Sequence record: KY963424
DNA length: 64,000 nucleotides
Reading direction: 5' to 3' (one strand)
Origin: Shigella phage SSP1
Part shown: piece after piece, positions 1-64,000 of the stretch
Layout: each line of letters begins with the position of its first letter
How positions within the stretch are numbered: the first letter of the stretch is position 1
Program-made: the position numbers and the translations under genes
Notes under the pieces: generated by a model
The model's input: the letters and a program-made list of their open reading frames with translations, nothing else
Told to the model about the DNA's origin: nothing
Database searches by the model: none

Positions 1-933
1 CAGGATTGGTATAACATAACCCCTACTAAAGTTATTTGGTACGTTTTGAATTTAAGATACTCAAATGGTGGTATGAGTATCTCTGGTAATCCTTTTACTG
101 GTTCAGATATTCTTATATCTCCTTCTAATTTCATAATTAAAGGGGTTAGTCTTCCCAATACTGGATACAAGTTTATTAACCAAAACGCTTTCGGTAACTT
201 AGGTTATAGACCAGATATGGAATACATTGGAAATAACGCAGCATACACTGGGGCCTTTGGGGATACCACTGCAAGATGTGAACTTGTAGGTTCTAGTAAC
301 GGGAGTTTATGGTCTCCTGTAGACTATGGAGGGGCTAAGTCTCAAATTAGTATTTACAAATTCGGAGCTGGTAAGCAATGGTACGTAAACTCTAATGATA
401 ATACTATCGGTAATGAACACGGGGTTGTTTGGGGGCCTTCAGCAGTTCCACTACGACTTTTTAGCGGAAATGTTGGTAGTTCTTACATGGGGGATGATAT
501 TACTCCCAGCTATCCAGGAACTGGAGATAGATACGTTGGTTTATCAACTATTGGGCTAGGTATACCGGGTGGCAATGCTACAGTAATTCTTACCACTGAA
601 GTTATATCAGGTAATCTTAACTGTGCAGGTGTTCCTGCTAATACATGGAATAACGGTGTGTTTCAAGTGCAAGGAAGAAGAGCATATAGTTATAGTAATG
701 GAGACGCGATATTCCACCAGATTTTAACACTACCAGTAGGGTATTTAGTACCTTTTCATACTACATCTGCTTTTAGATACACACCTAACAATGCCCTAAG
801 TAGAAATAGTTTTATATACACTGCTAAAAATCTGGGGAACGGAAATGTAGAGTTAGGGGTAGTTATGCACGTAAGTTTAGGTAGTGCAGTTTTCCTACCT
901 AGATTAAGAGTAACAGTTCAACGCCTTACCTAA
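1..933 (+). CDS. Structural protein, C-terminal part (5' end lies outside the window); Gly/Asn/Ser/Thr/Tyr-rich, fibre/receptor-binding-like
   Basis: Frame 1 is open from base 1 to the stop at 931-933, so the six-frame start at 46 (TTG) is an artefact of the window edge. Composition is typical of beta-rich tail fibre/receptor-binding proteins. Lies directly upstream of the terminase genes. Identity (e.g. pb5-like receptor-binding protein) not established. Confidence 0.35.
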
Positions 934-943
934 AGGAGGAAAT

Positions 944-1426
944 ATGGCAAATGATGTATTAGTACCAGATCTTATGTCCCCTGAAGGGATGGATGTAATT
1001 GAAGCTTATTTACAGTGCGGTAGTGATGTGCCCTCTGCCGCACGTAGTCTCGGAATGTCAGAAATTGCTTTCCGAGATATTATGAATCGTAGTGAAGTTA
1101 AGAACTACTTAAATGATATTTTTATGGAGAGTGGATTCCGTAACAGAGATCGTTTATTTGGTGTTCTGGATGAAGTTATCAAGCGTAAACTAGAGGAGCT
1201 AGAAGAAACCGGCATGGGTTCTGATCAGGATATTATGGATATTCTCTGGAAAGCACATAAAATGAAAATGGAAGAAATGAAAATGATGGTAGAATTGGAG
1301 AAAGTGAAGGCAGCAGCCCGTACTCCAGCTAATCAGACTAATATCCAGAATAACATTATTGCTGGAGCTGGAGATCAAAACTACATGGATTTAATTACTT
1401 CCCTAGCTACTGGAGGTAAGAAGTAA
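944..1426 (+). CDS. Terminase small subunit (putative)
   Basis: 160 aa, immediately upstream of and overlapping (ATGA) the large terminase gene; AGGAGG Shine-Dalgarno 7 nt before ATG; N-terminal HTH-like region and charged C-terminus. Assignment is by position and composition. Confidence 0.5.
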
Positions 1427-2742
1427 TGGAAGTATCAAGACCCTATGTTAATACAGTAGATGTTATTGATTTCGGAATAGATAAGCGTTTCTTTCGTCTA
1501 CCTGTTTCGGGAATACTAGCGCAAGAAGGTATTACACCTAATGGCCCTCAAATAGCAATTATCAATGCCCTAGAAGACCCTAGACATCGTTTTGTAACGG
1601 CGTGTGTATCACGCCGTGTGGGTAAGTCCTTTATAGCATATACACTTGGGTTCCTAAAACTGCTGGAACCTAATGTGAAAGTACTAGTAGTTGCTCCTAA
1701 CTACTCACTGGCCAATATCGGATGGTCTCAGATTCGTGGTCTTATTAAAAAGTACGGCCTACAAACCGAACGTGAGAACGCTAAAGATAAAGAGATTGAG
1801 CTGGCAAACGGCTCACTGTTTAAACTAGCTTCCGCGGCGCAGGCTGACTCAGCAGTTGGACGTTCATATGATTTTATCATCTTTGATGAGGCGGCAATTT
1901 CTGATGTTGGTGGTGATGCCTTTAGAGTTCAGCTACGTCCTACCCTAGATAAACCTAATTCTAAGGCTCTATTTATCTCTACCCCTCGTGGAGGTAACTG
2001 GTTTAAGGAGTTTTATGCCTATGGATTTGATGATACATTACCTAACTGGGTATCTATTCATGGTACATATCGTGATAACCCACGTGCTGATCTGAATGAT
2101 ATCGAAGAAGCACGTCGTACAGTTAGTAAAAACTACTTCCGTCAGGAATATGAGGCTGACTTCTCTGTATTCGAAGGTCAGATCTTTGATACCTTTAATG
2201 CTATCGATCATGTTAAAGACCTCAAAGGTATGCGTCACTTCTTTAAAGATGATGAAGCATTCGAAACGTTGCTCGGTATTGACGTTGGTTATCGTGATCC
2301 TACAGCAGTTCTTACTATCAAGTATCACTATGATACGGATACTTACTATGTATTAGAAGAGTACCAGCAAGCGGAGAAAACCACAGCTCAGCATGCTGCT
2401 TACATTCAGCACTGTATAGATCGTTATAAAGTTGATCGTGTTTTTGTTGACTCTGCCGCAGCTCAGTTCCGTCAGGACTTAGCGTATGAACATGAGATTG
2501 CCTCTGCTCCTGCTAAGAAATCTGTCCTAGATGGCCTAGCATGTTTACAAGCACTATTCCAACAGGGTAAGATTATTGTAGATGCTTCATGTTCCTCATT
2601 AATTCATGCACTGCAGAACTATAAGTGGGATTTCCAAGAAGGTGAAGAAAAATTATCACGTGAAAAACCACGTCATGATGCTAACTCTCACCTTTGTGAT
2701 GCTCTGCGCTATGGAATTTACTCTATTTCCCGTGGTAAATAA
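1426..2742 (+). CDS. Terminase large subunit (ATPase + nuclease)
   Basis: 438 aa; Walker A-like SRRVGKS, Walker B-like FIIFDEAA, C-terminal RNase H-fold nuclease region (GIDVGYRDPTA ... VDSAAAQ). Size matches T5 terminase. Confidence 0.85.
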   Translation: MEVSRPYVNTVDVIDFGIDKRFFRLPVSGILAQEGITPNGPQIAIINALEDPRHRFVTACVSRRVGKSFIAYTLGFLKLLEPNVKVLVVAPNYSLANIGWSQIRGLIKKYGLQTERENAKDKEIELANGSLFKLASAAQADSAVGRSYDFIIFDEAAISDVGGDAFRVQLRPTLDKPNSKALFISTPRGGNWFKEFYAYGFDDTLPNWVSIHGTYRDNPRADLNDIEEARRTVSKNYFRQEYEADFSVFEGQIFDTFNAIDHVKDLKGMRHFFKDDEAFETLLGIDVGYRDPTAVLTIKYHYDTDTYYVLEEYQQAEKTTAQHAAYIQHCIDRYKVDRVFVDSAAAQFRQDLAYEHEIASAPAKKSVLDGLACLQALFQQGKIIVDASCSSLIHALQNYKWDFQEGEEKLSREKPRHDANSHLCDALRYGIYSISRGK

Positions 2743-2856
2743 ATAAGTATAGGATGGGATACTACTCAGTTGGTATCCCATCCCTGCATTTTAAAATCCC
2801 CTTTACAAATTCGATACGATTATGTATACTATATTCATACAGTTGAGGAGAACACT

Positions 2857-3294
2857 ATGGCAAGCAATGTAAAATATAAACGCGATGCTATATCCCTTAT
2901 GAGAGACGGAATAAAAAGTCAATATAAAAAAGACTCTCAATGTGCTATCTGCGGTTGTGCTGAAGAATTAGAGCTTCATCATTACCATACGGTGTCTCTA
3001 CTAGTTAAAAAATTTGCTAAAGAACTCCAATTGGATTTCACTGACGAAGAAATAGTCCTTTCAAATAGGACGGCATTCTATGATCGATATAGGCATGAGC
3101 TAGTAGAAGACACTGTTACCCTTTGTGTACACCATCACCAATTATTACATAAGGTTTACACAAAAGAACCTCCTTTATTTTCTGCTAATAAGCAAAAAGT
3201 GTGGGTTCAAAAGCAGAAAGACAAATTACAGAATCCTCAAGAAAAGACACAAGTCAAGACTGAAACAAAATCAGGATTCGCAAGGTTCTTATAA
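2857..3294 (+). CDS. HNH endonuclease-like protein (terminase-associated)
   Basis: Start moved to ATG 2857 (GAGGAG SD at 2845-2850); the six-frame start at 2770 falls inside the hairpin after terL. CxxC (CAICGC) ... LHHYH ... N ... CVHHHQLLH is consistent with a His-Me finger/HNH motif. Confidence 0.45.
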   Translation: MASNVKYKRDAISLMRDGIKSQYKKDSQCAICGCAEELELHHYHTVSLLVKKFAKELQLDFTDEEIVLSNRTAFYDRYRHELVEDTVTLCVHHHQLLHKVYTKEPPLFSANKQKVWVQKQKDKLQNPQEKTQVKTETKSGFARFL

Positions 3295-4511
3295 TGGGTT
3301 TTAAAAGCTGGATTACTGAAAAGCTAAATCCGGGTCAACGTATTATAAGAGACATGGAACCAGTTAGTCATCGCACTAACCGTAAGCCTTTTACCACTGG
3401 ACAAGCCTACAGTAAAATTGAGATTCTCAATAGAACTGCTAATATGGTTATAGATAGTGCGGCGGAGTGTTCTTATACTGTCGGAGATAAATATAATATT
3501 GTCACGTATGCCAATGGCATCAAGGCAAAGACTCTAGACACTCTCTTAAATGTACGACCTAATCCATTCATGGATATAAGCACATTCCGTAGACTTGTAG
3601 TCACTGACCTACTTTTTGAAGGTTGTGCATACATCTATTGGGATGGCACAGCACTTTATCATGTCCCTGCTGCACTTATGCAAGTAGAGGCAGATGCCAA
3701 TAAGTTTATCAAAAAATTTATATTTAATAATCAGATAGACTATCGCGTAGATGAGATTATCTTTATAAAGGATAACAGTTACGTGTGTGGCACAAATTCT
3801 CAAATTTCTGGACAATCTCGTGTTGCTACTGTTATTGATTCTCTTGAGAAGCGATCTAAGATGCTTAACTTTAAAGAGAAATTCCTCGATAACGGAACCG
3901 TGATTGGTCTTATTCTTGAGACGGATGAAATCCTGAACAAGAAATTGCGTGAGCGTAAACAAGAAGAATTACAACTAGATTATAATCCTAGTACTGGTCA
4001 GTCCTCTGTCCTGATTCTAGATGGTGGTATGAAAGCTAAACCGTACTCCCAAATATCCTCTTTTAAAGATCTAGACTTTAAGGAAGACATTGAAGGATTT
4101 AATAAATCCATCTGTCTAGCCTTTGGTGTTCCGCAAGTGTTACTTGATGGCGGTAATAATGCGAACATTCGACCAAATATCGAACTGTTCTATTACATGA
4201 CTATCATCCCTATGCTGAACAAACTGACTAGTTCTCTTACTTTCTTTTTTGGTTATAAGATTACTCCTAATACTAAGGAAGTAGCTGCGTTAACACCAGA
4301 CAAAGAAGCTGAGGCTAAACATTTAACCTCATTGGTTAATAATGGTATTATGACTGGTAATGAAGCTCGTTTAGAGCTGAACCTTGAACCTTTAGATGAT
4401 GAGCAGATGAATAAGATTCGTATTCCTGCTAACGTTGCTGGTTCTGCAACAGGCGTATCTGGTCAAGAAGGTGGTAGACCTCAAGGTTCCACCGAGGGAG
4501 ATAAAGAATGA
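3294..4511 (+). CDS. Portal protein
   Basis: 405 aa; position between terminase and protease/capsid; size matches T5 portal (pb7-like); start overlaps upstream stop (TAATG). Confidence 0.7.
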   Translation: MGFKSWITEKLNPGQRIIRDMEPVSHRTNRKPFTTGQAYSKIEILNRTANMVIDSAAECSYTVGDKYNIVTYANGIKAKTLDTLLNVRPNPFMDISTFRRLVVTDLLFEGCAYIYWDGTALYHVPAALMQVEADANKFIKKFIFNNQIDYRVDEIIFIKDNSYVCGTNSQISGQSRVATVIDSLEKRSKMLNFKEKFLDNGTVIGLILETDEILNKKLRERKQEELQLDYNPSTGQSSVLILDGGMKAKPYSQISSFKDLDFKEDIEGFNKSICLAFGVPQVLLDGGNNANIRPNIELFYYMTIIPMLNKLTSSLTFFFGYKITPNTKEVAALTPDKEAEAKHLTSLVNNGIMTGNEARLELNLEPLDDEQMNKIRIPANVAGSATGVSGQEGGRPQGSTEGDKE

Positions 4512-4990
4512 TTGATTATAATGGTCTAAAGACCATTTTTGGTGAAAAACTACCAGAATCTCATATCTTCTTTGCTACGGTTGCTGCGCATAAATATGTT
4601 CCTAGCTATGCTTTTCTACGTAGAGAACTAGGACTTTCATCTGCGCATACTAACCGTAAAGTATGGAAGAAATTTGTAGAGGCATATGGTAAAGCAGTTC
4701 CCCCTGCTCCACCATTAACTCTTTCTAAAGATTTAACTGCTAGTATGTCTATTACAGAAGGGGCAACATTAACACTTTCTGTTACTGCAACCGGTGGCAC
4801 CGGTCCTTATACTTACGCATGGACTAAAGATGGTTCTCCTATTCCAGGTGCTTCAGGAGCTACCTACACTAAGCCTGCAGCAGCTACTGATGATTCTGGA
4901 GTCTATAAAGCAACGGTTACAGATAGCAAGAAAGTTAGTAAACCTTCTACTGCATGTACAGTAACGGTTAATCCAGGTGTTGGAGGCTAA
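4508..4990 (+). CDS. Capsid decoration protein (pb10-like) with C-terminal Ig-like domain
   Basis: 160 aa; C-terminal ~90 aa (TLTLSVTATGGTGPYTYAWTKDGSPIPGASGATYTKPAAATDDSGVYKATVTD) looks like an Ig-like domain; T5 decoration protein has similar size and architecture. Confidence 0.55.
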   Translation: MIDYNGLKTIFGEKLPESHIFFATVAAHKYVPSYAFLRRELGLSSAHTNRKVWKKFVEAYGKAVPPAPPLTLSKDLTASMSITEGATLTLSVTATGGTGPYTYAWTKDGSPIPGASGATYTKPAAATDDSGVYKATVTDSKKVSKPSTACTVTVNPGVGG

Positions 4991-4993
4991 TAA

Positions 4994-5626
4994 ATGACAC
5001 AAGCTGCTATTGACTATAACAAGTTAAAATCAGCACCGGTTCATTTAGATGCTTATATTAAATCTATTGATAGCGAATCCAAAGAGGGTGTTGTAAAAAT
5101 CCGTGGATTCGCTAATACAATTAGTAAAGATCGCGCTGGTGATGTAATTCCTGCTTCGGCATGGAAAACATCTAATGCACTTGCTAACTACATGAAAAAC
5201 CCGATTATTCTTTTCGGACATGACCATCGTCGTCCAATCGGCAAGTGTATTGATCTTAACCCTACTGAAATGGGTCTCGAAATCGAATGCGAGATCTACG
5301 AAAGTTCTGATCCGGCTATCTTTTCACTAATTAAAAACGGTGTACTGAAAACTTTTAGTATCGGATTCCGCTGCCTAGATGCAGAGTGGGATGAAGCTAC
5401 TGATATATTTATTATTAAAGATTTAGAACTATACGAAGTCTCGGTAGTTTCTGTACCTTGTAATCAGGACTCAACATTCAACCTCGCTAAGAGCATGAAT
5501 GGTCATGATTATACTGAATGGCGTAAATCTTTTACTGCAATAAGTTCTAAAGCTGTCCCAGCTCAAGAACGTAATCTTTCTGAACTAGAAAAACTTGCGA
5601 TAGCTTTAGGCTACGTTAAAGAATAA
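4994..5626 (+). CDS. Prohead maturation protease
   Basis: 210 aa, immediately upstream of the major capsid gene; GGAGG SD; position and size match a prohead protease (T5 pb11-like). Confidence 0.6.
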   Translation: MTQAAIDYNKLKSAPVHLDAYIKSIDSESKEGVVKIRGFANTISKDRAGDVIPASAWKTSNALANYMKNPIILFGHDHRRPIGKCIDLNPTEMGLEIECEIYESSDPAIFSLIKNGVLKTFSIGFRCLDAEWDEATDIFIIKDLELYEVSVVSVPCNQDSTFNLAKSMNGHDYTEWRKSFTAISSKAVPAQERNLSELEKLAIALGYVKE

Positions 5627-5643
5627 CGGAGAATTATTTAAAA

Positions 5644-7020
5644 ATGACTATTGATATTAATAAGCTGAAAGAAGAACTTGGTCTGGGTGATCTGGCTAAA
5701 TCTCTGGAAGGTCTGACCGCTGCTCAGAAAGCTGCTGAAGCTGAACGTATGCGTAAAGAGCAGGAAGAAAAAGAACTGGCCCGTATGAATGACCTGGTTT
5801 CTAAAGCAGTTGGCGAAGATCGTCAGAAACTGGAAGAAGCTCTGACTCTGGTTAAGTCTCTGGACGAGAAATCCAAGAAGAGCGCAGAACTGTTTGCACA
5901 GACTGTAGAAAAACAGCAGGAAACTATTGTTGGTCTCCAGGATGAAATTAAATCTCTGCTGGCAGCTCGTGAAGGACGTTCCTTCGTCGGTGATAGCGTA
6001 GCTAAAGCACTGTACGGTACTCAGGAAAACTTTGAAGATGAAGTTGAAAAACTGGTTCTGTTATCTTATGTAATGGAAAAAGGCGTATTCGAGACCGAGC
6101 ACGGTCAGAGACACCTGAAAGCTGTAAACCAGTCCTCTTCAGTAGAAGTTTCTAGTGAAAGCTATGAAACTATTTTCTCCCAGCGTATTATTCGTGACCT
6201 GCAGAAAGAACTAGTAGTTGGTGCTCTGTTTGAAGAACTGCCAATGTCCAGCAAAATTCTTACTATGCTGGTTGAACCAGATGCTGGTAAAGCTACTTGG
6301 GTAGATGCTAATACATATGGTACTGATGCTACTACTGGTAACGAAGTTAAAGGTGCTCTGACTGAAATTCAGTTCAAAACCTATAAACTGGCTGCTAAGT
6401 CCTTCATTACTGATGAAACTGAAGAAGATGCAATCTTCTCCCTGCTACCATTGCTGCGTAAGCGTCTGATTGAAGCACACGCTGTTTCTATCGAAGAAGC
6501 GTTTATGACTGGTGACGGTACTGGTAAGCCTAAGGGTCTGCTGAAACTGGCTGAAGGCGATAGTGCTAAAGTTATTACTGAAGCTAAAGCTGATGGTTCT
6601 GTTCTAGTAACTGCTAAAACTATCTCTAAACTGCGTCGTAAACTGGGCCGTCATGGTCTGAAACTGAGCAAACTGGTACTTATCGTATCTATGGATGCTT
6701 ACTACGATCTGCTGGAAGATGAAGAATGGCAGGATGTTGCCCAGGTTGGTAATGATGCTGTTAAACTGCAAGGTCAGGTTGGTCGTATTTACGGTCTGCC
6801 GGTTGTAGTTTCTGAGTTCTTCCCGGCTAAAGCTAACTCTGCAGAGTTCGCAGTTATTGTTTATAAAGATAACTTCGTAATGCCGCGTCAGCGTGCTGTT
6901 ACTGTTGAACGTGAGCGCCAAGCTGGTAAACAGCGTGATGCGTACTACGTTACTCAGCGTGTTAACCTGCAACGTTACTTCGAAAACGGCGTTGTATCTG
7001 GTGCTTACGCTGCATCTTAA
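5644..7020 (+). CDS. Major capsid protein precursor (HK97 fold)
   Basis: 458 aa (same length as T5 pb8 precursor); coiled-coil N-terminal scaffolding-like region followed by capsid domain; strongly host-optimised codon usage (CTG, CGT, GGT, GCT, AAA, GAA), unlike neighbours; followed by a strong intrinsic terminator. Confidence 0.85.
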   Translation: MTIDINKLKEELGLGDLAKSLEGLTAAQKAAEAERMRKEQEEKELARMNDLVSKAVGEDRQKLEEALTLVKSLDEKSKKSAELFAQTVEKQQETIVGLQDEIKSLLAAREGRSFVGDSVAKALYGTQENFEDEVEKLVLLSYVMEKGVFETEHGQRHLKAVNQSSSVEVSSESYETIFSQRIIRDLQKELVVGALFEELPMSSKILTMLVEPDAGKATWVDANTYGTDATTGNEVKGALTEIQFKTYKLAAKSFITDETEEDAIFSLLPLLRKRLIEAHAVSIEEAFMTGDGTGKPKGLLKLAEGDSAKVITEAKADGSVLVTAKTISKLRRKLGRHGLKLSKLVLIVSMDAYYDLLEDEEWQDVAQVGNDAVKLQGQVGRIYGLPVVVSEFFPAKANSAEFAVIVYKDNFVMPRQRAVTVERERQAGKQRDAYYVTQRVNLQRYFENGVVSGAYAAS

Positions 7021-7040
7021 TACAGGCTTTTCAGCCGATA

Positions 7041-7065
7041 AGGAGAGCTTCGGCTCTCCTTTTTT
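7041..7065 (+). terminator. Rho-independent terminator after major capsid gene
   Basis: 8-bp GC-rich stem AGGAGAGC/GCTCTCCT with UUCG tetraloop followed by TTTTTT. Confidence 0.75.
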
Positions 7066-7079
7066 ATTGGGAAAAATAA

Positions 7080-7592
7080 ATGCAAATCATCACAGCCGAA
7101 GATTATAGATTATATGGTAGCTTAAAACGACCTGAATTAGAATCTGGTGTAGAAATGATGATTACTGCTGCCAATGCGCTGATCACGAGCCTTCTAGGCA
7201 TGGATGATGCTGATGCGGTAGACCAGTTAATCAATACAAAACCTACACGTAGGAAATATTTTCTGAGTTCACCATCTGCTACCTCCGTAACTAAAGTGAC
7301 GATTAATGATAATGAGATTGACCCAGAGCAGTATAAGCTATACTCTGACGGTATTATCCTTCTCAAATTTAATCCTCCAGAAGGTTATATGGATGTAGCA
7401 TATACACAAGGTGGATTTAATCCAGTGCCTGAAGATCTCAAACTTGCAGCGTGTATGCTAGTAGATCATTGGCATAAACAAGATTATCGCCAAGCTAAAA
7501 CAATTGGTGGTGAAACAGTAACCTTCAATAGCACTAAGTCTGGTATTCCAGAGCATATTCGTACTATTATTGAAGTATATAGGAGAGTATAA
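7080..7592 (+). CDS. Head completion / head-tail adaptor protein (p144-like)
   Basis: 170 aa, first gene after capsid terminator; position and size only. Confidence 0.4.
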   Translation: MQIITAEDYRLYGSLKRPELESGVEMMITAANALITSLLGMDDADAVDQLINTKPTRRKYFLSSPSATSVTKVTINDNEIDPEQYKLYSDGIILLKFNPPEGYMDVAYTQGGFNPVPEDLKLAACMLVDHWHKQDYRQAKTIGGETVTFNSTKSGIPEHIRTIIEVYRRV

Positions 7593-8359
7593 TGTCTCTT
7601 TCCGATCTAGCTAAACAAATTATTAAAGAGCAGCTAGATACTGCAGGACGATCTGAAAATAATAAGAATACTGTTGTGTACTCTGTTGAAACAGGGTTAA
7701 AAGATCCTACCAGAGATGGTACTATTGCTCAAGTATCTTTTAAGTTTTCAAAACCCGTATCACAAGATCTTCTTGATGTTAGAACAGCCTCCATACTAAA
7801 AGCTGTATCCTCTAGTTTAGATATTTCAGGAGATTTAGGTGCTCTAGAAAATTTAATACAAGCAACTGCTGGTAAAAAATCTGCTGTAGGTAAAAAACGT
7901 TCTACAGGCAGAGTACAGGTAAACTTTGGAGATCCTAAAGACGTAGAGGATGGATACTCAGGTGCAATAACAGGTGCTTCCGGACGTTTCGTGTCTAATA
8001 GCAATATGAAGGTTATATTAGAGATAGTTGCTAAAGAATACTTAATAAAGGATATGAAAAAGACAGGAGCGCCATTAAAATTTAGAACCGGTCGCTTTGC
8101 AAATTCTCTAAAAATTAAGGATGTTATGCTTAGAGACGCAGAGACTAGTAAAGGTTCTCCTGAATTGAACGTAACATATAATTATATGACTCGTCCATAT
8201 TCTGTGTTCAACCCCGCAGTATCTACATATAGAAGATTATCTCTACGACCTTATCCTGGCGCTAGAAACCCACAAAAACTTATTGGTGAGGCTATAGCAA
8301 AAGCTGCAAGAGACCTGATTCACTCCAGATATAAAATTAAGGTTAATCAAGGAACCTAA
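7592..8359 (+). CDS. Tail completion protein (p143-like, putative)
   Basis: 255 aa; position between adaptor and tail terminator; start overlaps upstream stop. Confidence 0.35.
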   Translation: MSLSDLAKQIIKEQLDTAGRSENNKNTVVYSVETGLKDPTRDGTIAQVSFKFSKPVSQDLLDVRTASILKAVSSSLDISGDLGALENLIQATAGKKSAVGKKRSTGRVQVNFGDPKDVEDGYSGAITGASGRFVSNSNMKVILEIVAKEYLIKDMKKTGAPLKFRTGRFANSLKIKDVMLRDAETSKGSPELNVTYNYMTRPYSVFNPAVSTYRRLSLRPYPGARNPQKLIGEAIAKAARDLIHSRYKIKVNQGT

Positions 8360-8362
8360 TAA

Positions 8363-8848
8363 ATGGACCATAGAACAAGTATTGCACAAGCTATGGTTGA
8401 CCGAATCTCTAAACAAATGGATGGTTCTCAACCTGACGAATATTTTAATAACCTATACGGAAACGTTTCTCGTCAAACTTATAAATTTGAGGAAATACGA
8501 GAGTTTCCTTATGTGGCAGTTCATATCGGAACTGAAACTGGGCAGTATCTTCCTTCAGGCCAACAGTGGATGTTTTTAGAACTTCCAATCCTGGTGTACG
8601 ATAAAGAGAAAACAGACATTCAAGAGCAACTTGAAAAACTCGTAGCGGATATAAAAACCGTTATTGACACAGGTGGAAATTTAGAATATACTGTTAGTAA
8701 ACCTAATGGATCGACCTTCCCATGTGAGGCAACTGATATGATCATTACATCAGTTAGTACAGATGAGGGTCTACTGGCCCCATATGGTTTAGCAGAAATA
8801 AATGTAACAGTGAGGTATCAGCCTCCACGTAGGTCACTTCGCAGATAA
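8363..8848 (+). CDS. Tail terminator protein (p142-like, putative)
   Basis: 161 aa immediately upstream of tail tube gene; position and size only. Confidence 0.35.
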   Translation: MDHRTSIAQAMVDRISKQMDGSQPDEYFNNLYGNVSRQTYKFEEIREFPYVAVHIGTETGQYLPSGQQWMFLELPILVYDKEKTDIQEQLEKLVADIKTVIDTGGNLEYTVSKPNGSTFPCEATDMIITSVSTDEGLLAPYGLAEINVTVRYQPPRRSLRR

Positions 8849-8874
8849 GTTACAGATTAGGAGAAAATAATTAA

Positions 8875-10281
8875 ATGTCTTTACAACTATTACGTAATAC
8901 TCGAATCTTCGTGTCTACGGTTAAGACCGGTCACAATAAGACCAACACGCAAGAGATTCTAGTTCAGGATGATATTTCTTGGGGTCAGGACAGTAACTCA
9001 ACAGATATTACTGTTAATGAAGCTGGTCCGCGTCCAACTCGTGGTTCTAAACGTTTTAATGACTCTTTAAACGCAGCTGAGTGGAGTTTCTCTACTTATA
9101 TCCTGCCATATAAAGATAAAACTACTAACAAACAGATTGTTCCTGACTATATGTTATGGCATGCACTTTCTAGTGGTAAAGCTCTTAACCTAGAAGGTGA
9201 TACAGGAGCACACAATAACGAAGCTAACTTTATGGTTAACTTCAAAGATAACTCTTATCACGAGTTAGCAATGTTACATATTTATATTCTGACCGATAAA
9301 GCATGGAGTTATATCGATTCCTGTCAGATTAATCAGGCAGAAGTTAACGTTGATATTGAAGATATTGGTCGTGTAACTTGGTCTGGTAATGGTAATCAGC
9401 TTATTCCTCTGGATGCTCAGCCATTTGATCCTGATACTGTAGGTATTGATGATGAAACTTATATGACTATTCAGAGTTCTTATATCAAGAACAAATTGAC
9501 TATCCTGAAAATTAAGGATATGGATTCTGATAAGGCATATGATATCCCTATTACTGGCGGTACTTTCACCATTAATAACAATATCACGTACCTAACCCCG
9601 AATATTATGTCCCGTGTAAATATTCCGATCGGTTCATTTACTGGTGCGTTTGAATTAACTGGTTCACTAACTGCCTATCTAAATGATAAATCTCTTGGTT
9701 CTATGGAGCTGTACAAAGATCTTATCAAGACTCTGAAGGTAGTTAACAAGTTTGAAATTGCACTTATCCTTGGTGGTGAGTATGATGATGAACGCCCGGC
9801 AGCTGTGTTAGTTGCTAAACAGGCGCATGTTAACATTCCTACTATTGAGACTGATGATGTACTTGGTACTTCAGTAGAGTTTAAAGCTATTCCTACAGAT
9901 CTGGATACTGGTGATGAAGGTTATCTTGGTTTCTCTAGCAAGTATACTAAAACCACTGTGGCTAATCTGATTGCTACAGGAGATGGCGCTAAAACTCCAC
10001 CAAAACTAGTTGAATCAATCACAGTTAAATCTGCTGGTAATGTCACTTCAGTAGCGAACAGTAATACTCTACAGATGTCTGTTGAAGTAACTCCGCCAGA
10101 TGCTACTAATAGTGCCGTAACCTGGTCTATTTCTAGTGGTGATGCAGCTACAATTGATCCAGAGTCTGGTCTATTAACTGCGGACACTACTAAGACAGGC
10201 TCTGTTACTGTCAAAGCTGTAGCTAAAGACGGTTCTGGTGTAGAAGGTACTAAGAGCATTACAGTTACTGCTGGTGGCTAA
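8875..10281 (+). CDS. Major tail tube protein (pb6-like) with C-terminal Ig-like (Big_2) domain
   Basis: 468 aa (T5 pb6 is about 464 aa); AGGAG SD; C-terminal ~100 aa (ITVKSAGNVTSVANSNTLQMSVEVTPPDATNSAVTWSISSGDAATIDPESGLLTADTTKTGSVTVKAVAKDGSG) is a clear bacterial Ig-like domain. Confidence 0.75.
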   Translation: MSLQLLRNTRIFVSTVKTGHNKTNTQEILVQDDISWGQDSNSTDITVNEAGPRPTRGSKRFNDSLNAAEWSFSTYILPYKDKTTNKQIVPDYMLWHALSSGKALNLEGDTGAHNNEANFMVNFKDNSYHELAMLHIYILTDKAWSYIDSCQINQAEVNVDIEDIGRVTWSGNGNQLIPLDAQPFDPDTVGIDDETYMTIQSSYIKNKLTILKIKDMDSDKAYDIPITGGTFTINNNITYLTPNIMSRVNIPIGSFTGAFELTGSLTAYLNDKSLGSMELYKDLIKTLKVVNKFEIALILGGEYDDERPAAVLVAKQAHVNIPTIETDDVLGTSVEFKAIPTDLDTGDEGYLGFSSKYTKTTVANLIATGDGAKTPPKLVESITVKSAGNVTSVANSNTLQMSVEVTPPDATNSAVTWSISSGDAATIDPESGLLTADTTKTGSVTVKAVAKDGSGVEGTKSITVTAGG

Positions 10282-10285
10282 TTAA

Positions 10286-11185
10286 ATGTACTACTCTCTA
10301 ATGAGAGAGTCAAAAGTTATAGTTGAGTATGATGGTAGGGCATTTCATTTTGATGCCCTATCAAACTATGATATACAGACTTCCTACGAGGAATTCAAGA
10401 CTCTTCGTAGGACTGTTCATCGTAGAACTAACTATGCAGACTCTATTATAAATGCTCAAACTCCCTCTTCTATCTCTCTAGCAGTAAATTTCAGTAATAC
10501 TCTTACTGAGGCTAACTTCTTTGAATGGTTAGGTTTTGATAGAAAAGGTAATACTTTCTTACTCCCACTATATAGTAGTAATATTGAACCTATTATGTTC
10601 AATATCTATATAGTAAATAAAGATAATAACTGTGTATATTTTGAAAACTGTTATGTATCTACGGTAGATTTTTCTTTAGATAAGAACATACCAATTCTTA
10701 ATGTTGGTATTGAGTCTGGGAAATTCTCAGAGGTATCTACCTATAGAGAAGCAGCTTCTATTATACAGGGTGAAGTAATGTCTTACAGCCCAGTAATAGC
10801 TTCTACTAATGGCAGCATCTTACCCGGTCTTATTTCTGCCTCTTTATCTTTCCAACAGCAGTGCTCCTGGAGAGAGGATAAGAGTGTTTTTGATATAAAT
10901 AAAATTTATAATAATAAAAGAGCCTATGTAACTGAAATGAATGCTTCGGCAACCATCTCTCTATACTACTTAAAACGTTTTGCAGGAGATATGGTTTATA
11001 ATATAGAACCGGAGATAGATATACCTTTAACGATAAGAAATAATAATATTTCTATAGATTTTCCTTCAGCACGTATTACAAAACGCCTAGAGTTCTCAGA
11101 TGTGTATAGAGTTGAGTGGGATATTATACCTACTGCTTCTTCAGACCCAGTGAGAATAGATTTCTTTGGAGAAATTAAAAAATGA
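10286..11185 (+). CDS. Tail structural protein (p140-like, putative)
   Basis: 299 aa; position after tail tube gene; assignment by synteny only. Confidence 0.35.
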   Translation: MYYSLMRESKVIVEYDGRAFHFDALSNYDIQTSYEEFKTLRRTVHRRTNYADSIINAQTPSSISLAVNFSNTLTEANFFEWLGFDRKGNTFLLPLYSSNIEPIMFNIYIVNKDNNCVYFENCYVSTVDFSLDKNIPILNVGIESGKFSEVSTYREAASIIQGEVMSYSPVIASTNGSILPGLISASLSFQQQCSWREDKSVFDINKIYNNKRAYVTEMNASATISLYYLKRFAGDMVYNIEPEIDIPLTIRNNNISIDFPSARITKRLEFSDVYRVEWDIIPTASSDPVRIDFFGEIKK

Positions 11186-11586
11186 TTAATTTAAAAGATA
11201 TTACTCTTGATACTCGTACTATTACTCTTTCCTACCCAGGTATGCCGAACTTTAAACTAGAACTTAACTATATGTCTCGTGCTACCTCTAAACGTGTTAT
11301 TTCTTCTGCTAAACGCGATGAATGGGTTAACGGTACTTTGATTCAGGTGCAGGATGATGATAAGTTCATTGAAGCCTTTGTTGACGCAGCTATTAAAGGC
11401 TGGACTGGCTTAACTGTTGGTGACGTTGAAAAACTGATGCTGATTGAAACAGACGCTGATCCTACTACTGAAGTTCCTTTTAGCCGCGATAATGCTGTAA
11501 TGCTCATGCAGAACTCTGCTGCGTTTGATTCTTGGATCAACCAGACAGTGTTCCACTTAGACACTTTTCGTAGCCCAAAAGCGTAA
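11182..11586 (+). CDS. Tail assembly chaperone (G-like, putative)
   Basis: 134 aa; position between tube and tape measure genes; 3' end overlaps an ORF open in the +1 frame. Confidence 0.4.
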   Translation: MINLKDITLDTRTITLSYPGMPNFKLELNYMSRATSKRVISSAKRDEWVNGTLIQVQDDDKFIEAFVDAAIKGWTGLTVGDVEKLMLIETDADPTTEVPFSRDNAVMLMQNSAAFDSWINQTVFHLDTFRSPKA

Positions 11587-11647
11587 AGAACTCCTAGATG
11601 CTGTTGCTGATTTTGCAGATAAATGTATTAAAAGCTCAGCATCTAAA

Positions 11648-12016
11648 ATGACCAAACAACAATATTTGATACTTTGTGAGTCAATGGGTATAGAACCTGA
11701 TCCTAAGGCTATGCCCGTTGAACTCGAAGATTTTCCACCTATTGTATCTATTAGTATGAATATTTATAACAGTCTGATTGACTGTTTCATACCTGGTGAC
11801 TTTCCTATTTTTATAGGTAAGGATAAGGCTGCATTAGGTGTTTTATTTGATATTTATGGGATTACTGATCCTATAGAAAAAGAATTTGTTCTACACATTA
11901 TCAATATATTTGATGCTAAAGCTGTAGATGCTGCACGTAAGCGTGCTGAGAAGCATAAACCGCAAAACGGAAGGATTCCTAACGTTAAGCCACATGCTAG
12001 ATCTCGTGCACGGTAA
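11648..12016 (+). CDS. Tail assembly chaperone second ORF (T-like); +1 frame is open from 11561
   Basis: 122 aa from ATG 11648 with no recognisable SD; same frame is open back to 11561, overlapping the last 26 nt of the upstream ORF. Confidence 0.35.
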   Translation: MTKQQYLILCESMGIEPDPKAMPVELEDFPPIVSISMNIYNSLIDCFIPGDFPIFIGKDKAALGVLFDIYGITDPIEKEFVLHIINIFDAKAVDAARKRAEKHKPQNGRIPNVKPHARSRAR

Positions 12017-12051
12017 AAGTTTCCTCCAATGGGCGTTCCACGATGAGGCTT

Positions 12052-12082
12052 GGCTCTGGGTGATTTGCCCAGAGCCTTTTTT
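12052..12082 (+). terminator. Rho-independent terminator upstream of tape measure gene
   Basis: 9-bp stem GGCTCTGGG/CCCAGAGCC, 7-nt loop, followed by TTTTTT. Confidence 0.75.
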
Positions 12083-12099
12083 ATTGGGAAAAATAAAAC

Positions 12100-15000
12100 A
12101 TGACTGATAAGCTAATACGAGAATTACTAATAGACGTTAAACAGAAGGGGGCAACTCGTACTGCAAAGTCTATTGAAAACGTATCTGATGCGTTGGAAAA
12201 TGCTGCTGCTGCTTCCGAACTGACAAATGAGCAGTTAGGTAAAATGCCCAAAACCCTTTACTCCATTGAGAGGGCAGCAGATAGAGCAGCGAAAAGTCTT
12301 ACTAAAATGCAAGCTAGTAGGGGTATGGCTGGTATCACTAAATCTATTAATGATATTGGTGATAAACTAGACTACCTAGCTATCCAACTTATTGAAGTAA
12401 CAGATAAACTAGAAATTGGATTCGATGGAGTTTCTAGATCTGTTAAAGCAATGGGTAATGATGTTGCAGCTGCAACAGAGAAAGTTCAAGATAGATTGTA
12501 TGATACTAATAGAGCATTAGGTGGCACAGCTAGAGGTTTTAATGACACTGCTGGTGCCGCTGGTAGAGCTTCTAGAGCTATTGGTAATACTTCTGGTTCA
12601 GCGCGTGGTGCAACTCGTGATTTTGCGGCAATGGCTAAGATCGGTGGTAGTCTACCTATTATGTACGCAGCTCTTGCTTCCAACATCTTCGTTTTGCAAT
12701 CAGCATTTGAACAACTTAAACTAGGTGATCAGCTAAATCGTCTAGAAAAATTTGGTGTTATAGTAGGTACTCAGACAGGTACTCCTGTTCAGACCCTTGC
12801 TAGATCACTACAAGAAGCTGCTGGATATGCTATTTCTTTTGAGGAAGCGATGAGACAGGCGTCTTCAGCATCTGCTTATGGATTTGATGCCGAACAACTT
12901 AATAAATTTGGTTTAGTAGCTCGTCGTGCTGCTGCTGTTCTTGGCGTTGATATGACTGATGCACTTAACCGTGTAATTAAGGGTGTATCTAAACAAGAAA
13001 TCGAACTTCTGGATGAACTTGGTGTCACCATCCGTCTTAATGATGCATACGCTGATTATGTTAAACAGTTAAATGCTGCAAACACAGGTATAACATATAA
13101 TGTTAATAATCTTACCACTTTCCAGAAGCAACAAGCATACGCTAACGCGGTAATTGCTGAATCTACTAAGCGTTTTGGCTACCTAGATGAAGTACTACGT
13201 GCAACTCCGTGGGAGCAATTTGCTGCTAATGCAGATGCTGCACTAAGAAAAATACAACAAGCTGCTGCTAAGTATTTAGGGCCAGTAATTGATGCTATCA
13301 ACACAGTATTTTATACATCTCAGGCTTCTATATCTGCTGAAGCAGCTAGAGCTCAAGAAAAAACTAATAGACAGATAGACCCTACCAACGTTGGTGCTGT
13401 TGCTTTAAGTTTAGCTGCTTCTGAAGAAGGCTATAATAAAGCTCTAGATATGTATAAGGAATCTCTTGATAAGCGTAATAAGCTAAAATCTGAGTTCGAT
13501 AAACGAATGGAACAAGCAGATTTCTATACAAAACTAGCTATACGTCAGGTTGGAGAAGGTATTCCTGTTGGTATTGCAGCAGCAGGTGCCTCGGAGGCCA
13601 ATAAGCAATTTGTAGCAGAAACTGCAGCTATGGGTCTACAAGTAACTAGACTTGGTAAGGAAGTAGAGGATTCTACAGAGAATCTCAATGCTTGGAAATC
13701 AGCGTATCAAGCTGCTGGGGCTGCTGCTGCAAAAGCTAATCCAGAGTTTCAGAAGCAAATTAATCTACAGAGAGATACTACTGATCCTGATGCTGTATAC
13801 GATTTTAACTCTACTGTATTAAAAGGACTAACTGAGCAGCAGAAAGCGTACAATCAGACTAAGAAAACTGCTAGTGACTTAGCTAATGATATACAGAACG
13901 TTGCTCAGAATACAGATACTGCTGCTAAAACTAGTGCTACTTTAGCAGATGCTATAAAAAACATAGAATCTCTATCTCTAGGTACTGGTAAGAGTGCTGA
14001 TGAATATGTTAAAAATCTTAACCTAGGCTACAATACTCTGTCTGAAATGAAAACTGCGTCTCAGGCCTTATCTGAGTATGTTAAACTAACTGGTAATGAA
14101 ACTAAAAATCAGTTAGCAGTTCAACAGAAGATAGCTGATGTATATAACCAAACTAAGGATAAAGAAAAAGCACAGGAAGCTGGTAGGCGTTTAGAACTCC
14201 AACAGTTAGAAGAGCAAGAAGCTGCTTTACGCCGTGTTCTTCAAACAAACCAGGGAAATAAAGCTGTTGAGAAAGAAATTGAAAAAATTCAGCTGGAGAA
14301 ACTTAAGCTTACCAATCAGGGCATGGAAGCTCAGAAGAAAGTTAAGGATTATACAGATAAAATTCTGGGTGTAGATCGTGAGATAGCTCTTCTGAATGAC
14401 CGTACTATGACTAGCACTCAGTATAGATTAGCACAGTTAAAGTTAGAACTAACCATAGAGGAGGAAAAATACGAGTGGTATTTAAAACAAGCGGATAAAC
14501 AAAAAGAGGCAGAACAGTCTAGACGTGCTCAAGCACAGATAAGTAGAGAGTTATGGGAAGCAGAGAAACAAGCTACTGCTACTCATGTATCCGCCCTTAT
14601 GGATGCCTTAGAGGTTAGCCAAACGCAGAGAAATGTCACTGGTCAGTCCCAGATTCTCACTGAAAGGTTATCTATTCTGCAGCAGCAGCTGGAGCTGTCT
14701 AAAGGTAATACTGAAGAAGAAATTAAATATCGTAATGAGATTTATAAAACTTCAGCAGCCTTAGAACAGCTTAGGAAACAGAGGGATAGCCAGATGCAGC
14801 AACAGGTAGGGTCTTCTGTAGGTGCTGTATATACTCCTACAACTGGACTATCTGGAGAAGATAAAGATTTTGCTGATATGCAAAATAGAATGGCTTCTTA
14901 TGACCAGGCAATCTCTAAATTATCTGAGCTAAACTCTGAAGCAACCGCTGTGGCTCAAAGTATGGGTAATCTAACTAATGCCATGATCCAGTTCTCCCAG

Positions 15001-15780
15001 GGATCTTTAGATACTACTTCCCTGATTGCTTCTGGTATGCAGACTGTGGCCTCTATGATTCAATATAGTACTAGTCAACAGGTTAGTGCAATTGATCAGG
15101 CTATTGCAGCAGAGCAAAAACGCGATGGTAAATCAGAAGCATCTAAAGCTAAGTTGAAGAAGCTGGAAGCTGAAAAGCTGAAGATTCAACAAGACGCAGC
15201 TAAGAAGCAGATTATCATCCAAACTGCAGTAGCTGTAATGCAGGCGGCAACAGCTGTTCCATACCCGTTCTCTATCCCTCTGATGGTAGCGGCAGGTTTA
15301 GCGGGTGCTCTGGCCCTCGCCCAAGCATCTTCTGCATCGAGTATGTCGAGTATTGCTGATTCGGGAGCTGATACAACTAGTTACTTAGCCTTAGGAGAGC
15401 GCCAAAAGAATATAGATGTGTCCATGTCTGCTAATGCAGGTGAACTATCTTATATCCGTGGCGATAAAGGCATAGGCGGTGCTAATTCTTTCGTTCCTCG
15501 TGCTGAGGGTGGTAACATGTACCCAGGGGTTAGCTATCAAATGGGTGAGCATGGTACAGAAGTAGTTACACCTATGGTTCCTATGAAAGCTACACCTAAT
15601 GATGAGCTAAAAACCTCATCTAACTCAACTTCAGGAAGACCCATCATCCTGAATATTAGTGCTATGGATGCTGCAAGTTTTAGAGAGTTTGCTTCTAGTA
15701 ATAGTAGTGCTCTAAGAGACGCAGTAGAATTAGCTCTGAATGAGAACGGTGCTAGTCTGAAAACATTAGGAAATTCTTAA
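12100..15780 (+). CDS. Tail tape measure protein (pb2-like)
   Basis: 1226 aa (T5 pb2 about 1219 aa); long Ala/Gln/Lys-rich coiled-coil, hydrophobic segment near C-terminus (VPYPFSIPLMVAAGLAGALALAQA). Confidence 0.85.
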   Translation: MTDKLIRELLIDVKQKGATRTAKSIENVSDALENAAAASELTNEQLGKMPKTLYSIERAADRAAKSLTKMQASRGMAGITKSINDIGDKLDYLAIQLIEVTDKLEIGFDGVSRSVKAMGNDVAAATEKVQDRLYDTNRALGGTARGFNDTAGAAGRASRAIGNTSGSARGATRDFAAMAKIGGSLPIMYAALASNIFVLQSAFEQLKLGDQLNRLEKFGVIVGTQTGTPVQTLARSLQEAAGYAISFEEAMRQASSASAYGFDAEQLNKFGLVARRAAAVLGVDMTDALNRVIKGVSKQEIELLDELGVTIRLNDAYADYVKQLNAANTGITYNVNNLTTFQKQQAYANAVIAESTKRFGYLDEVLRATPWEQFAANADAALRKIQQAAAKYLGPVIDAINTVFYTSQASISAEAARAQEKTNRQIDPTNVGAVALSLAASEEGYNKALDMYKESLDKRNKLKSEFDKRMEQADFYTKLAIRQVGEGIPVGIAAAGASEANKQFVAETAAMGLQVTRLGKEVEDSTENLNAWKSAYQAAGAAAAKANPEFQKQINLQRDTTDPDAVYDFNSTVLKGLTEQQKAYNQTKKTASDLANDIQNVAQNTDTAAKTSATLADAIKNIESLSLGTGKSADEYVKNLNLGYNTLSEMKTASQALSEYVKLTGNETKNQLAVQQKIADVYNQTKDKEKAQEAGRRLELQQLEEQEAALRRVLQTNQGNKAVEKEIEKIQLEKLKLTNQGMEAQKKVKDYTDKILGVDREIALLNDRTMTSTQYRLAQLKLELTIEEEKYEWYLKQADKQKEAEQSRRAQAQISRELWEAEKQATATHVSALMDALEVSQTQRNVTGQSQILTERLSILQQQLELSKGNTEEEIKYRNEIYKTSAALEQLRKQRDSQMQQQVGSSVGAVYTPTTGLSGEDKDFADMQNRMASYDQAISKLSELNSEATAVAQSMGNLTNAMIQFSQGSLDTTSLIASGMQTVASMIQYSTSQQVSAIDQAIAAEQKRDGKSEASKAKLKKLEAEKLKIQQDAAKKQIIIQTAVAVMQAATAVPYPFSIPLMVAAGLAGALALAQASSASSMSSIADSGADTTSYLALGERQKNIDVSMSANAGELSYIRGDKGIGGANSFVPRAEGGNMYPGVSYQMGEHGTEVVTPMVPMKATPNDELKTSSNSTSGRPIILNISAMDAASFREFASSNSSALRDAVELALNENGASLKTLGNS

Positions 15781-15787
15781 AACTGGA

Positions 15788-15814
15788 GGAGGACTTTGAG
15801 TCCTCCTTTTCTTT
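15788..15814 (+). terminator. Rho-independent terminator after tape measure gene
   Basis: 7-bp stem GGAGGAC/GTCCTCC, loop TTTGA, followed by TTTTCTTT. Confidence 0.65.
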
Positions 15815-15833
15815 ATGGAAAAATAAAAATTTC

Positions 15834-15862
15834 TTGATAAAATTTTCTAATACTATTATAAT
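15834..15862 (+). promoter_or_regulatory. sigma70-type promoter upstream of distal tail protein gene
   Basis: TTGATA - 17 bp - TATAAT; followed by AGAGGAG SD and ATG at 15890. Confidence 0.5.
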
Positions 15863-15889
15863 ATTGTTATTAAAGAGGAGAAATTAACT

Positions 15890-16504
15890 ATGAGATTACC
15901 AGACCCATACACGAATCCGGAACTTTCAGGCTTAGGATTCGAAAGTGTTAACCTGATTGATAATGACCCAGTAATTCGTGATGAGTTACCAAATGGTAAA
16001 GTTAACGAAGTTAAGGTATCCGCTCAATACTGGGGTATAAATATTTCTTACCCAGAATTATTTCCAGATGAATATAGTGTTCTAGATGCTTTTATTCTAG
16101 AATACAAAAGGACTGGTGGTTATATAGATGTTATATTACCACAATACGAAGCTTTTAGAGTTAGAGGTAATACTAGTCTAGTAAATATACCTGCTGGACA
16201 GAAGGGTTCTAATATAACTATGGATACAAAAGGACTTCTTACAGGTACTCCAAAACCGGGGGATCTATTTAAGCTGTCTAACCACCCAAAAGTATATAAA
16301 ATAACATCATTTAACAAATCAGGTAATACATGGTCCATAAACCTATACCCTGATTTATTTATAACTACTACTGGAGCGGAGAAGCCAGTATTTAATGGAA
16401 TACTATTTAGAACAAAACTCATGAATGGTGATGCTTTTGGATCTACACTAAATAATAACGGAACATACTCCAACATCTCATTAAATTTACGGGAAAGTCT
16501 ATGA
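15890..16504 (+). CDS. Distal tail protein (pb9-like)
   Basis: 204 aa, identical in length to T5 pb9; first gene after tape measure. Confidence 0.6.
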   Translation: MRLPDPYTNPELSGLGFESVNLIDNDPVIRDELPNGKVNEVKVSAQYWGINISYPELFPDEYSVLDAFILEYKRTGGYIDVILPQYEAFRVRGNTSLVNIPAGQKGSNITMDTKGLLTGTPKPGDLFKLSNHPKVYKITSFNKSGNTWSINLYPDLFITTTGAEKPVFNGILFRTKLMNGDAFGSTLNNNGTYSNISLNLRESL

Positions 16505-19350
16505 AAAAAATATTAGATAGTGCTAGAAACTACTTAAAAAATAATAGCAGAATAAAAACTGCTAGTCTAATTTCTCTAGAGTTGCCTAGCTCTACTGGTA
16601 CTAGTACTGCTTTTATTTATTTAACTGATTATTTTAGAGATGTACTATATAATGGTATTTTGTATCAGGCTGGTAAAGTTAAATCTATTAGCGCACATAA
16701 ACAAAACAGAGATTTATCTATTGGCAGTCTATCTTTTACTATTACGGGTACAGCGCAGGATGAAGTACTGAAATTAGTGCAGAATGGTGTGTCCTTTTTA
16801 GATAGAACAGTATCAATCCACCAAGCAATTATTACAGAGGATGGTTCTATTTTACCTGTAGACCCAGACACAAACGGGCCTTTATTATACTTTAGAGGTA
16901 GAATTACTGGTGGAGGTATTAAGGATAATATTAGTACTTCGGGAGTTGGAACCTCCACAATTACTTGGAATTGTTCTAACCAATTCTATGATTTTGATAG
17001 GGTTAATGGTAGATTTACTGATGATGCTTCTCATAGAGGGCTTGAAGTTGTAGCAGGGCAATTACTTCCATCTAACGGGGCTAAAAGACTTGAGTACCAA
17101 GAAGACTACGGTTTCTTTCACGCCAATAAAAGTATCTCTATTCTAGCAAAGTATCAGGTACAGGAGGAAAGATACAAGCTAAAGTCTAAGAAAAAGCTAT
17201 TTGGACTATCCAGAAGTTATAGTCTTAAAAAGTATTATGAGACTGTTACTAAAGAAGTAGATATAGATTTTAACCTTGCTGCTAAATATATACCAGTAGT
17301 TTATGGTGTGCAGAAAATACCTGGAATACCTATTTTTGCGGATACGGAATTACATAATCCTAATATAGTTTACGTAGTATATGCTTTTGCTGAAGGAGAG
17401 ATAGACGGTTTTCTTGACTTTTCCTTTGGTGATAATCCTATGATTTGTATGGACTCTAATGATAGCTCTGCTAGAACCTGCTTCGGTGTTAAAAAAGTAG
17501 CAGGAGACACCATGCAAAGAATAGCATCAGGAATATCTTCTAGTAGTCCTTCTGTGCATGGCCAGGAATATAAATATAACGATGGTAATGGTGATATAAG
17601 GATTTGGACTTATCATGGAAAAGCCGATCAAACTGCTTCTGAAGTATTAGTAAATATAGCGAAGGAGCGTGGGTTCTATCTCCAAAGTATGAACGGTAAT
17701 GGACCTGAGTACTGGGATGCTAGATATAAACTATTAGATACTGCATACGCGGTAGTACGCTTTACTATTAATGAAAATAGAACTGAGATCCCAGAAGTTA
17801 GTGCTGAGATTCAGGGTAAGAAGATAAAAATCTACCATTCTGATGGTAGAGTAACTGCTAATAGTACTAGTTTAAATGGTATTTGGCAAACACTTGACTA
17901 CTTAACTTCAGATAGGTATGGTGCAAACATTGCTATTGATCAGTTCCCTCTCCAACAATTGGTACAAGAAGCTGCTATCTTAGATATTATAGATGAATCT
18001 TACCAGGTATCTTGGCAGCCATACTGGAGATATGTTGGGTGGACTGATCCATTAGCAGAAAATAGGCAAATAGTACAAATGAATACTATTCTAGATACAT
18101 CTGAATCAGTATTTAAAAACGTGCAAGGTTTGCTAGAGTCCTACGGTGGGGCTATTAACAACTTATCTGGTCAATATAGGATTACTGTAGAAAAATATTC
18201 TAATACTCCATTAGAGATTAATTTTCTGGATACTTATGGTGATTTAGAGCTATCAGATACTACTGGTAGAAATAAATTCAACTCAGTTCAAGCATCCATC
18301 GTAGACCCAGCTCTTAGCTGGAAAACTAACTCTATTACCTTTTACAACTCTAAATATAAAGAGCAAGATAAAAATTTAGACAAAAAATTACAATTATCTT
18401 TTGCAAATATAACTAACTACTATACTGCTAGAAGTTTTGCAGACAGAGAGCTTAAAAAATCTAGGTATTCTAGAACCCTCTCATTTTCTTTACCATACCA
18501 ATTCATTGGTATTGAGCCTAACGATGCTATTGCATTTACATACGACCGTTATGGATGGGATAAGAAATACTTTTTAGTAGATGAAGTCGAAAACTCTAGA
18601 GAAGGAAAGATAAATGTTACTCTACAAGAGTATGGGGAAGATGTATTTATCAACTCTGATCAAGTAGATAATAGTGGTAATGATATACCAGATATTAGTA
18701 ACAATGTTCTTCCTCCTAGAGATTTTAAATATACCCCTACACCCGGTGGTTTAGTTGGTTCTATAGGAAAAAATGGTGAGCTATCTTGGCTTCCAAGTTT
18801 AACTAATAACGTAGTTTATTACTCTATCATGCATTCAGGTCATGCTGAACCCTATATCGTACAGCAACTAGAAACAAATCCCAATGAACGCATGATCCAA
18901 GAGATAATTGGAGAGCCTGCAGGTTTAGCAATATTTGAAATAAGGGCCGTGGATATAAACGGTAGAAGAAGTTCTCCAGTAACATTATCTATAGAACTTA
19001 ACTCTGCTAAAAACCTAAGTGTAGTATCTAATTTTAGGGTAACTAATACGGCTTCTGGGGATGTAACTGAGTTTGTAGGCCCAGATGTAAAACTAGCTTG
19101 GGATAGGATACCAGAAGAAGATATAATAGAAAGTATATTCTATACTCTGGAGATCTATGATTCTCAGAATAGAATGCTAAGAAGTGTACGTATTGAAAAT
19201 CAGTATACTTATGACTATTTATTAATGTATAATAAGGCAGATTTTGCTCTTCATAACAGCGATGCTCTAGGAATCAATAGAAAACTATATTTTCGTATTA
19301 GAGCAGAAGGAGATGATGGAGAACAGTCTGTGGAGTGGGCATCCATTTAA
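16501..19350 (+). CDS. Baseplate hub protein (pb3-like)
   Basis: 949 aa, identical in length to T5 pb3; position after distal tail protein gene; ATGA start overlap. Confidence 0.65.
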   Translation: MKKILDSARNYLKNNSRIKTASLISLELPSSTGTSTAFIYLTDYFRDVLYNGILYQAGKVKSISAHKQNRDLSIGSLSFTITGTAQDEVLKLVQNGVSFLDRTVSIHQAIITEDGSILPVDPDTNGPLLYFRGRITGGGIKDNISTSGVGTSTITWNCSNQFYDFDRVNGRFTDDASHRGLEVVAGQLLPSNGAKRLEYQEDYGFFHANKSISILAKYQVQEERYKLKSKKKLFGLSRSYSLKKYYETVTKEVDIDFNLAAKYIPVVYGVQKIPGIPIFADTELHNPNIVYVVYAFAEGEIDGFLDFSFGDNPMICMDSNDSSARTCFGVKKVAGDTMQRIASGISSSSPSVHGQEYKYNDGNGDIRIWTYHGKADQTASEVLVNIAKERGFYLQSMNGNGPEYWDARYKLLDTAYAVVRFTINENRTEIPEVSAEIQGKKIKIYHSDGRVTANSTSLNGIWQTLDYLTSDRYGANIAIDQFPLQQLVQEAAILDIIDESYQVSWQPYWRYVGWTDPLAENRQIVQMNTILDTSESVFKNVQGLLESYGGAINNLSGQYRITVEKYSNTPLEINFLDTYGDLELSDTTGRNKFNSVQASIVDPALSWKTNSITFYNSKYKEQDKNLDKKLQLSFANITNYYTARSFADRELKKSRYSRTLSFSLPYQFIGIEPNDAIAFTYDRYGWDKKYFLVDEVENSREGKINVTLQEYGEDVFINSDQVDNSGNDIPDISNNVLPPRDFKYTPTPGGLVGSIGKNGELSWLPSLTNNVVYYSIMHSGHAEPYIVQQLETNPNERMIQEIIGEPAGLAIFEIRAVDINGRRSSPVTLSIELNSAKNLSVVSNFRVTNTASGDVTEFVGPDVKLAWDRIPEEDIIESIFYTLEIYDSQNRMLRSVRIENQYTYDYLLMYNKADFALHNSDALGINRKLYFRIRAEGDDGEQSVEWASI

Positions 19351-21407
19351 TGATTTCGAATAATGCACCAGCCAAAATGGTCTTAAATAGTATAATGACT
19401 GGATATACAATGGCATATGTCCAGCACTCTATATATACTGACTATGACGTTATTGGCAGATCTTTTTGGTTAAAGACAGGAGAAAGTGTAGATAGACGTG
19501 ATTATACTGGTATAGATACTTTCTTCGTAATGATTAATAATCTGACCCCTTCAACCTCTTATGAGATTCAAGGGGCTTTCTACGACTCTATTATTGATTC
19601 TGAACTGTTAGAGGCTAAGATTGGTATCAATCTCTCTAATGAGACTAACTTTAGGACAAAAGAGAAGCCAACAATTGTTGCAGCAAGATCTGAATCAGAA
19701 CCTGTGGATGTTGGGGTAGGTGCACCGATAGTTATCGTAGAAACAACTGGTGAAGCAAGCTACTGTACTATTGAGTTAAAAAGTACAGCTACTGAAGACA
19801 GTCCTTGGACTAAGTATTACATTGGTGCTTTAGGTTCTACTATTAAATTTGGTGGAGTTCCTATCGGAGATTACAAGATCAGAATATCTGGTCAAGTAAC
19901 TATGCCTGATGGTGTTACAGTTGATTCTTCTGGGTATTATGAATTCCCTAATATTTTAACTGTAGCGTATAATTTTGTTCCTCCTACTGCACCTATCAAT
20001 ATTGTTTTTAAAGCTGCACGAATTGCTGATGGTAAAGAACGCTATGATGTTAGAATTGAGTGGGATTGGGAACGCGGTGGCGGTGCTAATGTTCGTGAGT
20101 TCTTGGTTACTTATATAAACTCTGAAGAATACGGTAAGACTGGCTGGGCTAAAGCCCAAAAGATAAACGTTGGTGCTGCTAGAGCTGCAACAATTATATC
20201 CTTTCCATGGAAAGTTGAGCATACTTTTAAGGTATCATCAATTGCCTGGGGACCAAATAAGCAGGATATAACAGAATCAGCTCCTGTAACATTTATATTG
20301 AATGAAGATACTCCTCTAGACAACAGCTTTGTCAATGAGACGGGTATTGATGTTAACTATGCCTTTATTAAAGGCAGCATGAAAGATGGAGAAATCTGGA
20401 GACAGACATTCTTAATCGATGCAGCTACTGGTGCTATTAACATCGGTCTGCTAGATGAAGAGGGAAAAGCACCTATTTCTTTTGATCCTATAAACCGTGT
20501 TGTTAACGTTGATGGTAAAGTAATTACTAGAGATATTAATGCTGCGAATTTTATCATGACTAACTTATCCGGTAAGGATAATCCAGCAATTTATACTCAA
20601 GGTAAATCTTGGGGAGATAATAACTCCGGTATTTGGATGGGCATGGATAATACCTCTGCCAAAGCTAAGTTAGACATTGGTAATGCCACACAGTGGATTC
20701 GTTATGATGGTGATGTGCTACGTATCTCTAGTGGTGTAGTAATTGGGACACCAAATGGCGATGTAGATATTGGTACTGGGATGCAGGGTAAACAAACAGT
20801 ATTTGTTTATAAGTTAGCAACATCTCTACCCGCTAAACCACTAGAACAAGATTACCCGCCTCCTGGTTGGTCAAAAACTCCACCTAACCGTACAGATATG
20901 ACACAAAATATCTATGCAACTACGGGTACACTTGATCCGGTTACTAACAAACTTCTTGAAGGTACTAGCTGGTCTGATGTAGTTCAGTGGAGTGGTACTG
21001 AAGGTACTATTGGTGCAGATGGTCAAAGGGGGCCTGGCATGTATTCCTTAGGTATTCCAGGTCTTGGAGGCTGGGATGATGGACAAGCTAATGCCTTCTT
21101 CCAGAATAACTTTGGTAGTCCACCAGTTAGATATGATGTATTGACTGAGTTTAATAGTAATGCTCCGCAATCTGCATTTACTCGTCAATGGAATGGTTCC
21201 GGTTGGATTAACCCTGCAATGGTTCTTCATGGCAACATGATTGTTAATGGAACTGTGACTGCTGATAAGATTGTGGCAGGAAATGCCTTCTTATCACAAA
21301 TCGGTGTTAATATAATCTATGATAGAAATGCTGCGTTATCAGGGAACCCTGAAGCATACTATAAGATGAAGATAGACCTAAATAGTGGGTATATCCATAT
21401 AAGGTAA
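19350..21407 (+). CDS. Central/straight fibre protein (pb4-like)
   Basis: About 685 aa from ATG 19350 (overlaps pb3 stop as TAATG; six-frame track starts at GTG 19335). T5 pb4 is about 688 aa. Confidence 0.6.
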
Positions 21408-21411
21408 AATA

Positions 21412-21834
21412 ATGAGTACAGAAAATAGAGTAATTGATATTGTTGTTGATGAGAAAGTACCTTATGGTCTTGTCATGCAGTTTATGGATGTTGATGATAG
21501 TGTCTACCCTCCCTCTGAAATACCTGTTAACCTAACAGGTTACTCACTTCGTGGAACTATTAAAGCAAGTCTTGATGAAGATGCAGAAACTTTAGCTACT
21601 TTTAAAACTCGTATAATCGATGCGGCTCAAGGAGCTGCTGCTATTAGCCTTAGTGTTGGAGATGTTAATAATATTGGTATTAAGGCATCCAAAGAGCGTG
21701 ATAAATATAACCCAAGACAACGTTTTGCAGGCTATTACGATATTCTAATGACCCGCGATGTTATTGGTTCAGAAGTCAGTTCTTTCCGTATTATGGAAGG
21801 AAAGGTTTATGTGAGTGATGGGGTAACTCAATAA
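21412..21834 (+). CDS. Tail collar protein (p132-like)
   Basis: 140 aa, same length as T5 p132; lies between pb4-like and fibre genes. Confidence 0.5.
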
Positions 21835-24800
21835 TGGCACTTAAAACTAAAATTATTGTACAGCAGATTCTGAACATAGATGACACTACAACTACTGCTA
21901 GTAAGTACCCTAAATATACAGTAGTTTTAGGAAATTCTATTAGCTCTATTACTGCTGGTGAATTAACTTCTGCTGTAGAAGCCTCCGCTGCTTCTGCGGC
22001 AGCAGCAAAAGGTTCTGAAATTGCTGCTAAAGATTCTGAGAATAAAGCAAAAGACTCCGAAATTATGGCGGGTATCTATGCAGATTCTTCCCAAACATCA
22101 GCTACTCAATCCGCAGCTTCAGCAGCAGAATCTGAGAAACAAGCTAGATTATCTCAGAAGAGTGCAGATGCTTCTGCTACATCAGCGGAAGAGTCTAAAG
22201 GATTTAGAGATTCTGCTGAACTAGCTGCTCAGAATGCTGAGAACAGTCGTAGACTTGCTGAACAAGCTAAGTCTGCTGCGCAAGCTGCTCAAACAGCGGC
22301 TGAAACTGCTAAGACTGGTGCTGAAACAGCAAAAGCTGGAGCAGATGCTGCTGCTACAACTGCTGGAGAACACGCTGCTGCTGCGAAACAATCAGAATTA
22401 AATGCTAAAACTTCTGAGACTAATGCTGCTAGCTCTGCTACAGAAGCGGGGGACAAAGCTATTGATGCTACTACTGAAGCAGATCGTGCTAAAGCTGAAG
22501 CAGATCGTGCAACTCAGATTGTTGATAGTAAACTTGATAAGGTAGATATTTCTGGTTTCATCAAAGTTTATAAGACTAAAGCAGAAGCCGATGCGGATGT
22601 TGGAAGTCGTGTACTAGGGGAGAAGATCCTAGTATGGAATCAAACTGATTCAAAATATGGGTGGTATAAGGTCACTGGTACTGCCGAAGCTCCTGTTCTA
22701 GAATTAGCAGAAATAGAGCAAAAGCTAGTTTCTATTAATAACGTTCGTGCAGATGACGCGGGTAACGTACAGATTACTCTTCCTGGTGGTAACCCCTCTT
22801 TATGGCTAGGTGAAGTTACTTGGTTCCCTTATGATAAAGATTCAGGTGTTGGCTATCCCGGTGTTCTGCCTGCCGATGGCCGTGAAGTCCTTCGTGTAGA
22901 CTACCCAGACACTTGGGAAGCCATCGAAGCTGGTCTAATTCCTTCTGTATCAGAAGCTGAATGGCAGGCTGGTGCAATACTCTACTTCTCCACTGGTGAT
23001 GGTTCTACAACCTTCCGTTTACCAGATATGATGCAAGGGCAGGCTTTCCGTGCACCAACTAAAGGTGAAGAAAATGCTGGTGCTATCAAAGAACAAATTC
23101 CTTATATCACCACTGTGAATGGAATTAGTCCTGCTGACGATACTGGAGCTATTAAGCTCCCTTACGTGGCGATGGTTAATGGAACTATTATACCAGATGA
23201 GAATGGAAACCTAGCACTAGGTAACGTTGTTACTAAGAATGTTTGGAATGGTACTGATGGAGAAGTTCTACTTCGTGGTGCTTTTGGTTTAGGTGGTGCT
23301 GGTATTGCGTTAAATGAACCTGATATAGTATCATTTTTTAAGGCTATGAGAGCTTTTGGCTCTGGGTATTATCGCAATGATACGGGATTTGATGGCTTGC
23401 CTGCATACGCTGCAGGTTTCTACTCCAGGGTAGCAGATACTAACTCGTTTATCTGCCCATCGTATGGTAGTGCTTCAGTATTTGTAGCTGCAATCAATGA
23501 TGCTGGTTTAGATAGTGAAAACCCTATTGTTCATACTAATATTCTTTATGGTACTGTTAATAAGCCAGATCTAAATGGTGATACTAATGGAGTTCTTAGT
23601 GTTGGTAAAGGCGGTACTGGAGCTACCACAGTTAGTGCTGCTAAGAAAGCTTTAGAAGTTGGTGGAGTTTTCTGTAATGATAGCCCAGCTGATGCTGCTT
23701 TCAACTCTCTCCAGAGCCCTGCTGGTATTCATGAGTTTAGACTAACTAATGAGGGGTTATGGGGTGTATGGAAGAAGGGGGAAGAAACGGTAGCTGCGTT
23801 GCCTATAGGCTCTGGTGGTACAGGAGCTACTGATAAAGTTGCTGCACGTGATAACTTTGAATTGGGGTATCATAATACTCCTAGATTTACTGGGGTAGAT
23901 CTATCTAATCCCGAAAGCATACCCTATAGTGGTATCCTTAATCTAAACAGGCTAAAGGAATCTGATCAAAATGTTATTACTCAGGGTAGAATCTATCATG
24001 AGATGCAATCAGATTTGGCTAAAATTACCCTTCATATTAACAATACTTTAAATGGTGCAAACCGTTATATACAGTTTGTAGAAAATGGTGATTTAACTGG
24101 GCTACAGAATGTACATGCAGTTAACTACCTTGCAAGTGGTTATGTTACAGCCCAGGGATGGATCAAAGGCGGGGAAAAAATCTATATACAGCAAACAGGT
24201 GGGGGCAACAGGGAAATTAGTATGGCTGTACCTACTCCTAATAATGACCCTGGTGCTGGTTCTTGGGTTAACTTACTACAGGGTAACTGGTATAACGGTT
24301 ACTGGCAAGTAGGTGGTATCCGTGGTAGTGGACCGGACTTAGACTGCCTCCGTATTGGAGTTAACAACTCTGGTACAGATTGGAAGGAATTCAATTTCTA
24401 CAACTCCTATGGTGGCCATATAACTGCTCCAAAAGGTTTTCGTGGTCAGTGTACTCAAGGATATTGGGGCTTAGAGTGGGATTACATGGGCGCCCCATTT
24501 CATGCAGAGTCTGTAGCAAATAATGATGGTGGTTGGTCTCCTATAGTATCGGGAGGTTCTTTATCCGCTGGTGGATATCATTTAAGAATAGGCCTTGGCT
24601 GTATCTCTAATGGTAACGCTGCATGGCCTGACGCTGCTCTTAAGTTAAATGGGGATGGCCAGTTCCACCGTTCATTCAACTTTAGAACAAACGGTAGCGT
24701 GTATACTTGGGGTAATGATCCTTGGGGAGGTAACTATGACTTTGCTATGAACCCTTCTTCAGATAGAGATATCAAAAGAGATATTAATTATGATGATGGG

Positions 24801-25184
24801 TTAGCCTCCTATGAGAATATAAAGCAATTTAAACCTACCACATTTATCTATAAACTAGATAAGTATAATCGTGTACGCCGTGGTGTTATTGCTCAAGATC
24901 TTTATAAAATTGACCCTGAGTACGTAAAACTGGTTCCTGGTTCCCCTATCATAGAAACTCCAGAACATCATTGCTGTGACGAAAAAACTGAGAACGTAGA
25001 AAGTAAGATCATTGACTATGAGGATGATACTTTAGCTCTGGATATTAACCCGATCGCTATTGATACGGCATTAGCAGTTCGTTACTTGTCTCTAAAGTTC
25101 GAAGAGTCCCAGGAAGAACTGAAGTCCGTTAAGGCAGAACTGGCAGAGTTAAAAGCTCTAGTAGCCACTCTGGTAAATAAGTAA
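21834..25184 (+). CDS. L-shaped (lateral) tail fibre protein A with C-terminal S74 intramolecular chaperone domain
   Basis: 1116 aa; N-terminal Ala/Ser/Glu-rich coiled-coil; two GGTGAT...A(A/K)K.LEV-type fibre repeats; C-terminal ~150 aa (SSDRDIKRDINYDDGLASYENIKQFKPTTFIYK ... AELKALVATL) has the hallmarks of the self-cleaving S74 chaperone domain. Confidence 0.8.
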   Translation: MALKTKIIVQQILNIDDTTTTASKYPKYTVVLGNSISSITAGELTSAVEASAASAAAAKGSEIAAKDSENKAKDSEIMAGIYADSSQTSATQSAASAAESEKQARLSQKSADASATSAEESKGFRDSAELAAQNAENSRRLAEQAKSAAQAAQTAAETAKTGAETAKAGADAAATTAGEHAAAAKQSELNAKTSETNAASSATEAGDKAIDATTEADRAKAEADRATQIVDSKLDKVDISGFIKVYKTKAEADADVGSRVLGEKILVWNQTDSKYGWYKVTGTAEAPVLELAEIEQKLVSINNVRADDAGNVQITLPGGNPSLWLGEVTWFPYDKDSGVGYPGVLPADGREVLRVDYPDTWEAIEAGLIPSVSEAEWQAGAILYFSTGDGSTTFRLPDMMQGQAFRAPTKGEENAGAIKEQIPYITTVNGISPADDTGAIKLPYVAMVNGTIIPDENGNLALGNVVTKNVWNGTDGEVLLRGAFGLGGAGIALNEPDIVSFFKAMRAFGSGYYRNDTGFDGLPAYAAGFYSRVADTNSFICPSYGSASVFVAAINDAGLDSENPIVHTNILYGTVNKPDLNGDTNGVLSVGKGGTGATTVSAAKKALEVGGVFCNDSPADAAFNSLQSPAGIHEFRLTNEGLWGVWKKGEETVAALPIGSGGTGATDKVAARDNFELGYHNTPRFTGVDLSNPESIPYSGILNLNRLKESDQNVITQGRIYHEMQSDLAKITLHINNTLNGANRYIQFVENGDLTGLQNVHAVNYLASGYVTAQGWIKGGEKIYIQQTGGGNREISMAVPTPNNDPGAGSWVNLLQGNWYNGYWQVGGIRGSGPDLDCLRIGVNNSGTDWKEFNFYNSYGGHITAPKGFRGQCTQGYWGLEWDYMGAPFHAESVANNDGGWSPIVSGGSLSAGGYHLRIGLGCISNGNAAWPDAALKLNGDGQFHRSFNFRTNGSVYTWGNDPWGGNYDFAMNPSSDRDIKRDINYDDGLASYENIKQFKPTTFIYKLDKYNRVRRGVIAQDLYKIDPEYVKLVPGSPIIETPEHHCCDEKTENVESKIIDYEDDTLALDINPIAIDTALAVRYLSLKFEESQEELKSVKAELAELKALVATLVNK

Positions 25185-25189
25185 GAGTA

Positions 25190-25214
25190 TAGGGGAGTAA
25201 TTCTCCCCTATTTA
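25190..25214 (+). terminator. Hairpin between the two fibre genes (possible attenuator)
   Basis: 8-bp stem TAGGGGAG/CTCCCCTA, loop TAATT, followed by a weak TTTA tract. Confidence 0.3.
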
Positions 25215-25227
25215 CTAAGGAAATACT

Positions 25228-27315
25228 ATGTCACGTAATTTAATGCCTAAATCTGGCGCAATGGCGCCTTACGTAGTAGTTAACAGAGACGCTGCAGTTG
25301 CTGGTGTTTTCTCTGTCGATGGAGAGGCTGGTGCTGTTGTACTAACTTCCAAATATCTACAAATTACAAAATATACTACTGATAAAGCTGCTACTGATGC
25401 ATCTATTAATAGTATTAATGAATCAATTGGTAATATTAATACTGCATTAGGTGGTATTAATACTACTTTAGGTACTAAAGCTGCTAAAGGTGCTAATAAC
25501 GATATTACAGAATTAAATGCACTGACTAAAGCTATTACTATTGCTCAGGGTGGTACTGGTGCTACTACGTTAGAGGGTGCTAAGAAGGCCTTACAAGTTG
25601 AGCGCCTTCGCCAACAGAGTAATGGAACTTTTATTGTATCTCCTAATGAGAAATATTCTTTATTTATATATGATAGTGGAGATTTTGGTCTACTTGATAA
25701 TTCTACCGCAGCAGTACAAGCATTAAAAGTTGCATTTGGTGGTACTGGAGGAACTACTCCAAAAGCAGCAAGAAAAAATCTTAATGTTCCGGTTGGCGCC
25801 TCGGCTGAAAAAATTGCTGATGGGGAAGATGTTCTAAACTATATTGCGGTTGCAGGTCAAAGTGGATACTATTCATCTGGTGAATTAATAGTTAATGGGC
25901 CTCCTAAGCAAGAAGGTTGGTGGGCCTATAACTTCCACTGTCATGGTGTGGATATTAACGGAGCTGCTCAGTATGGTACACTAAAAGCTACAGGAGCACT
26001 TGGAAGTACTTGGATCAATATTCTAGATGGTACAGACAACTGGAGAGGATGGAAAGAGCAATTTAATACCCAGTCTATCATACAGTTTTCAAATGGGGGT
26101 ACTGGTGCTACTTCTAAAGATGGTGCAAGAACTAACCTGGATATTGACAGATTCAAACAAAGTGCTACTGAGACTATGGTATATGCTCCCGGAAGTGGAT
26201 TTAGAATCACTGCTAGGCCTAATGGGGAATGGGGTACATGGAGAGATGATACCGGTACTTGGGTTCCTTTGGCTATTACAGCCGGGGGTACAGGAGCTAA
26301 TTCTGCCGACCAAGCTAGAAAAAATCTAGAGTTAACAGAGTGGAACCTCTTATCCTCTATGGATGGTAAATACCCTAATGGGTTTAATTTTGACACTCTT
26401 GCTGTAAATAGTAAGTTTACTGTTCCACCTACTGGAGGAAATATTGTTGGTACCCGACCATACCAACAAATAAACGGGTTGGAAGACGCTTGGTTTTTCC
26501 TAGAGACTCTAGTACACCCAGATCCTAACTATAGAATGCAAAGAGCCACCACGTTTACAGGAACTTGGAAAGGTTCAGTAAGCGTACGTATTATGGAGAA
26601 TGGTACTTGGGGTGTATGGCAACAAGCTCATGGGGCTTTGGGGCAATTAGTTAATGCAATCTCTAACCGAGGTGCCATTAGAGTACAGGGGGCTGCAAGT
26701 GGGGAATCTGGGTCACTAATAAGTGGTGCTATTACTGGTGGTTCATTTACTGATTGGAGATCAAGACCTACAGGAGTACTAGTAGAACATACTGGATTGG
26801 ATTCTGCATCTTCTGTATTTAAAAGCGTAATGTGGGGTGTAGACTGGTTAGCCGGTATGGATGTAGTAGGCTGGAGTGCCGGCGGTGCACAGTTAAACAT
26901 GTATTGCAGGGGGGCTGAGTTTCGTTTTGATAGCGCTGGTAATGCTGTTGGTGGTAACTGGGTAAGCAGTTCTGATATTCGCATGAAAGCCAATCTTAAG
27001 GAAATTGAGAATGCTCGTGATAAGGTTAAGTCTCTAGTAGGCTATACATACTACAAGAGAAATACTCTAGCAGAAGAAAGAGATACCGTGTACAGTACTG
27101 AGGCTGGTGTTATCGCTCAAGATGTGCAATCTGTTCTCCCAGAAGCAGTGTACAAGATTGAGCCACAAAAAGAAGACAGTATGCTTGGTGTCTCCCATGC
27201 AGGTGTCAATGCTCTTCTAGTTAATGCTTTTAATGAACTTAACGAAGTTGTTGAAAAGCAGCAACAAGAGATTGATGAGCTTAAGAAACTGGTAAAACAG
27301 TTACTTGATAAATAA
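25228..27315 (+). CDS. L-shaped (lateral) tail fibre protein B with C-terminal S74 intramolecular chaperone domain
   Basis: 695 aa; six copies of the GGTGA(T/N)...AR.NL.(L/V) fibre repeat; C-terminus (SSSDIRMKANLKEIENARDKVKSLVGYTYYKR ... IDELKKLVKQLLDK) is an S74 chaperone domain. Confidence 0.8.
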   Translation: MSRNLMPKSGAMAPYVVVNRDAAVAGVFSVDGEAGAVVLTSKYLQITKYTTDKAATDASINSINESIGNINTALGGINTTLGTKAAKGANNDITELNALTKAITIAQGGTGATTLEGAKKALQVERLRQQSNGTFIVSPNEKYSLFIYDSGDFGLLDNSTAAVQALKVAFGGTGGTTPKAARKNLNVPVGASAEKIADGEDVLNYIAVAGQSGYYSSGELIVNGPPKQEGWWAYNFHCHGVDINGAAQYGTLKATGALGSTWINILDGTDNWRGWKEQFNTQSIIQFSNGGTGATSKDGARTNLDIDRFKQSATETMVYAPGSGFRITARPNGEWGTWRDDTGTWVPLAITAGGTGANSADQARKNLELTEWNLLSSMDGKYPNGFNFDTLAVNSKFTVPPTGGNIVGTRPYQQINGLEDAWFFLETLVHPDPNYRMQRATTFTGTWKGSVSVRIMENGTWGVWQQAHGALGQLVNAISNRGAIRVQGAASGESGSLISGAITGGSFTDWRSRPTGVLVEHTGLDSASSVFKSVMWGVDWLAGMDVVGWSAGGAQLNMYCRGAEFRFDSAGNAVGGNWVSSSDIRMKANLKEIENARDKVKSLVGYTYYKRNTLAEERDTVYSTEAGVIAQDVQSVLPEAVYKIEPQKEDSMLGVSHAGVNALLVNAFNELNEVVEKQQQEIDELKKLVKQLLDK

Positions 27316-27321
27316 AAGAAA

Positions 27322-27346
27322 ACCCCAGTGGATTGCCCACTGGGGT
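27322..27346. terminator. Bidirectional rho-independent terminator between convergent late and early modules
   Basis: 10-bp stem ACCCCAGTGG/CCACTGGGGT with 5-nt loop, flanked by AAAAGAAA upstream and TTATTATT downstream, so it is U-tract-competent on both strands. Confidence 0.75.
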
Positions 27347-27352
27347 TTATTA

Positions 27353-27619
27353 TTACCTGCTACCAGCAATAATACCTAAATTAAACACTGCTAACATAGC
27401 TCGAAGAGTAGGATCTTCTGAATTACTACATAGTTCGATAAAAGCCTCCTCATCCCAATGGATTACATTGCCTTCACGATCTACTTTGAGAACTACGTTA
27501 TTCATGTCTGGTTCTGCTACCATAACATGATGATATGTAGCGGGATGTTCAAATGATCCTACCATATTAGGATCAACAAAATTATTTACTTCCTGAACTT
27601 CCAAATCCACCTTCTCCAC
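27353..27619 (-). CDS. Hypothetical protein
   Basis: 88-aa ORF, last gene of the leftward operon; real start may be an internal Met, which would remove the overlap with dut. Confidence 0.35.
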   Translation of the reverse strand: MEKVDLEVQEVNNFVDPNMVGSFEHPATYHHVMVAEPDMNNVVLKVDREGNVIHWDEEAFIELCSNSEDPTLRAMLAVFNLGIIAGSR

Positions 27620-28028
27620 GATTAGTCTCCTCTAGTTCGTCAACGATTTTAAAATTATGGGTTGAGTAGTGTGGTACTATCACCAACTGACAAAGTCTTT
27701 CGAAATTTTCTAATGTTTGTATTTCAGAACCGTAGTTAAATAGATTCATCTTAATAGTTCCACGATAGTCTGAGTCAATCACTCCTGCGGTGTTTGCGAT
27801 CATCAGATGACGCTTACCTAAAGAGCTGCGAGGAACTACCAAACCGAACCAACCTCGCGGAATTTCCACCGCGACACCGGTGTCAATCATTAAGGATTTG
27901 CCTGGTGCAATAGCACGTAAATCTGCGGCAGGGTTAGTACCAAAGAACGCTCGTAAATCCATACCTGCGGCATCTTCGGAACCAATCTTAGGCATACAAT
28001 CTGGATGAGTTAATTTAATTTTAATCAT
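27582..28028 (-). CDS. dut: dUTP diphosphatase (dUTPase)
   Basis: 148 aa with all five trimeric dUTPase motifs: AAGMDL, PRSSL, GVIDSDYRG, RLCQLVI, RGEGGFGSSG. Confidence 0.95.
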   Translation of the reverse strand: MIKIKLTHPDCMPKIGSEDAAGMDLRAFFGTNPAADLRAIAPGKSLMIDTGVAVEIPRGWFGLVVPRSSLGKRHLMIANTAGVIDSDYRGTIKMNLFNYGSEIQTLENFERLCQLVIVPHYSTHNFKIVDELEETNRGEGGFGSSGSK

Positions 28029-28900
28029 TGTTCTGCAATCTCCAAAATATCTTTTGTAAACTTATCTAATACATCTTGACCTACAGCAGCAATAGCATCT
28101 ACACAGTAGGTAGGTAAATCAACCAGAATTAAGTTTCGGTAAAGCAATTCTTCCGAAGCATTTAAATTCTGTATATATTTCTGTTTTCCAGGTAGTGGAA
28201 GCTGATCAATAATATCCAGAACGTTACCAAATTCACGAATAATATTATACCCGCGTTTTGCCCCAATACCTTCAACACCACGGATATTATCCCCTAAATC
28301 ACCCATAATTGCTTTCAGAGAGATAAACTGCTCTACATCGTCAACATTATGATGCTCATACATATCACGAAGATGGTATTCGCGACGTGTTGTAAAAGAG
28401 AAGCGAGAAACTTTATCAGTTAATAAAGTATCCCAGTCACCATCAGTAGAAATCAACCAAACGTGATCATACAGATGTCCAATGAGTTTAACGATATAAG
28501 CCGCCATATCATCTGCTTCTACACCACGAATAGTGAATGTTGGGAATGTAGTTTCACATAGTTCGAAAGCATCTTTCAAATACTCGAAGAACTGCTCATC
28601 TAACGCTTTCTCCTCTTCCGTACGCTGCGAGTATTTCTCATCTCGATTCCCTTTATACTCAGGGAGATGCTCTAAGCGGAATGCAGACTTCCCTTTATCT
28701 CCTAAAACTATTGTAGTTCTAGCGGAATAAGATTTTGCTAGAGACTGAATAGTGGAAACATAACTTGAGGCAAATGGTTTTTTACTGTTATTATGCTTGA
28801 AGCGAAAGCCTAAGTTAGTTCCATCAACAATCATTAGGTTACGACGGGAAGCCATTTCAGCTTCCTCTTCTTCAATAAATTTTCCCCAGGATTTACTCAT
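28025..28900 (-). CDS. 5'-3' exonuclease / flap endonuclease (T5 D15-like)
   Basis: 291 aa (same as T5 D15); N-terminal acidic metal-binding residues and helix-3-turn-helix region typical of FEN/5'-nuclease family. Confidence 0.85.
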   Translation of the reverse strand: MSKSWGKFIEEEEAEMASRRNLMIVDGTNLGFRFKHNNSKKPFASSYVSTIQSLAKSYSARTTIVLGDKGKSAFRLEHLPEYKGNRDEKYSQRTEEEKALDEQFFEYLKDAFELCETTFPTFTIRGVEADDMAAYIVKLIGHLYDHVWLISTDGDWDTLLTDKVSRFSFTTRREYHLRDMYEHHNVDDVEQFISLKAIMGDLGDNIRGVEGIGAKRGYNIIREFGNVLDIIDQLPLPGKQKYIQNLNASEELLYRNLILVDLPTYCVDAIAAVGQDVLDKFTKDILEIAEQ

Positions 28901-29382
28901 TATTTAATTAAGTCCTCAACAGATGCATGATGTAGCCACGGCTCAAATAAACCAATTACGATTTCCATGTCTTTCTTATTTAACACCATATGGGTACGAC
29001 TCATTAAGTTGTCAACCATCGGGTCTGAGCTATCCAAAGCTATTAACCACTGTCCTCTGTCTTTCTTGAATATTAATGCAGGTTTGGAGTTCATCTGCTC
29101 ACCTTCACGTGAGCACTGCTGCCACCACTTCTCTAGAGTGGATTCACCAACATTAAATAAATTACTTGATATATTATCATCTTTATACCACTTAACTTCG
29201 AAGCAGTATTTACTAATGTGTCCGCTTTGTGGTGGAAGGTAGATGTCACCCTTCAATCCGTGGCTCTGGCCAAAAGCACCAGAACCAGGAACACGTTCCC
29301 ACTCAAGACCTGTACGTTCACGTAAAATATCTCTTACCTGATATTCACCACGTTTACCCTTCTCTCTACTATCTACAGCCAT
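28900..29382 (-). CDS. Putative PD-(D/E)xK nuclease, Hjc-like resolvase fold (T5 D14 position)
   Basis: 160 aa; GEYQVRDIL ... GSG ... GDIYLP ... FEVK pattern resembles archaeal Holliday junction resolvase-type PD-(D/E)xK nucleases. Confidence 0.4.
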   Translation of the reverse strand: MAVDSREKGKRGEYQVRDILRERTGLEWERVPGSGAFGQSHGLKGDIYLPPQSGHISKYCFEVKWYKDDNISSNLFNVGESTLEKWWQQCSREGEQMNSKPALIFKKDRGQWLIALDSSDPMVDNLMSRTHMVLNKKDMEIVIGLFEPWLHHASVEDLIK

Positions 29383-29385
29383 GTT

Positions 29386-31224
29386 TTATTCTAAGTAGGA
29401 AAATCCTTCTGCATCTTTTTTGACAGTAATCTTATGGGCCAATGGATGCGTATGCCCATGAGAAACAATGATAGAATTTAGACTTTCTTCCTCATTTAAT
29501 AATTCAACAAGGGTGTCAAGTCCTTTAGTATCAATAAAGCTAATTACTTCATCAAGGAATAGAAGATTAATATTAACTTTACTAATAGATGTTAGTAGCA
29601 TTCGAATAGCTAACAGAGTTGCTAGGTTGATTCTACTTTGCTGACCAGTAGAGCAGTTCTCCATACTGGTACGGTTTCCATCATTGAAGATTACTACTTG
29701 TAATTTCGTTTCATCAAGCTCAAATCCAAGTGCGAACTTACCGCCAGTCATAATAGAAAGGTATTTATTGATAAGCTCTTCAAATACTTTCACACTATGC
29801 TCTAGTTTATACCCTACCAGATTTTTCAATGCGGCGATCAGAATATCGAGATCAGCAACAGCTTCTGATACTCCATCTAGTTTGGAAGTAATCTCAGACA
29901 TTTCTGCCTCAGCTTTCTCAATCTGTTCTAGTTTCGCTCTATATTTTGCATTGGCTAATTCAACATTTGCATTATGCTCTTTGGCAATTGCAACCTTAGA
30001 ACGTCCGTCAGCGATTTCCTGTTCTAGTTGTCGGATTTGCACCTGTAGGTTTTGCACATTGAGTTCTTCAAAAGAGGCATCACTCATTGAATTTTTGAAC
30101 TCGTCTCTAGCTGCTACTGCTTTATCCAAAGCATCCTTTGCTCTGATATACGTAGTGTACTCAAGTTGTTCTTTCTTCAGCTGTTCTAGCTTGGTTTCAA
30201 GAGATTGCTTCTCTTTGAACAGAGGATCATATTCTGTTCTAGCCATATCCATTGCTTTTTGAGCAGCAGTTATATCCAGATGAGTACCACAAGTAGGACA
30301 TTCAGTATTTGAAGCCTCTTGCTTGAACTTCTGATAACGTTTCTTGACTTCGCCCGCACGTGAGGTCACAATTGTTAGGTCACGCGTAACACTCGAGATC
30401 TCTTCATTTTGGTCGGTGGGCGCAGGTAAATTTTTGAAAGGCTCGAAAGATTGTTCGGCAACTTGTACAGCTTTGTCCAAATTACGCAATTTAGTAATAT
30501 TAGCCTCTTGAGACTTGGCTAATGCCGCCTTAATTTTCGATTCAGTAAGTTCTTGTGCTAAGGGTTCTTCGTCAAACTCAGGCACTTCGACTGGTTCCTG
30601 CAAAGTTCCCAGATTATTCTTTCCATTAAGGATTTTCGTAATTACAGCCATTTGGCCCTGCAAATTATTCAAGGTATTTGCTATTTCTTTACGGTCGGCC
30701 TTAATAGTTTCTGACATTTCTTTGTACTGTTCTTGATTGAACAAGTTAACAAGAAAAGCCTTACGTGTTGCATCTGTTGCTTTTAGAAAATCTAGGTTGG
30801 AACCCACTGATTGATAAATTAGTTTGGTGAATGTTTGGAAGTCACCACCCATAATCTCTTCAATCATCTTGTATGTTTGAGTTGCCGTGTGGCCACTAAT
30901 ATCTTCTCCATTCTTAATAAGAGTTACTTTAGCAGTTGATTTAACTACTTTATGCAATTCATACTCATCTTCATCTTTTGAGAAGTAAGCGTGCATATCA
31001 TACTCTTTTTTCGGAGAAGACCAGGAGAACAGAGCATCCTTCTTAATACCACGTGAGTTCTTATTATAAAATAGTTCTTCAATAACAGTAGCAATAGTGG
31101 ATTTTCCTAACCCATTGCCACCAATTAGTTGGGTAACTGGATTCTTATCGAAATGAATTACGATGTCCTTACCGTAAGACATAACGTTACTAAATTTTAG
31201 TGTCTTAATTGTAATCTTTGACAT
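29386..31224 (-). CDS. SbcC/Rad50-like recombination ATPase (T5 D13 position)
   Basis: Walker A GGNGLGKST, long coiled-coil with CPTCG zinc hook, ABC signature STGQQSR, Walker B LLFLDEV. Start set at ATG 31222-31224 (MSKITIK...); the longer six-frame ORF to 31305 overlaps the upstream gene by 100 nt. Confidence 0.85.
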   Translation of the reverse strand: MSKITIKTLKFSNVMSYGKDIVIHFDKNPVTQLIGGNGLGKSTIATVIEELFYNKNSRGIKKDALFSWSSPKKEYDMHAYFSKDEDEYELHKVVKSTAKVTLIKNGEDISGHTATQTYKMIEEIMGGDFQTFTKLIYQSVGSNLDFLKATDATRKAFLVNLFNQEQYKEMSETIKADRKEIANTLNNLQGQMAVITKILNGKNNLGTLQEPVEVPEFDEEPLAQELTESKIKAALAKSQEANITKLRNLDKAVQVAEQSFEPFKNLPAPTDQNEEISSVTRDLTIVTSRAGEVKKRYQKFKQEASNTECPTCGTHLDITAAQKAMDMARTEYDPLFKEKQSLETKLEQLKKEQLEYTTYIRAKDALDKAVAARDEFKNSMSDASFEELNVQNLQVQIRQLEQEIADGRSKVAIAKEHNANVELANAKYRAKLEQIEKAEAEMSEITSKLDGVSEAVADLDILIAALKNLVGYKLEHSVKVFEELINKYLSIMTGGKFALGFELDETKLQVVIFNDGNRTSMENCSTGQQSRINLATLLAIRMLLTSISKVNINLLFLDEVISFIDTKGLDTLVELLNEEESLNSIIVSHGHTHPLAHKITVKKDAEGFSYLE

Positions 31225-32182
31225 ATTTCGCAGCTCTAGCCAAGATTCTATCAATGTCACCTTGAGATAGCTTCTCAACTTCACGGAAGTAAAGTTCAAG
31301 TTCACCTAACATATCAAGATCAACAAGATTTAACTTAGCGTCTTTAGTAACTCGATGATTAATCTTCTTATCTAATAAATCAGAGTCTTTGATAGACTTT
31401 AATTGAACAACGTCACCAGTAACTTCATAGACTACACGATCATAATCACTAGGTTCCATCTCTTCACCAGCTCCGATTGTTTTACGAATCAGTTGTGGTA
31501 AATCACCGAGTTCAATCCATTCTACTTTTAATGTATCGGTATCAATGATAAAGCAACCATTTGTACCTTTTGTGCGTTCTCTATGGAACGATGTAGTTAA
31601 TGGAGACCCTGGGTAGAGGAGTCTAGTAGATCCGATAGTCTGGCTATTAGTATAAGAATGTAAATCGCCAGCAATTACAGTATCATAACAGTTGTACTTA
31701 GTTAGATCAATTTCTGGTTTTACATGTGGAGGGATTTCACCACGAACATGCGTGAAACATAGTTTTGATTCAGATGGTTTCCACTTAGACTTATGGATCT
31801 CATCATACGGAACAATATCAAATTCAGGGGAACGATATGGTTTGGTAATTACTTCCCACTTCCCACTCGTTACTTTATTAATAACTCCCGCATAATGATA
31901 TAGGCATGAAATAGTTTTAGTTAACATTTCATGATTTCCAGTAAAGATTTTGCCCGGATGGTCAAGTCTTGACATGAACTGTTCAAGCAGTTCTATTTCT
32001 TCTGACGACGGGTCGGCAACATCAAGTATATCACCACCAGCAATATGAAGATCACAGTTATGATTATGGAATATATCATTTAACCGTTCTCCTAGCATCA
32101 GGAAGCGACGCTTCTGCCATTCCTTTGGAACTTTATCTTGTCCTAGTTTGATATGATGATCAGCACTAAATAATATTCTCAT
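31205..32182 (-). CDS. SbcD/Mre11-like nuclease (T5 D12 position)
   Basis: 325 aa; calcineurin-like phosphoesterase motifs: SADHH, GGDILD, GNHE, GDLH. Confidence 0.85.
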   Translation of the reverse strand: MRILFSADHHIKLGQDKVPKEWQKRRFLMLGERLNDIFHNHNCDLHIAGGDILDVADPSSEEIELLEQFMSRLDHPGKIFTGNHEMLTKTISCLYHYAGVINKVTSGKWEVITKPYRSPEFDIVPYDEIHKSKWKPSESKLCFTHVRGEIPPHVKPEIDLTKYNCYDTVIAGDLHSYTNSQTIGSTRLLYPGSPLTTSFHRERTKGTNGCFIIDTDTLKVEWIELGDLPQLIRKTIGAGEEMEPSDYDRVVYEVTGDVVQLKSIKDSDLLDKKINHRVTKDAKLNLVDLDMLGELELYFREVEKLSQGDIDRILARAAKYVKDYN

Positions 32183-32184
32183 TG

Positions 32185-32211
32185 GTTAAAAAGAAAGGGG
32201 CCGAAGCCCCT
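32185..32211 (-). terminator. Intra-operon hairpin/terminator between the D11-like and SbcD-like genes
   Basis: On the - strand: 6-bp GC stem (AGGGGC/GCCCCT) with 4-nt loop followed by TTCTTTTT; the SbcD-like start 3 nt downstream has no SD. Confidence 0.45.
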
Positions 32212-32218
32212 CTATTTA

Positions 32219-32992
32219 TTAGTCGTCCAGATCGCTTGCAGCTTCTGTGTCAATACCTTTCTGGGAGCCTGCATTGCTATTACCAGATTTGGCATCATCA
32301 TCTTTATTCTCACGACCCTCCATGAAGGCTTGAATTGCTTCTTTCTGCTCTTCATAGGTAGGAACCGGATAGGTTTGTTCCAGAGAAGGAACTTTTTCGA
32401 ACTTAATGATGTCGCCATCTTCATCACACATAGCTTCACCGATCAGATCTACGTCTGCAGCATATTGCTTAGATTCTGCACTGTTAGGATCTTGCAGCTT
32501 AATCTGGAACTGCATAGCAGCAATCTGCTGTACATCATACTCAGTATCGAAACCTTTACCTTTTTTCTCGATAGAAATATCAATATCAAACGGAGTTGCC
32601 AGATTCAACTGCTTCATGATAGACTGGATGCCTTTCAGAATCGTAGCCTTGACTTCCATTACTTTCAGTTTGTTATCAGAACGGTCGATAACAAAAGCGA
32701 TATAGTTTTTCTTCGGTTTCAGCGGAACACGATTACCATCTTTATCCAGCTCTTTCTCGAAGAAGCCCATCTCATGAACCGGATCAGCTTTACCACGAAC
32801 AAAGCTCTCTTTGTCACGGTTAAAACGGAGGCATTCGAAAGGAGCTACGTTACCCTCTTTATTAGTCAGCCAATAGACATAACGTGGAAGAACACCAGAA
32901 ACGATACGAACACGAGTGATACCGTTGTTGAACTTCAGGAATTCGATTTTATCGTTAGAACCGCCAGTAGTTTCGCCCCAAGACTTAGCCAT
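32219..32992 (-). CDS. Hypothetical protein (T5 D11 position); possible ssDNA-binding protein with acidic C-terminus
   Basis: 257 aa; acidic C-terminal tail (...EAASDLDD) as in phage SSBs. Function is inferred only. Confidence 0.3.
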   Translation of the reverse strand: MAKSWGETTGGSNDKIEFLKFNNGITRVRIVSGVLPRYVYWLTNKEGNVAPFECLRFNRDKESFVRGKADPVHEMGFFEKELDKDGNRVPLKPKKNYIAFVIDRSDNKLKVMEVKATILKGIQSIMKQLNLATPFDIDISIEKKGKGFDTEYDVQQIAAMQFQIKLQDPNSAESKQYAADVDLIGEAMCDEDGDIIKFEKVPSLEQTYPVPTYEEQKEAIQAFMEGRENKDDDAKSGNSNAGSQKGIDTEAASDLDD

Positions 32993-33269
32993 ATTTTATT
33001 TCCTCTTTAAAGATTAATTTCGATTTGTTAATTGCGATTAGTGGGTTAGTGTCGATTACTAAACGTGGTATCCATACTGGAACATATTGTATGTCCAAAC
33101 TAGGATCGTTTGTAAACTTGTATTCGGCATAATTTCGTAGACTTAAAATCCCTAGATATTCTGCCAGTTGTCTATTAGACAATTTATTTGGATTATCAAC
33201 TATTGTTGATTCATTCAAAATGAATGAGGAACCGACCAATAATTGGTGAGCATCAGGCTCTGTAAGCAT
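32985..33269 (-). CDS. Hypothetical protein
   Basis: 94-aa ORF downstream of tandem promoters; no motif recognised. Confidence 0.35.
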   Translation of the reverse strand: MLTEPDAHQLLVGSSFILNESTIVDNPNKLSNRQLAEYLGILSLRNYAEYKFTNDPSLDIQYVPVWIPRLVIDTNPLIAINKSKLIFKEEIKYG

Positions 33270-33376
33270 TCTTTTGAATAGCTTAATAATTAGGTCGGAA
33301 TTTCCTCTAGCTAGTAAGTATAGCTTTTCATAATCGAAGAATTTAATTTTTGTTTTCTCCTCGAATTTATGTATAT

Positions 33377-33406
33377 ATTATACTAGATTTCGAGAGAATT
33401 TAGCAA
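33377..33406 (-). promoter_or_regulatory. sigma70 early promoter (downstream copy of tandem pair)
   Basis: - strand: TTGCTA - 18 bp - TATAAT with AT-rich upstream (AAAATTTTAG). Confidence 0.6.
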
Positions 33407-33477
33407 CTAAAATTTTTATTTTTCTGCTTCGGACTTTCTTATCAAACCGAAACTTTCTCTCTCAAATTTATGTATAT

Positions 33478-33506
33478 ATTATACATCATTTATGAGCTAT
33501 TGCCAA
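33478..33506 (-). promoter_or_regulatory. sigma70 early promoter (upstream copy of tandem pair; overlaps 3' end of helicase gene)
   Basis: - strand: TTGGCA - 17 bp - TATAAT; the -10 and following 14 nt are identical to the copy 101 bp downstream. Confidence 0.6.
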
Positions 33507-34842
33507 ATGCAATTTTAGCTAATTGAACTGCTTTCTCCGGAGTCATAGTAATAGTTTTCCACCCGTTATTACGATATACTGCCATACGTCCAGAAGCCTG
33601 TCTTAGTCCAGTACCACCTTTCATAATTAGATCTACAACAATAGGATCGAGTTTACCCTTGACAATACGTTGAACACGGCCTGCAAGCTGTTCAATGAGA
33701 GATTCATTATTAATAAGACTTCCCATTATTAAACAAGACAGCTCATTAAGGGAAATACCTTCAGAGAAGATACTTTGAGCGGCTGCGAGTACACAAGGTC
33801 CACCTTTTGCTATATCTTCCTGAATTTTTAATCGATCATCTAAGTGGGTTGCCCCTATAATTTCATATGTTGTAACACCACGCTGTGCAAGAGCTTCTAG
33901 TACTGTTTGGATTAACTCTGTTCTGTCACTTACAATGAGTACTTTATGCCCCATATTCACATATAAATGTGCTAGATTTATAATAGTCTCTCGATATTCA
34001 GGATGGTTGTACACATCATTAGCACGTAATGCCCATGGCACATTCTGATTTCCTGATAACTCAACAGGCACGGAGTACCTATGGATTGTAGGTGCAATAG
34101 TATTATTAACCGGCGGGCTAAAGATCTTATATCCAAAGAAATCTTTGAACATAACTTGTAGACCATCTTTTCTTTTTAATGTTCCAGATAGCCCGATTTT
34201 ATAGCGAGCACATGATATTTCTAGGAAGTTAGTGAAAGTTGTAGCCACACAATGGTGAACTTCATCAACTATAACAGTACCGAATACTTTAGAAAGATTA
34301 TTCGCATGTTTATTCACTGTTTGAATATTACTGACCACAATTGGTGGGTCAATATTGTATTTCCCGGAACCTATGATGCCTGGTTCAAACCCAAACCATT
34401 TACGAACTTCTGCCGCCCACATTTCACGAATAGATGTGTTGGTACAAATTACCAAAGTTTTCTGGCCAAATTTATACGCAAGCGCAAGGGCTAGGATAGT
34501 TTTACCAAATCCAGGCTTACCATTAATAATACAGGTATCATCGCATTCTTCGTATATTGGAAGCTGGTCTTCTTCACGCAGCTTGAACTTAGGTTTTGGT
34601 ATATCTACCGGAGCTAATGTGCGTTTATCAACTAATTCGTATTTTACTCCTTTAGCATCTAGTAAGTCTAGACGTGTAATAGGAATCCACTTAATCTCTT
34701 TGGCAACAACACCACTATTCTTATACATAATAGGGTATTTACTAGTCATTGTCTCAATGTGATAAGTGGTTTGCTTACTACAATAATCCCAAAGTTCATC
34801 ATCGGGCTTGAAATAGGCTTTATTAGATATAACAACCTTCAT
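33490..34842 (-). CDS. SF2 DNA helicase (DEAH-type; T5 D10 position)
   Basis: 450 aa; Walker A GKPGFGKT, Walker B VIVDEVHH, motif III SGT, C-terminal helicase domain with QLAGRVQR arginine-finger motif. Confidence 0.8.
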   Translation of the reverse strand: MKVVISNKAYFKPDDELWDYCSKQTTYHIETMTSKYPIMYKNSGVVAKEIKWIPITRLDLLDAKGVKYELVDKRTLAPVDIPKPKFKLREEDQLPIYEECDDTCIINGKPGFGKTILALALAYKFGQKTLVICTNTSIREMWAAEVRKWFGFEPGIIGSGKYNIDPPIVVSNIQTVNKHANNLSKVFGTVIVDEVHHCVATTFTNFLEISCARYKIGLSGTLKRKDGLQVMFKDFFGYKIFSPPVNNTIAPTIHRYSVPVELSGNQNVPWALRANDVYNHPEYRETIINLAHLYVNMGHKVLIVSDRTELIQTVLEALAQRGVTTYEIIGATHLDDRLKIQEDIAKGGPCVLAAAQSIFSEGISLNELSCLIMGSLINNESLIEQLAGRVQRIVKGKLDPIVVDLIMKGGTGLRQASGRMAVYRNNGWKTITMTPEKAVQLAKIAFGNSS

Positions 34843-35336
34843 AATTTTATTCTAAGTCTAGGAATTTCAGGCTCCTCTTGATGGACTTGATAAATAACAG
34901 GGCTATTATTTACCAGAATATAGCTTATATAAGCTGGAACATAGGATAATACAAATGGATATGGAACCTTAGCTACATAGCATTGGTATTTTCCGTTATA
35001 AATTCTAGCTGAATGCAAAACTTTAGAGGTGACAACATCATAGAACGTAGTTTTCTTCCAGTTAATAAGATTTCCATCAGAATCTATAAATTGGCTACGC
35101 TTTGACCCAACTAATTGAGACAACATTGATATTCTACCTCTAATAGGGTAGAGCTTGTATGGTAATTCTTTCCGTTTCTCAAATAGAATAAGCCTACGTT
35201 GAGAAAACGTGCCAGGCAACTTCCTGTTATCTAGCACATATTTATTATATCTTGTTGTAATTACGGAATAATCACCTTCTTGCTCAATTGATACAAATGC
35301 CCGTAAAGCATATACGGGCAATTTGAAATCAAGCAC
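34839..35336 (-). CDS. Hypothetical protein
   Basis: 165-aa ORF between DNA polymerase and SF2 helicase genes; overlaps both by a few nt. Confidence 0.4.
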   Translation of the reverse strand: MLDFKLPVYALRAFVSIEQEGDYSVITTRYNKYVLDNRKLPGTFSQRRLILFEKRKELPYKLYPIRGRISMLSQLVGSKRSQFIDSDGNLINWKKTTFYDVVTSKVLHSARIYNGKYQCYVAKVPYPFVLSYVPAYISYILVNNSPVIYQVHQEEPEIPRLRIKL

Positions 35337-37896
35337 CGAGAATCCTTCTCACGTTATCCAAATCTTTACATACAGCAATAAACTTATCATCCTTGTATTT
35401 GCTATGATCTGGATGCTCTTTATCCATTGCAGCTAGTTTCTTATACTCGAACTCTGCATCAAGTAATACACCCTTAACATAACGAGTATATTCATCATCA
35501 TCAATACAAGCGATTGATGGGTGCTGTTTCTTCATCTTACCACAAGAATAGTCACGAGAACCTCCAGCTTCAGAATCTGAATCAATACCAATCGGACAGC
35601 CAGGAATACTGATACCACGGTCTTTTTGAATATTACGAATCAGGATTTCATTGTATTGGTCGATCAAATCCTCACGAACAATAGCAACTACGGAGTCGTG
35701 AACCAGCATAACAATCTTCATCTCTTGTTCTAGGCCAAGAGAGATGATCTCATTATCTGCATCTACAGCCCCTAAAAGGAGACTATCAGAAGAAGCAGAC
35801 TGAATGATTGCGTTAAATCCAGAACGGATTTCTTCACCCTGAACACCACGGTCTTCGGAGTGGATATTATGCAGACGACGTTTACGACCAAAGTGACTAT
35901 AGATAAATCCATGATTCTTGATCTGATCGTGGCACTTATCAATCCAACGCTTAAGCTGTGGGAACTGACCGAAGTAAGTTTCAATGTACTCTTTAGCATC
36001 TGCAACAGTACACTCTACAAACGGTTCACCTGTCTTAGCAGCCTGTTCCAGAAGAGCTTCGTTAACAGAATGAGCTACTTTAGCTGGGCCAGAACCATAC
36101 AGAATACCAAAGGTGATTGCTTTAGCTGCTTGACGCAGAGCTGGGAATAGCTTTTTAACATCACGAGGCTCGCATTGGAGTTTAAATACCATGTGTGCGA
36201 TGTTAGAGTGGAAGTCAGGGTATTTATCTGGTTCATTTCTCATGTTGATAAATACTTGTTGCATATTTCTATCGCCAGATAGAACAGCAGCATAATAAAC
36301 TTCCGCAGTTGTTAAGTCCCATGCAATTACACGGTATCCTACAGGGGCTACTACACAACCCTTGATAATGGATTCATCACGTGGTAACTGTTGCAGGTTC
36401 AGTTTACCAGAAGAACTCAGACGACCAGAAGTAGTCATATGTTCATGGAAGCCAGTACGAATGCAACCATCAGCATCAATACTCAGAAGAATTTTCTCAA
36501 CGTAAGTAGAGATCAGCTTAGTCAGCTTACGAATCTCTAGTAGAGTCTTAGCAATTGGATGCTGCGTAGACAATTCGTTCAGAGCTTCTGCATCTGTAGA
36601 GTCTGCTCCAGTATCCGTCAATTTACCTGTTGGAGTTAACCCAACATAATCAAACAGAAGAACACGGAGTTGTTTAACAGAGTTTGGGTTAAACGCTTCG
36701 TTCTGATCTTTCTCTAGCTGAACGACTTCTGGGTAAGTATACAGCTTCTCACGGGCTTTATTCAGATTATGAGTTAACTGATACTGAGCTTCTTTCAAGC
36801 GATCAATAGAAATTGGTACACCACGATCCTCAACACGCTGGAGAAATACACAACCAGGCATTAGGACATCATAATACAGGCTGCAAAGTTTTTCATTCTT
36901 CTCAATTTTTGGTAAGAAGAAGTTGTGCAAACGTAGTGTGGCATCAGTATCTTTTGCAGCGTAAGGCCACATAATATCAAACGGAATTAAATCATAGGTG
37001 AAATCTTCTTTCTTGATTTTATGTGCTTTGCAGTAATCCTCCTTGAACTTATCTAGTTCAAAGTCATAGTCACCCATATCGGTATACTTCATTGCTAGAG
37101 ATTTCAAGCCATGAGTACCACGACGCTCATCTAGAACATAATGCTGCAACATTGTATCATGGAGCCTGCGTTCTTTATGTGCTTTATCAAAAGTAAGTCC
37201 CAGATGGTACTTATAAAAGTGCATATCAAACTTCAAGTTGTGAAAAACAATAGTGTGGTTTTCACTATCTAGAATTTTCTGGAGATAATATACTGCAACC
37301 TCTGTGAGACAATCAGAATCGATATACACACCCTGATACTCTTGGTGAGACATAGAAACACCAAGCAGATAACCATCTCGACAGTATAGTGCTGAGGTTT
37401 CGGAGTCGAATGCGACAGGTCCGATAACCATATTATACACCATCTTGATATATTCTTCCGCCTCGTCAGGGTCAGTAATAGGACGGTAATCACCAGCTTT
37501 TGCAATCTTCTCACGACCATTGATAATATCGTGGATATTTTCTACTGTTGCATCGAAAACTGGTTTCATTTCAGGCTTAAAGTGTAACTGGGCTGGGCTG
37601 ATACTCGCAATCCAGTTAGCATATCCATTATACTCTACACGTTTACCAGTATAGTCACCAATGCCTTTCTTACCTGCGAAATACAGGAAAGGTTCAGCAC
37701 CTACTAGTATAACAAAATCGTAATCATTCGGATCAAATGGGTTTTCTGGTGTTCCAATAGTAATGTGCTTTTTAAGCAAACGACCGGATAACTTTTCGTT
37801 ACACATATGGAATACATCAACTTTCTCGCCGTATAGCTGGAAATGTTTATCGTAACGAGTGTTATTTAGAGCTTTATCAACTACTGCTATTTTCAA
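35329..37896 (-). CDS. DNA polymerase, family A, with 3'-5' exonuclease domain (T5 DNA polymerase-like)
   Basis: 855 aa (same length as T5 DNA polymerase); exo motif FDSETS; pol motif A-like DLTTAEVY, motif B RQAAKAITFGILYG, motif C MLVHDS. Starts with TTG at 37894-37896, 7 nt after GAGGAG. Confidence 0.95.
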   Translation of the reverse strand: MKIAVVDKALNNTRYDKHFQLYGEKVDVFHMCNEKLSGRLLKKHITIGTPENPFDPNDYDFVILVGAEPFLYFAGKKGIGDYTGKRVEYNGYANWIASISPAQLHFKPEMKPVFDATVENIHDIINGREKIAKAGDYRPITDPDEAEEYIKMVYNMVIGPVAFDSETSALYCRDGYLLGVSMSHQEYQGVYIDSDCLTEVAVYYLQKILDSENHTIVFHNLKFDMHFYKYHLGLTFDKAHKERRLHDTMLQHYVLDERRGTHGLKSLAMKYTDMGDYDFELDKFKEDYCKAHKIKKEDFTYDLIPFDIMWPYAAKDTDATLRLHNFFLPKIEKNEKLCSLYYDVLMPGCVFLQRVEDRGVPISIDRLKEAQYQLTHNLNKAREKLYTYPEVVQLEKDQNEAFNPNSVKQLRVLLFDYVGLTPTGKLTDTGADSTDAEALNELSTQHPIAKTLLEIRKLTKLISTYVEKILLSIDADGCIRTGFHEHMTTSGRLSSSGKLNLQQLPRDESIIKGCVVAPVGYRVIAWDLTTAEVYYAAVLSGDRNMQQVFINMRNEPDKYPDFHSNIAHMVFKLQCEPRDVKKLFPALRQAAKAITFGILYGSGPAKVAHSVNEALLEQAAKTGEPFVECTVADAKEYIETYFGQFPQLKRWIDKCHDQIKNHGFIYSHFGRKRRLHNIHSEDRGVQGEEIRSGFNAIIQSASSDSLLLGAVDADNEIISLGLEQEMKIVMLVHDSVVAIVREDLIDQYNEILIRNIQKDRGISIPGCPIGIDSDSEAGGSRDYSCGKMKKQHPSIACIDDDEYTRYVKGVLLDAEFEYKKLAAMDKEHPDHSKYKDDKFIAVCKDLDNVRRILGA

Positions 37897-37957
37897 ATTT
37901 AATCTCCTCTTGGTAAGTAAGTATAACTTCAGTGTTTCTTCTCTAACTTACCAATAT

Positions 37958-37987
37958 ATTATACCAAATCTTTAAGCGATTCAGCAA
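37958..37987 (-). promoter_or_regulatory. sigma70 early promoter for DNA polymerase gene (overlaps primase stop)
   Basis: - strand: TTGCTG - 18 bp - TATAAT, AT-rich upstream; transcript leader contains a 9-bp inverted repeat (TTGGTAAGT/ACTTACCAA) just upstream of the SD. Confidence 0.55.
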
Positions 37988-38849
37988 CTAAAATTTCAAT
38001 ACGTTTTGCTAACATATCAATTTCATCTTTGTTTAAGTCACCTGGATCTTTGCCTTCTGGTAGAAGAAAGTTAGCAACTACAGGTGTTAAACGCGTTTTT
38101 GTACGAATTAATTTGGCCAATGCTTGTGCAGCTTTATTACCAGAAGCATCATTATCTAGTAAGATAACAACAACTTTAACACCAGCAATAATATAAGGAC
38201 TGAACTTATCTGCAATGTTATCTGGAGTGAACTGATGTGTACCAAAGCAGCAAGAAGCATAGTCTATACCATTATCCTCTAGGTTCAGCATATCAAAGAT
38301 ACCTTCAACTAGGATAAGAACTGGAGTATTATATCGTACAGGGAAAATCGGTGGTGAAACTTGTTTTGGTTTTACTAAGTATTTAGGAGGGGCAGAACTG
38401 TTTATAGAACGACCCAAAAATAGGATATTGCGTCCAACAGCATCTGTGATTGGGAATACAATTCTGCCTTCCCAGTCTGCTTGGTGTTGGAAAGCAAAAT
38501 ATTTCTTCAAGGTCTTAGAACTTATACCTCGGAAATCACCTTCGAAAAGGTAAGCAGATTCAGGAATTGCAAGATTCGTAGATCCATTCCTAATCTCTGA
38601 AATCTTTTTACGTACCTGCGATAGTCTTGGGGACTGTCGGTACTGAGTCTCATTAAAATAATGGTAAATGCTCGGTATACCTTTACCGAAGCCACAACTC
38701 AAGCAGTGCATAATACCTGTTTCAGGATCAATACGCAAACTTGGGTGTTTATCGTCATGATCTGGATTGAGACAACAGATGAGGATGTCCCCACCTGTGT
38801 CTTTATATTCAATGCCTTTCAGATCAAGTAGTTCTGTTATTCTACTCAT
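37959..38849 (-). CDS. DNA primase (DnaG-like: zinc-binding + TOPRIM)
   Basis: 296 aa; CHC2 zinc finger (CCLNPDHDDKHPSLRI ... CLSCGFGKG); TOPRIM acidic residues (LVEGIFDMLNLEDNGID, ILLDNDASG). Confidence 0.8.
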   Translation of the reverse strand: MSRITELLDLKGIEYKDTGGDILICCLNPDHDDKHPSLRIDPETGIMHCLSCGFGKGIPSIYHYFNETQYRQSPRLSQVRKKISEIRNGSTNLAIPESAYLFEGDFRGISSKTLKKYFAFQHQADWEGRIVFPITDAVGRNILFLGRSINSSAPPKYLVKPKQVSPPIFPVRYNTPVLILVEGIFDMLNLEDNGIDYASCCFGTHQFTPDNIADKFSPYIIAGVKVVVILLDNDASGNKAAQALAKLIRTKTRLTPVVANFLLPEGKDPGDLNKDEIDMLAKRIEILVAESLKDLV

Positions 38850-40369
38850 ATATCGCTGGCCTGTTCACCTGTTGAATTTTCAGCTTTGTCTTTCTTAGCA
38901 CGTTTAGGTTGAGCCGGCTTATCCTTCTCAATAGGGATAACGAACTCAGCTTCCATTTGAGATATATCTTCCATTGCTAGGTTGGTAGTGTTATCCATTC
39001 GCAGAGTTTCCCAGTTCATTTTAGGCATAAACTTCACGCTATCAGAAGAACGAGTCTTAACGAAGTCAAACATAATAGCACCTTGACCATTATCAGCTTT
39101 TGCAGCATTAAGATTAGCAGCCATGTCTGCGGAATCAAGAATCCCCTTTGACATACGTGTTCTACCATCTTGATCGATCTGGTAAGGAGCTACACCAGCC
39201 ACGTTATGTTTCTGGCAGATAGATTTGAAAGACGAGCTGACAACCATCTGTTCTTTCCAGTCATACATATCAATGGTTTTAGAGTCTGGAAGTCGGGTTT
39301 GGTTAATATAGTCCAGTAAAGCTACTGTAACTTTATCACCATATCTAGCAACTAATTTATTTAGTTCTACGTCAACTGTTGTAATGGACAGTTCAGGATC
39401 ATAAACAATAATCATAGGAGTATGTAGCTCATACCCTTCTATTAGTTTACTCTCCATATCGTAGAAATCACTCATCTTAGCCATTGTGTACTGTTTAACG
39501 AAGCTATCGAAAAGCTCTTCACCACCATTAAACATTCTAGCTCTAGTTCTGGCTAATCTCAACAGAGCTGCACCTTCTAGAGTATTATTACGCATTGCTA
39601 GTGCTGATACACCTGCTAACATGGCTAAATTACGCCTAAATACTTCATGTTCTTTCATCTCAATTGAGAAGTATGGAGCAATATCCCCATTCAAATATTG
39701 CTGAACCTGTATGTTTGAACAGATAATGGATTTACCAGTACCACGCCAACCACCAAGCAGTAACGTTTCTGTGCGAGCTAAACCAATTTGAGCGTCGAAC
39801 TCATTACAAATACCAAGAGCGATTAAGTTCAGTTTGGTATCTTCTTCTCTCTGGAAAATACGCATGTTATCTGCGTTGAATACTTTTCCAGTATTCGTTA
39901 CTTTCTCTTCTAATTTTAAGTGAAGGGAGGCAACTCGGTTGAGAATTTCTCCCTGATCCAGCATTGTTAAATCTTGAAGCACGTCTGTTTCTAGAAGCTT
40001 CAGGAATAAATCCTGTGTATATTCGGCTTCTAGGACTTCAAGTGCCTGTTCCATGCTCACTTCTGGAATTTGAGTGTTAGCTAAGACGACTAGAGCTTGA
40101 GAAAGGCGGGCGTTCCTATTAGCTTCAAGCATAAGTGCGTCAATGGACGGCATTGTGTTATATTTTTTATAATAATTCTGGACGGCTTGGTAAATTGAGG
40201 AGAAAGCGTCATTAAAATGATCTTTATGCAGTTTTGAGAATGTTTCCAATGCTATTTGCTTCTGTTCGGAAGCTAGAAGCATCTTCAACACTACAGCTTG
40301 CACGTTAAACAAGGTCATTCTCCTTTGCACGCTTTCGTGCCTTCTAAATGCAAAAAGGGGAAGGAGCAT
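38846..40369 (-). CDS. Replicative DNA helicase (DnaB-like)
   Basis: Walker A GGWRGTGKS, H1a FSIEM, Walker B VALLDYINQ, H4-like APYQIDQDGR. Start ambiguous: ATG 40367-40369 (inside a hairpin loop, preceded by GGGGAGG) or ATG 40316-40318. Confidence 0.7.
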   Translation of the reverse strand: MLLPLFAFRRHESVQRRMTLFNVQAVVLKMLLASEQKQIALETFSKLHKDHFNDAFSSIYQAVQNYYKKYNTMPSIDALMLEANRNARLSQALVVLANTQIPEVSMEQALEVLEAEYTQDLFLKLLETDVLQDLTMLDQGEILNRVASLHLKLEEKVTNTGKVFNADNMRIFQREEDTKLNLIALGICNEFDAQIGLARTETLLLGGWRGTGKSIICSNIQVQQYLNGDIAPYFSIEMKEHEVFRRNLAMLAGVSALAMRNNTLEGAALLRLARTRARMFNGGEELFDSFVKQYTMAKMSDFYDMESKLIEGYELHTPMIIVYDPELSITTVDVELNKLVARYGDKVTVALLDYINQTRLPDSKTIDMYDWKEQMVVSSSFKSICQKHNVAGVAPYQIDQDGRTRMSKGILDSADMAANLNAAKADNGQGAIMFDFVKTRSSDSVKFMPKMNWETLRMDNTTNLAMEDISQMEAEFVIPIEKDKPAQPKRAKKDKAENSTGEQASDI

Positions 40370-40383
40370 AGCCCCCTCCCCTT
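40346..40383 (-). terminator. Hairpin/terminator after the 4xHTH protein gene, overlapping the helicase translation start
   Basis: - strand: 12-bp stem (AAGGGGAGGGGG / CTCCTTCCCCTT, two G-U pairs) with loop CTATG containing an ATG, followed by TTTTGCATTT. Confidence 0.5.
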
Positions 40384-40400
40384 AGGTTTAATTTACCAGA

Positions 40401-41168
40401 TTATTCAGCAGCCGCAGCTTTTGCATCCAGTTTAGCACGCTTAGCGGCACCATCATAGTCCTTAGCAACCAGACCACGACGAGACAGCATAGATTTAACA
40501 CCACGCTCAGACTTACCAGTTTTCTCAGCGATCTCAGCAACAGTCATGTTAACCAGATCCAGACCTTCTAACAGATCTTCACGAGTTTTAGCACTTGAAG
40601 TTTCCTGTACCGGCATAGCAGCGATACGACCTTCACGAAGCAGGCTCAGAGCTTTACCACGGATCTGCTTAATATTGCGGCCGAAGTGAGCAGCGATAGC
40701 TTCAATAGTAGCACCAGCAACAACCTGATTAACAAAATCAGTTTCTTCATCCGGAGTGAAGGAACGAACAGCAGCAGCTTTTTCAGTTGGCTTAACAGAA
40801 GCGGTCATTTCCAGGCTCAGAATCTTACCCTGTACCTGCTTAGCACCGAACTGACCACCAGCTACAGCAGCAGCGATTTCAGCATAGGTATACTGACCAG
40901 CATGAGCGTTCAGGAAATCAACCAGTTCAGCTTCCTGCTCAGGAGTCCACGGGGATTTCTGTACTTCGTTAGCTTTCTGTACTTCAAAACCTTCTTTACG
41001 CAGTTTAGAGCCAACAGAGCGAGCAGTAACGTCTTTGCCAGTTTCAGCAGCCAGTTCAGTAGCGATAGCAGCTACTTGTTCTTGAGAGATTACAGCAACA
41101 CCCAGAGCAGTGGCTTTTGCTTTCAGAGACTCGGTTACACCTTCTACGTTCCAGTTCAGTTTAGACAT
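40401..41168 (-). CDS. DNA-binding protein with four tandem HTH-like repeats (T5 D5-like position, putative)
   Basis: 255 aa; four repeats resembling sigma70 region-4-type HTH (e.g. TIEAIAAHFGRNIKQIRGKALSLLREG; MTVAEIAEKTGKSERGVKSMLSRRGL); host-optimised codon usage. Confidence 0.45.
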   Translation of the reverse strand: MSKLNWNVEGVTESLKAKATALGVAVISQEQVAAIATELAAETGKDVTARSVGSKLRKEGFEVQKANEVQKSPWTPEQEAELVDFLNAHAGQYTYAEIAAAVAGGQFGAKQVQGKILSLEMTASVKPTEKAAAVRSFTPDEETDFVNQVVAGATIEAIAAHFGRNIKQIRGKALSLLREGRIAAMPVQETSSAKTREDLLEGLDLVNMTVAEIAEKTGKSERGVKSMLSRRGLVAKDYDGAAKRAKLDAKAAAAE

Positions 41169-41940
41169 TATTATTTTTCTCCAATAGTTCTTTAATCGAC
41201 AGGATTTCTATCCCATTCGTTTCGGCTTTCTTATAAGATGAGGAAGAACGTTTTGATTCATCCTCACAGATTAGGTATTTGACGTCTTTAGTAACGGATT
41301 TCTTAACCGTATACCCTAGACTTTCTAAATAGTTTGTTGCATCCGTTCTATTTGCAAAATCTTGCAAAGATCCGGTAATACATACCGCGATTCCGTTTGG
41401 CTGGGCAACTAATTCATCTGTAATTATGATATTAGCTTTTGCACCTCTGATACCAGTTGAGAATTTCCACGGTAGTTCGATAACATCCTTGCCTTGTGGG
41501 GAATTTAGCCAGGCTCTATAGTTTTCTCCAGCCTTGCCGTCAGCCTTCACATCGTGGAAGCTAGTGCAATTTTGGGATAATTTCTTTGCTGCAACCTCTC
41601 CAATTAGAGGGATTCCTAAAGAACCGAGAACTGAATCAAAGTCAATGTCTCCGCGAACTTTAGTATTTAATTCGCTAATTAACTTAGCGGCAACCTTGCT
41701 ACCCACGGCTCTAACCAAATCTTCTTCGGTTAGGTAAAACAGTTCTGAAATCTTCGTCAGCTCCAGCTTCTCAATAGTTTTTGGGCCAAAGCCCTTTAAC
41801 TTCATTTTTGTACAGAAGTTCTCAATTAACTTACTTGATTGCGCTGGACAGTTGGACTTATTCCGACAGAATAATTGTCCGTTGACAAGATCTAGCTTAG
41901 AACCACAAGAGGGACATTGTGTTGGAATTTCGATTTTCAT
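41161..41940 (-). CDS. lig: NAD-dependent DNA ligase, C-terminal part (Zn finger, HhH, BRCT) - separate ORF
   Basis: About 259 aa from ATG 41938-41940 (AAGGAAG SD); C4 zinc finger CPSCGSKLDLVNGQLFCRNKSNCPAQ, HhH region, BRCT-like C-terminus. Confidence 0.75.
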   Translation of the reverse strand: MKIEIPTQCPSCGSKLDLVNGQLFCRNKSNCPAQSSKLIENFCTKMKLKGFGPKTIEKLELTKISELFYLTEEDLVRAVGSKVAAKLISELNTKVRGDIDFDSVLGSLGIPLIGEVAAKKLSQNCTSFHDVKADGKAGENYRAWLNSPQGKDVIELPWKFSTGIRGAKANIIITDELVAQPNGIAVCITGSLQDFANRTDATNYLESLGYTVKKSVTKDVKYLICEDESKRSSSSYKKAETNGIEILSIKELLEKNNNV

Positions 41941-41970
41941 CAAATTTCTTCCTTATCAATTTATATAAAT

Positions 41971-41999
41971 ATTATAGCAAGTATTTAAGCATTTAGCAA
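41971..41999 (-). promoter_or_regulatory. sigma70 early promoter inside the gap between the two ligase ORFs
   Basis: - strand: TTGCTA - 17 bp - TATAAT with AT-rich upstream. Confidence 0.6.
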
Positions 42000-42142
42000 C
42001 TACAATTTTAACTAACTTTGCTTACCCTCGCCATAACTTTCTATCCCTCAACTGAATGATAATAGTATATACCTAAGCGGCGAAAATGTCAATAACCACT
42101 TTATAATTCCGATATGGTAGATGGGTAGCAAAGGGTTATGTA

Positions 42143-43114
42143 TTAATCGTATACTCGCTCTACTATGCACGGGATTACACCACCAGCACGAATTACTCGA
42201 ATCTGGCAACCGATCTCTAGATCAAGAGAGTTAATATAATCAACGTTATTAAGAGTCGCTTTAACAATTGTAGCATCATCAATAATTACCGGTTCGAAAT
42301 AACCAACTGGAGTTACTTTACCAGAAGCCCCTACCTGCCACTCAACTTTAGTAAGAGTTGTAATCTCGCCTTCTTCATCCTCTTTAATAGCGAATGCTCC
42401 ACGAGGGAATTTATTAGTCCAGCCTTCTCGGAAGAATTTGTTGTTGTCATTAATACGAACAACTTTACCGTCCGTCGGAATCCATTTAAAGAAGGAACGC
42501 ACATTAACAACTGTTAAGAAATCTTCATTCTCTAGCCAGAGCATATCTTTTAAATATGATTCTGTAATACCTACAGATTCAGCAGAACACTGGATACCAT
42601 ATGCAACGAAGATTAAACCACCTTCCCCGATACGTTGTACGAAATCATCGCTATCTTTGAGGTTAATAGCGCCAGAGGCAAAGTTACGTTTATTTTCTAC
42701 TTCTTTTGTAATTAGAACTTCACCAGTGATTTGAGTAGGTACTTTTTGGGAAATCTTTTGAGGGATATTTAGCAATCTTACGTTGCTTGTGACATCATTC
42801 CCTAGAATACCATTACCACGAGTTAGTGCTTGAACAAAATCTCCATTAATATATAACAGAGAAATCGCACAACCATCTAACTTATCAGTTTCTACCTGAC
42901 CTAATGGATTAAATGGAGGTTTATCTCCACGATTATAATAAACTTTCTGTAAAGAATACATACGATACAGATGTGGAATATCACCTTTAGGCCCGATCTC
43001 TTCTTCTAACGGAAATCTTTTAATCAGACGATCATATTCTTCGTCAGAGATTAAAGACATTCCCTGGTAATATGCTTCTTGACAACGTTTAATAAAGTCT
43101 TTTACATTAGTCAT
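42143..43114 (-). CDS. lig: NAD-dependent DNA ligase, N-terminal part (adenylation + OB domains) - separate ORF
   Basis: 323 aa; adenylation KxDG motif (KLDGCAISLLY) and following nucleotidyltransferase/OB-fold region typical of LigA; ends at a stop codon 199 bp upstream of the C-terminal ORF. Confidence 0.75.
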   Translation of the reverse strand: MTNVKDFIKRCQEAYYQGMSLISDEEYDRLIKRFPLEEEIGPKGDIPHLYRMYSLQKVYYNRGDKPPFNPLGQVETDKLDGCAISLLYINGDFVQALTRGNGILGNDVTSNVRLLNIPQKISQKVPTQITGEVLITKEVENKRNFASGAINLKDSDDFVQRIGEGGLIFVAYGIQCSAESVGITESYLKDMLWLENEDFLTVVNVRSFFKWIPTDGKVVRINDNNKFFREGWTNKFPRGAFAIKEDEEGEITTLTKVEWQVGASGKVTPVGYFEPVIIDDATIVKATLNNVDYINSLDLEIGCQIRVIRAGGVIPCIVERVYD

Positions 43115-43295
43115 TCATTTCTACCTGTAGTTCTTTATTATACTGAGTAGTGAGATCGGCTAACTCTTGCGCTTCTTTCAACCACGCATCTTTGTACGCT
43201 TTATCGTTGATTCCACCAAAGTTATCTAGATAGTTATTTCTAGCAGTTGATACTAGGTTTAACTTTGCTTGAATTTTTGGAAGTGTTATGTTCAT
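43107..43295 (-). CDS. Hypothetical small protein
   Basis: About 62 aa from ATG 43293-43295 (GAGAGGA SD); overlaps ligase start by 8 nt. Confidence 0.35.
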   Translation of the reverse strand: MNITLPKIQAKLNLVSTARNNYLDNFGGINDKAYKDAWLKEAQELADLTTQYNKELQVEMND

Positions 43296-43324
43296 AATTG
43301 ATCCTCTCATCAATTTATATAAAT

Positions 43325-43353
43325 ATTATATAACAAAACTGAGTTGAAAGCAA
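43325..43353 (-). promoter_or_regulatory. sigma70 early promoter
   Basis: - strand: TTGCTT - 17 bp - TATAAT; ATTTGCTTTCA -35 context; followed by GAGAGGA SD. Confidence 0.65.
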
Positions 43354-43360
43354 ATACATT

Positions 43361-43397
43361 TATAAAGAAAAAGCCAAGAACTAGGCATTCTTGGCTT
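43361..43397 (-). terminator. Rho-independent terminator after PC4-like gene
   Basis: - strand: 10-bp stem AAGCCAAGAA/TTCTTGGCTT, 7-nt loop, followed by TTTCTTTATA. Confidence 0.6.
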
Positions 43398-43689
43398 TTA
43401 GTTCTTCAGCTCGTTTCTGTACTTCATGTAAAACCTCAGATTCGCTAAGAATCTGTGTAAACGCATAGAAAAGCTGTGATGTTGTTTCTAGGGTGTAAGG
43501 AAAAGAGAAGCCAGATTTCGTTGGAAACCATTCATCATTAATATCAAGAAGCCAGTAACGAATACCCATGTATAGATTCCCACGAAATTCAGATACTGTT
43601 AATCTTACTTGTTCTCCCTCCTTCTCCCAAAGTATGATGGACTGGTCATCAACGTGTCCTTCATAGTTTTGATTTACCTGTTCGCTCAT
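43381..43689 (-). CDS. PC4-like ssDNA-binding protein (putative)
   Basis: 102 aa; pattern IILWEKEGEQVRLTVSEFRGNLYMGIRYW matches the PC4/YdbC-type fold signature; a PC4-like protein is known in T5. Confidence 0.5.
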   Translation of the reverse strand: MSEQVNQNYEGHVDDQSIILWEKEGEQVRLTVSEFRGNLYMGIRYWLLDINDEWFPTKSGFSFPYTLETTSQLFYAFTQILSESEVLHEVQKRAEELKAKNA

Positions 43690-43705
43690 TTACATATCCC
43701 AAATA

Positions 43706-43729
43706 CACAAAAAGCCCCATATAGGGGCT
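43706..43729 (-). terminator. Hairpin/terminator after hypothetical gene 43740-44036
   Basis: - strand: 6-bp GC stem (AGCCCC/GGGGCT) with 5-nt loop followed by TTTTGTG. Confidence 0.4.
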
Positions 43730-43739
43730 AATTGGTTTC

Positions 43740-44036
43740 TTATCGGCCTACTGGAGAAGCACGATCTAACTCTGATTGGAGGCTAGTCACACGACGGACT
43801 TTCTCGACAGGAATAAAACGGAAGCTATCATTAGTACGAGAGAAGACAAGGATCTCATCATCTTTCGCTTTACGAATACGTTCACGTTTAATACGCTCAG
43901 CCAGATATTTATCTTGGGCTGGATCAAATTCCATCGTACCCTGAAGGTACGTGGTTCCTTTCTGACGAAGTTTCTCGTAATGAAGATAAAACTCACCAAA
44001 TTTTTCACATTGTGCGATAATTTCAGCTTTGGTCAT
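43740..44036 (-). CDS. Hypothetical protein
   Basis: 98-aa ORF with AAGGAAT SD. Confidence 0.45.
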   Translation of the reverse strand: MTKAEIIAQCEKFGEFYLHYEKLRQKGTTYLQGTMEFDPAQDKYLAERIKRERIRKAKDDEILVFSRTNDSFRFIPVEKVRRVTSLQSELDRASPVGR

Positions 44037-44072
44037 AACTGTATTCCTTTTGTTGGTGGATTTATCTAAAAA

Positions 44073-44483
44073 TTACTTAGTGATAGCTCGGATTGCTTCT
44101 GCCAGATGAGCAGCTGCTTTACCGGTCAGTTTGTCGATAATTGCATCATCCAGAAAATCTGGTGCTAGGCCAGCATCAGAGAATGCTGAACGAAGATCGG
44201 CATGAGCTTGGGCTTTGGAAGTACGAGAACCACCAGAGGCTTTTTCTCCAGTAGATGCGCTAGATTTAGAAGCAGAGCCAGCAGCTTTCTTGATATACAA
44301 ACCTGCTTTAGTCAGCTTCATACGAAAACCGTTCGGAGTTACACCATTTTCCTGGGCAATTTCGCTAACAATTTCCATGCTAACACCGGGACGTTCATCC
44401 TCTGGGAATTGCTCCATACGAGCAACGTATTCGGAAGACATTTTTTCGAACAGTTCATCAGTCCACTGAGTTGGAGTAGTCAT
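44073..44483 (-). CDS. Putative DNA-binding protein (HTH-like repeats), highly expressed
   Basis: 136 aa; two HTH-like segments similar to the repeats in the 40401-41168 protein; host-optimised codon usage; AAGGAAAT SD. Confidence 0.4.
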   Translation of the reverse strand: MTTPTQWTDELFEKMSSEYVARMEQFPEDERPGVSMEIVSEIAQENGVTPNGFRMKLTKAGLYIKKAAGSASKSSASTGEKASGGSRTSKAQAHADLRSAFSDAGLAPDFLDDAIIDKLTGKAAAHLAEAIRAITK

Positions 44484-44540
44484 ATTTTATATTTCCTTAA
44501 TTAAGAATTAAACAGAATAGTTCTTTCAAACTATGAGAAT

Positions 44541-44569
44541 ATTATATCAAGAATTATAGAATTAAGCAA
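44541..44569 (-). promoter_or_regulatory. sigma70 early promoter
   Basis: - strand: TTGCTT - 17 bp - TATAAT with AT-rich upstream (AAAATTTCAG). Confidence 0.6.
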
Positions 44570-44589
44570 CTGAAATTTTTCGGTAATTG

Positions 44590-44844
44590 CTACACATCTA
44601 GTTCAACAATCTCCCAATCATCAGCCAGAGCCTCGTCTAGGGTAAGGTTTACTTGACGGATAAGCGGGGATTCCATACCGTTCTCCCACACATGTTCAGT
44701 CACTGTACCCTGCTCTACGTTAAATTCTAAAACCACTGTAAAGTGTTTATTGTTTTCCCAGCAATCTCGCTGGAGATATTTTACGTCCCCAGCTTTCAGC
44801 AAATCTGTTAGCTTACTCACGGCGTTTTCCTTTTTCTTTATCAA
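44590..44844 (-). CDS. Hypothetical protein
   Basis: 84-aa ORF. Confidence 0.35.
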   Translation of the reverse strand: MIKKKENAVSKLTDLLKAGDVKYLQRDCWENNKHFTVVLEFNVEQGTVTEHVWENGMESPLIRQVNLTLDEALADDWEIVELDV

Positions 44845-45517
44845 GTTTCAGGGCAGCCTTAACAGCTTCGTTAATCAACGTAATAATTTCTTCACGAGTC
44901 CATTTATATCCCAGAGATTTTACGTCAACCCCTAGCTTTTCCAGGTGTTTAACAGAAGCCAGCTCGTAATTCATATAATGGACGTTCTGTTGTTTGCCTT
45001 CTGATAGAAGCCATACACGGTAGCAACCAACAGGATTATCCATTGCTTTTTTGATTTCACCGATACACTGGTATCCAGGAACCCAAACAAGCTCACCAAC
45101 TGCAAATTCTTCTGCTACAGCATCATCAGGAATAATTGGAGGATTCAATGGATCTACAATATCGTTCAAACGAAGTAAAGCACCATAGCGTTCCAAAACT
45201 GATTTGACCATTGCTACAGAGCGATAATTACGATCAGCAATTTCTTCAAAAGAATCACCAGATAAATACTGCTCAATAACGTTAGCTAACTCAATGCCTT
45301 CAATGAGTGTGCCACGTTTCTTTTTCTTCATTTCGGCAACTTGGATCTGGCGGTCTTGCCATTCTTCAATCATCCTTTCCATAGTTGGATTGGATGATAC
45401 GCCGAGCATTTCACATGCTGCTTTCTTAGTACCACCGTTCTCCAGATGCTCTATAACTTTTTTAAAGACTTCATCCGGGATTTCATGGATATGTTTCTTT
45501 CTACGAGAACCAGCCAT
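44813..45517 (-). CDS. Putative HTH DNA-binding/regulatory protein
   Basis: 234 aa; N-terminal HTH-like segment (GGTKKAACEMLGVSSNPTMERMIEEW); GAGAGGAG SD. Confidence 0.4.
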   Translation of the reverse strand: MAGSRRKKHIHEIPDEVFKKVIEHLENGGTKKAACEMLGVSSNPTMERMIEEWQDRQIQVAEMKKKKRGTLIEGIELANVIEQYLSGDSFEEIADRNYRSVAMVKSVLERYGALLRLNDIVDPLNPPIIPDDAVAEEFAVGELVWVPGYQCIGEIKKAMDNPVGCYRVWLLSEGKQQNVHYMNYELASVKHLEKLGVDVKSLGYKWTREEIITLINEAVKAALKLDKEKGKRRE

Positions 45518-45548
45518 ATTTAAACTCCTCTCTCAAATTTATGAATCT

Positions 45549-45577
45549 ATTATACAGAAAAATTTTCCTGAAAGCAA
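45549..45577 (-). promoter_or_regulatory. Strong sigma70 early promoter (closely resembles classical T5 promoters)
   Basis: - strand reads AAAAATTTATTTGCTTTCAGGAAAATTTTTCTGTATAATAGATTCATAAATTTGAGAGAGGAG: TTGCTT - 17 bp - TATAAT, A/T-rich UP element, strong SD. Confidence 0.75.
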
Positions 45578-45585
45578 ATAAATTT

Positions 45586-45828
45586 TTACGATTCCTTGAG
45601 CAAAGAAGCAAGTTCAGCATAGACTTTATCTAACTCAAAGCCGATGCGAAGAGACACGTTTGTTTTCCGTTGTTTAAGTAACCACTCGGATATGTTAGGG
45701 ATGCCAGCTAATCTATGCGGTACCACCCTACATAGCTTTTCCGAAGTGTCGTAAACAGGAACTTTACGTTCTTTTACTGGGAACTTCCTTGTTTCCCATT
45801 TTTTATTCTTCACTGTCATTTCTAGCAC
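45586..45828 (-). CDS. Hypothetical protein
   Basis: 80-aa ORF overlapping the 3' end of the large helicase gene. Confidence 0.35.
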   Translation of the reverse strand: MLEMTVKNKKWETRKFPVKERKVPVYDTSEKLCRVVPHRLAGIPNISEWLLKQRKTNVSLRIGFELDKVYAELASLLKES

Positions 45829-48592
45829 CTAGCTCTGCCATTGCTTCATCATGCATATGTTTCTCCTCGTCAGTCATAAACTTATATGGGATTGGCATAC
45901 ACTCGATTTTACAATAAGTTCTGTACCAGTCTACAATATTCTCCGTATTCATATCCTTACCAATACCCATCATACCAAGATACATTCTCGCATATTTTGG
46001 GTTAGCACTCTGACCTGTTTTAAGGAAGAAATCTTTCTTTTTACCTTTCAGAGCTTCTATGAATGGTTTGATAGTGACATTTGAACACTTCTTAATATCT
46101 TCCCAGAACATCTCGTGCATTTTATGGAAAAATGCCGCTCGATCATTCGGTTTATCCTTGATATATTGTTCAACATGCTCAACTGTTACATCTTTAATAG
46201 ACTCAAGATGATAGTAGCGAACAAGAAGTAGTTTAGCTTCATACGCATCTGCATGGCGTGGAGCACAATAATCAGGAGTTGAATACAAAATAGCTTTGAT
46301 TCGCTCTTCCGTATATTCCTTCCCAGCACCTTCGATAGTTCCCCAGCTTTCACTGAAAATATCAATAGTTGCACCCTGATCAAGCAAGTAATAACGTAAA
46401 GTACTAGTATAGTTCCTAGATTCCAGCTCCCTACGACGTGCGTATAATTGCTGTGCTAACTCCAGCCAACCTTCATCAATGTTATATTGCTCAGAACCTG
46501 CGGAGAATCCACTCGTAGATTTATCAATAAAATAATAAATGTTCTGAGCGCCACGGTCGCGCCTGATTGCTTGAAAACGCATGTTTGGCGCTTGGTTGCT
46601 GGTTCTAGTAATAACGAATACGTTATCAAAATAGTTGAAGTCAACACCACTAGTTACTGATGGACTACATAATAAGCAATCAATTTGTTGGTCAATTAGC
46701 TCATTAGTTGTGTAATCCAGAATACGTCTAATATCTACATCAGACGTAGAGTTTGAGTGGATTTCCTTAACTAACGCACCCGTATTACGACGCAACGCCA
46801 TGCCCTTCTCATTCAGTTCATCTGGACCACAGTCAGATACTAGGATAGATTTCTCACCCATCTCTAGAGAAGTCTGAAGTGCAACCCAAATACTGGATTC
46901 ATCAGGGAACTCATAAGCATGAGCTTTTGACAGCATTTTACGGTGGTGATTATAAAATGCAACCGGTTTATCAAAATCAATTAGAGAACCGTAGGCTTCA
47001 ATAGTCTCAGCACTAATATCACCATCGGATAAGATTACAGTTTTAGCTGTCATGAGGATGTCACGTAGAACTTGAATACACTCGCGACGTTGTTTAACAA
47101 CTGGGGCGAATAATAGATCATTCATTACAGCGTCACATTCATCAATAAAGATGGTGTCTATTTGACCAATAAAACTTTTGAACTTATGCAAAGAGTGAAT
47201 AGTTGTGGACATACGATCAATAGCTCCACGTTTAAAGTTGAGCATATCTACAGACTTATCATATTGTCCTGCGCTAAATTTCTTAGCGTTTGAAGATACC
47301 AGCGCTCTAGTATTTGTAACTGCTAAAAAGTTGCCAGGAAGAACCCCTGCGTCCAGCCATTTAGTTACTGCCGTAGTTTTACCAGTACCAAGACTTGCCT
47401 TAACAAATGTTATATGGCCCTTTGGGGGCACAATGTTAATCTTCAGGTATGGAACTTCTGGTGGAGAATCCACTTCTAATTTCTTGAGTGGAACACCCTT
47501 CAGATTTAATGGAATCTCACGTTTAGAATTATTAACAAACGCTTTGAGAGCCTGCTTACGACCGTTATTAAAGTAATCTTGAATATTACGACTGTTATCT
47601 TTAGTTGCAATATATTCAGATAAAGCGGGTTTAATCTCACGTTCTAGCCATGCGAAATCAACACCATCCTCTAATGCTCTATGGTATAGTTTGGGGATAA
47701 TACGCAAGTACACCCCATCATCAGCTTCTTCCAATTCGCTGATGGTTTCTTCTACTTTATCAGAAGCAATCTTTTTGCCTTTAATTTGATCAAGTAAAGA
47801 ATAAAACTCTTCCTTAAACTCCCCTCTAGTTGTTTCATAGTCAACCAGATTATTAGGCAAATTTACCTTCGAACCTTTAACATACACCAGACGTGGCTTA
47901 CTCTCCGCTTTAAACGGATCAACAATACCATCGCTAAATAAAGGGTCGGCAAAATAGTGAAGCTGGACAGATGAATAATAAGCTAAGTCGGCAATATCAA
48001 AACCGAATTTTTGCTTACTACTATCATTGATAGACGTAAATAGGAACTTTAACTGACCTTGAGTTACCTTGACGTTAGATTCTAGCATTAAGTGCATTCG
48101 GATACCTGGTTTTAGGCCAGCCGAAGACGATGCATGAGCAATAAACCCTGCATCAAGAGGAAACATGTCCTCACTAATACTATTCAACATCTTAATAATG
48201 TGGCGGGCCATACCTACAAGATTAAACTTGTCGTACCCACCGGTATCTATGATACCATCCACGTCCATAGCAATAATATTGCTAGGGTTGGATACATTAA
48301 AGTTACCTTTCTTACGTCGCACATTATTTTTAGGTGCAAGACATCGACCTCGTACCGCAACGATATGAGGGTCAGACGTTAAACGTCTCATAAGTGGTAA
48401 CATTTCGGCAAGGCTTTGCGGGTCATGCTCTTCTATTACATCAAATTTGAAGGGCATAGAAGCTGGTTTACCTTCTGGATGCTCTTTCGAGAATCGTTTG
48501 GCAAAGGTATAATCTTCCGCTTTGATTTCTCGCCAAATACCTGTTGCTAAATCACGAGAAAATCCGGCGTGACCTTGGAGGATAGAAAACAC
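45803..48592 (-). CDS. Large replication protein: N-terminal primase-polymerase-like region fused to an SF2 helicase-type ATPase (origin-binding-protein-like)
   Basis: 929 aa; GTG start 48590-48592 after CAGGAG SD; acidic MDVDGIIDTGG segment; Walker A ASLGTGKTT, Walker B IFIDECD, further helicase motifs (SDGD, TSGVD, QAIRRDRG). Confidence 0.55.
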   Translation of the reverse strand: MFSILQGHAGFSRDLATGIWREIKAEDYTFAKRFSKEHPEGKPASMPFKFDVIEEHDPQSLAEMLPLMRRLTSDPHIVAVRGRCLAPKNNVRRKKGNFNVSNPSNIIAMDVDGIIDTGGYDKFNLVGMARHIIKMLNSISEDMFPLDAGFIAHASSSAGLKPGIRMHLMLESNVKVTQGQLKFLFTSINDSSKQKFGFDIADLAYYSSVQLHYFADPLFSDGIVDPFKAESKPRLVYVKGSKVNLPNNLVDYETTRGEFKEEFYSLLDQIKGKKIASDKVEETISELEEADDGVYLRIIPKLYHRALEDGVDFAWLEREIKPALSEYIATKDNSRNIQDYFNNGRKQALKAFVNNSKREIPLNLKGVPLKKLEVDSPPEVPYLKINIVPPKGHITFVKASLGTGKTTAVTKWLDAGVLPGNFLAVTNTRALVSSNAKKFSAGQYDKSVDMLNFKRGAIDRMSTTIHSLHKFKSFIGQIDTIFIDECDAVMNDLLFAPVVKQRRECIQVLRDILMTAKTVILSDGDISAETIEAYGSLIDFDKPVAFYNHHRKMLSKAHAYEFPDESSIWVALQTSLEMGEKSILVSDCGPDELNEKGMALRRNTGALVKEIHSNSTSDVDIRRILDYTTNELIDQQIDCLLCSPSVTSGVDFNYFDNVFVITRTSNQAPNMRFQAIRRDRGAQNIYYFIDKSTSGFSAGSEQYNIDEGWLELAQQLYARRRELESRNYTSTLRYYLLDQGATIDIFSESWGTIEGAGKEYTEERIKAILYSTPDYCAPRHADAYEAKLLLVRYYHLESIKDVTVEHVEQYIKDKPNDRAAFFHKMHEMFWEDIKKCSNVTIKPFIEALKGKKKDFFLKTGQSANPKYARMYLGMMGIGKDMNTENIVDWYRTYCKIECMPIPYKFMTDEEKHMHDEAMAELGARNDSEE

Positions 48593-49089
48593 AACAATAC
48601 TCCTGTATTGATTAATCGAAATCTTTTCTTTAGGACTATTCAGAAAGAATAGAACAACTATTACTACTATTTACGTAAACATCAATTATCATCAAACAAT
48701 ATGAATAAGTTATCATATCTCAGTGCTGTGCTCTCTTCGCTCATATACAGAATAGAACCTAGGTCATTGGCCGCTAAGCCGATTCTATTTGTCCTCACTA
48801 TCCTATTGGTAGGTGACTACTGTACGTGCCGCCATTCGCTGCTCTTTTCGTTCGCACCCCCATATAAAGCTCTGCCTATATAACGAGCTAAATATGCACG
48901 GTTTGGATTTACCTTTCCGAATTCAGGGTACACAGATCACTTAATTGAAGATTAACTAATGCAATATAAACACTAGTAATAGTTAAAACAACCCTTAATG
49001 GGGCAGCCTAACTGTTCCGTATCGCGGATTGTAAACAAGAAAAATTAGCAAAATCAATTTTTACTAATGTCTCTCAATTCAATATAAAT

Positions 49090-49118
49090 ATTATATCAAG
49101 ATTTTGGGCATCCTGCAA
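49090..49118 (-). promoter_or_regulatory. sigma70 promoter about 500 nt upstream of the large replication protein gene
   Basis: - strand: TTGCAG - 17 bp - TATAAT followed by ATTTATATTGAATTGAGAGA, like other early promoter leaders. Confidence 0.5.
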
Positions 49119-49212
49119 GTAAAATTTTCCGGATGGTGCTATCATTGGTCTTGAGTACGGGTAAAACCGAGCCAAAATGACTCGGTAATCAGAGTTCAGC
49201 CAATAAAAATCA

Positions 49213-49602
49213 TTAGTCATTTAATCCCGGAACATAGATCCCAACACGGTTTAATTGTTCTTTAGCTTCTTTGAGAATATCTGGAGTGTACTCCCAAATA
49301 TCATCTTCCACCTGTAAAAGATGGGGCGAACAACCGTCATCCGGCACACGGCATATGGCCAAACCACGTGGGTGGAACAAAGAGAAATTTAGGGCAACAA
49401 TTAAACCCATAGCAGACAATTCATTCCAATCCAATTCCCATTCCCCCGCGTAGCCGGATAGGAAAACACCAACACAGGGATCATCTATTTGCTGCTCCGG
49501 AAAAGTGAAGGAGGCTTGTCTTACCCCCAACCAACGTTGTAGCAGCTTCTCCGCACGTTTCACCAAACTAGGATCAATCTGACGCCAATATACTTGTTCC
49601 AT
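49213..49602 (-). CDS. Hypothetical protein, paralog 1 of tandem pair
   Basis: 129 aa; shares collinear motifs with the adjacent 142-aa ORF (IDD.PC.G ... W.EL..MGL..ALN..LF.P ... Y.P ... G...PGL). Confidence 0.5.
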   Translation of the reverse strand: MEQVYWRQIDPSLVKRAEKLLQRWLGVRQASFTFPEQQIDDPCVGVFLSGYAGEWELDWNELSAMGLIVALNFSLFHPRGLAICRVPDDGCSPHLLQVEDDIWEYTPDILKEAKEQLNRVGIYVPGLND

Positions 49603-49611
49603 TGTGCCCCC

Positions 49612-50040
49612 TTAGGCAGTTAAACCTGGGATCATATACCCGAAACGTCGAAGTTTCTGAATCCCCTCATTTACTTCTTCCGGTGAGTAAGACCAACCAT
49701 AACGTTCATTAACCTGAAAACCAGGAGATTCACTAGTTTTATAGTTAACAACGAGGCGATGCTTAGCAGGCATAAACAGCTTATAGTTTAACGCAAAAAC
49801 TAAGCCCATTTCATCTAACTCTTTCCAGCCGACAATCTCTTCAAGACCCTCCTCTACCTGAACAATTAAACCAATACAGGGAGCCTCATCAATATCATCT
49901 TTAAAAGCAAAGGAGATTTCGTTATTCTCACACCATATTTTCAAAGAGTTAATAGCCTCATTATACAGGCTAGCTGGGAGAGTACGCCAAAAGTTAACCA
50001 AAATTGGATTAGCTTCTTTAGAGAATACATTATTGAACAT
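49612..50040 (-). CDS. Hypothetical protein, paralog 2 of tandem pair
   Basis: 142 aa; see paralog 1. Confidence 0.5.
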   Translation of the reverse strand: MFNNVFSKEANPILVNFWRTLPASLYNEAINSLKIWCENNEISFAFKDDIDEAPCIGLIVQVEEGLEEIVGWKELDEMGLVFALNYKLFMPAKHRLVVNYKTSESPGFQVNERYGWSYSPEEVNEGIQKLRRFGYMIPGLTA

Positions 50041-50042
50041 AT

Positions 50043-50555
50043 TTACACCTTAAATTGTTGTAGGGCTTTACACATTTCAAGATCTGGACTAAATTCTAAC
50101 ATATAGCTAACAGCTCTTAAATCTTGAAGATTTATCCCAGTTCTACCATTGACTATAACTGTTGGATACTGATACATCATAGCACCGGCATCATCCAGCA
50201 CACACCAATGTTTGAGCCTATGCTTTTCAACGAAGCGAAGAACAGAATTACCCCTAGATAATCCACCCCCAGTAAAATCCGTTGTACCAAGAAAACGATC
50301 GATAAGGCCTAATCCGGTCATAATCTGAACGTTCTCCATCTCATTTCTGACAGAGAACCAAGATGATACTCCAACAATCATTATCGGAGAAGGACGAATA
50401 AAGTCCTGAAAAGCCTTGAGAAGCGGTTTGAAAACCCAGTCACTTCCAAAGAAAATCTTTTCATCATCAGGTGCATGATGGTGGGAGATGCTCGAATTGA
50501 GCACCCCATCAATGTCTAGAAAAATAATTGGAATATTACTTATTTCCTGACACAT
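50043..50555 (-). CDS. HAD-superfamily phosphatase (nucleotidase-like)
   Basis: 170 aa; HAD motif I FLDIDGVLN, motif II-like VGVSSW, motif III/IV K ... VLDDAG. Confidence 0.6.
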   Translation of the reverse strand: MCQEISNIPIIFLDIDGVLNSSISHHHAPDDEKIFFGSDWVFKPLLKAFQDFIRPSPIMIVGVSSWFSVRNEMENVQIMTGLGLIDRFLGTTDFTGGGLSRGNSVLRFVEKHRLKHWCVLDDAGAMMYQYPTVIVNGRTGINLQDLRAVSYMLEFSPDLEMCKALQQFKV

Positions 50556-51351
50556 AAGGTCTACCCCCTAAATGAGCTTCTACACGAGCAATAAAATCAG
50601 TATCACTGAAAGCATCTACCGCACCTTTACTCCAGTAAGGGATACCGCGTTCTTCCAGCTGGTACATCTCACTACGAGTCATACCTTGATAGCTCGGTTC
50701 CGCCGCTAGTACACTATCATAGTAGTTAACAACCATAAGTTTCGCAGCAGTCAAATTAAGAACAGGAAATAATTCCCAATAGAAGTTAATTACTTGGTTA
50801 GAGCAACCAACCACAATGATCATATCTTGACTAGTAATACCATCAAAAACATTATACATTTCTGCATACGCTGGAGCATGCTCCCCAAAGAAGACTACAT
50901 TAGGTTTAACCCATTTATAATCATCTGGGTCAATAGAATTGTATCCTACATCAATAATCCGTTTATTGCTACTATTGTAGCTATCAGCTACAACAACCTC
51001 TTTTAAATATCCGTGAATGTGCAGAATGTCACTATGTGGAACGCCAGCACGCTCAATAAGGTCATCAACGTTGGTAGTCAAGTTTACTACTTGACCTGGG
51101 TATTGTTTATACCATTCACCAATACGCAAATGCGCAAGATTGGGTTCAACAGTTTTTAGCTCTTCACGACGCTTGTTGTAAAACATATGGGTTTTATGGT
51201 AAAAATTACCACGAAAGGCATGAATATTACACACTTCTTCTAGATCATAATCATCCCACAATGCTTTACCACTAGCAGTATCAGTACGAAAAGCTCGTAC
51301 ACCACTTTCAACACTCAAACCTGCACCGCTAATAATAATTAACCTACGCAC
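50536..51351 (-). CDS. SIR2-family (sirtuin-like) NAD-binding protein lacking the zinc ribbon
   Basis: 271 aa; ISGAGLSVESGVRAFR (sirtuin GAGIS.ESGIP.FR), TTNVDDLIERAG ... HIHG (TQNID.L ... HG), NVVFFGE, IIVVGCSNQV (VVGTS-like); no CxxC pairs. Confidence 0.7.
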   Translation of the reverse strand: MRRLIIISGAGLSVESGVRAFRTDTASGKALWDDYDLEEVCNIHAFRGNFYHKTHMFYNKRREELKTVEPNLAHLRIGEWYKQYPGQVVNLTTNVDDLIERAGVPHSDILHIHGYLKEVVVADSYNSSNKRIIDVGYNSIDPDDYKWVKPNVVFFGEHAPAYAEMYNVFDGITSQDMIIVVGCSNQVINFYWELFPVLNLTAAKLMVVNYYDSVLAAEPSYQGMTRSEMYQLEERGIPYWSKGAVDAFSDTDFIARVEAHLGGRPYVSGNK

Positions 51352-51545
51352 TATACGATTCCTCGCTTAAATCCTTCGATAATATTTCGGAGTAAAATTG
51401 CTTCCTCCGGGCGTACCTTTTCTTGCTTAATAAGCATATCCAATCCAGCAATACAACTAGCTACACCAGCATTATAACCAGAGTTCCATTGCTCAATAAG
51501 CATGTTTTCTAGATTACTTTTTAGACTCTGATTCAAGAAGTCCAT
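51351..51545 (-). CDS. Hypothetical small protein
   Basis: 64-aa ORF. Confidence 0.3.
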   Translation of the reverse strand: MDFLNQSLKSNLENMLIEQWNSGYNAGVASCIAGLDMLIKQEKVRPEEAILLRNIIEGFKRGIV

Positions 51546-51717
51546 AAAGTTTCTCCTCTAGTTCCATAACACGATTTTCATAAGAAGCACGCAACTTTTC
51601 AATTGCCAGCGCACGCACTGTAACCTCATTAGAATTAATAGCTAACTGGGCCAGGTCTTCTGTTTCCATACGTCCGTTGTAAATTAAGCGATATTTAAGA
51701 TGTTTTACGTTTTTCAT
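51514..51717 (-). CDS. Hypothetical small protein
   Basis: 67-aa ORF. Confidence 0.3.
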   Translation of the reverse strand: MKNVKHLKYRLIYNGRMETEDLAQLAINSNEVTVRALAIEKLRASYENRVMELEEKLYGLLESESKK

Positions 51718-51726
51718 TCTTGTTCC

Positions 51727-52008
51727 TTAGTTCTGTACTGTAAACTCATTCTTATCACAGTGAGCATAATAATACCCATACATACGATAAATTTTCACAG
51801 CCTTAGTAGACCCCTTCGATTCTTCATAATCAATCCAGAGCCACTTGTCTTTACCTACATAATGTACCCGAAACTTCTTAACTTTCTTATCATTCCATGT
51901 TGCAACAACACGACGATAATCAAATCCACCCAACCAATCTAGAGCCTTACGTTCTTCACTAGGCTCTCCAAGATGGGAGACATCTACTTTAGGAAGCAAC
52001 TCGCTCAT
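51727..52008 (-). CDS. Hypothetical protein
   Basis: 93-aa ORF with GAGGAG SD, directly downstream of an early promoter. Confidence 0.45.
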   Translation of the reverse strand: MSELLPKVDVSHLGEPSEERKALDWLGGFDYRRVVATWNDKKVKKFRVHYVGKDKWLWIDYEESKGSTKAVKIYRMYGYYYAHCDKNEFTVQN

Positions 52009-52036
52009 AGCTTTCTCCTCTCAAATTTATAAATCA

Positions 52037-52065
52037 ATTATACATAAATTTTTGGCTGAAAGCAA
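52037..52065 (-). promoter_or_regulatory. sigma70 early promoter
   Basis: - strand: TTATTTGCTTTCAGCC ... TTGCTT - 17 bp - TATAAT, then GAGAGGAG SD. Confidence 0.65.
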
Positions 52066-52066
52066 A

Positions 52067-52100
52067 TAAAATAAAAGCCAGGTCGACTAGCAACCCGGCT
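52067..52100 (-). terminator. Rho-independent terminator after nrdD
   Basis: - strand: 8-bp stem (AGCCGGGT/ACCTGGCT, one G-U pair) with 9-nt loop followed by TTTTATTTT. Confidence 0.55.
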
Positions 52101-52107
52101 GATTAGC

Positions 52108-53982
52108 TTATTTAGCTCGAATATCCTGATGTTTCACTCTGCCCATAACCTCGTGCTGTTTGCCGGGGTTAAATGGACGAGCACCCGGATTTCCAAGATA
52201 CCCACAAACTCGACGAGTTACCTCAAGAGTTTCGGGGTCATGATTACCACAGATAGGGCACTTAAATCCATCTTCGGATGCTATTGTTTCACCTAAGAAT
52301 CCACATTTACCGCAAGAATCCACTGGAGTATTAATACCGAAGTAATGAACTTTACTAGCAGCATAATTAATAACCCATTCCAGTGCATCTGGGAATCGTT
52401 TCATATCTGGTAGTTCTACATAGGAAATGCACCCACCAGAAGCAATCGGAGTGAAATTAGATTCATAATCAAATTTCACGTTAGGAGCAACTTTACGTTC
52501 TACATCAAGGTGGTGAGAGTTAGTGTAGTATCCTTTGGACAGAATATCTTCATGCTCCGGGAAATATTCGCGGTCTAGACGACAAAAACGGTCACATAGG
52601 GATTCTGATGGTGTAGCATACAGGCTATAACCTAATTTAGTTTCTTCCTTCTTCTGATCGACTCTATCCCGCATGTACTGCAATACACGCTGAACAAACT
52701 TGATGCAGGTCTCGGACATTGTGTCTACATCTTTGCCAAACATAAACTGTAGCATTTCATGGCAACCAATATACCCTAGAGATACAGAAGCACGGTTATA
52801 GAAATGATCGAATACATACTCATCCGGCTCCAAGCGTAACCCAAAGGCTCCTGACATATAGAGGATGGGTGCAGCTTTAGCTTGAATGTATTTTAAGCGA
52901 TCAACTCTCCACTCCAATGCTTTTAACGCTGTATCCACACGTAGCTCAAGCAAATCAAAGAATAGATCAATATTTCCTTCAGCTTCGATAGCAATTCTAG
53001 GCAAGTTTACAGAAACAACACCTAAGTTATTACGACCGGCAGTTTCACCATCTTCTGTAGCAGCTAGGAATGAACGGCAGCCCATAGAAACTTTATAGTC
53101 ACCAGTAACTTCCACAACCTTATCATAGCTGATATAATCTGGATACATACGTTCAGCAGTACATTTCATAGCTAACTTCTTGATGTCATAATTAACATCT
53201 CCTGGTTTCATATTTACGCCATCACGAAGTACAAATACCAGTTTCGGGAAGATAGCTGTACGTTTATTGATACCTAAACCATCCATGCGTACTTTCAGTA
53301 TTGCTTTCTGTACTAGACGTGCTTCCCAAGAAGTTCCTAGACCAAAACCAAAGGTAATAAATGGACTCTGCCCATTAGAGTTGAACATGGTATTGATTTC
53401 ATATTCTAAACCCTGACAAGCGTCATAGACTTCTTTTTCAGTCATCTCCGTAGCCATTACGGATGCTTTGGCTTCATCCTTAGTCCAACGTTTTGCAAAC
53501 GCATGATTTTTGTCATAGGATTTACGAACATAAGGGGCTAATACTTCATCAAGGCGATCTACAGAAGTACCACCATACTGATGGGAGCTAACCTGAGTGA
53601 TAATCTGAGCAGTAATAGCCGCCGCAGTAGTGATAGAGTTTGGAGTGCTAATTTCAGCATTACCAACCTTCATGCCATTCTTCAACATATCTTCCAGGGC
53701 CACCAGACAACAGTTAGTCATGCCTAATGCAGCATAATCAGCATCATGGAAATGAATATCCCCAATCATATGAGCATTTCGAATCTGAATTGGCATTTCT
53801 TCTAGAATTAGATACTTACTCAACTCACCTGCAAGCATATCCCTTTGTGTAGGGAAACGTTCTGAGGGTTTATTGGCATTATTAAATAGCAGTTCTTCAT
53901 CTGCTGACCCTTCGATAATCTCTTTGCAGTTTCTAATTAACGCCTGCATTTCTTTATACTTTAGTTCTTCATTACGATTCAT
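52108..53982 (-). CDS. nrdD: Anaerobic ribonucleoside-triphosphate reductase (class III RNR)
   Basis: 624 aa; C-terminal glycyl-radical motif RVCGYLG, zinc-ribbon cysteines (CGKCGF ... CPICG); GAAGGAGGG SD. Confidence 0.9.
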   Translation of the reverse strand: MNRNEELKYKEMQALIRNCKEIIEGSADEELLFNNANKPSERFPTQRDMLAGELSKYLILEEMPIQIRNAHMIGDIHFHDADYAALGMTNCCLVALEDMLKNGMKVGNAEISTPNSITTAAAITAQIITQVSSHQYGGTSVDRLDEVLAPYVRKSYDKNHAFAKRWTKDEAKASVMATEMTEKEVYDACQGLEYEINTMFNSNGQSPFITFGFGLGTSWEARLVQKAILKVRMDGLGINKRTAIFPKLVFVLRDGVNMKPGDVNYDIKKLAMKCTAERMYPDYISYDKVVEVTGDYKVSMGCRSFLAATEDGETAGRNNLGVVSVNLPRIAIEAEGNIDLFFDLLELRVDTALKALEWRVDRLKYIQAKAAPILYMSGAFGLRLEPDEYVFDHFYNRASVSLGYIGCHEMLQFMFGKDVDTMSETCIKFVQRVLQYMRDRVDQKKEETKLGYSLYATPSESLCDRFCRLDREYFPEHEDILSKGYYTNSHHLDVERKVAPNVKFDYESNFTPIASGGCISYVELPDMKRFPDALEWVINYAASKVHYFGINTPVDSCGKCGFLGETIASEDGFKCPICGNHDPETLEVTRRVCGYLGNPGARPFNPGKQHEVMGRVKHQDIRAK

Positions 53983-54011
53983 TACACCCTCCTTCTCTAA
54001 CTAAGACTACT

Positions 54012-54040
54012 ATTATAACTCATTCGAGGGCGGATGTCAA
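54012..54040 (-). promoter_or_regulatory. Consensus sigma70 promoter for nrdD
   Basis: - strand: TTGACA - 17 bp - TATAAT (perfect consensus hexamers). Confidence 0.65.
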
Positions 54041-54109
54041 TATAATTTTTCTCTTAGATATCGTATTTTGATCTGTGCTAAGAAACTTGATCAGAGTGTC
54101 AAAATTTTA

Positions 54110-54138
54110 TTGACACCACCGTAACTTTTGTATAAGAT
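54110..54138 (+). promoter_or_regulatory. Putative divergent promoter for HNH endonuclease gene
   Basis: TTGACA at 54110-54115 with TATAAG/TAAGAT 15-17 bp downstream; weaker -10. Confidence 0.35.
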
Positions 54139-54175
54139 ATACACATAATTTAAGAAATTTGACAAGGAAATAAAA

Positions 54176-54667
54176 ATGAACACTGAAATAACACAAGACC
54201 TACTAAGAACTTACTTTGACTATAAAGATGGAGAATTGTTTTACAAACCAACTTATAAAACCCCTGCAGGAAGAATATCCAAAAAAGCAGGTAAATCCGC
54301 CAGACTAACTCCGAGTAACGGGTACTATCGTATAAATGTACCAAGAATAGGTGTACAGAAAGAACATAGGATGATTTTCCTATATCATGAAGGATACCTA
54401 CCAGAAGTAGTAGATCATATTGATAGGGATAAGGAAAATAATAGGATAGAGAACCTTAGGGCATCTAATCTTCAGGACAACGCTATTAATCGCTCCATAA
54501 GTAAGAGTAACACCTCTGGCATTGTGGGTGTCCATTATGATGAATCGTATGGTAAGTGGGTTGTAACGTATAGGGGTAAGTACTTTGGAAGATTTGATAC
54601 CAAAGAAGAAGCTGCCGAAGTTAATGCTAATGTTCGTGCCCTTGATCAAACCCGTATAAATAGTTGA
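54176..54667 (+). CDS. HNH homing endonuclease with AP2-type DNA-binding domain
   Basis: 163 aa; HNH_3-type motif (YLPEVVDHIDRDKENNRIENLRASNLQDN) followed by AP2-like segment (GIVGVHYDESYGKWVVTYRGKYFGRFDTKEEAA). Confidence 0.7.
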   Translation: MNTEITQDLLRTYFDYKDGELFYKPTYKTPAGRISKKAGKSARLTPSNGYYRINVPRIGVQKEHRMIFLYHEGYLPEVVDHIDRDKENNRIENLRASNLQDNAINRSISKSNTSGIVGVHYDESYGKWVVTYRGKYFGRFDTKEEAAEVNANVRALDQTRINS

Positions 54668-54750
54668 TTATCTAGTATCACACATCTCCCGTTAAAAGCA
54701 AGCAAATTTTTTATTTAAATGCAATATCATAGGCTTATTTAAAATTGTAG

Positions 54751-54779
54751 TTGCTTTTTACTGTATATATTGGTATAAT
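54751..54779 (+). promoter_or_regulatory. sigma70 early promoter for phoH
   Basis: AAAATTGTAGTTGCTT: TTGCTT - 17 bp - TATAAT. Confidence 0.65.
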
Positions 54780-54852
54780 ATATTTGTAAGTTGATAAACA
54801 AGATCTTTTTGTTGATCCTCTGTTAGCGAAGTACACTATAGGAGTGTTATTT

Positions 54853-55605
54853 ATGGGAAAAGCACGTCAAAAAAGAGAGAACCGCAATGGTTCAAGAAAG
54901 CGTGGCAACAAATATGAGAACAACGTAATTCAGGCTGATTTTTCTAATGATTACGCTAATCCAGTTGCTAAATCCCTAGTAGGTAAAAACCGCGAGCAAA
55001 AATCATATATCAATATGATCAAGAACAACACAGTGACTGTGGGTATCGGTGAGCCAGGTACTGGTAAAACCTTTATTCCGTCCGTTCTTGCAGCTCAGGA
55101 ACTCGTAGACATTCACTCAGATATTGAGCAAGTGATCCTCGTACGTCCTAATGAACCTCTAGGTAAGTCTCTTGGTATGCTTCCTGGTGATCTAGCGGAA
55201 AAGCTAGAGCCTTGGTTAGAGCCAATAGCTGATGGTATGAAATGGGCCATCGGCGATCATGCGTATAAAGGATATGTCGAACGTCAGAAAATTAAATTTT
55301 TGGCTGTCGAACATGCTCGTGGCAGAACTTTCAACAACTCCTATGTAATTGTCGATGAAGCTCAGAATATTTCCGTTGAGGCAATGATTTGTCTCCTAAC
55401 TCGTGTAGGACAAGACTGCCGTTTAATTATCTGCGGAGATATAGCTCAGAAAGACATTAAAGGTGACTCAGGTCTAGCACTCCTTATGGAAGTCTATGAA
55501 AAATACGAAAATGCCCCATTCTCAATGATCGAATTGATTGATAACGTTCGTTCTGTTGAGTCTAAAGCATTCTATGATATTTTTAAAGACATGGGGAAGG
55601 TGTAA
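54853..55605 (+). CDS. phoH: PhoH-like ATPase
   Basis: About 250 aa from ATG 54853 (TAGGAG SD); Walker A GEPGTGKTF, Walker B YVIVDEAQN. Confidence 0.8.
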   Translation: MGKARQKRENRNGSRKRGNKYENNVIQADFSNDYANPVAKSLVGKNREQKSYINMIKNNTVTVGIGEPGTGKTFIPSVLAAQELVDIHSDIEQVILVRPNEPLGKSLGMLPGDLAEKLEPWLEPIADGMKWAIGDHAYKGYVERQKIKFLAVEHARGRTFNNSYVIVDEAQNISVEAMICLLTRVGQDCRLIICGDIAQKDIKGDSGLALLMEVYEKYENAPFSMIELIDNVRSVESKAFYDIFKDMGKV

Positions 55606-55606
55606 T

Positions 55607-55849
55607 ATGGGAAACGTCGTTCATCTGAGCCGTAAAACTAAAATACATCGTACTTCACTGAGTGCTGCTAATATGATTACACGTAAGGAAGGGGAAGAAA
55701 GTCCTAAGACAACCCTAGCGTGGAAAATTGTAACCTCAAATCCAAATAAACCATTCAATTATAACGAGTTGAGCACCTCCATAGATATTCTATTAAAAGA
55801 GGCAGCTAGAGCTAAAGTAATTGAACAAGCTAAAAAGCTAGACTGGTAA
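55607..55849 (+). CDS. Hypothetical protein
   Basis: 80 aa from ATG 55607 (overlaps phoH stop); the longer six-frame ORF from 55538 lies inside phoH. Confidence 0.4.
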   Translation: MGNVVHLSRKTKIHRTSLSAANMITRKEGEESPKTTLAWKIVTSNPNKPFNYNELSTSIDILLKEAARAKVIEQAKKLDW

Positions 55850-55854
55850 TATAC

Positions 55855-55888
55855 AGGGCCTGGGTATGAAAATACTCGGGCCTTTTCT
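55855..55888 (+). terminator. Rho-independent terminator upstream of nrdA
   Basis: About 13-bp stem (with G-U pairs) closed by a GAAA tetraloop, followed by TTTTCT. Confidence 0.5.
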
Positions 55889-55903
55889 ATCAGAAAATTT
55901 TAT

Positions 55904-55932
55904 TTGCCTAATGACCGATAATAAAGTAGAAT
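55904..55932 (+). promoter_or_regulatory. Putative sigma70 promoter for nrdA
   Basis: TTGCCT - 17 bp - TAGAAT with AT-rich upstream (AAAATTTTAT). Confidence 0.45.
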
Positions 55933-55970
55933 ATTCCTTAAATCCTGATAACTATAAAAAGGAAAGCCAA

Positions 55971-58301
55971 ATGAGTCATCGCATTGAAAAAGTAATTAAA
56001 CGTGACGGTACTGTAGAAGACTTTGCTCCTGAAAAAATCAATGGTTGGGCAGAGTATGGTTGCAAAACAGTTGATGTAAGTTGGTCAGCCATTACTATGG
56101 CTGCTCAAAAAACTCTGCCTAAAGGGGTTGTAGATTCCGACACTCTGATGGATGCATTAATTAAAGCTGCTGAAAGTCTTATTAAAGATAATCCAGCATA
56201 TGATGTGCCAGCAAAGGAATTACGTCTTGCGCAAATGCGTAAACGCCTTTATGATTCTTTCGAACCACCTTCTCTACGCTTCTTCCATGATCACATGGTT
56301 AGCGTAGGTGCATGGGAAGACATGAGTGCATGGATTACCGATGAGCAATTTGAAGCTCTGAATCAGGTTATCGACCATGATCGTGACCGTCTTTTTACTA
56401 GTGGTGGGCTGAAGCAGTTCTTTGATAAGTATTCCCGTCGTAACATAGCCACTGGTGAAATCTATGAAACTCCGCAGTTTGCCTACATGGGTATGGCAAT
56501 GGCGATGTTATCTCAACCTAACTGGACAATTCTAGATGCAATCGACCTCTACAACGCAATGTCACTCCACAAAATCAACGTTCCTACGCCGCCACTGGTT
56601 GGTCTGCGCTCTAGTGACCGTGGATTTGCTAGTTGCTGCCTCGTGGATTCCACTGACACGTTGGATTCAATCGACACCGCCGAGCACATCGTCTTCAAAA
56701 TGGTCGCAGCCAGAGCGGGAATCGGGTATCATCTTGAAAGCCGATCAATTGCTGATCCGGTGCGAAATGGGGCATTCCCGCATTCCGGAAAACTGCCATA
56801 TTATCGACACATTGACCGCTCAGTAAAGGCCAATACTCAGCAAACTCGTGGTGGTTCTGCTACAGTGTCTTATCCGTACTTCGACCCTGAAATCATTCAA
56901 TTGATGCAGGTTAAGCAGCAACGTGCTACAGATGAGAATAAAATCGATAAGATGGATTATTCTCTGAGCTTTAACAATCTTTTGTTAAAACGTTATCTTA
57001 AAAACGAAGATATTACGCTAATGTCATACTTCTATGCTCCAGAAGTTCATGAAGCGTTTTATAGTGATGACGAGGCTAAATTTGAAGAAATCTACGTGGC
57101 AGCGGAGAAACGTGTGGCATCTCTTACAAAGATCGACCACGAAGGAAAAACAGTTCCAGCAGCTCCTAAAGTCTCTGCAAAAGAAATCCTAGATACTTGG
57201 CTACGTATCCGAATGGAAACAGGACGTATGTATGCTCATCACATCGGGGAATCTAATCGTCACGGTAACTTCCTTGATCCGATCCGTATGACAAACCTTT
57301 GTGTTGAAATTACTCAGCCTACACGCCCATTCCATCATATCACGGAACTGTATAAAACAAAAGAACAACTTGATCAAATGAAGCCGGAGGATATTGGTGA
57401 AGTATCTCTGTGTAACTTAGGTGGTGTTGTACTTGGACGCATGGAATCTCTGGCCGAGTGGGAAAAAACTTGCTACATCCTCCTGAAATTCGTTGATACA
57501 ATTATTGAAATTCAGGATTATCCGTTCCCAACTATGGAATATACGGCTAAGAAACGTCGTAATGTTGGTATTGGCCTGATGAACGCAGCAGGTGCAATGG
57601 CAGCAGAAGGTCTGGCTTATGAAGGTATTGAAGCCCGTAACTGGATTCACCGTGAGGCTGAAAAACTGTCTTACTTCCTGCATAAAGCCTCTGTACGCCT
57701 AGCTAAAGAACAGGGCGCATGTGAGTGGTTTGATCGTACTAAACCATCTAAAGGAATTCTGGTAATCGACACGTACAAGAAAACTGTTGATGAACTGGTA
57801 TCCGTAGGTCTAGAAATGGATTGGGAGTCTCTACGTGCAGATATTCTGAAATATGGTATGCGTAACTCTGTTCTGACTGCTCAGATGCCGGGAGAAAGTT
57901 CTTCTGTTCTGTTAGGTGTTACTAACTCTATCGAACCACCTCGTAAGATTGTATCTATCAAGGGTAGTGCAGTTAATAAAGTAATTGCAATTGCTCCAGG
58001 TGCAACCGATTGGGAAACGTTAATGAGCTATAAACTGGCTTATGATGTAGATCGTATCGAGTGGATCAAGTGGGTAGCAACTATGCAGAAATTCTTCAGT
58101 CAGTCTATCAGTACGAATATGTACTATGACTACACCAAGTTTGAGAATGAAATCATTCCTGGCCCAGTAGTAGTTCGTGATTTCATGACTGCTGTTAAGT
58201 ATGGGTGGAAAACTTGGTATTATGCTAACTTCAATACCGCAAATGGTGGAGGTGCTGGAGAAGAAGCAGCCGGTTGTGCATCCGGCGGTTGTACTATTTA
58301 A
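55971..58301 (+). CDS. nrdA: Ribonucleoside-diphosphate reductase alpha subunit (class Ia)
   Basis: About 776 aa from ATG 55971 (AAGGAAAG SD); N-terminal ATP-cone (HRIEKVIKRDGTVEDF), catalytic core and C-terminal redox cysteine pair (CASGGC). Confidence 0.9.
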   Translation: MSHRIEKVIKRDGTVEDFAPEKINGWAEYGCKTVDVSWSAITMAAQKTLPKGVVDSDTLMDALIKAAESLIKDNPAYDVPAKELRLAQMRKRLYDSFEPPSLRFFHDHMVSVGAWEDMSAWITDEQFEALNQVIDHDRDRLFTSGGLKQFFDKYSRRNIATGEIYETPQFAYMGMAMAMLSQPNWTILDAIDLYNAMSLHKINVPTPPLVGLRSSDRGFASCCLVDSTDTLDSIDTAEHIVFKMVAARAGIGYHLESRSIADPVRNGAFPHSGKLPYYRHIDRSVKANTQQTRGGSATVSYPYFDPEIIQLMQVKQQRATDENKIDKMDYSLSFNNLLLKRYLKNEDITLMSYFYAPEVHEAFYSDDEAKFEEIYVAAEKRVASLTKIDHEGKTVPAAPKVSAKEILDTWLRIRMETGRMYAHHIGESNRHGNFLDPIRMTNLCVEITQPTRPFHHITELYKTKEQLDQMKPEDIGEVSLCNLGGVVLGRMESLAEWEKTCYILLKFVDTIIEIQDYPFPTMEYTAKKRRNVGIGLMNAAGAMAAEGLAYEGIEARNWIHREAEKLSYFLHKASVRLAKEQGACEWFDRTKPSKGILVIDTYKKTVDELVSVGLEMDWESLRADILKYGMRNSVLTAQMPGESSSVLLGVTNSIEPPRKIVSIKGSAVNKVIAIAPGATDWETLMSYKLAYDVDRIEWIKWVATMQKFFSQSISTNMYYDYTKFENEIIPGPVVVRDFMTAVKYGWKTWYYANFNTANGGGAGEEAAGCASGGCTI

Positions 58302-58309
58302 TAAAAACA

Positions 58310-58334
58310 AGGAGATCTTCGGGTCTCCTTTTTC
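58310..58334 (+). terminator. Rho-independent terminator after nrdA
   Basis: 8-bp stem AGGAGATC/GGTCTCCT (one G-U) with UUCG tetraloop, followed by TTTTC. Confidence 0.7.
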
Positions 58335-58347
58335 TTTGAAATTTTAC

Positions 58348-58376
58348 TTGCTAATCGCTACCAGATTTGCTATAAT
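58348..58376 (+). promoter_or_regulatory. sigma70 early promoter for nrdB-frd-thyA operon
   Basis: GAAATTTTACTTGCTA: TTGCTA - 17 bp - TATAAT. Confidence 0.65.
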
Positions 58377-58407
58377 ATTCCTGAAATAGTGAGAAAGAGG
58401 AAAATCA

Positions 58408-59553
58408 ATGACTACTTTACTAAACCTGAACTGGGATCATACTAACGCTGACCTTTTCCTGGGAGATTCTCTCGGTATCGCAGATTATGTACGTGTAGCA
58501 CATCCAGAACTAGAACGTCTGGCACTTCTGCAACGCTCTCAATTTTGGACTGAAACTGAAATCAGTCTGGAAGCAGATAAGAAACAATGGCCTAATCTCC
58601 CGCGTGAAATTCAGGAAATTACACTCCTGAACTTAGCATGGCAGACTCAAACAGATTCCTTTATCAGTCGTGCTCCTGAAGCAGCTATTATGCCGCTTGT
58701 AAGTCGTCCAGAATTGGAAGGTATGCTCAAGCAGTGGAGCTACTTCGAAGATCTACATAGTCGTGCTTATAGCAATATTATTCGTAATGTGCTAACTGAT
58801 CCAGCAGAATTTATTGATTCTGTAACCAAAAACCAAGAAGCATTCGCACGCATCGCTGATTCTGTTGAACTATTCGATGAACTGTACCAGTTAGGTCAGT
58901 ATTTCATCGCAGTACGCGATCATCGTGGCGACAATACATATCCAGAAACTGAGTTCCCTGAAGTTAAACGTGAAACTCAGGCTAAACTATTAGACGCTTA
59001 CTTTGCGATCTATGGTCTGGAAGCAATGCAGTTTTACGCATCCTTTGCATGTACCTTTGCATTAGCAGAGAACGATATTCTGCAAGGTATTGCTAAAAAT
59101 CTGCAATTAATCGCTAAAGATGAAGCTCTGCACACTCAGATGTCCAAAGCAATCATCCAGATTATGTTCCAGCAGTTTGACAAAGACCTGGTGGATGAAG
59201 CAGTGGCTAAAGCACCAGCACAGCTCCTGAAAACTCTGAAAACTGAAATTGAATGGGGTCACTTCATTTTCAAAGGTCGTAGTCTGATTGGCTTGAATGC
59301 AGAACTTCTAGAAGAATATCTGTACTTTGTGGGGCGTAATGCATTTATGCACATCGGTGTAGAATGGCCAAGTAACCTGCCGGTAATCACCAAGAACCCT
59401 ATTCCATGGATCATGAACTGGTTGGATACCACTTCTTTACAGCCTGCTCCACAAGAAATCCAGATTGGTGCAGCATATCGTGTAGGTCAGGTAACTGAGA
59501 CCTCTACTGATACTCTGAAAGATCTGGGCAATGAATTTGGAGATTTCTTATGA
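58408..59553 (+). CDS. nrdB: Ribonucleoside-diphosphate reductase beta subunit (class Ia)
   Basis: 381 aa; ferritin-like fold with di-iron ligand pattern (E ... H) and radical tyrosine region; immediately followed by frd with 4-nt overlap. Confidence 0.9.
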   Translation: MTTLLNLNWDHTNADLFLGDSLGIADYVRVAHPELERLALLQRSQFWTETEISLEADKKQWPNLPREIQEITLLNLAWQTQTDSFISRAPEAAIMPLVSRPELEGMLKQWSYFEDLHSRAYSNIIRNVLTDPAEFIDSVTKNQEAFARIADSVELFDELYQLGQYFIAVRDHRGDNTYPETEFPEVKRETQAKLLDAYFAIYGLEAMQFYASFACTFALAENDILQGIAKNLQLIAKDEALHTQMSKAIIQIMFQQFDKDLVDEAVAKAPAQLLKTLKTEIEWGHFIFKGRSLIGLNAELLEEYLYFVGRNAFMHIGVEWPSNLPVITKNPIPWIMNWLDTTSLQPAPQEIQIGAAYRVGQVTETSTDTLKDLGNEFGDFL

Positions 59554-60083
59554 TAACGGCATTATATGCAGTTGGGCCGAATGGGGAGTTCGGCCTCCGA
59601 GGTAAACTCCCCTGGGGTTCCTTCAAAGAAGAACTAGATGCTTTCTACTCTCAACTGGACGTGTTGAACCCAGATAACATCATCATTGGTGCGGGCACTT
59701 ATTTAGCACTTCCAGAAGTTGTTCGGCAACGTATGATTGGAGAATCTGACCTCTTTATTCGTGCGGATCGTCCTCTGCCTGATGATATTAAACATGGTAT
59801 TTACACTCCAATTTCTAAGATTGGGGATACATTACCTACGTTCTTAAAAGATCAACAGACAGTGGTTTTAGGTGGTGCAACATTACTGTACGAAATGTAT
59901 ATTCATGGACATATTGAAAGTGCTTTTGTATCAACAATCTTTAGTAATCAAAAACTAGAGGCAGATGTACATCTGGATAATATGATTCTAGATTACAACT
60001 ATGAATCTACTCGTTTAGTTTACGCAACTGGCGCAAACAGTGATAACAGCCTGCGATTTGTACAGGAATTGGTTACTTATTAA
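59550..60083 (+). CDS. frd: Dihydrofolate reductase
   Basis: 177 aa; N-terminal MITALYAVGPNGEFG ... LPW pattern typical of DHFR; sits between nrdB and thyA. Confidence 0.8.
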   Translation: MITALYAVGPNGEFGLRGKLPWGSFKEELDAFYSQLDVLNPDNIIIGAGTYLALPEVVRQRMIGESDLFIRADRPLPDDIKHGIYTPISKIGDTLPTFLKDQQTVVLGGATLLYEMYIHGHIESAFVSTIFSNQKLEADVHLDNMILDYNYESTRLVYATGANSDNSLRFVQELVTY

Positions 60084-60922
60084 TGCAACAATATTTAAAA
60101 ATTCTAACAGATGTAATTCTACTAGGTGAACCACGTAACGATCGTACAGGAACAGGCACAGTTTCAATTTTTGATTCCTATGCTAAGTTCGACCTACGTG
60201 AAGGATTCCCTGCCGTAACCACTAAACGTCTAGCTTGGAAATCGGTAGTTGGAGAACTCTTATGGTTTTTATCTGGATCTACAAATCTCCATGATCTGCG
60301 AGTATTCACATTTGGGCGTGACGAAGGACAGTGGACTATCTGGACTCCAAATTATGAAGACCAAGCCATAAGCATGGGTTATGACAGGGGTAATCTGGGG
60401 CCAGTATATGGTAAACAATGGCGCAACTTTGGTGGACGAGATCAGATCCTAGAACTCATTGAGGGTCTTAAGAATAATCCACATGGTCGTAGACACCTAG
60501 TATCTGCATGGAACGTTGCCGAACTAGATAAGATGGCACTACCACCATGTCACTATGGTTTCCAGTGTTACGTAAGTAATGATGGATACTTAGATCTTAA
60601 ATGGACACAACGTTCTGTAGACTGTTTTCTAGGTCTGCCTTTTAATATTGCTAGCTATGCTTTATTAACACATATCCTGGCAAAACTGACTGGATTAAAA
60701 CCTCGTTATCTCATCTTTAGTGGTGGAGATACACATATTTACAGTGATCATATAGAGCAAGTAGAGGAGCAAATGAAACGTAAACCACGTCCTTTGCCAA
60801 CTCTAGTAATGCCAGAGTTTGTAGATCTCTATGATTTATTAGAGAATAATACTGCGGCTTGGTCCTTCCAACTTGAAGGATATGATCCACATCCCGCTCT
60901 TAAAGCTAAAATGTCCTCTTAA
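60083..60922 (+). CDS. thyA: Thymidylate synthase
   Basis: 279 aa; catalytic LPPCHYGFQCYV motif and folate-binding residues. Confidence 0.9.
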   Translation: MQQYLKILTDVILLGEPRNDRTGTGTVSIFDSYAKFDLREGFPAVTTKRLAWKSVVGELLWFLSGSTNLHDLRVFTFGRDEGQWTIWTPNYEDQAISMGYDRGNLGPVYGKQWRNFGGRDQILELIEGLKNNPHGRRHLVSAWNVAELDKMALPPCHYGFQCYVSNDGYLDLKWTQRSVDCFLGLPFNIASYALLTHILAKLTGLKPRYLIFSGGDTHIYSDHIEQVEEQMKRKPRPLPTLVMPEFVDLYDLLENNTAAWSFQLEGYDPHPALKAKMSS

Positions 60923-60929
60923 CTTAAGT

Positions 60930-60944
60930 AGCCCTTCGGGGCTA
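60930..60944 (+). terminator. Short GC hairpin after thyA (weak terminator)
   Basis: AGCCC-TTCG-GGGCT hairpin followed by A/T-rich sequence without a clean U-tract. Confidence 0.3.
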
Positions 60945-60962
60945 TTATATTTGAAATTGTAC

Positions 60963-60992
60963 TTGCTTATTAAGTACAATTTCAAATATAAT
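60963..60992 (+). promoter_or_regulatory. sigma70 early promoter embedded in a 22-bp perfect inverted repeat
   Basis: TTGCTT - 18 bp - TATAAT; arms of the inverted repeat at 60943-60964 and 60972-60993. Confidence 0.6.
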
Positions 60993-61021
60993 ATACTCAA
61001 TAAGTACAAAAGGATAATAAA

Positions 61022-61405
61022 ATGAGTAAAGAAATTGAATTAGAACAAGCCCTTCTGAATTACTCCAATTACTTGCAGGGTGATAAAGAAACTATTACTA
61101 AGGAACAGGTATTATTAATACTAGACTCTATCACTTCTAAATTCAGGACTTTAGAAGACTACTACTCTGTAGGCAATGGAGATGAGAAGGTAGAGTTATG
61201 TCTAAATCTCCTAGAAGATATGGGTTGGGATGAGGAAGATCAAGTAGGGTATTTAGGTATATCTACAGAAATTCTAGAAAATACAGAGCATGAAAATATA
61301 CTTGAAGTAAAGAGCAGAAGTGCTATTCGATATAATACTTATGGTACAGGTATTACAGGAATAAAAGCATTACTTAGTATAGACATAGGATGGTTAGATG
61401 AGTAA
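61022..61405 (+). CDS. Hypothetical acidic protein
   Basis: 127-aa ORF downstream of the palindromic promoter. Confidence 0.45.
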   Translation: MSKEIELEQALLNYSNYLQGDKETITKEQVLLILDSITSKFRTLEDYYSVGNGDEKVELCLNLLEDMGWDEEDQVGYLGISTEILENTEHENILEVKSRSAIRYNTYGTGITGIKALLSIDIGWLDE

Positions 61406-61946
61406 AAAGTTACCTAGCCAAGAAAGATTAAAAGAAATACTAATCTATGATCCAGATACTGGTATATTTACTAATAAGGTAAGTCGTGGTAGGGGAGGAA
61501 AAGCAGGTTCGCCAGCTGGATACCTAAGAAAAGATGGCTATATAACTATTAAGATAGATAAAATAGATTATTTAGCGCATAGGTTAGCCTTTCTATACAT
61601 GACAGGATCAATACCTGATTTAATAGACCACAAAAATAGAATTAGGTCAGATAATAGGTGGATAAATCTAAGAGAAGCTACAAGCCAGTCTAATAACAGA
61701 AATTGTACCGCATCGAGTAAATCTGGATATCTAGGTGTACACTGGAACAAACAACTACAGAAATGGCAAGTACAGGTGATTGATAATAATGGTAAAAATA
61801 TTTACGGGGGTGTTTTTGATTACTTAGACCTAGAAAGTGCGGTCATAAAGGCTAATGAACTAAGAAAAACACTTCATGGTAGCGAAGCAGTTATAGAAGA
61901 TTTCTATACCAACTATTACCCACCAATAGAGGAACTTAATAAGTGA
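61398..61946 (+). CDS. HNH homing endonuclease with AP2-type DNA-binding domain
   Basis: 182 aa; HNH_3-type motif (HRLAFLYMTGSIPDLIDHKNRIRSDNRWINLREATSQSNNRN) followed by AP2-like segment (GYLGVHWNKQLQKWQVQVIDNNGKNIYGGVFDYLDLESA). Confidence 0.7.
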   Translation: MSKKLPSQERLKEILIYDPDTGIFTNKVSRGRGGKAGSPAGYLRKDGYITIKIDKIDYLAHRLAFLYMTGSIPDLIDHKNRIRSDNRWINLREATSQSNNRNCTASSKSGYLGVHWNKQLQKWQVQVIDNNGKNIYGGVFDYLDLESAVIKANELRKTLHGSEAVIEDFYTNYYPPIEELNK

Positions 61947-62419
61947 GCGTTTTCCACATTTACACAGATGGTGCTTGTAAGTCTAACCCAGGTCCAGGTG
62001 CTTGGGGTTTTATTGTTTATGATGATAACGACGATCGTTTAGGTTCTAAATCTGGTTATAATCCTAAAACTACAAATAATGAGATGGAACTCACAGCTAT
62101 TGTAGAAGCTTTACGTTGGTCTGTTAAAAAAGATAATAGACCAATTGCTATCTATACTGACTCTGCTTATTGCAAAAATGGCATGGAAAGTTGGATGTTT
62201 TCTTGGCAAAGGAAAGGCTGGAAGAAAGCAGATGGTGAAGTTCCTCTTAATCTAGAACTTTGGCAGGAAGCATTTAAATTAACACAGCAGTATATCAACT
62301 TTCATAATACTAATCCTACCTTTATTAAGGTTAAAGGACATTCTGGTATTAGTGGTAATGAAGCTGTAGATGCATTGTGTAATACTGTTATTACTGAAGC
62401 TGAAATGGCTGAGATGTAA
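61943..62419 (+). CDS. rnh: Ribonuclease H
   Basis: 158 aa; RNase HI pattern (IYTDGACKSNPGPGAWG ... NNEMELTA ... IYTDS ... KGHSG ... NE.VD.L). Confidence 0.85.
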   Translation: MSVFHIYTDGACKSNPGPGAWGFIVYDDNDDRLGSKSGYNPKTTNNEMELTAIVEALRWSVKKDNRPIAIYTDSAYCKNGMESWMFSWQRKGWKKADGEVPLNLELWQEAFKLTQQYINFHNTNPTFIKVKGHSGISGNEAVDALCNTVITEAEMAEM

Positions 62420-62439
62420 TAAATAAATTAAAAATTCAC

Positions 62440-62468
62440 TTGCTTAAAGCCCTCTAATTTAGTATAAT
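62440..62468 (+). promoter_or_regulatory. sigma70 early promoter
   Basis: AAATTAAAAATTCACTTGCTT: TTGCTT - 17 bp - TATAAT, then GAGGAGGG SD. Confidence 0.65.
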
Positions 62469-62495
62469 ATTCGTATTGAAAGTGAGGAGGGCTTT

Positions 62496-62780
62496 ATGCG
62501 GATTTATAACTCAAATTCATTAGGATTTAAGCCATTGAGAAAACGTGCACAATCACCTCGTCAAATAAGAAAGGCTAATATTGGTGAGCCAGAAACACGT
62601 CTTCCACCTCCTCCAGAGCAACGTTTAGTTTATCTGGACGAAGAGTTAGCTGAACGCGAAAGAAAAGCTCAAGAAGAGATTGAGCGTAAGAAAATGTGTA
62701 CTGCTCCAGCCTACTCCAAAGGGGCTTATCAGTATATCTATACAGCCGAGGAGGCTAAAGATGCGGGGCGTAAAAAATGA
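62496..62780 (+). CDS. Hypothetical protein
   Basis: 94-aa ORF with strong SD. Confidence 0.45.
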   Translation: MRIYNSNSLGFKPLRKRAQSPRQIRKANIGEPETRLPPPPEQRLVYLDEELAERERKAQEEIERKKMCTAPAYSKGAYQYIYTAEEAKDAGRKK

Positions 62781-63226
62781 AGATTACCGAATTTAAAGGT
62801 ACTTATAGTTTCTTATCTAACTTTTATTTATCACCAATTACTTTCGAATACCTAAACGAGATATGGCATGCTGATACTGTAGAACATGCTTTTCAGGCTA
62901 TGAAATCCGACCAAAAAGATGATGTAGCTCATGTACTGCGCTCCCTAAATGCAGGTGTTGCCAAACGTAGAGGACGTAAATTAACTCTGCGCTCTGACTG
63001 GGATAAGGTAAAAGATGATGTAATGCTAGAGCTTTTACGGTTAAAGTTTGCAATCCCTGATTTGAGAGACAAACTGTTAGCAACAAAAAATGCAACTTTG
63101 ATCGAAGGAAATACCTGGGGAGATACATATTGGGGTGTTTGCCGAGGAATCGGGGATAATACTTTAGGAGTTCTTTTGATGCAGGTAAGGTCTGAAATTA
63201 AAAGAAGCTTACAGTTAATAAATTAA
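62777..63226 (+). CDS. NADAR-domain (YbiA-like, DUF1768) protein
   Basis: 149 aa; YSFLSNFY ... VEHAFQAMK ... W ... NTWGDTYWG ... GDNTLGVLLMQVR matches the NADAR signature well. Confidence 0.7.
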   Translation: MKITEFKGTYSFLSNFYLSPITFEYLNEIWHADTVEHAFQAMKSDQKDDVAHVLRSLNAGVAKRRGRKLTLRSDWDKVKDDVMLELLRLKFAIPDLRDKLLATKNATLIEGNTWGDTYWGVCRGIGDNTLGVLLMQVRSEIKRSLQLIN

Positions 63227-63234
63227 AAATTCAT

Positions 63235-63263
63235 TTGCTAAACGCTTCAAATTCTCGTATAAT
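63235..63263 (+). promoter_or_regulatory. sigma70 early promoter
   Basis: AAATTAAAAATTCATTTGCTA: TTGCTA - 17 bp - TATAAT. Confidence 0.65.
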
Positions 63264-63301
63264 ATACTTCATAAATTGATAAACAAAAAGGAAAACAAAT
63301 A

Positions 63302-63817
63302 ATGGCTAAGCAGAAAAACGCAAAAACTCAAGCAGCTCCGGCAGTTAAAACTTTCCCGAAGACTGAGGCTAATCGCAAAGCTCGTCTGGAACGTCACCTG
63401 CGTAAGCATCCTACCGATGCTCAGGCTGCGCAAGCACTGAATAATCCGGCTCCGATTCGTCAGAAGCCTAAAGCTAAAAATGCCACCCGTAAATCCTACA
63501 AAATGGTTATGTATGTAGAAAATTACGGCCACAAATCTGTCCCAGTTTCCCTGAGCTTCAACGCCGGGGCTGAATTGTTCTCTCGTAATGGCATGGCTAT
63601 GAAAGACTATGAGAAAGCAGTTAACCAAAAACGTAAACCAACGGCAGACGTACTACGTGATGCTCGTGGACAGTTTGGTTCTGTTAAGCCAAATATCTTT
63701 GGCGTAGAGTATAGTAAAGATAACGTTCGCGCTCTGTGTTACGGCGTAGGTATTAAGTTCACGGGTGATTCTGCTCGTAAATCTGCTAAACCAGCTCGTA
63801 AGCGTAAAGCGAAGTAA
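63302..63817 (+). CDS. Hypothetical basic (Lys/Arg-rich) protein, probably highly expressed
   Basis: 171 aa; strong promoter; host-optimised codons (CTG, CGT, GGT, AAA); pI clearly basic. Confidence 0.5.
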   Translation: MAKQKNAKTQAAPAVKTFPKTEANRKARLERHLRKHPTDAQAAQALNNPAPIRQKPKAKNATRKSYKMVMYVENYGHKSVPVSLSFNAGAELFSRNGMAMKDYEKAVNQKRKPTADVLRDARGQFGSVKPNIFGVEYSKDNVRALCYGVGIKFTGDSARKSAKPARKRKAK

Positions 63818-63881
63818 TAGATAAATAGGGGCTTCTGCCCCTACAATCTACTAATTCTCTAACTAATCAAGGATATTTTTT

Positions 63882-64000
63882 ATGTTCTCTAAGAAACCAC
63901 GTTCCGTTACTGAAATCGTTGCTTCCTTTACCACTATCACTGATGAGCTTCAAGCCCGTATTGAAGCTGATCAAAAAATTGCTGCGGATATTCAGAAACA
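63882..64000 (+). CDS. Hypothetical protein, N-terminal part (3' end lies outside the window)
   Basis: ATG at 63882 after AAGGA; frame open to window end (MFSKKPRSVTEIVASFTTITDELQARIEADQKIAADIQK). Confidence 0.35.
   Translation, partial: MFSKKPRSVTEIVASFTTITDELQARIEADQKIAADIQK

Follow-up and report, generated by a model that had tools for sequence, protein, structure and literature searches.

A conserved terminator between the D5 and helicase genes of T5-like phages, and the probable start of the helicase downstream of it

In the window, i.e. the whole 64,000-nucleotide stretch of Shigella phage SSP1 DNA that we analysed (KY963424), which belongs to a T5-like phage (Tequintavirus), the gene for the multi-HTH protein D5 is followed by a hairpin that carries a purine-rich tract in its 5' arm and an ATG in its loop. 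The locus raises the question of whether this hairpin is a transcription terminator, a device that hides the ribosome-binding site (RBS) of the next gene, a DnaB-like helicase, or both. The initial annotation proposed both, with translation of the helicase coupled to termination efficiency. Its placing of the purine-rich 5' arm, the loop ATG and the U-tract, all on the - strand, was confirmed. Taken as a whole, the locus can with good probability be read as a terminator after D5, a loop ATG that is there by coincidence, a helicase start further downstream and a supply of helicase by read-through. The features that bear on the hairpin are as follows.

40401..41168, - strand: D5 gene, 255 aa, multi-HTH DNA-binding protein, TAA stop at 40403-40401 (open reading frame list, Pfam)
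40355..40383, - strand: terminator stem-loop, 13 bp including 2 G.U, loop UAU (fold, scan, annotation)
40383-40371, - strand: 5' arm of the hairpin, AAGGGGAGGGGGC
40370-40368, - strand: loop of the hairpin, UAU
40367-40355, - strand: 3' arm of the hairpin, GCUCCUUCCCCUU
40346..40356, - strand: terminator U-tract, TTTTTGCATTT, its first two T being paired to the AA at the foot of the stem
40367..40369, - strand: loop ATG, a fortuitous start codon at the junction of loop and 3' arm, annotated as the helicase start in many records

Structure and conservation of the terminator

With a folding energy of -22.5 kcal/mol (z = -3.9), the hairpin was matched by none of 200 dinucleotide shuffles, which places its stability far above the chance level. 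The stem is GC-rich, with G-C pairs at 8 of its 13 positions, and the U-tract UUUUUGCAUUU starts inside the last two stem pairs, so that the five-T run at 40356-40352 lies partly in these pairs; it is followed by GCATTT. A terminator scan also detected the hairpin at 40383-40355, and no terminator-like hairpin in the 64-kb window is more stable. The stem begins 17 nt past the TAA of D5 on the same strand, beyond the footprint of a ribosome terminating there. Read in the antisense direction, the hairpin contains two A.C mismatches, folds at only -15.6 kcal/mol and has no U-tract. The upstream gene matches the Sigma70_r4_2, Myb and HTH families in Pfam, and is annotated as 'D5 protein' in the T5 record NC_005859 and in many others.

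We compared the folds of the individual lineages, as a MAFFT alignment of the terminator was out of structural register and was not used. In every Demerecviridae lineage examined, D5 is separated from the DnaB-like helicase gene by an equivalent terminator, with stem sequences that differ and are compensated. At this junction a hairpin of -14 to -24 kcal/mol with a U-tract is found in Tequintavirus, KKP_3711, Sugarlandvirus, Hongcheonvirus, Novosibvirus and L044, and also in three lineages of Vibrio phages and at two distant metagenomic loci, L083 and L084; for L087 the terminator finder returned none, and a hairpin of this kind is visible only when the whole region is folded. In total, more than 10 lineages have distinct stems at this locus. 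Covariation is also seen between close relatives: the allele of Gostya9 and phiR2-01, carried by at least 6 phages, turns one A-U pair into U-A and interchanges a G.U and a G-C pair, and still has 13 bp at -22.7 kcal/mol. Four single-base homopolymer deletions in this region of MET_P1-197_41 (L095) were taken as assembly errors and ignored, and Aeromonas phage AhP_Mru1 (L008) was left out on account of its fragmented open reading frames.

The hairpin and its U-tract are therefore a conserved, one-directional Rho-independent terminator by stability, U-tract, position and compensated conservation, at which the transcript of the multi-HTH gene (D5 of T5) would be released; this part of the initial annotation holds. 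As a terminator of T5-like phages the hairpin is already known, being marked as such in GenBank for Lindwurm, Spivey and AKFV33. These annotated terminators all lie 3' of the D5 stop and are identical in sequence to the hairpin described here (AKFV33, Lindwurm) or homologous to it (Spivey), and the label 'terminator ... overlaps 5'-end of orf122' in AKFV33 (HQ665011) refers to the same element in the same place. There is no difference in the element itself; only the annotators' start of the helicase is in dispute. A search of Rfam 15 with the hairpin region gave two matches, both at chance level (E = 0.8, 16-18 bits, as compared with gathering scores of 40-41), and our literature search found no published experiment that maps the 3' or the 5' ends of transcripts at the T5 locus.

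We also considered whether the hairpin could belong to an attenuator, and rejected this. For an attenuator with an antiterminator, neither arm found a competing partner in regional folds and the hairpin was present in both the minimum free energy and the centroid structure, and the upstream 3' end of D5 contains no pyrimidine-rich complement. For an attenuator with a leader peptide, the reading frames that open at the loop ATG or TTG differ between lineages: they may be present or absent and in one frame or another, and they are 8-16 codons long or run on into the helicase.

The start codon of the helicase

The candidate signals for helicase translation, together with the gene itself, are listed here.

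40320..40325, - strand: Shine-Dalgarno (SD) sequence AAGGAG of the helicase gene, annotated as RBS in Lindwurm and phiR2-01
40316..40318, - strand: ATG, alternative and less likely start (490 aa, MTLFNVQ...), 1 nt past the SD, annotated in GSW6
40310..40312, - strand: TTG, most probable helicase start, homologous to the start codon of all relatives, 7 nt past AAGGAG
38846..40312, - strand: DnaB-like replicative helicase (T5 'D6'/dnaB), 488 aa from the TTG (Pfam DnaB_C, annotations)

Comparison with homologues defines the N-terminus of the helicase. Throughout the homologues it reads M-[FYI]-N-V-Q-A-V-V-L-K and aligns at TTG 40312-40310, and homology in tblastn begins at residue 20 of the 507-aa version of the protein. 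KKP_3711 has ATG TTC AAT at the TTG position with AGGA 6 nt upstream; the variants with a homing-endonuclease insertion (L011, L034, L043), in which the whole intergenic region is replaced, start with ATG TTT AAC; and in L087 the start is a TTG immediately after an in-frame TGA. From AAGGAG to TTG 40312 the aligned spacing is 5, the optimum, with a hybridisation energy of -8.7 kcal/mol. The RBS scores, calculated with a rough and simplified re-implementation in the style of the RBS calculator that omits the standby-site and final-state terms, were (in kcal/mol, lower being better) about +6.6 for TTG 40312, +11.3 for GTG 40330, +12.7 for the loop ATG and +15.2 for ATG 40318. In the curated annotations of Lindwurm and phiR2-01, the RBS and CDS features likewise combine AGGAG with the TTG. 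Most likely, then, the helicase starts about 55 bases downstream of the loop ATG at its own ribosome-binding site, and by these comparisons TTG 40312-40310 is the codon that we would favour, with somewhat better than even confidence. GTG 40330 and TTG 40312-40310 are further in-frame starts that the initial annotation had missed, and on identical DNA GenBank holds three different annotated start codons for the helicase.

The case for the loop ATG, according to which the GGAGG of the 5' arm serves a helicase start at 40369 and is locked in the hairpin in read-through transcripts, begins with its sequence. The ATG (40369-40367) has its A and U in the loop, unpaired, and its G opens the 3' arm; it shares the helicase frame with no intervening stop, giving 507 aa, and lies 5 nt downstream of a GGAGG whose hybridisation with the anti-SD is strong (-11.7 kcal/mol). 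It is invariant across the T5 clade, and many GenBank records, among them both T5 references, annotate it as the start. However, none of the homologues compared has anything that corresponds to the extension of 17-19 codons, and the loop ATG itself is absent from most lineages examined, namely Spivey, DU_PP_V, L040, PL1, L044, KIT04 and Pontus (in Proteus phage PL1 by a single base, the loop being CTTTG where T5 has CTATG), while in KKP_3711 and L059 it opens a reading frame of just 8-9 codons. The Gostya9/phiR2-01 allele turns GGAGG into GGTGG and keeps the stem. Three records (GSW6, PHZ191, OR896837) contain an extra T that shifts the loop ATG out of frame, a 6-T variant that may be a homopolymer sequencing error, as two records of phage mar004NP2 conflict over it. 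Phages with the homing-endonuclease variants lack the region altogether, yet are viable. The probability that the GGAGG in the stem is unpaired is 0.00. None of the 19 third codon positions of the would-be extension (57 nt) is variable, as compared with 84/256 and 96/304 (∼32%) in the flanking genes, although a codon-level test within the T5 clade is excluded because the 88-nt intergenic region is invariant there. Nor does the association of an SD-like tract and a start codon within one hairpin exceed chance: four further terminator-like hairpins in the window have 5' arms of the AAGGAG, GAGGAGG or AGAGGGG type, one of them with a TTG in its loop, and by our own estimate the chance that 17 codons upstream of an open reading frame are free of stops is about 0.44, i.e. 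(61/64)^17. The purine richness of the 5' arm simply reflects its place as the G-rich strand of a G-rich/pyrimidine-rich stem, and the ATG in the loop is accidental. As the start of the helicase, the loop ATG is at best very improbable, and its combination with a sequestering hairpin is more improbable still. The proposals of the initial annotation that the hairpin tract and loop ATG serve as SD and start, and that RBS sequestration couples helicase translation to termination, thus find no support, as the ATG in the hairpin is not the conserved start of the downstream protein and the GGAGG of the stem is not conserved as an SD.

A more serious competitor is ATG 40318-40316, which would leave the terminator as described and yield MTLFNVQ... 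instead of a protein starting at the TTG. ATG is the best initiator codon and intrinsically better than TTG; this one is conserved in all T5-like genomes with a predicted unpaired probability of 0.98, and the relatives L044 and PL1 have just 2-3 nt from GGAG to ATG. Set against this are its position 1 nt after AAGGAG (aligned spacing about -1) with no other SD upstream, the extra M-T residues, which have no counterpart in any homologue, the fact that KKP_3711 and the homing-endonuclease variants start where the TTG lies, and the use of TTG in the curated annotations. ATG 40318-40316 is for these reasons a possible but distinctly less likely start, and the reading that pairs it with the terminator is, by a shade, less likely again. 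Its product would be recognisable by the N-terminal peptides MTLFNVQAVVLK or TLFNVQAVVLK. The initial annotation, which had named this ATG as the alternative to the loop ATG, came close to the mark with a downstream start; the best-supported codon is, however, the TTG, and the element before the ATG is AAGGAG (40325-40320) followed by one A and not AAGGGA.

Both the loop ATG and ATG 40318 are perfectly conserved within the T5 clade, and a search for natural variants at ATG 40318 or TTG 40312 gave no informative case: the 25 loci from a pattern scan of IMG/VR had identical intergenic regions, as had the 7 from a metagenome scan. No N-terminal data for the helicase of the T5 locus were found in the literature search, the supplementary tables of CRISPRi-ART contained no spacers matching the helicase RBS, and a PDB sequence search with the helicase returned no match and hence no construct boundaries.

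Probable transcription across the terminator

Three further features, all on the - strand, concern the supply of transcripts to the helicase gene.

41971..41999, - strand: sigma-70 promoter TTGCTA-17-TATAAT, 5' of ligB, found by scan, counterpart of T5 P-K28a (T5 and AKFV33 annotations)
42064..42092, - strand: second sigma-70 promoter TTGACA-17-TATACT, found by scan, counterpart of T5 P-K28b (T5 annotation)
37959..38849, - strand: DnaG-type primase (Toprim, Zn_ribbon_DnaG), whose start overlaps the helicase stop

The ligB-D5 transcript probably originates at the promoter at 41971..41999. From 41971 as far as the helicase start, the scan, which recognises near-consensus sigma-70 sites and can be escaped by atypical ones, found no - strand promoter, and the promoter annotations of T5 st0 and AKFV33 have sites ahead of ligB and pol but not ahead of the helicase or the primase gene. 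We propose that the terminator at 40383-40355 closes a strongly transcribed ligB-D5 unit driven by promoters of the P-K28a/b type, and that translation of the helicase begins downstream, at the AAGGAG of 40325-40320, and not within the hairpin. Because there is no promoter between the terminator and the helicase-primase pair, both genes would be reached only by those RNA polymerases that read through the terminator. The read-through fraction and the weak TTG start would then together keep the two catalytic proteins, helicase and primase, at levels far lower than that of D5, the abundant DNA-binding protein. In proteomics of phiR2-01, D5 (Gp110) ranks among the most abundant proteins (PMC8624392).

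Two explanations would give the region a different role. The hairpin might be a stabiliser of the D5 mRNA 3' end or a barrier to processing, or the helicase might have an unrecognised promoter, so that read-through would not set its level. Stable 3' hairpins do shield mRNAs from 3' exonucleases, and the bias of the promoter scan towards near-consensus sites leaves room for a promoter of the helicase's own; moreover, more than 400 T5-like genomes show no variation over the 133 nt from 40407 to 40275, which hints at a function beyond that of a plain terminator. On the other side, a GC-rich stem followed by U5 is the canonical architecture of a terminator and is kept across lineages, the two independent promoter annotations have no site there, and downstream of the hairpin there is no room for a promoter because the U-tract and the SD are only ∼30 nt apart. 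We regard this explanation as unlikely.

The same invariance would be explained if the region formed one regulatory RNA unit, made up of the terminator, an A/U-rich spacer, a small hairpin (40340-40327), AAGGAG-TTG and the first 12 codons of the helicase. One possibility is a switch of read-through or translation operated by a protein, for example D5 or the helicase; another is that a 30S subunit, bound to the nascent terminator at its SD-like 5' arm, sets the dosage of helicase and primase. The small hairpin lies between the terminator and the SD as follows.

40327..40340, - strand: small hairpin GCACG-AAAG-CGTGC, -5.8 kcal/mol

A hairpin of other sequence lies at this position in 7 of 8 enterobacterial-type lineages, and its stability within each lineage is in most cases no better than that of shuffles (p 0.05-0.57). 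We consider such a unit, in either form, slightly less likely again than a stabiliser or an unrecognised promoter, and retain as preferred the reading with a terminator and read-through.

Related systems and significance

The arrangement resembles the rpsU-dnaG-rpoD (macromolecular synthesis) operon of E. coli, which contains an internal attenuating terminator with documented partial read-through. In both cases the gene for an abundant product (S21 there, D5 here) precedes a terminator, beyond which lie genes for low-copy replication enzymes (primase there, helicase and primase here) that lack a promoter of their own and have weak translation signals. The genes and the organism are different, there is no sequence relationship, and for the phage the read-through is what we infer from the layout. 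The locus also recalls hairpins that sequester an RBS, i.e. translational operators, thermosensors and the replicase/coat elements of MS2, in that an SD-like tract and an AUG lie in a stable hairpin. In those systems, however, the sequestered AUG is the conserved and used start of a conserved protein, whereas in the phage hairpin the AUG and the extension are not conserved, the SD-like tract can be lost, and an accessible SD and start lie downstream.

The finding is one of ordinary biology combined with a widespread mis-annotation of a start codon, and its chief value is practical. Both T5 reference records and many annotations derived from them place the start of the helicase inside the terminator, which gives the replicative helicase a spurious 19-residue N-terminus, MLLPLFAFRRHESVQRRMT; expression or modelling of the protein should begin at MFNVQ. 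For the phage itself, the layout of an abundant D5, a terminator, a promoter-less helicase-primase pair and a weak TTG would amount to a tidy and conventional form of dosage control in a phage replication operon.

Gene order and the intergenic hairpin

The sequence search gave ~500 near-full-length matches to T5-like phages (Tequintavirus, Demerecviridae), to which the region is 99% identical. The - strand gene order is ligB, D5, DnaB-like helicase, primase and DNA polymerase; the '4xHTH gene' of the initial annotation is T5 D5, described in the NC_005859 record as a DNA-binding protein needed for replication and late transcription.

Features of the locus (genes from ORFs, Pfam and annotation; promoters from a promoter scan and T5 annotation; terminator hairpin from sequence inspection)
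42092-42064, - strand: strong sigma-70 promoter, counterpart of T5 P-K28b
41999-41971, - strand: strong sigma-70 promoter, counterpart of T5 P-K28a
41161-41943, - strand: ligB
40401-41168, - strand: D5, 255 aa
40383-40371, - strand: hairpin 5' arm, AAGGGGAGGGGGC
40369-40367, - strand: loop ATG, spanning the loop and the first base of the 3' arm
40367-40355, - strand: hairpin 3' arm, GCUCCUUCCCCUU, after the loop UAU; UUUUUGCAUUU lies directly 3' of the stem
40340-40327, - strand: small hairpin GCACG-AAAG-CGTGC, -5.8 kcal/mol, between terminator and SD
40318-40316, - strand: second ATG, with AAGGAG (40325-40320) and one A ahead of it
38846 to ~40312, - strand: DnaB-like helicase
37959-38849, - strand: primase
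35329-37896, - strand: DNA polymerase

The arms, loop ATG, U-tract and second ATG named in the initial annotation are thus all present. Folding gave -22.5 kcal/mol for the hairpin (z = -3.9; none of 200 shuffles equalled it), which was called by the terminator scan and is the most stable of the terminator-like hairpins in the 64-kb window. The antisense hairpin reaches only -15.6 kcal/mol, as two G.U pairs become A.C mismatches, and has no U-tract, so the element has a direction, the one in which the genes run. A separate hairpin at 43371-43397 (AAGCCAAGAA...TTCTTGGCTT), with A/T runs on either side, scores as a terminator on both strands and so is probably bidirectional.

Conservation of the junction

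We compared D5-helicase junctions from annotated phage records, 79 IMG/VR loci and 7 metagenome contigs. Between the D5 homologue and the helicase, a strong hairpin (-14 to -24 kcal/mol) with a U-tract after it is present in Tequintavirus, Epseptimavirus, Enterobacter phage KKP_3711, L044, Sugarlandvirus (Spivey, L042), Hongcheonvirus (DU_PP_V, L040), Novosibvirus (PL1), three Vibrio-phage lineages (KIT04, Pontus, L059) and two distant metagenomic relatives, L083 and L084; in another distant relative, L087, a comparable hairpin appeared in the whole-region fold only and the terminator finder returned none. The stems differ in sequence between lineages while pairing is kept, e.g. GGGGAGGGGGC/GCUCCUUCCCC, GGGGAGAGGAA/UUCCUCUCCCC, GGGGAUGGGGC/GUCCCAUCCCC and GGGAGGAGGGC/GCUCUCCUCCC. 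One alternative allele within the genus, AAGGGGUGGGGGC-UAU-GCCUCUACCCCUU (Gostya9, phiR2-01, Kenya-K36/38/42/45 and smaug), has one A-U pair turned to U-A and a G.U and a G-C pair exchanged, and retains 13 bp at -22.7 kcal/mol. The element is already marked as a terminator in several GenBank records, including that of AKFV33, which notes 'overlaps 5'-end of orf122'. Judged from sequence, the proposal that the hairpin after the multi-HTH gene is a terminator appears sound: the structure is real, looks functional and is already known as a conserved, annotated intrinsic terminator.

In the 4.5 kb compared across 17-29 distinct T5-like sequences, invariance extends furthest over 133 nt (40407-40275, - strand), which take in the D5 stop, terminator, spacer, small hairpin, SD, start and the first 12 codons of the helicase; no site varies there, against ~32% of the third codon positions to either side. 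Identity in a 110-nt core is at least 99% for 409 of 426 phage records, and the 117-nt stretch that a pattern scan recovered is the same in each of the 7 metagenome contigs. Such strong junction conservation may be general in the T5-like group, since the second longest run is the ligB/D5 overlap (41238-41119, 120 nt). The small hairpin keeps its position, though not its sequence, in 7 of 8 enterobacterial-type lineages; in KKP_3711, Spivey, L042, L040, PL1 and L044 a short GC-rich hairpin ends 12-19 nt before the start codon. It is absent from the Vibrio phages, and its stability in individual lineages was not significantly above that of shuffles (p 0.05-0.57).

The helicase start

The initial annotation also held that the hairpin contains the helicase SD (GGAGG, in the 5' arm) and start, coupling helicase translation to termination; homology, alleles and frame variants oppose this. 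In a helicase alignment spanning five genera, residues 1-19 of the 507-aa version that begins at the loop ATG have no counterpart. All other helicases start M-[YIF]-N-V-Q-A/S-V/I-V-L-K, aligned to TTG-TTT-AAC-GTG-CAA in the window, and tblastn homology to more distant loci begins at residues 20-22 (507-aa numbering). The loop ATG is lineage-specific: other loops read UUUUG, AUUUG, UUUUUG, CUUUG, UUAAU, AUU or GCAU, and CUAUG of T5 is a single base from CUUUG of PL1. Where KKP_3711 and L059 have a loop ATG, only 8-9 codons follow before a stop. The Vibrio-type L059 (IMGVR_UViG_2706795039) is the sole case in which a loop-initiated mini-ORF (MPPFLLSEQ, 9 codons) could couple to the helicase start, its TAA overlapping the helicase ATG (TAATG), an overlap that we judge coincidental.

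In the Gostya9/phiR2-01 allele GGAGG has become GGTGG with the stem compensated, i.e. the SD-like motif is lost and the stem kept; selection is thus on pairing rather than on an SD. In GSW6, PHZ191 and one of two mar004NP2 records the U-tract has 6 T, so that the loop ATG is out of frame; given the 5 T of the second mar004NP2 record, a homopolymer error could be the cause. PV654516, L034 and L043, with flanking genes 98-99% identical, carry an HNH homing-endonuclease cassette in place of the whole D5-helicase intergenic region, and their helicase starts at ATG-TTT-AAC, the ATG overlapping the endonuclease stop (TAATG); an N-terminus of MFNVQ... therefore suffices. The endonuclease gene (1250-1890 in L011, the PV654516 locus) carries its own terminator, AAGGAGAAC-TTCG-GTTCTCCTT. 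In a set of 29 distinct T5-like sequences, variable third codon positions number 84/256 for D5, 96/304 for the helicase and 0/19 for the stretch between the loop ATG and the TTG (p ~7e-4 if coding at the same rate); by this comparison the stretch appears to be under constraint as nucleic acid rather than as a reading frame. Folding of the read-through RNA gave the GGAGG an unpaired probability of 0.00.

The helicase SD is best read as AAGGAG (40325-40320, - strand). TTG 40312 lies 7 nt past it (aligned spacing 5, optimal under the Salis spacing model), and ATG 40318 1 nt past it (aligned spacing ~-1), with no alternative SD upstream for that ATG.

Start codons ranked by a simplified RBS-calculator-style score (lower is better)
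TTG 40312, - strand: +6.6 kcal/mol
GTG 40330, - strand: +11.3 kcal/mol
Loop ATG 40369, - strand: +12.7 kcal/mol
ATG 40318, - strand: +15.2 kcal/mol

KKP_3711 has ATG at the TTG position, with its SD (AGGA) 6 nt off; L087 has a TTG start right after an in-frame TGA; and the Lindwurm and phiR2-01 records, both curated by hand and with the RBS given as a feature, chose AGGAG and TTG. We consider TTG 40312 the probable start and ATG 40318 a possible but less likely one; initiation at the loop ATG is very improbable, and a start elsewhere has only a slight chance.

Annotation and expected expression

Purine-rich 5' arms with CUCCUU-type 3' arms running into a U-tract are common among the window's terminator-like hairpins. 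The hairpin scan gave four with SD-like 5' arms (AAGGAG.., GAGGAGG.., AGAGGGG.. types; 3' arms ..CTCCTT into a T-tract).

Terminator-like hairpins with SD-like 5' arms
7040-7061, + strand
15786-15808, + strand, with TTG in the loop
58309-58330, + strand
32213-32194, - strand

The upstream extension of the helicase amounts to only 17 stop-free codons (chance probability ~0.44). A gene caller geared to the longest ORF with a strong SD motif will choose the loop ATG, hence the 507-aa annotation in T5 and many derivatives. Annotation of the locus is inconsistent across AY692264, NC_005859, HQ665011, OK143207, HE956708, OQ362005, PP502408 and MT311645, and three different helicase starts are annotated on identical DNA. 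The ligB start (41941-41943, - strand) is ambiguous too: the longest ORF runs from TTG (260 aa), as in T5 st0, and Lindwurm and AKFV33 annotate it shorter. The helicase is labelled 'D5 protein' in AY692264 and 'DNA replication primase' in PL1, and D5 'portal vertex protein' in vB_Sen-E22. The T5-like intergenic region also occurs, 100% identical, in OR848168.1 ('Listeria phage LM 4-14-1', 13.6 kb) and two 'Campylobacter' records, whose host labels are implausible, so that contamination or mislabelling is probable. The practical gain is a corrected start for the helicase and a flag on the inconsistent annotations.

The promoter scan found no promoter-like site on the - strand between the P-K28-type promoters and the helicase start, only ~30 nt separate the U-tract from the helicase SD, and the next promoter in the T5 st0 and AKFV33 annotations precedes pol, at the primase 3' end. 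With a strong terminator before it and the next promoter after it, the helicase-primase pair would be transcribed by read-through only. The E. coli macromolecular-synthesis operon has a terminator between rpsU and dnaG, and the D5-terminator-helicase arrangement may follow a similar logic. Proteomics of phiR2-01 placed D5, a stoichiometric DNA-binding protein, among the most abundant proteins of the phage (PMC8624392). Through read-through together with a TTG start, the two catalytic proteins would stay well below D5.

Follow-up and report, generated by a model that had tools for sequence, protein, structure and literature searches.

A two-gene NAD+-dependent DNA ligase in the T5-like Shigella phage SSP1, probably a natural heterodimer whose genes are separated by a promoter-bearing spacer

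Results

Genes and features of the ligase locus

In this work we analysed a stretch of 64,000 nucleotides of Shigella phage SSP1 (sequence record KY963424), referred to as the window. The source phage is T5-like (family Demerecviridae), sharing 99% DNA identity with Salmonella phage HMD-P4 and matching 470 T5-like records. Its ligase locus comprises two genes, ligA and ligB, together with a spacer that carries promoters and a downstream gene for a D5-like transcription factor (Table 1). An earlier note on this DNA had proposed that the adenylation/OB and Zn-finger/HhH/BRCT halves of the enzyme are encoded by separate open reading frames, and this assignment was borne out in strand, coordinates and Pfam domain content.

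The ligA product consists of a short Ia (NMN-binding) domain, a nucleotidyltransferase domain and an OB fold, in that order, with matches to Pfam DNA_ligase_aden (E 4e-23, 82.7 bits against a cutoff of 27) and DNA_ligase_OB (residues 252-321, E 3.6e-22, 78.5 bits against a cutoff of 32.9). Motif I (KxDG) reads KLDG at residues 78-81 and aligns with motif I of bacterial LigA. While about 20 aa shorter than bacterial Ia, the Ia domain retains the NMN-binding signature at residues 15-30, YYQGMSLISDEEYDRL (YY..G..LISDEEYD.L), which aligns with that of 671-aa bacterial-type ligases; the Ia signature YY...SDxEYDxL specifies NAD+ rather than ATP. The protein ends ...GGVIPCIVERVYD and matches chain A of PDB entry 9HU3 with an E value of 1e-102. 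The start of ligA is overlapped by the 68-aa ORF, which T5 lacks and in whose place relatives carry other small ORFs.

The ligB product combines a Cys4 zinc finger, an HhH region and a C-terminal BRCT domain. The four zinc-finger cysteines are invariant among 20 homologs and align with the zinc cysteines of the E. coli enzyme, and the BRCT domain is recognised by Pfam (E 5.9e-8, 33.3 bits against a cutoff of 21.3). The Pfam HHH_2 match is weak, its 24.5 bits lying under the curated cutoff of 27, but this region can be aligned to E. coli LigA as far as residue 528. LigB matches chain B of 9HU3 with an E value of 1e-79, and the same chain is the top PDB match (9hu3_B) of its AlphaFold model (pLDDT 82.8). 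An in-frame TTG at position 41943 precedes the ligB ATG by 3 nt; the ATG is the start kept in relatives and corresponds to the first residue of the solved ortholog. The Shine-Dalgarno sequence that the earlier note had placed ahead of the second ORF is present and is kept in relatives as AGGAAG or AGGAA. At its other end, the ligB stop is overlapped by the start of the D5-like gene (ATGTCTAA), which in relatives is annotated as D5 or as a putative transcription factor. Given this overlap, the D5-like gene is probably co-transcribed with ligB, and it may also be translationally coupled to it.

Table 1. Coordinates of genes and sequence elements at the ligase locus, in positions of the window.
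Feature	Coordinates	Strand	Basis or remark
D5-like transcription factor gene	40401..41168	minus	Sigma70_r4_2 and HTH matches
ligB, DNA-binding subunit, 259 aa	41940..41161	minus	ORF and Pfam
LigB Cys4 zinc finger (C9, C12, C25, C31)	41916..41848	minus	
Shine-Dalgarno AAGGAAG, 7 nt before ligB ATG	41948..41954	minus	read from sequence
Module of 22 nt, TATAATATTTATATAAATTGAT (-10 hexamer and start of transcribed leader)	41955..41976	minus	
Promoter 2, TTGCTA-17-TATAAT, TG extended -10, = T5 P-K28a	41999..41971	minus	
Promoter 1, TTGACA-17-TATACT, = T5 P-K28b	42092..42064	minus	11/12 consensus positions
Non-coding ligA-ligB spacer, 202 nt (ligA stop to ligB ATG)	41941..42142	minus	
ligA, catalytic subunit, 323 aa	43114..42143	minus	ORF and Pfam
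LigA motif I Lys78 codon	42883..42881	minus	
ORF of 68 aa (phrog_8267, unknown function)	43107..43313	minus	between upstream promoter-leader module copy and ligA
Second exact copy of the 22-nt -10/leader module	43309..43330	minus	heads unit containing ligA

The spacer and its promoters

The gap between the two genes had been given as 199 bp, a length that applies only if the TTG is taken as the ligB start; measured to the conserved ATG it is 202 nt. The spacer is 100% identical to that of T5. Each of its three frames contains seven stop codons, and ligB lies in the +1 frame relative to ligA. As RNA, the spacer is no more stably folded than its shuffled counterparts (z = -0.78), and Rfam searches returned no intron or other RNA family, either in the ligase region at E values up to 10 or in the whole window at gathering thresholds; these results agree with the earlier judgement that the gap is unsuited to a group I intron. 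No terminator-like site was found in the ligA-ligB gap, and a tRNA scan found no tRNA genes in the window.

The single promoter recognised in the earlier note, TTGCTA-17-TATAAT, does lie in the gap, but it is the second of two, and the one that was missed, TTGACA-17-TATACT, is the better match to consensus. Taken alone, consensus promoter matches occur at chance level (9 found against 9.0 expected). The positions of promoters 1 and 2 nevertheless fall within the features 'promoter P-K 28b' and 'promoter P-K 28a', respectively, of record AY692264. Although identity to Sugarlandvirus in coding DNA is only 68%, the two promoter cores are conserved there at 90-100%, and for promoter 1 the core plus about 25 nt downstream at 95%. 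Because both are annotated in the identical gap of T5 and have cores conserved in Sugarlandvirus, we take them to be real sigma-70 promoters. They head a unit running from ligB into the D5-like gene and not ligB alone. A TTGC-17-TATAAT promoter homologous to promoter 2 precedes ligB in 9/9 genera examined.

The names P-K28b and P-K28a follow the annotation of T5 in GenBank and are attributed to Gentz & Bujard 1985; a literature search on K28a gave nothing but K28A point mutants of no relevance here. The presence of a promoter directly upstream of ligB is itself a family-wide feature. An 8-codon spacer ORF behind promoter 1, MARVSKVS, was considered as a leader peptide and rejected, its start codon not being conserved in Sugarlandvirus. 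The 22-nt -10/leader module is found twice in the window against 0 expected matches, and in T5 it directly precedes ligA, with a 'putative promoter' annotated at the equivalent position.

Conservation of the split and its fused relatives

When concatenated, the two halves are colinear with E. coli LigA (2OWO/4GLX, residues 301-528) and with Thermus filiformis LigA, and the alignment continues uninterrupted across the junction. The break falls in the linker between the OB fold and the zinc finger, 8 residues ahead of the first zinc cysteine, and follows a recognisable pattern in which LigA ends about 4-7 aa after GG(V/I)IPxI and LigB begins MxIxIPxxCPxCGS, the two being encoded by adjacent genes on the same strand. 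The LigA C-terminus and LigB N-terminus occupy one alignment position in Tequintavirus, Epseptimavirus, Sugarlandvirus, Novosibvirus and Priunavirus, and this position recurs in Thalassavirus, Pogseptimavirus, an unclassified Vibrio phage and Serratia phage Kamaji; in each of the nine Demerecviridae genera examined the break is at the same residue.

All Demerecviridae records match the ligase in two pieces, and the split is seen in >1000 independent phage records; ligases of phages from other families give a single uninterrupted match, at no more than 29% identity. Proteins of 305-340 aa that end 0-8 residues from the LigA C-terminus form about 55 clusters at 50% identity, and the best 120 LigB homologs are free-standing without exception (120/120), with lengths of 190-263 aa that for nearly all lie within 247-263. 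Neither gene occurs without the other, they are always neighbours, and their rates of evolution are similar; dN/dS values of 0.04-0.15 for both halves (calculated against T5 and phage 2-3) indicate strong purifying selection.

The closest fused relatives are compact single-chain ligases of 555-586 aa from metagenomes (P0154, P0165, P0174, P0175, P0181-P0183 and P0189), which share 38-46% identity with LigA and have the same compact domain sizes and total length, but in which the linker from OB fold to zinc finger is continuous, e.g. ...IIPKIINVLSSGTGRIIAPTECPSC. Using P0165 as query, no such fused form was found in GenBank phages, the best matches being the split Demerecviridae genes at 40-42% identity. 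In a rough neighbour-joining tree of LigA-type domains, with internal branches too short for a firm reading, fused and split forms interleave.

The spacing of the two genes varies among relatives, the gap ranging from 192 to 1359 nt and including unrelated protein genes. The junction is an insertion hot spot in these genomes, in which a NADAR gene, a DprA-like gene and two different genes for GIY-YIG-type endonucleases were found; proteins of the latter type are the GIY-YIG protein of SP3 and the T5orf172 protein of Kpn24-P3.

Discussion

A split ligase of this kind is already known, having long been annotated in T5, and the structure of a heterodimeric ortholog with nicked DNA is now available. 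In T5 the 'ligase subunit A/B' annotation of ligA and ligB is years old; gene order and lengths (323 + 259 aa) are the same as here, the proteins are 98% and 96% identical, and the shared spacer includes the annotated P-K28b and P-K28a. T5 differs in having no 68-aa ORF between the upstream promoter and ligA, and in the annotation of its ligB start at the TTG. The solved ortholog is that of PDB entry 9HU3, 'PR1 phage heterodimeric DNA ligase in complex with 21-mer nicked DNA containing phage nick sequence' (released 2026-01-14; 9HU3 and 9I5I both date from January 2026), whose chain B is 100% identical to 'DNA ligase subunit B' of Providencia phage vB_PreS_PR1. As here, two genes encode a chain A of Ia, nucleotidyltransferase and OB domains and a chain B of zinc finger, HhH and BRCT; the break is also the same, chain A ending ...IVEKVED and chain B starting MKIQIPTHCP, and a promoter precedes ligB in a 192-nt spacer. 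The PR1 proteins are however only about 56% identical in amino acids to those of the window, and the PR1 spacer is of a different sequence, with a terminator annotated after ligA, for which the gap in the window shows no equivalent. The bacterial enzymes (E. coli 2OWO; Thermus filiformis 1DGS) share with the phage ligase its domain order, the KxDG motif I, the Ia signature, the Cys4 zinc finger and the BRCT domain, and differ in being single polypeptides of 667-671 aa, as against two polypeptides totalling 582 aa in the phage, where the Ia-nucleotidyltransferase region and the linker are shortened; identity is about 25-38%.

Together, these comparisons suggest that the NAD+-dependent DNA ligase of this phage is a natural heterodimer made from two genes, and that the spacer between them is a transcription-unit boundary and not an intron, a reading to which we assign a probability of about 0.93. 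Its central element, a two-polypeptide ligase as annotated in T5-like phages, had been anticipated in the earlier note, and has gained support from the T5 subunits, the family-wide break, purifying selection and the PR1 structure. According to this model, LigA (Ia, nucleotidyltransferase and OB) would carry the chemistry, with Lys78 of KLDG adenylylated by NAD+ and the AMP then passed to the 5' phosphate at a nick, as expected from knowledge of the family. LigB would contribute the half of the clamp that binds DNA, a part covalently attached to the OB domain in single-chain LigA, and by analogy with the PR1 ortholog the two subunits are predicted to assemble non-covalently on nicked DNA. NAD+-dependent nick sealing is predicted from the conserved motifs and from the PR1 structure, in which the ortholog sits on a nicked DNA. 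At the level of transcription, the two early promoters would start a unit of ligB and the overlapping D5-like gene, which probably continues into the replication genes that follow in relatives. The gap yielded no terminator, so that transcripts from upstream probably read through into ligB and add to those from its own promoters. Judging from the replication genes nearby and from published work on T5-like phages, the enzyme is likely to seal Okazaki fragments and other nicks while the phage DNA is replicated.

Several other explanations of the interrupted ligase were weighed. Introns and the gene 60 bypass of T4-type phages offer a precedent for regarding the two ORFs as exons joined by group I or group II splicing, translational bypassing or frameshifting, and the +1 frame of ligB would fit such a scheme; we nevertheless consider it highly improbable, in view of the Rfam and folding results, the stop codons in every frame across the 202 nt, the possession by ligB of its own Shine-Dalgarno sequence, ATG and promoters, the variable gap of relatives with its unrelated genes, and the two chains of the solved ortholog, whose termini lie exactly at the ORF boundaries. 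Post-translational joining of the halves by a split intein (protein trans-splicing) fares no better, its only argument being that split inteins are known from replication proteins. The summed length of the halves equals that of the single-chain relatives, with none of the extra ~100 + 35 aa, the termini align directly to the end of the OB fold and the start of the zinc finger of E. coli LigA, and the ortholog in the PDB consists of two separate chains; Pfam gave no intein match, and the earlier note had likewise remarked on the absence of intein hallmarks. An interrupted gene is also the commonest signature of a decaying pseudogene or of a sequencing or assembly error in this genome, but the same interruption in so many independent phage records and in about 55 distant metagenomic clusters, the constraint on both halves and the conserved functional elements within the spacer leave this the least credible explanation of all.

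A further alternative, which we regard as unlikely though less remote than these, is that LigA and LigB also or mainly act independently, for example with LigB, made from its own strong promoters and possibly in excess, serving as a free nick- or DNA-binding BRCT protein and LigA recruited only at times. The location of the genes in different transcription units and the pair of strong promoters in front of ligB would be consistent with such a division of labour, as would the distance of up to 1.36 kb between the genes in some relatives and the phage-specific nick sequence named in the PDB title. Against it stand the invariable co-occurrence and adjacency of the genes, their similar rates of evolution and the crystallisation of the ortholog as a heterodimer on a nick.

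For this genome, the value of our analysis lies in a clean annotation of two genes, two mapped promoters and no intron, while the comparative results are modestly useful in demonstrating that the break point and the promoter before ligB are conserved across the family. In addition, the fused and split forms make a natural pair in which to study the tolerance of the LigA clamp for losing its covalent link from OB fold to zinc finger.

With respect to the origin of the split, the nearest parallels are the 'genes in pieces' of T4-like phages, in which an essential enzyme of DNA metabolism is likewise encoded by two adjacent genes and assembled non-covalently. Examples include nrdA of Aeromonas phage Aeh1, split by the homing endonuclease gene mobE, and the T4 topoisomerase genes 39/60. 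Unlike these, the ligase split is fixed family-wide, and most genomes, including this one, are without an endonuclease gene. We tentatively entertain the possibility, with more doubt than confidence, that the junction is an ancient and still active landing site for mobile DNA, where insertion of a free-standing homing endonuclease or promoter cassette into the linker split a compact single-chain ligase; the endonuclease would later have been lost, leaving the promoter spacer, and the sporadic GIY-YIG-type genes of present genomes would represent re-invasions that target the conserved ligA end. As a speculative extension, separate promoters could have led to an excess of LigB with a role of its own at the site-specific nicks of the phage. 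The repeated capture of homing-endonuclease and accessory genes makes the junction a possible system for studying how 'genes in pieces' arise in phages, and a few relatives do have a free-standing gene for a GIY-YIG-type endonuclease exactly at the split, accompanied by a synonymously recoded 3' flank of ligA.

Two genes encode the domains of a single ligase

The NAD-dependent DNA ligase of this phage is divided between two minus-strand genes, ligA and ligB, that are separately initiated and jointly hold every LigA domain. LigA carries the adenylation domain (Pfam E 4e-23) and the ligase OB-fold domain (E 3.6e-22), with the motif I lysine at residue 78, in KLDG, and an N-terminal YY..G..LISDEEYD.L, which in alignments with bacterial LigA falls on the NMN-binding Ia domain. 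LigB opens with a Cys4 zinc finger (C9, C12, C25 and C31) that is invariant across 20 diverse homologs, and contains a weak HhH match and a BRCT domain (E 5.9e-8). Both the ORFs and their Pfam domains confirm the two separate ligase ORFs that the earlier note had placed at these coordinates. Ratios of dN/dS for the two halves (0.04 and 0.15 against T5; 0.06 and 0.05 against phage 2-3) show strong purifying selection on both.

Features of the ligase region in the window and of the cargo found between ligA and ligB in homologous loci (locus-internal coordinates)
Feature	Coordinates	Strand	Detail
68-aa ORF (phrog_8267)	43107-43313	minus	overlaps ligA start
ligA	43114..42143	minus	323 aa
Promoter TTGACA-17-TATACT	42092..42064	minus	consensus scan; stronger match
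Promoter TTGCTA-17-TATAAT	41999..41971	minus	consensus scan
ligB	41940..41161	minus	259 aa
D5-like gene, putative transcription factor	40401..41168	minus	start overlapped by ligB stop
TATAATATTTATATAAATTGAT, copy before ligB	41955-41976	minus	exact repeat
TATAATATTTATATAAATTGAT, copy before the 68-aa ORF preceding ligA	43309-43330	minus	exact repeat
Terminator-like hairpin	43369-43399	minus	13 base pairs, then T run
Terminator-like hairpin	40355-40383	minus	13 base pairs, then T run
Equivalent position of the SP3 and Kpn24-P3 insertions	about 42120-42150
Salmonella phage SP3 insertion	L002 1749-2390		GIY-YIG ORF, 213 aa
Klebsiella phage vB_Kpn24-P3 insertion	L011 1259-1957		232-aa ORF
Proteus phage Stubb cargo	L007 1792-2409		NADAR-domain gene
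Vibrio phage River4 cargo	L008 1769-2972		DprA-like gene, two small ORFs
Further cargo, distant Demerecviridae	L009 1753-2287
Further cargo, distant Demerecviridae	L010 1757-2217
Further cargo, distant Demerecviridae	L012 1370-1984

By analogy with LigA enzymology, which Shuman and colleagues and the 2OWO structure are said to have established, Lys78 of LigA would be adenylylated by NAD+ with the aid of domain Ia, the HhH and zinc finger of LigB would join the NTase and OB domains in encircling the nick, and the BRCT domain would be accessory. The enzyme would be expected to seal Okazaki fragments and nicks as the phage replicates, a role that fits the place of its genes among replication genes: a helicase gene follows the D5-like gene in the window (DnaB-type according to annotation in relatives), and DNA helicase, primase and polymerase genes lie downstream of the D5-like gene in relatives. 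Genome papers on T5-like phages make statements consistent with such a role (PMC4319617; PMC3632103).

The break is conserved and falls within a linker

Concatenated LigA and LigB align with E. coli LigA (2OWO/4GLX, residues 301-528) in one uninterrupted HMMER stretch over the junction, and likewise with Thermus filiformis LigA (1DGS/1V9P). The sequence ...IVERVYD of LigA matches the end of the OB domain, and MKIEIPTQCPSCGS of LigB aligns with ...EVVFPTHCPVCGS of the E. coli enzyme. Because the halves align without interruption with single-chain LigA, the break lies in the short OB-to-zinc-finger linker, 8 residues before the first zinc cysteine, with no domain missing. The combined length of 582 aa matches that of compact metagenomic single-chain relatives (555-586 aa), in which this linker is continuous at the break position.

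The window belongs to a T5-like phage (99% identity over 2.4 kb to Salmonella phage HMD-P4, with 470 T5-like records matching), and tblastn with the concatenated halves gave matches in 1170 phage records. Among the matches listed, all Demerecviridae records match in two or more pieces, and ligases of unrelated phages, with genomes mostly of 130-310 kb, match in one piece at identities of at most 29%. Homologous loci were fetched from T5, Epseptimavirus, Sugarlandvirus, Novosibvirus (Proteus phage Stubb), Priunavirus (Providencia phage PR1), Thalassavirus and Pogseptimavirus (Vibrio), an unclassified Vibrio phage and Serratia phage Kamaji. At every one of these loci LigA has its C-terminus 4-7 residues past GG(V/I)IPxI and LigB starts with MxIxIPxxCPxCGS. 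Of 5.8 billion database proteins, the 120 best homologs of LigB are without exception free-standing, with lengths of 190-263 aa (247-263 in nearly every case). Among 1.84 billion cluster representatives, searched exhaustively with HMMER, about 55 clusters of 305-340 aa end 0-8 residues from the LigA C-terminus. The nearest fused relatives, 38-46% identical to LigA, are the metagenomic proteins P0154, P0165, P0174, P0175, P0181-P0183 and P0189. No counterpart of the fused compact form was found among sequenced phages, and fused and split forms are interleaved in a rough NJ tree whose branching is not settled.

Assembly from two polypeptides

The best PDB matches were the two chains of 9HU3 and 9I5I, 'DNA ligase (NAD(+))' (339 aa, E 1e-102) and 'DNA ligase subunit B' (248 aa, E 1e-79). 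LigB was also modelled with AlphaFold (pLDDT 82.8), and searching for similar folds led to an entry titled 'PR1 phage heterodimeric DNA ligase in complex with 21-mer nicked DNA containing phage nick sequence', with a release date of 2026-01-14. Its chain B and the 'DNA ligase subunit B' of Providencia phage vB_PreS_PR1 (Demerecviridae) show 100% identity. The PR1 proteins are approximately 56% identical to those of the window, and chain A ends and chain B starts at the same alignment positions. As judged from the entry title and sequences, the PR1 chains have thus been shown elsewhere to form a complex on nicked DNA. The T5 annotation, the conserved break and this two-chain structure bear out the proposal that the enzyme is made from two polypeptides, as in T5-like phages; the observation behind that proposal was real and its interpretation right. 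The split itself is already known, having been annotated in T5 for years, and an ortholog has now been solved structurally.

Splicing, bypassing or frameshifting could in principle join the halves, but every frame of the spacer contains seven stops (ligB lies in frame +1 relative to ligA), the gap RNA folds no better than shuffled sequences (z = -0.78), no Rfam family, introns included, was found over the ligase region, and the PR1 ortholog consists of two chains, which together exclude such joining. Joining of LigA and LigB by a split intein is likewise excluded by the direct alignment to single-chain LigA over the junction, and because 582 aa is the length of compact single-chain relatives there is no room for intein sequence; the absence of both intron and intein proposed previously is thereby upheld. 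A pseudogene or a sequencing artefact is excluded by the strong purifying selection on both halves, and conservation of the split among relatives also stands against it. The only alternative to retain some life, though an improbable one, is that LigB might also act on its own, given that ligB has strong promoters of its own. A ligase formed jointly by LigA and LigB is the reading we adopt.

Promoters and transcription unit

The spacer spans 202 nt from the ligA stop to the ligB ATG; the 199 nt reported previously counts from an in-frame TTG at 41943 (minus strand). The single promoter described there, TTGCTA-17-TATAAT, was recovered, but a second, stronger match had been missed. The consensus scan alone proves nothing, since such matches in this AT-rich DNA are no commoner than in shuffled sequence (9 seen versus 9.0 expected). 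Support for both promoters comes instead from comparison with T5, Sugarlandvirus and other genera. T5 has a 100% identical spacer, and its GenBank record (AY692264) marks precisely these matches as 'promoter P-K 28b' (TTGACA-17-TATACT) and 'promoter P-K 28a' (TTGCTA-17-TATAAT). Ligase coding DNA of Klebsiella Sugarlandvirus is only 68% identical to the window, compared with 90-100% for the promoter cores and the 20-25 nt past each -10 element, and in 9 of 9 genera inspected ligB is closely preceded by a TTGC-17-TATAAT promoter carrying a TG extended -10 element together with an A/T-rich leader. The P-K 28a/b names reportedly belong to the strong T5 promoters that Gentz and Bujard isolated functionally in 1985.

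The D5-like gene begins before ligB has ended, so the spacer promoters head a unit of at least these two genes. No terminator-like hairpin was found within the gap, and the two strong hairpins flank the block made up of the small ORF, ligA, ligB and the D5-like gene. The first promoter is followed by an 8-codon ORF, which was discounted for lack of conservation. Two exact copies of the 22-nt -10/leader module TATAATATTTATATAAATTGAT are present in the window (0 expected by chance), and T5 carries the module directly 5' of ligA; it may represent matched expression signals for both halves or a recombination module. The 68-aa ORF, of unassigned function, is a presence/absence polymorphism: T5 lacks it, and phiLLS and phage 2-3 have a 90-aa ORF or 90- and 66-aa ORFs in its place. 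Across the whole window (1-64000), neither tRNA genes nor Rfam families at gathering threshold were found.

The junction is an insertion hot spot

Cargo has repeatedly entered the junction, in all cases between the ligA stop and the conserved ligB promoter. The GIY-YIG ORF of SP3 (Pfam E 1.1e-5), carried by only 3 records, begins 8 nt ahead of the ligA stop, and the unrelated Kpn24-P3 ORF, which combines a treble-clef zinc finger with T5orf172 (GIY-YIG superfamily), overlaps the ligA stop by 8 nt. The latter is confined to one record; its paralogs at other sites of T5-like genomes carry homing-endonuclease annotations. Both phages show synonymous recoding at the 3' end of ligA, with the protein almost unchanged: identity falls to 70-77% over the last ~200 nt in SP3 (95-98% upstream) and to 75% over the last 60 nt in Kpn24-P3 (versus 95-100%), a pattern that free-standing homing endonucleases usually leave behind. 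Other cargo includes the NADAR-domain gene of Stubb (E 1.6e-31), the DprA-like gene of River4 (phrog_768, E 2.2e-49) and, in distant Demerecviridae, a crAss001_48-like ORF and several small ORFs without assigned function. The position of a NADAR (NAD/ADP-ribose-related) gene beside an NAD-dependent ligase could be meaningful or a coincidence. Together with the fused relatives, this homing-endonuclease traffic offers modest leads on how the split arose.

Annotation errors were noted in public records, including MG387042.1 (L002) and NC_047822.1 (L003): several GenBank records label the D5-like gene 'portal vertex protein', and ligB appears in others as an 'NDP-dependent' ligase or a 'tail completion protein'.

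Follow-up and report, generated by a model that had tools for sequence, protein, structure and literature searches.

The analysed DNA (the window) is a 64,000-nt stretch of Shigella phage SSP1 (sequence record KY963424). Within it, the ORF 40401-41168(-) encodes a net neutral protein of 255 aa (27.07 kDa, pI 6.8); a ribosome-binding site (GGAG) lies about 9 nt 5' of its start, and the ORF was judged to be real. Its product has 253 of 255 residues in common with the product of T5 gene D5 (T5.118, YP_006946.1), and the match to PHROG 323 (phrog_323 'transcriptional regulator, D5-like') covered residues 1-253 with an E-value of 2.7e-71. The two proteins are equal in length and 99% identical, their genes have the same neighbours (ligB upstream and the DnaB-like helicase D6 downstream), and only two substitutions (A25D and T37A), nothing of substance, set them apart. 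Full-length homology and the conserved position in the early replication cluster place the protein in the T5 D5 family (PHROG 323). The window belongs to a Tequintavirus (T5-like phage), and the ORF is its D5 gene, orthologous to T5.118. D5 is a classical named phage gene, so the gene, the DNA-binding nature of its product and the HTH fold are already on record, and few T5 genes besides D5 have been linked genetically to the early-to-late switch. The T5 RefSeq note describes D5 as 'DNA-binding protein; required for DNA replication and late transcription' and also mentions shutoff of expression, which agrees with the role in the early-to-late switch that a preliminary description of the sequence had proposed. 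These roles go back to McCorquodale et al. 1979 (J Virol 29:322), a reference given in PMC12630848. Our findings on modules, abundance and D3 leave this basic picture unchanged; the refinements are modest and consist of the A-B-B-A module anatomy, the paralogy with D3 and an argument on expression level. The features are listed in Table 1.

Table 1 Features of the D5 and D3 genes and of the flanking sequence in the window
Feature	Coordinates	Strand	Description
ligB (NAD-dependent ligase subunit B)	41161..41943	-	Stop overlaps D5 start by 8 nt
Two sigma70-type promoter-like sites upstream of ligB	41971..42092	-	TTGACA-17-TATACT; TTGCTA-17-TATAAT with extended TG; consensus scan
Module 1, subtype A	40959..41168	-	aa 1-70; predicted helices 11-22, 29-43, 49-58, then short strand (AlphaFold2)
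Module 2, subtype B, Myb-like	40767..40958	-	aa 71-134; W-T-P-E-Q-E at start; predicted helices 76-88, 95-101, 109-118 (AlphaFold2)
Module 3, subtype B	40587..40766	-	aa 135-194; F-T-P-D-E-E at start; predicted helices 139-150, 155-162, 166-178 (AlphaFold2)
Module 4, subtype A, sigma70 region 4.2-like HTH	40455..40586	-	aa 195-238; predicted helices 210-217, 221-231 only (AlphaFold2)
C-terminal basic helix, conserved	40404..40454	-	aa 239-255, YDGAAKRAKLDAKAAAAE; predicted helix 240-254 (AlphaFold2)
Terminator-like hairpin	40355..40383	-	18 nt past D5 stop; 13-bp stem, 8 G-C pairs, then TTTTTGC; consensus scan
D3 gene	44073..44483	-	136 aa; paralogue with one D5-type module; 134/136 identical to T5 D3; phrog_1725 'DNA binding protein'
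D3 N-terminal module, subtype A	44280..44483	-	aa 1-68; predicted helices 9-24, 28-45, 50-59 (AlphaFold2)
D3 C-terminal three-helix domain	44076..44225	-	aa 87-136; invariant DKLTGKAA motif (alignment)

The surroundings of D5 correspond to the T5 early replication cluster, with genes for primase, the DnaB-like helicase, a split NAD-dependent ligase (ligB and ligA), a PC4-like protein, D3, D2 and the origin-binding protein. The order is ligB - D5 - DnaB-like helicase - primase - polymerase, and D5 lies between ligB and the helicase in T5 and phage S124 as well. The two promoter-like sites match the positions of the T5 promoters P-K28b and P-K28a in the T5 annotation and would drive an early ligB-D5 unit. 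The 507-aa DnaB-like helicase ORF has its first ATG (40369) inside the terminator-like hairpin, and the annotated helicase start differs between relatives (502 aa for T5 D6 and 402 aa for phage S124). Two HNH homing endonuclease genes of T5 are absent: hegJ, located between D6 and primase in T5, is missing from 37959-40369, where the helicase and primase ORFs abut, and hegI, which follows the origin-binding protein gene in T5, is missing from 45586-48592. The 102-aa ORF 43381-43689(-) scored 32.1 bits with Pfam PC4 (eukaryotic-type transcriptional coactivator; cut-off 25); it is the counterpart of T5.115 'transcriptional regulator', which means that a PC4-like ssDNA-binding fold is encoded in the same early cluster as D5. 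Salmonella phage HMD-P4 shares 99.1% identity with the region 40000-44600, which was matched by 521 phage records, nearly all of them T5-like (Tequintavirus and relatives, Demerecviridae). Fragments named 'hypothetical protein, partial [Enterococcus faecalis]' at NCBI (P0019, P0038 and P0151) are 98-100% identical to T5-like D5 and D3, and most likely represent T5-like phage contamination of assemblies.

The preliminary description had counted four tandem repeats of roughly 40 aa in the D5 product. Off-diagonal Smith-Waterman self-alignment of D5 gave a score of 73, compared with 38.1 ± 6.8 in shuffled sequences, and none of 200 shuffles reached 73; residues 29-183 were paired with 92-235, one unit further on. 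An alignment of 46 D5 homologues (50-80% identical) was split into four segments (R1-R4) for profile-profile comparison by hhalign, with the reversed profile and 30 column permutations serving as nulls for each pair. This analysis showed that all ten pairs among R1-R4 and the D3 N-terminus (D3N) were above every null, with z values from 3.2 to 18.6. The strongest pairs were R2-R3 (18.6), R1-D3N (15.8), R4-D3N (14.5), R1-R4 (10.4) and R1-R3 (7.1), followed by R1-R2 (6.8), R3-R4 (6.7), R3-D3N (6.4), R2-R4 (3.9) and R2-D3N (3.2). The hhalign probability was 96.2% for R2 against R3 (E 2.7e-9) and 74% for R1 against R4. The pattern of z values therefore divides the units into two subtypes, A (R1, R4 and the D3 N-terminus) and B (R2 and R3). 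In D5, the four homologous HTH modules succeed one another as A-B-B-A, and a short basic helix comes after them. Thus the four tandem modules were upheld by self-alignment, profile comparisons and the AlphaFold2 fold, but the period is about 60 aa instead of 40 aa, with a core of 40-50 aa in each unit. Subtype A (modules 1 and 4) is GcrA-DNA-binding-domain/winged-HTH-like, and subtype B (modules 2 and 3) is Myb/homeodomain-like.

The AlphaFold2 model of D5, built on the 46-sequence alignment, had a mean pLDDT of 94 and a pTM of 0.54; since the pTM was only 0.54, the modules are confidently predicted but their spacing, orientation and joint reach onto one duplex are not. Three 3-helix bundles and one two-helix HTH were predicted, with a basic third helix in each module, so the HTH fold supposed from the sequence was borne out by structure prediction. 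These are the features of HTH domains, that is, a three-helix bundle with an HTH and a basic recognition helix. In module 4, helix 1 is missing from the model and a confident non-helical stretch precedes the two HTH helices. The charge pattern recurs from module to module (helix 1 about -4, helix 2 from -1 to -3, helix 3 from +2 to +4), and the family-invariant residues of the 46 homologues cluster in the third helices. The recognition helix of module 1 is ARSVGSKLRK (net +4; R50, K55 and R57 invariant in the 46 homologues), that of module 2 is AKQVQGKILS (Q113, G114, K115 and L117 invariant), that of module 3 is IKQIRGKALSLLR (net +4; G171, K172 and L174 invariant), and that of module 4 is ERGVKSMLSRR (net +3; G223, R230 and R231 among the invariant residues). 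Module 1 gave a weak Pfam match to the winged-HTH model HTH_33 at 32-68, and sub-threshold matches were found for module 2 (Myb_DNA-binding, 71-100) and module 3 (HTH_23, 151-184). Around the C-terminal helix, G240 is invariant and D237 and K246 are nearly invariant among the 46 homologues, and this helix is a candidate protein-protein or cooperativity element. Searching PDB sequences with D5 and D3 profiles returned no solved structure of either protein.

The D5-type module is also found in D3, which the preliminary description had regarded as a shorter relative with two repeats. We found one related module, at the N-terminus (residues 1-68). By hhalign, the D3 N-terminus matched R1 with a probability of 84-91% and R4 with 89%, and among the 332 ORFs of the window the D3 N-terminus and the D5 modules were reciprocal best non-self HMM matches (E 8e-4 to 6e-3). 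The C-terminal domain of D3 could not be related to the D3 N-terminus or to any of the D5 modules (hhalign probability <0.3%), and at the sequence level it was rejected as a second D5-type repeat. The linker between the two domains (aa 67-86) was predicted to be disordered (pLDDT <50), and the AlphaFold2 model of whole D3 had a pLDDT of 74. The family PF26822 appears in the precomputed Pfam matches of several D5 homologues and several D3 homologues, and it may be a recently built family over the module common to D5 and D3. D2 (44813-45517) matched D5 (module 4) by BLAST with an E-value of 1e-4 and the module HMMs only with 0.17-0.72 within the window, which leaves D2 an unproven candidate for a third carrier. 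The N-terminus of the D2 helicase also had sub-threshold Pfam matches to HTH_28 (79-113) and HTH_23 (21-42).

Codon usage was compared over the 55 gene-like ORFs of the window by Nc and codon fractions. D5 had the lowest Nc of all 55 genes (31.1; median 44.7), and 89% of its Leu codons were CTG, compared with a median of 13%. In the ranking by codon bias D5 came first, the major head protein (5644-7020) second, D3 third and the SSB D11 (32219-32992) fourth, which means that D5 and D3, two small HTH proteins, have codon usage like that of structural proteins. The strong codon bias, the two strong promoter-like sites and the terminator-like hairpin around ligB-D5 together therefore indicate stoichiometric amounts, and D5 is probably made in structural rather than catalytic amounts, codon bias being an indirect proxy. 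In virion preparations of Yersinia phage phiR2-01, the D5 orthologue ranked with the most abundant proteins (PMC8624392).

Based on these features, we favour, with moderate confidence, the explanation that D5 coats duplex phage DNA stoichiometrically through several grooves, as an architectural protein and not as a subunit or mimic of RNAP. One D5 monomer would set its four recognition helices in successive major grooves and so cover several helical turns, and D5 in capsid-like amounts would cover phage DNA with little sequence specificity. Such a 'histone-like' coat could occlude the strong early sigma70 promoters and ready the template for replication-coupled late transcription, and D3, in amounts similar to those of D5, might act on the same DNA with its single module, either as a partner of D5 or as its competitor. 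Binding to extended DNA sites had been suggested from the sequence, and the predicted presence of four basic recognition helices in one chain would fit it. A report by Rice et al. in J Biol Chem in 1979 is said to have described cooperative and non-specific binding of D5 to double-stranded DNA. The closest functional analogy is with phi29 p6 and SPO1 TF1, which are early, very abundant dsDNA-binding proteins needed for replication and temporal control of transcription; but their folds are unrelated to that of D5 (TF1 is HU-like and p6 has a fold of its own), and both work as dimers or multimers, in contrast to monomeric D5 with its four modules. Net neutrality is not usual among proteins that coat DNA non-specifically, so the pI of 6.8 counts against coating by D5.

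A July 2026 preprint (bioRxiv 10.64898/2026.07.11.737809) reports that T5 D5 triggers the type IX retron-Kva2, that D5 alone is toxic in E. coli, and that it is a monomer of 26 kDa by mass photometry. In the authors' AlphaFold3 model, D5 binds the stem-loop of the msDNA via 'a helix-turn-helix motif'; the main text of the preprint contains no mention of tandem repeats or of four modules. In a paper on DRT4, the T5 gene dealt with is ORF55 and not D5. The retron escapers described in the preprint carried G53D, W74*, V149I and G232D in D5, E30Q and G85D in D3, and E76Q in D2. G53 and G232 are nearly invariant among the 46 homologues and lie within or adjoining the third helices of modules 1 and 4, and W74 is the start of module 2. 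The escaper with D5 W74* still forms plaques (same preprint). If coating by D5 is essential, this is difficult to explain, except where the changes are split over genomes, readthrough of the stop codon occurs, or the N-terminal fragment is enough. As a more speculative extension of the coating explanation, and one that we consider unlikely as a whole, D5 and D3 might form a two-component phage 'chromatin' derived from one GcrA-like HTH module, with a four-module coat and a one-module partner in capsid-like amounts; its occupancy of replicating DNA would turn early promoters off and late promoters on, and host retrons would sense the same DNA-binding surface. The four-module makeup, the probable structural amounts and the module shared with D3 are concrete handles for experiments, and they suggest asking which helix is sensed by the retron, which modules serve shut-off and which replication, and whether D3 competes with D5.

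Apart from coating, D5 might be a sequence-specific transcription factor whose four HTHs read a long composite operator at early promoters (repression), late promoters (activation) or both, and this we consider rather unlikely. Conservation in D5 is highest in the recognition helices, and this suits sequence-specific binding and coating equally. In addition, tandem HTH arrays of Myb, paired and Tc3 proteins were among the structural matches of D5, the AlphaFold3 model of the preprint puts D5 on one particular msDNA stem-loop with D5 as the sole predicted binder among the candidates tested, and a distinctive ATATT discriminator is common to the early promoters of T5 (PMC7472727). But a codon bias at least as strong as that of the capsid protein suggests amounts far above the needs of an operator, and D5 is required for DNA replication too. 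The comparison with tandem Myb/SANT proteins (c-Myb R1R2R3, SNAPC4), in which several HTHs per chain read successive major grooves, holds in principle: modules 2 and 3, both three-helix bundles in tandem, open with W/F-[ST]-x-x-E-E, and weak profile matches of these modules to c-Myb, MYB21 and SNAPC4 were obtained. However, the Pfam Myb_DNA-binding score of D5 was sub-threshold (17.5 bits against 24.4; 9 of 46 homologues matched at E<=1e-3), the context is a bacteriophage, and of the regularly spaced tryptophan triad of Myb only the first aromatic is present (W74/F137).

It is very unlikely, in our judgement, that D5 targets RNAP instead, either with module 4 mimicking sigma70 region 4 (AsiA-like) or as a GcrA-like cofactor that redirects the sigma70 holoenzyme to late promoters. 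The preliminary description had likened all four repeats to sigma70 region 4; no match was found for modules 1-3, and the match of module 4 was partial. Module 4 passed the threshold of Pfam Sigma70_r4_2 (28.6 bits; cut-off 25.7) at aa 204-230, a match to the HTH core at model positions 23-49 of 54 only (27/54 positions), and 38 of the 46 family members matched as well. With Pfam Sigma70_r4 the same module scored 17.3 against a cut-off of 24.1, Sigma70_r3 fell on the same HTH below its cut-off (20.6 against 25.3), and D5 contains no sigma region 2; the other sigma regions are absent.

GcrA is a sigma70-associated regulator, and the DNA-binding domain of GcrA from Caulobacter crescentus (PDB 5yiu) was the best structural match of both D5 and D3. 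The matched chain is the 49-residue DNA-binding domain only, over 47 residues, and D5 has the N-terminal GcrA-type DNA-binding fold of the GcrA family (PF07750). But D5 has four modules where GcrA has one, lacks the C-terminal sigma70-interacting domain of GcrA and gave no significant HMMER match to 5yiu. A link to GcrA at the level of sequence was rejected, as neither the D5, module and D3 profiles against PDB sequences nor the Pfam GcrA model gave a match: Pfam GcrA had 0 matches at E<=1 for D5, D3 and 28 module sequences, and sub-threshold ones in distant relatives only.

An action on RNAP would also be in line with the use of host sigma70 throughout by every T5 gene class, with the early-to-late switch still described as unknown (PMC7472727). 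Yet D5 contains no sigma-interacting element and is missing from RNAP purified from T5-infected cells: preparations from 3, 15 and 25 min contained gpA1, a fragment of the capsid protein pb8 and gpT5.026, with D5 (27 kDa) not among them, and none of the bound proteins of 60, 11, 90 and 15 kDa from older T5 studies is D5 (PMC7472727). The earlier suggestion of sigma region 4 mimicry on RNAP was not supported, with one module resembling region 4.2 as a bare HTH only and D5 absent from the published preparations. The absence from RNAP preparations and the strongest codon bias therefore favour coating over sigma region 4 mimicry.

That the repeats are a chance likeness among alanine-rich helical segments, and D5 no true repeat protein, is practically untenable: direct pairwise identity between the modules is low, BLASTP of D5 against itself returns the diagonal only and the hhalign probability of R2 against R4 is only 4%, but this reading is refuted by the shuffle, reversal and column-permutation controls, all of which were beaten, and by the AlphaFold2 model, in which each unit repeats the fold and charge pattern, and it also has against it a natural variant with one extra copy of module 2. 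This variant, P0173 (309 aa), has the order A-B-B-B-A with an extra B module, and P0246 has five modules.

An exhaustive profile search yielded 506 cluster representatives with E<=1e-3, of which 75 had E<=1e-30. The proteins of this closer set are almost all 230-260 aa long, and this near-uniform length indicates that the four-module architecture is conserved. In a viral structure library, full-length matches were to D5 orthologues only. Among distant relatives, P0302, P0298, P0316 and P0318 have a GerE/Sigma70_r4-containing N-terminus followed by 2-5 tandem D5-like HTH units, an arrangement that speaks for the RNAP-directed reading and hints that a D5-like array can be joined physically with a protein of the sigma type. 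By eye the P0302-type N-terminus looks ECF-sigma-like, and Pfam backs GerE and Sigma70_r4 only, with no region 2. The P0302 genes (L004 2579-4099, L005 3396-4916 and L006 1197-2717) are located on marine metagenome contigs that appear phage-like (many small unknown ORFs and a dNMP kinase). The 599-aa P0311 (L007 1283-3082) contains about 11 tandem HTH units of about 50 aa (Pfam HTH_7 and HTH_23), and its gene, on a short metagenome contig, adjoins a 405-aa gene with a weak Sigma70_r4 match.

Follow-up and report, generated by a model that had tools for sequence, protein, structure and literature searches.

The question raised by this locus is why a phage that already has a DnaG-like primase alongside a DnaB-like helicase should also encode a very large protein in which a primase-like head is joined to an SF2 helicase, and what such a protein might do at the start of replication. 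The window, a 64,000-nucleotide stretch of the T5-like Shigella phage SSP1 (sequence record KY963424), has on its minus strand, at 45803-48592, an open reading frame of 929 aa plus stop. An earlier note, made from the sequence alone, gave both ends of this frame exactly, left out its strand, and did not recognize its product as T5 D2, a named and experimentally studied protein. The start codon is a GTG (48592-48590), and this is the start that was cloned by Wong et al. (cloning primer ...GTGTTTTCTATCCTCCAAGG). The window protein is 99% identical to T5 D2, with the same genomic position, the same GTG start, and no material difference in sequence, and the gene neighborhood is syntenic with those of T5 st0 and L6jm. 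Because the frame is 2.8 kb long and has hundreds of homologs, it is not a chance feature. Near-identical sequence, a common start, and a common neighborhood make its product the ortholog of T5 D2.

A good deal is known about this protein. The early T5 protein D2 is essential, and its purification in 2013 led to its description as a bipolar SF2 helicase that depends on ATP and is related to UL9 of the herpesviruses (Wong, Sayers & Sanders 2013, NAR 41:4587; PMC3632103). Its ATPase activity is stimulated by DNA, it unwinds in both directions, with 3'-5' unwinding the more robust, and the Walker A residue K405 is needed for unwinding, a K405E mutant being inactive (PMC3632103). D2 amber mutants fail to synthesize phage DNA, and unwinding is, oddly, nucleotide-dependent yet hydrolysis-independent (PMC3632103). 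The SF2-type helicase that the earlier note had read from the letters is, in the T5 protein, biochemically a helicase. The published domain map consists only of PF02399 (392-532), the helicase motifs, a predicted HTH (308-329), and coiled coils; an N-terminal AEP-like domain (archaeo-eukaryotic primase; residues 1-255) is absent from that description (PMC3632103).

Table 1. Features of the D2 gene, its surroundings, and the second replication gene pair, in window coordinates
Feature	Residues	Position	Strand	Basis or remark
Complete ORF, 929 aa, T5 D2 ortholog		45803..48592	-	913/926 identical; PHROG 3712 E=0
Shine-Dalgarno AGGAG, 7 nt 5' of GTG start		48600..48604	-	read from sequence
Predicted AEP (archaeo-eukaryotic primase / PrimPol) fold domain	1-255	47828..48592	-	
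AEP motif I, SNIIAMDVD (D110, D112)	104-112	48257..48283	-	strand 104-114, model DSSP
AEP motif II, SSSAGLKPGIRMH (S155, H167)	155-167	48092..48130	-	His on beta-strand 164-176
AEP motif III, DLAYY (D202)	202-206	47975..47989	-	conservation
Four-helix linker domain	260-362	47507..47815	-	site of PriCT in AEP fusions
UL9/CyRepA-like SF2 helicase core, two RecA-like domains	389-700	46493..47428	-	
Walker A, SLGTGKTT (K405)	399-406	47375..47398	-	
Walker B / DExD, IDECD	483-487	47132..47146	-	
Helicase motif VI (arginine finger), RFQAIRRDR	672-680	46553..46579	-	
All-helical C-terminal domain	701-929	45806..46492	-	pLDDT ~90
DnaG-like primase (Zn-ribbon, DnaG_N, Toprim)		37959..38849	-	kept with D2 in relatives
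DnaB-like hexameric helicase (DnaB_C)		38846..40369	-	kept with D2 in relatives
Promoter, TTGCAG-17-(TGa)TATAAT		49090..49118	-	within promoter annotated in T5, mapped onto window
Hairpin + T-run, terminator of upstream gene		49161..49186	-	T5 annotation

It is in these first 255 residues that our reading goes beyond the published one. An AF2 model, built from an alignment of 29 sequences, has a pLDDT of 88.6 over this region, and AEPs account for 49 of the 50 top matches when the head is searched against the PDB with Foldseek. LigD PolDom is matched with an E value of 9e-4 and a probability of 0.99; ASFV PrimPol, S-2L PrimPol, human PrimPol, and Prim-PolC are among the other matches, as are the HSV primase, RepB', and the VACV D5 AEP. 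In the predicted model, the region has the AEP catalytic fold, and each catalytic motif has a counterpart: the hhhDhD/E pattern of motif I lies on a beta-strand as IIAMDVD (residues 106-112), partly within the MDVDGIIDTGG segment (residues 109-119) that the earlier note had singled out; the sxH pattern of motif II, small residues and then His, is present in SSSAGLKPGIRMH; and the hD pattern of motif III includes D202, a residue invariant among D2-like proteins as well as across the wider domain family. D110, D112, S155, H167, and D202 are identical in 98 of 98 D2-like homologs, some of which retain only about 25% identity in the domain; among 34 distant relatives of the head, about 5 have Arg in place of the motif II His. 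The D2 head thus keeps the AEP motifs (DxD, S...H, D) intact and invariant; with good confidence, the model predicts an AEP/PrimPol fold for residues 1-255, and primase activity is predicted for the head. The earlier proposal of a primase-polymerase-like N-terminus was to be abandoned if domain searches of the N-terminal half turned up neither a primase-polymerase nor an initiator-like fold, and it came through that test, with a confident model and all three motifs invariant.

At the level of sequence, the head stands apart from recognized AEP families, with no significant sequence or profile similarity to any of them. Residues 1-255 have no match in Pfam or NCBIfam, the sequences of the PDB gave no match to the head at E<=10 by phmmer or hmmsearch (with a single protein and two family profiles), and in a search of the window protein against PHROGs the head had no match beyond the phage's own PHROG. 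Membership in the all3500-like AEP family (PrimPol-PV1 supergroup) was considered and rejected: hhalign against S-2L PrimPol, both as a single sequence and as a family alignment of 4 sequences, the profile of which is thin, gave a probability of at most 0.12%, and the only segment paired with motif II of S-2L PrimPol was motif II of the head, not significantly. S-2L PrimPol, itself an all3500-like AEP, and the D2 head are structural neighbors without detectable sequence similarity, and the head resembles the all3500-like AEPs only in its range of fusion partners. A word-index search restricted to the first 380 aa returned just two fragments; the homolog set needed the full-length query and an exhaustive phmmer search.

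A profile of the family itself is more productive. It finds the D2-head domain, at 60-135 bits, at the N-terminus of otherwise different proteins, where the partner domains are VapE, DUF5906/D5_N/Pox_D5, PriCT_2 (in 5 distant relatives), and AAA_25, that is, the standard partners of AEP primases. PHROG 16950, annotated as "DNA primase," is matched by 30 of 34 such domains, and by tblastn one relative leads to the "DNA primase" of Xylella phage Xfas53 (E 7e-20) and to D2 N-termini (E 1e-12 to 1e-14). The heads of the Xfas53 protein ("DNA primase / P4-family primase") and of PHROG 16950 are homologous to that of D2, with the motifs DxD / SSSAG..H / D, but they are joined to a D5/VapE-type NTPase, whereas that of D2 is joined to an SF2 helicase. 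The order of an AEP, an alpha-helical domain, and an NTPase or helicase is the same in D2 as in pRN1 ORF904, poxvirus D5/E5, ASFV PrimPol, and S-2L PrimPol, although the helicases in AEP-helicase fusions of mobile elements are mostly hexameric and of the SF3/D5 type. AEPs of the all3500-like group fused to remote SF2 helicases, with UL9-resembling relatives, have been described (Kazlauskas et al. 2018; PMC5862659); T5 is unnamed in the main text and in part of the supplements of that paper. D2 is a further AEP-helicase fusion, of a class already known. Full-text literature searches returned no paper that links T5 D2 to AEPs or PrimPol, and an earlier mention is possible.

Downstream of the head, the linker has helices at residues 278-289, 294-308, 313-331, and 337-356, and it takes in the HTH predicted by Wong et al. 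It is analogous to PriCT in its position and all-helical nature; PriCT-1 and PriCT-2 (PF08708/PF08707) gave no Pfam match at E<=10 over residues 258-390, and the linker is common only to D2-type relatives. The helicase core that follows has Walker A, a Walker B of the DExD type, motifs V and VI, and the two-RecA fold expected of a UL9-like SF2 enzyme, so that the ATPase with Walker A/B and further motifs, claimed earlier for the C-terminal part, can be assigned residue by residue. PF02399 (Herpes_ori_bp) matches D2 with 30.5 bits, above its cutoff of 20, over profile positions 46-197 of 820; UL9 in the PDB is matched with an E value of 5.5e-5 by sequence and 1.3e-14 by fold; and CyRepA1 (NCBIfam NF042913) is matched with an E value of 4.8e-35 over residues 392-722. 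The C-terminal domain is conserved in D2-type proteins only, has no Pfam match over residues 701-929, and is a candidate DNA-binding or oligomerization module.

The likeness to origin-binding and initiator helicases that the earlier note had perceived is therefore borne out by Pfam, PDB sequence, and fold, and it has two sides. HSV UL9 (PF02399; PDB 9HGJ/9HGI) is the best match of the D2 core on all three of these counts, and both proteins are Duplodnaviria SF2 helicases encoded alongside a separate helicase-primase system. However, the 2 proteins are only 14-15% identical, and UL9 has no AEP head. The C-terminal domain of UL9 is a sequence-specific origin-binding domain, the correspondence of which to that of D2 is not demonstrable; the Foldseek alignment spans about 550 columns, with ranges unreported. 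By sequence, the strongest relatives of the helicase module are instead CyRepA1/CyRepA2 (NF042913), proven replication initiators of cyanobacterial plasmids that are laid out like D2, with a primase-like head, a helical linker, and an SF2 helicase (PMC10079941). The CyRepA head is DUF3854, which is Toprim-related, whereas that of D2 is predicted to be an AEP. D2 was also tried as a member of the CyRepA1 family and rejected, its score of 121.5 bits falling short of the cutoff of 200, with the helicase part alone aligning.

The earlier note had suggested that the target of the protein may be the long non-coding region just upstream, and this suggestion found no support. The stretch at 48593-49212 (620 bp) has no ORF above 60 aa; a terminator and a promoter lie within it, and about 490 nt of leader separate the promoter from D2. 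These 620 bp lack iterons and strong repeats and match no Rfam family, RNA structure is mild (z -2.2), and a promoter and terminator scan did no better than on shuffles. In distant relatives, the gap upstream of D2 ranges from 0 to 658 bp and is not conserved. The region was set aside as evidence for an origin or D2 target, and GC skew was rejected as an origin marker, as it tracks only the direction of transcription.

What, then, would D2 do in a phage that has, 6-10 kb away, the DnaG-like and DnaB-like genes that the earlier note had listed, a pairing kept in every relative examined? That note had proposed two distinct priming and unwinding systems, which holds for gene content, even in distant relatives, and is an extrapolation where priming by D2 is concerned. 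The explanation that we favor, and hold to be probable, is that the 4 modules in order, an AEP-type primase(-polymerase) (1-255), a helical linker (~260-362), an SF2 helicase (389-700), and a helical C-terminus (701-929), make up the initiator of phage replication. The SF2 motor would open the DNA and the AEP domain would lay the first primer or primers, after which the fork would be run by the DnaB-like helicase, with Okazaki fragments primed by the DnaG-like primase. Such a scheme has a parallel in the herpesviruses, in which UL9 initiates and UL5/UL52/UL8 runs the fork, and another in CyRepA, in which a primase-like head and a similar SF2 helicase are combined in a plasmid initiator. Counting against it, the need for a second primase in a phage that already has DnaG is not obvious. 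A more ambitious version would make D2 a self-sufficient initiator-primase that recognizes or opens the T5 origin or origins, unwinds bidirectionally, and lays the leading-strand primers, with DnaB and DnaG confined to the fork, and would make its head a previously unrecognized and highly divergent AEP family. We regard this version as possible but doubtful. Were it true, the bipolar, hydrolysis-independent unwinding by D2 would in part reflect binding of DNA and nucleotide by the AEP head, and tailed phages and herpesviruses would share an ancestral initiator of the UL9 type.

The complete DnaG and DnaB pair can also be turned against priming by D2, if the AEP-like domain is a dead relic kept for DNA binding, loading, or oligomerization, and all T5 priming is done by the DnaG-like primase. 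It would fit this that no primase activity of D2 was reported in the published biochemistry (PMC3632103), that no AEP sequence profile detects so divergent a domain, and that the motif II His gives way to Arg in a few distant relatives. However, catalytic residues are normally lost once a domain goes inactive, and here all 5 have been kept in 98 of 98 homologs while the rest of the domain drifted; we favor an active head and consider the relic unlikely. A role in repair or restart, in which D2 would combine PrimPol-like repriming with a 3'-5' SF2 helicase at stalled or collapsed forks, draws on the repair AEPs among the structural neighbors (LigD PolDom, human PrimPol, Prim-PolC), on a helicase fold that is also like those of RecQ/Hel308-type repair helicases, and on unwinding from either polarity, which suits branched substrates. 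T5 DNA carries natural single-strand nicks, and these could serve as restart sites. Against this, the complete lack of net DNA in D2 amber mutants fits initiation better, the closest relatives of the helicase by sequence, UL9 and the CyRepA plasmid Rep, are initiators, and T5 has another branch-migration helicase, D10. We judge this role to be rather improbable. Finally, structure prediction and fold search could have produced a spurious AEP assignment, residues 1-255 being an unrelated alpha/beta domain; we give this very little credence.

T5 is a classical model phage, and its essential D2 protein has so far been read simply as an unusual helicase. If the AEP module is intact, then the T5-like phages, a very large group much used in phage therapy work, would have 2 unrelated primases, and a concrete proposal, easy to test, would exist for the start of T5 replication. 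In that case, the published "bipolar helicase" biochemistry, done on full-length D2, would need to be read again, and an AEP fused to a UL9-like SF2 initiator would join the known combinations of primase and helicase. Set against CyRepA, with its Toprim-like head and similar helicase, D2 would then represent a non-homologous displacement of the primase head. The D2 head also defines a primase-like domain family that has so far gone unmodeled in Pfam and NCBIfam. As a minor matter of nomenclature, in some GenBank records the gene bears the name "DNA primase C," and therefore the primase signal must have been noticed by some annotators.

The gene is that of T5 D2, and both of its ends were called exactly in the earlier note. 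AGGAG stands 7 nt 5′ of the GTG start, which agrees with the published D2 cloning primer (PMC3632103). The window phage is T5-like (Tequintavirus): the 4.6 kb surrounding D2 shares 97.6% identity with Salmonella phage L6jm, 529 phage records match, and the product shares 913 of 926 residues (99%) with T5 D2. That protein, whose purification and biochemistry Wong, Sayers and Sanders reported, is an ATPase stimulated by DNA that unwinds partial duplexes of both polarities, 3′-5′ more robustly; Walker A K405 is needed for ATPase and unwinding, and amber mutants make zero net phage DNA (PMC3632103). Published experiments on a 99%-identical protein have thus shown D2 to be an essential, ATP-driven, bipolar SF2 helicase. 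Besides coiled coils and the SF2 motifs, their 2013 map showed only PF02399 (392-532) and an HTH predicted at 308-329, and it assigned nothing to the N-terminal third (PMC3632103). The gene, its helicase activity and AEP (archaeo-eukaryotic primase)-helicase fusions as a kind are therefore already known. What is new is the assignment of an intact, highly divergent AEP module, as a prediction, to T5 D2 and about 100 homolog clusters; we found no literature linking T5 D2 to AEPs, in a search that lacked some key papers.

Features of the D2 region (window coordinates unless D2 residues are stated)
Feature	Position	Strand	Remarks
D2 ORF	45803-48592	-	929 aa
Acidic segment MDVDGIIDTGG	D2 residues 109-119		
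Walker A	D2 residues 399-406		
Walker B	D2 residues 483-487		
Helicase motif VI	D2 residues 672-680		
DnaG-like primase	37959-38849	-	Zn-ribbon, DnaG_N, Toprim
DnaB-like helicase	38846-40369	-	
NAD-dependent DNA ligase, split	41161-41943; 42143-43114	-	~200 bp apart
T5 D3 (T5p109)	44813-45517	-	234 aa; sole Pfam signal weak HTH_28
Untranslated leader, ~490 nt	48593-49090	-	annotated promoter to D2 start codon
Promoter TTGCAG-17-TGaTATAAT	49118-49090	-	mapped from T5 annotation
Terminator of upstream gene	49186-49161	-	mapped from T5 annotation
DUF7415 tandem paralogs	49213-49602; 49612-50040	-	E 9e-32; E 5e-36
HAD_SAK_2 phosphatase-like ORF	50043-50555	-	170 aa; E 7.5e-20
SIR2-family protein	50536-51351	-	271 aa

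The primase-polymerase-like N-terminus proposed earlier is upheld by fold and motifs. Among 74 full-length homologs (31-93% identity), the 37 that were aligned have N-terminal invariants that include D110, D112, S155, S157, H167 and D202, the pattern of AEP motifs I (hhhDhD), II (sxH) and III (hD). AlphaFold, given a 29-sequence alignment, models residues 1-385 with confidence (pLDDT 88.6), and 49 of the 50 best Foldseek PDB matches to this model are AEP-superfamily structures, among them the M. tuberculosis LigD polymerase domain (E 9e-4, probability 0.99), cyanophage S-2L PrimPol (best TM, 0.41), ASFV and human PrimPol, Prim-PolC, herpesvirus primase, RepB′ and the vaccinia D5 AEP. Strand 104-114 carries motif I and strand 164-176 the His of motif II, with motif III following helix 178-196, which is the placement expected of these motifs. 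D110, D112, S155, H167, D202 and P217 are identical in 98 of 98 full-length D2-like proteins, among which the head (residues 1-255) drops overall to ~25% identity; from sequence, this contrast is what a preserved active site would leave. Residues 1-380 match no Pfam or NCBIfam profile, neither database has a model for this domain family, and D2-family and wider domain-family profiles gave zero matches to PDB sequences at E<=10. With S-2L PrimPol, an all3500-like AEP of solved structure, as the hhalign partner, alone or with three relatives, the probability was 0.12% or less, and the head was not placed in the all3500-like family; the sole paired segment was motif II in both, which is suggestive at most and not significant. 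Hence, because sequence methods give no tie to a recognised family, we assign the head to the AEP superfamily, as a predicted primase-type member, on fold, motifs and context.

Its sequence relatives also mark the head as a mobile module of primase type. When residues 1-380 were searched exhaustively by phmmer against 1.84 billion representatives, 86 proteins were returned, the distant ones scoring 60-135 bits with the D2 family profile at positions ~25-250. Five of these homologs (P0102-P0106) have D2 modules past the head: the helicase core in 4, the linker in 3 and the C-terminal domain in 3, with all three only in P0104 and P0106; P0105 is truncated (482 aa). The remainder join the head to VapE (9), DUF5906 (8-11) or PriCT_2 (5), more rarely D5_N (2), Pox_D5 (1) or AAA_25 (1). 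The same partner repertoire has been reported for mobile-element AEP primases, as have AEPs joined to remote SF2 helicases, with phage relatives resembling UL9 (Kazlauskas et al.). PHROG 16950 ‘DNA primase’ is matched by 30 of 34 distant head domains; one distant head domain finds, by tblastn, T5-like D2 N-termini (E 1e-12 to 1e-14) as well as the ‘DNA primase’ of Xylella phage Xfas53 (E 7e-20). A few GenBank records label the D2 gene ‘DNA primase C’.

For the helicase half, the Walker A/B and further motifs were found in the D2 sequence, and an initiator-like SF2 domain is supported, since Pfam, PDB sequence and fold all lead to the herpesvirus origin-binding protein UL9. Residues 389-533 score as Herpes_ori_bp (30.5 bits, cutoff 20), and HSV-1 UL9 is the top PDB sequence match (E 5.5e-5). 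UL9 is also the top structural match (E 1.3e-14) of the full-length AlphaFold model (pLDDT 87.0), followed by generic SF2 helicases of RecQ, DEAD-box and Hel308 types. The label ‘replication origin binding protein’, carried by D2 in many database records, derives solely from the UL9 match. By sequence, NCBIfam CyRepA1, a replication initiator of cyanobacterial plasmids, is the strongest relative (E 4.8e-35, residues 392-722, score under the family cutoff); UL9 (E 1e-7) is much more distant from the helicase module in sequence than CyRepA1 is (NF042913, E 5e-35). CyRepA proteins consist of a Toprim-related DUF3854 head, helices and a DEXDc helicase, whereas D2 has an AEP-like head in that position; it looks as if the primase module was swapped non-homologously on a shared initiator helicase.

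Between the two halves, residues 260-362 form a four-helix domain where AEP fusions have PriCT, enclosing the HTH predicted in 2013, and at the C-terminus residues 701-929 form an all-helical, confidently modelled domain seen among D2-type proteins only; both have zero Pfam matches. Nine Vibrio-phage homologs (P0056-P0062, P0071, P0074) have C-terminal extensions of 50-120 aa in our alignment, ending in the short motif G-[GL]-[ISVA]-W-G, present one to three times; T5-type proteins have none, and the extensions may be a partner-binding tail.

The DnaG-like primase and DnaB-like helicase are indeed present downstream on the same strand, and two distinct priming/unwinding systems are borne out by gene content in the window and in all three divergent relatives examined (two phages of Vibrio, 40-45% identical, and a metagenomic contig, 35% identical), with priming by D2 a prediction. 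All three have the D2-like gene at the head of a cluster with split NAD ligase, DnaB-like helicase, DnaG-like primase and PolA. Because it is kept in all three, the coexistence is ancient and stable, which argues for distinct jobs. We infer that D2 is a replication initiator-primosome that would open DNA and lay the first primers, after which DnaB/DnaG would drive the fork, a division paralleled by herpesvirus UL9 and UL5/UL52/UL8, the initiator role being paralleled by CyRepA.

Three other readings are disfavoured. The fold could be a false positive, but the structural matches are specific to AEPs. The head could be inactive and used in DNA binding, but its catalytic-motif residues are invariant. 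A role in repriming or restart fits less well with D2 mutants that make no DNA. The AEP assignment is directly testable.

Upstream of D2, the long non-coding region is real (620 bp without an ORF >60 aa), but nothing supports it as the D2 target or tells firmly against it. It has no iteron-like repeats and no Rfam match, and its predicted RNA structure is mild, slightly better than shuffles (z -2.2). The leader is 91-99% conserved in many tequintaviruses and half replaced in others, and the gap is 0, 181 or 658 bp in three distant relatives. T5 origins are unmapped, and published reports conflict.

Several neighbours merit mention. The ligase halves carry adenylation + OB and HhH + BRCT, and the split is kept in the distant relatives (loci L004-L006). 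T5 D3 is mislabelled ‘D2 protein’ or ‘helicase’ in many GenBank/RefSeq T5-like records, the D2 name having apparently shifted one gene downstream through annotation propagation. An HNH homing endonuclease lies directly 3′ of D2 in T5 st0 (L002 4781-5281), and is absent from the window at 45586-45828, where there is a 26-nt overlap between the D2 stop and the small ORF that comes next. T5-like SE11/SE8 have an HNH gene elsewhere in the searched 4.6-kb region; the D2 neighbourhood has therefore been repeatedly targeted by mobile endonucleases. The DUF7415 paralogs, with similar ...PGL ends, adjoin the D2 promoter region on its upstream side. RefSeq L6jm names the HAD_SAK_2 ORF ‘Sir2’, but it is the ORF overlapping it on the upstream side that truly belongs to the SIR2 family. 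The early region of a lytic phage here holds a SIR2 + HAD(SAK) pair.
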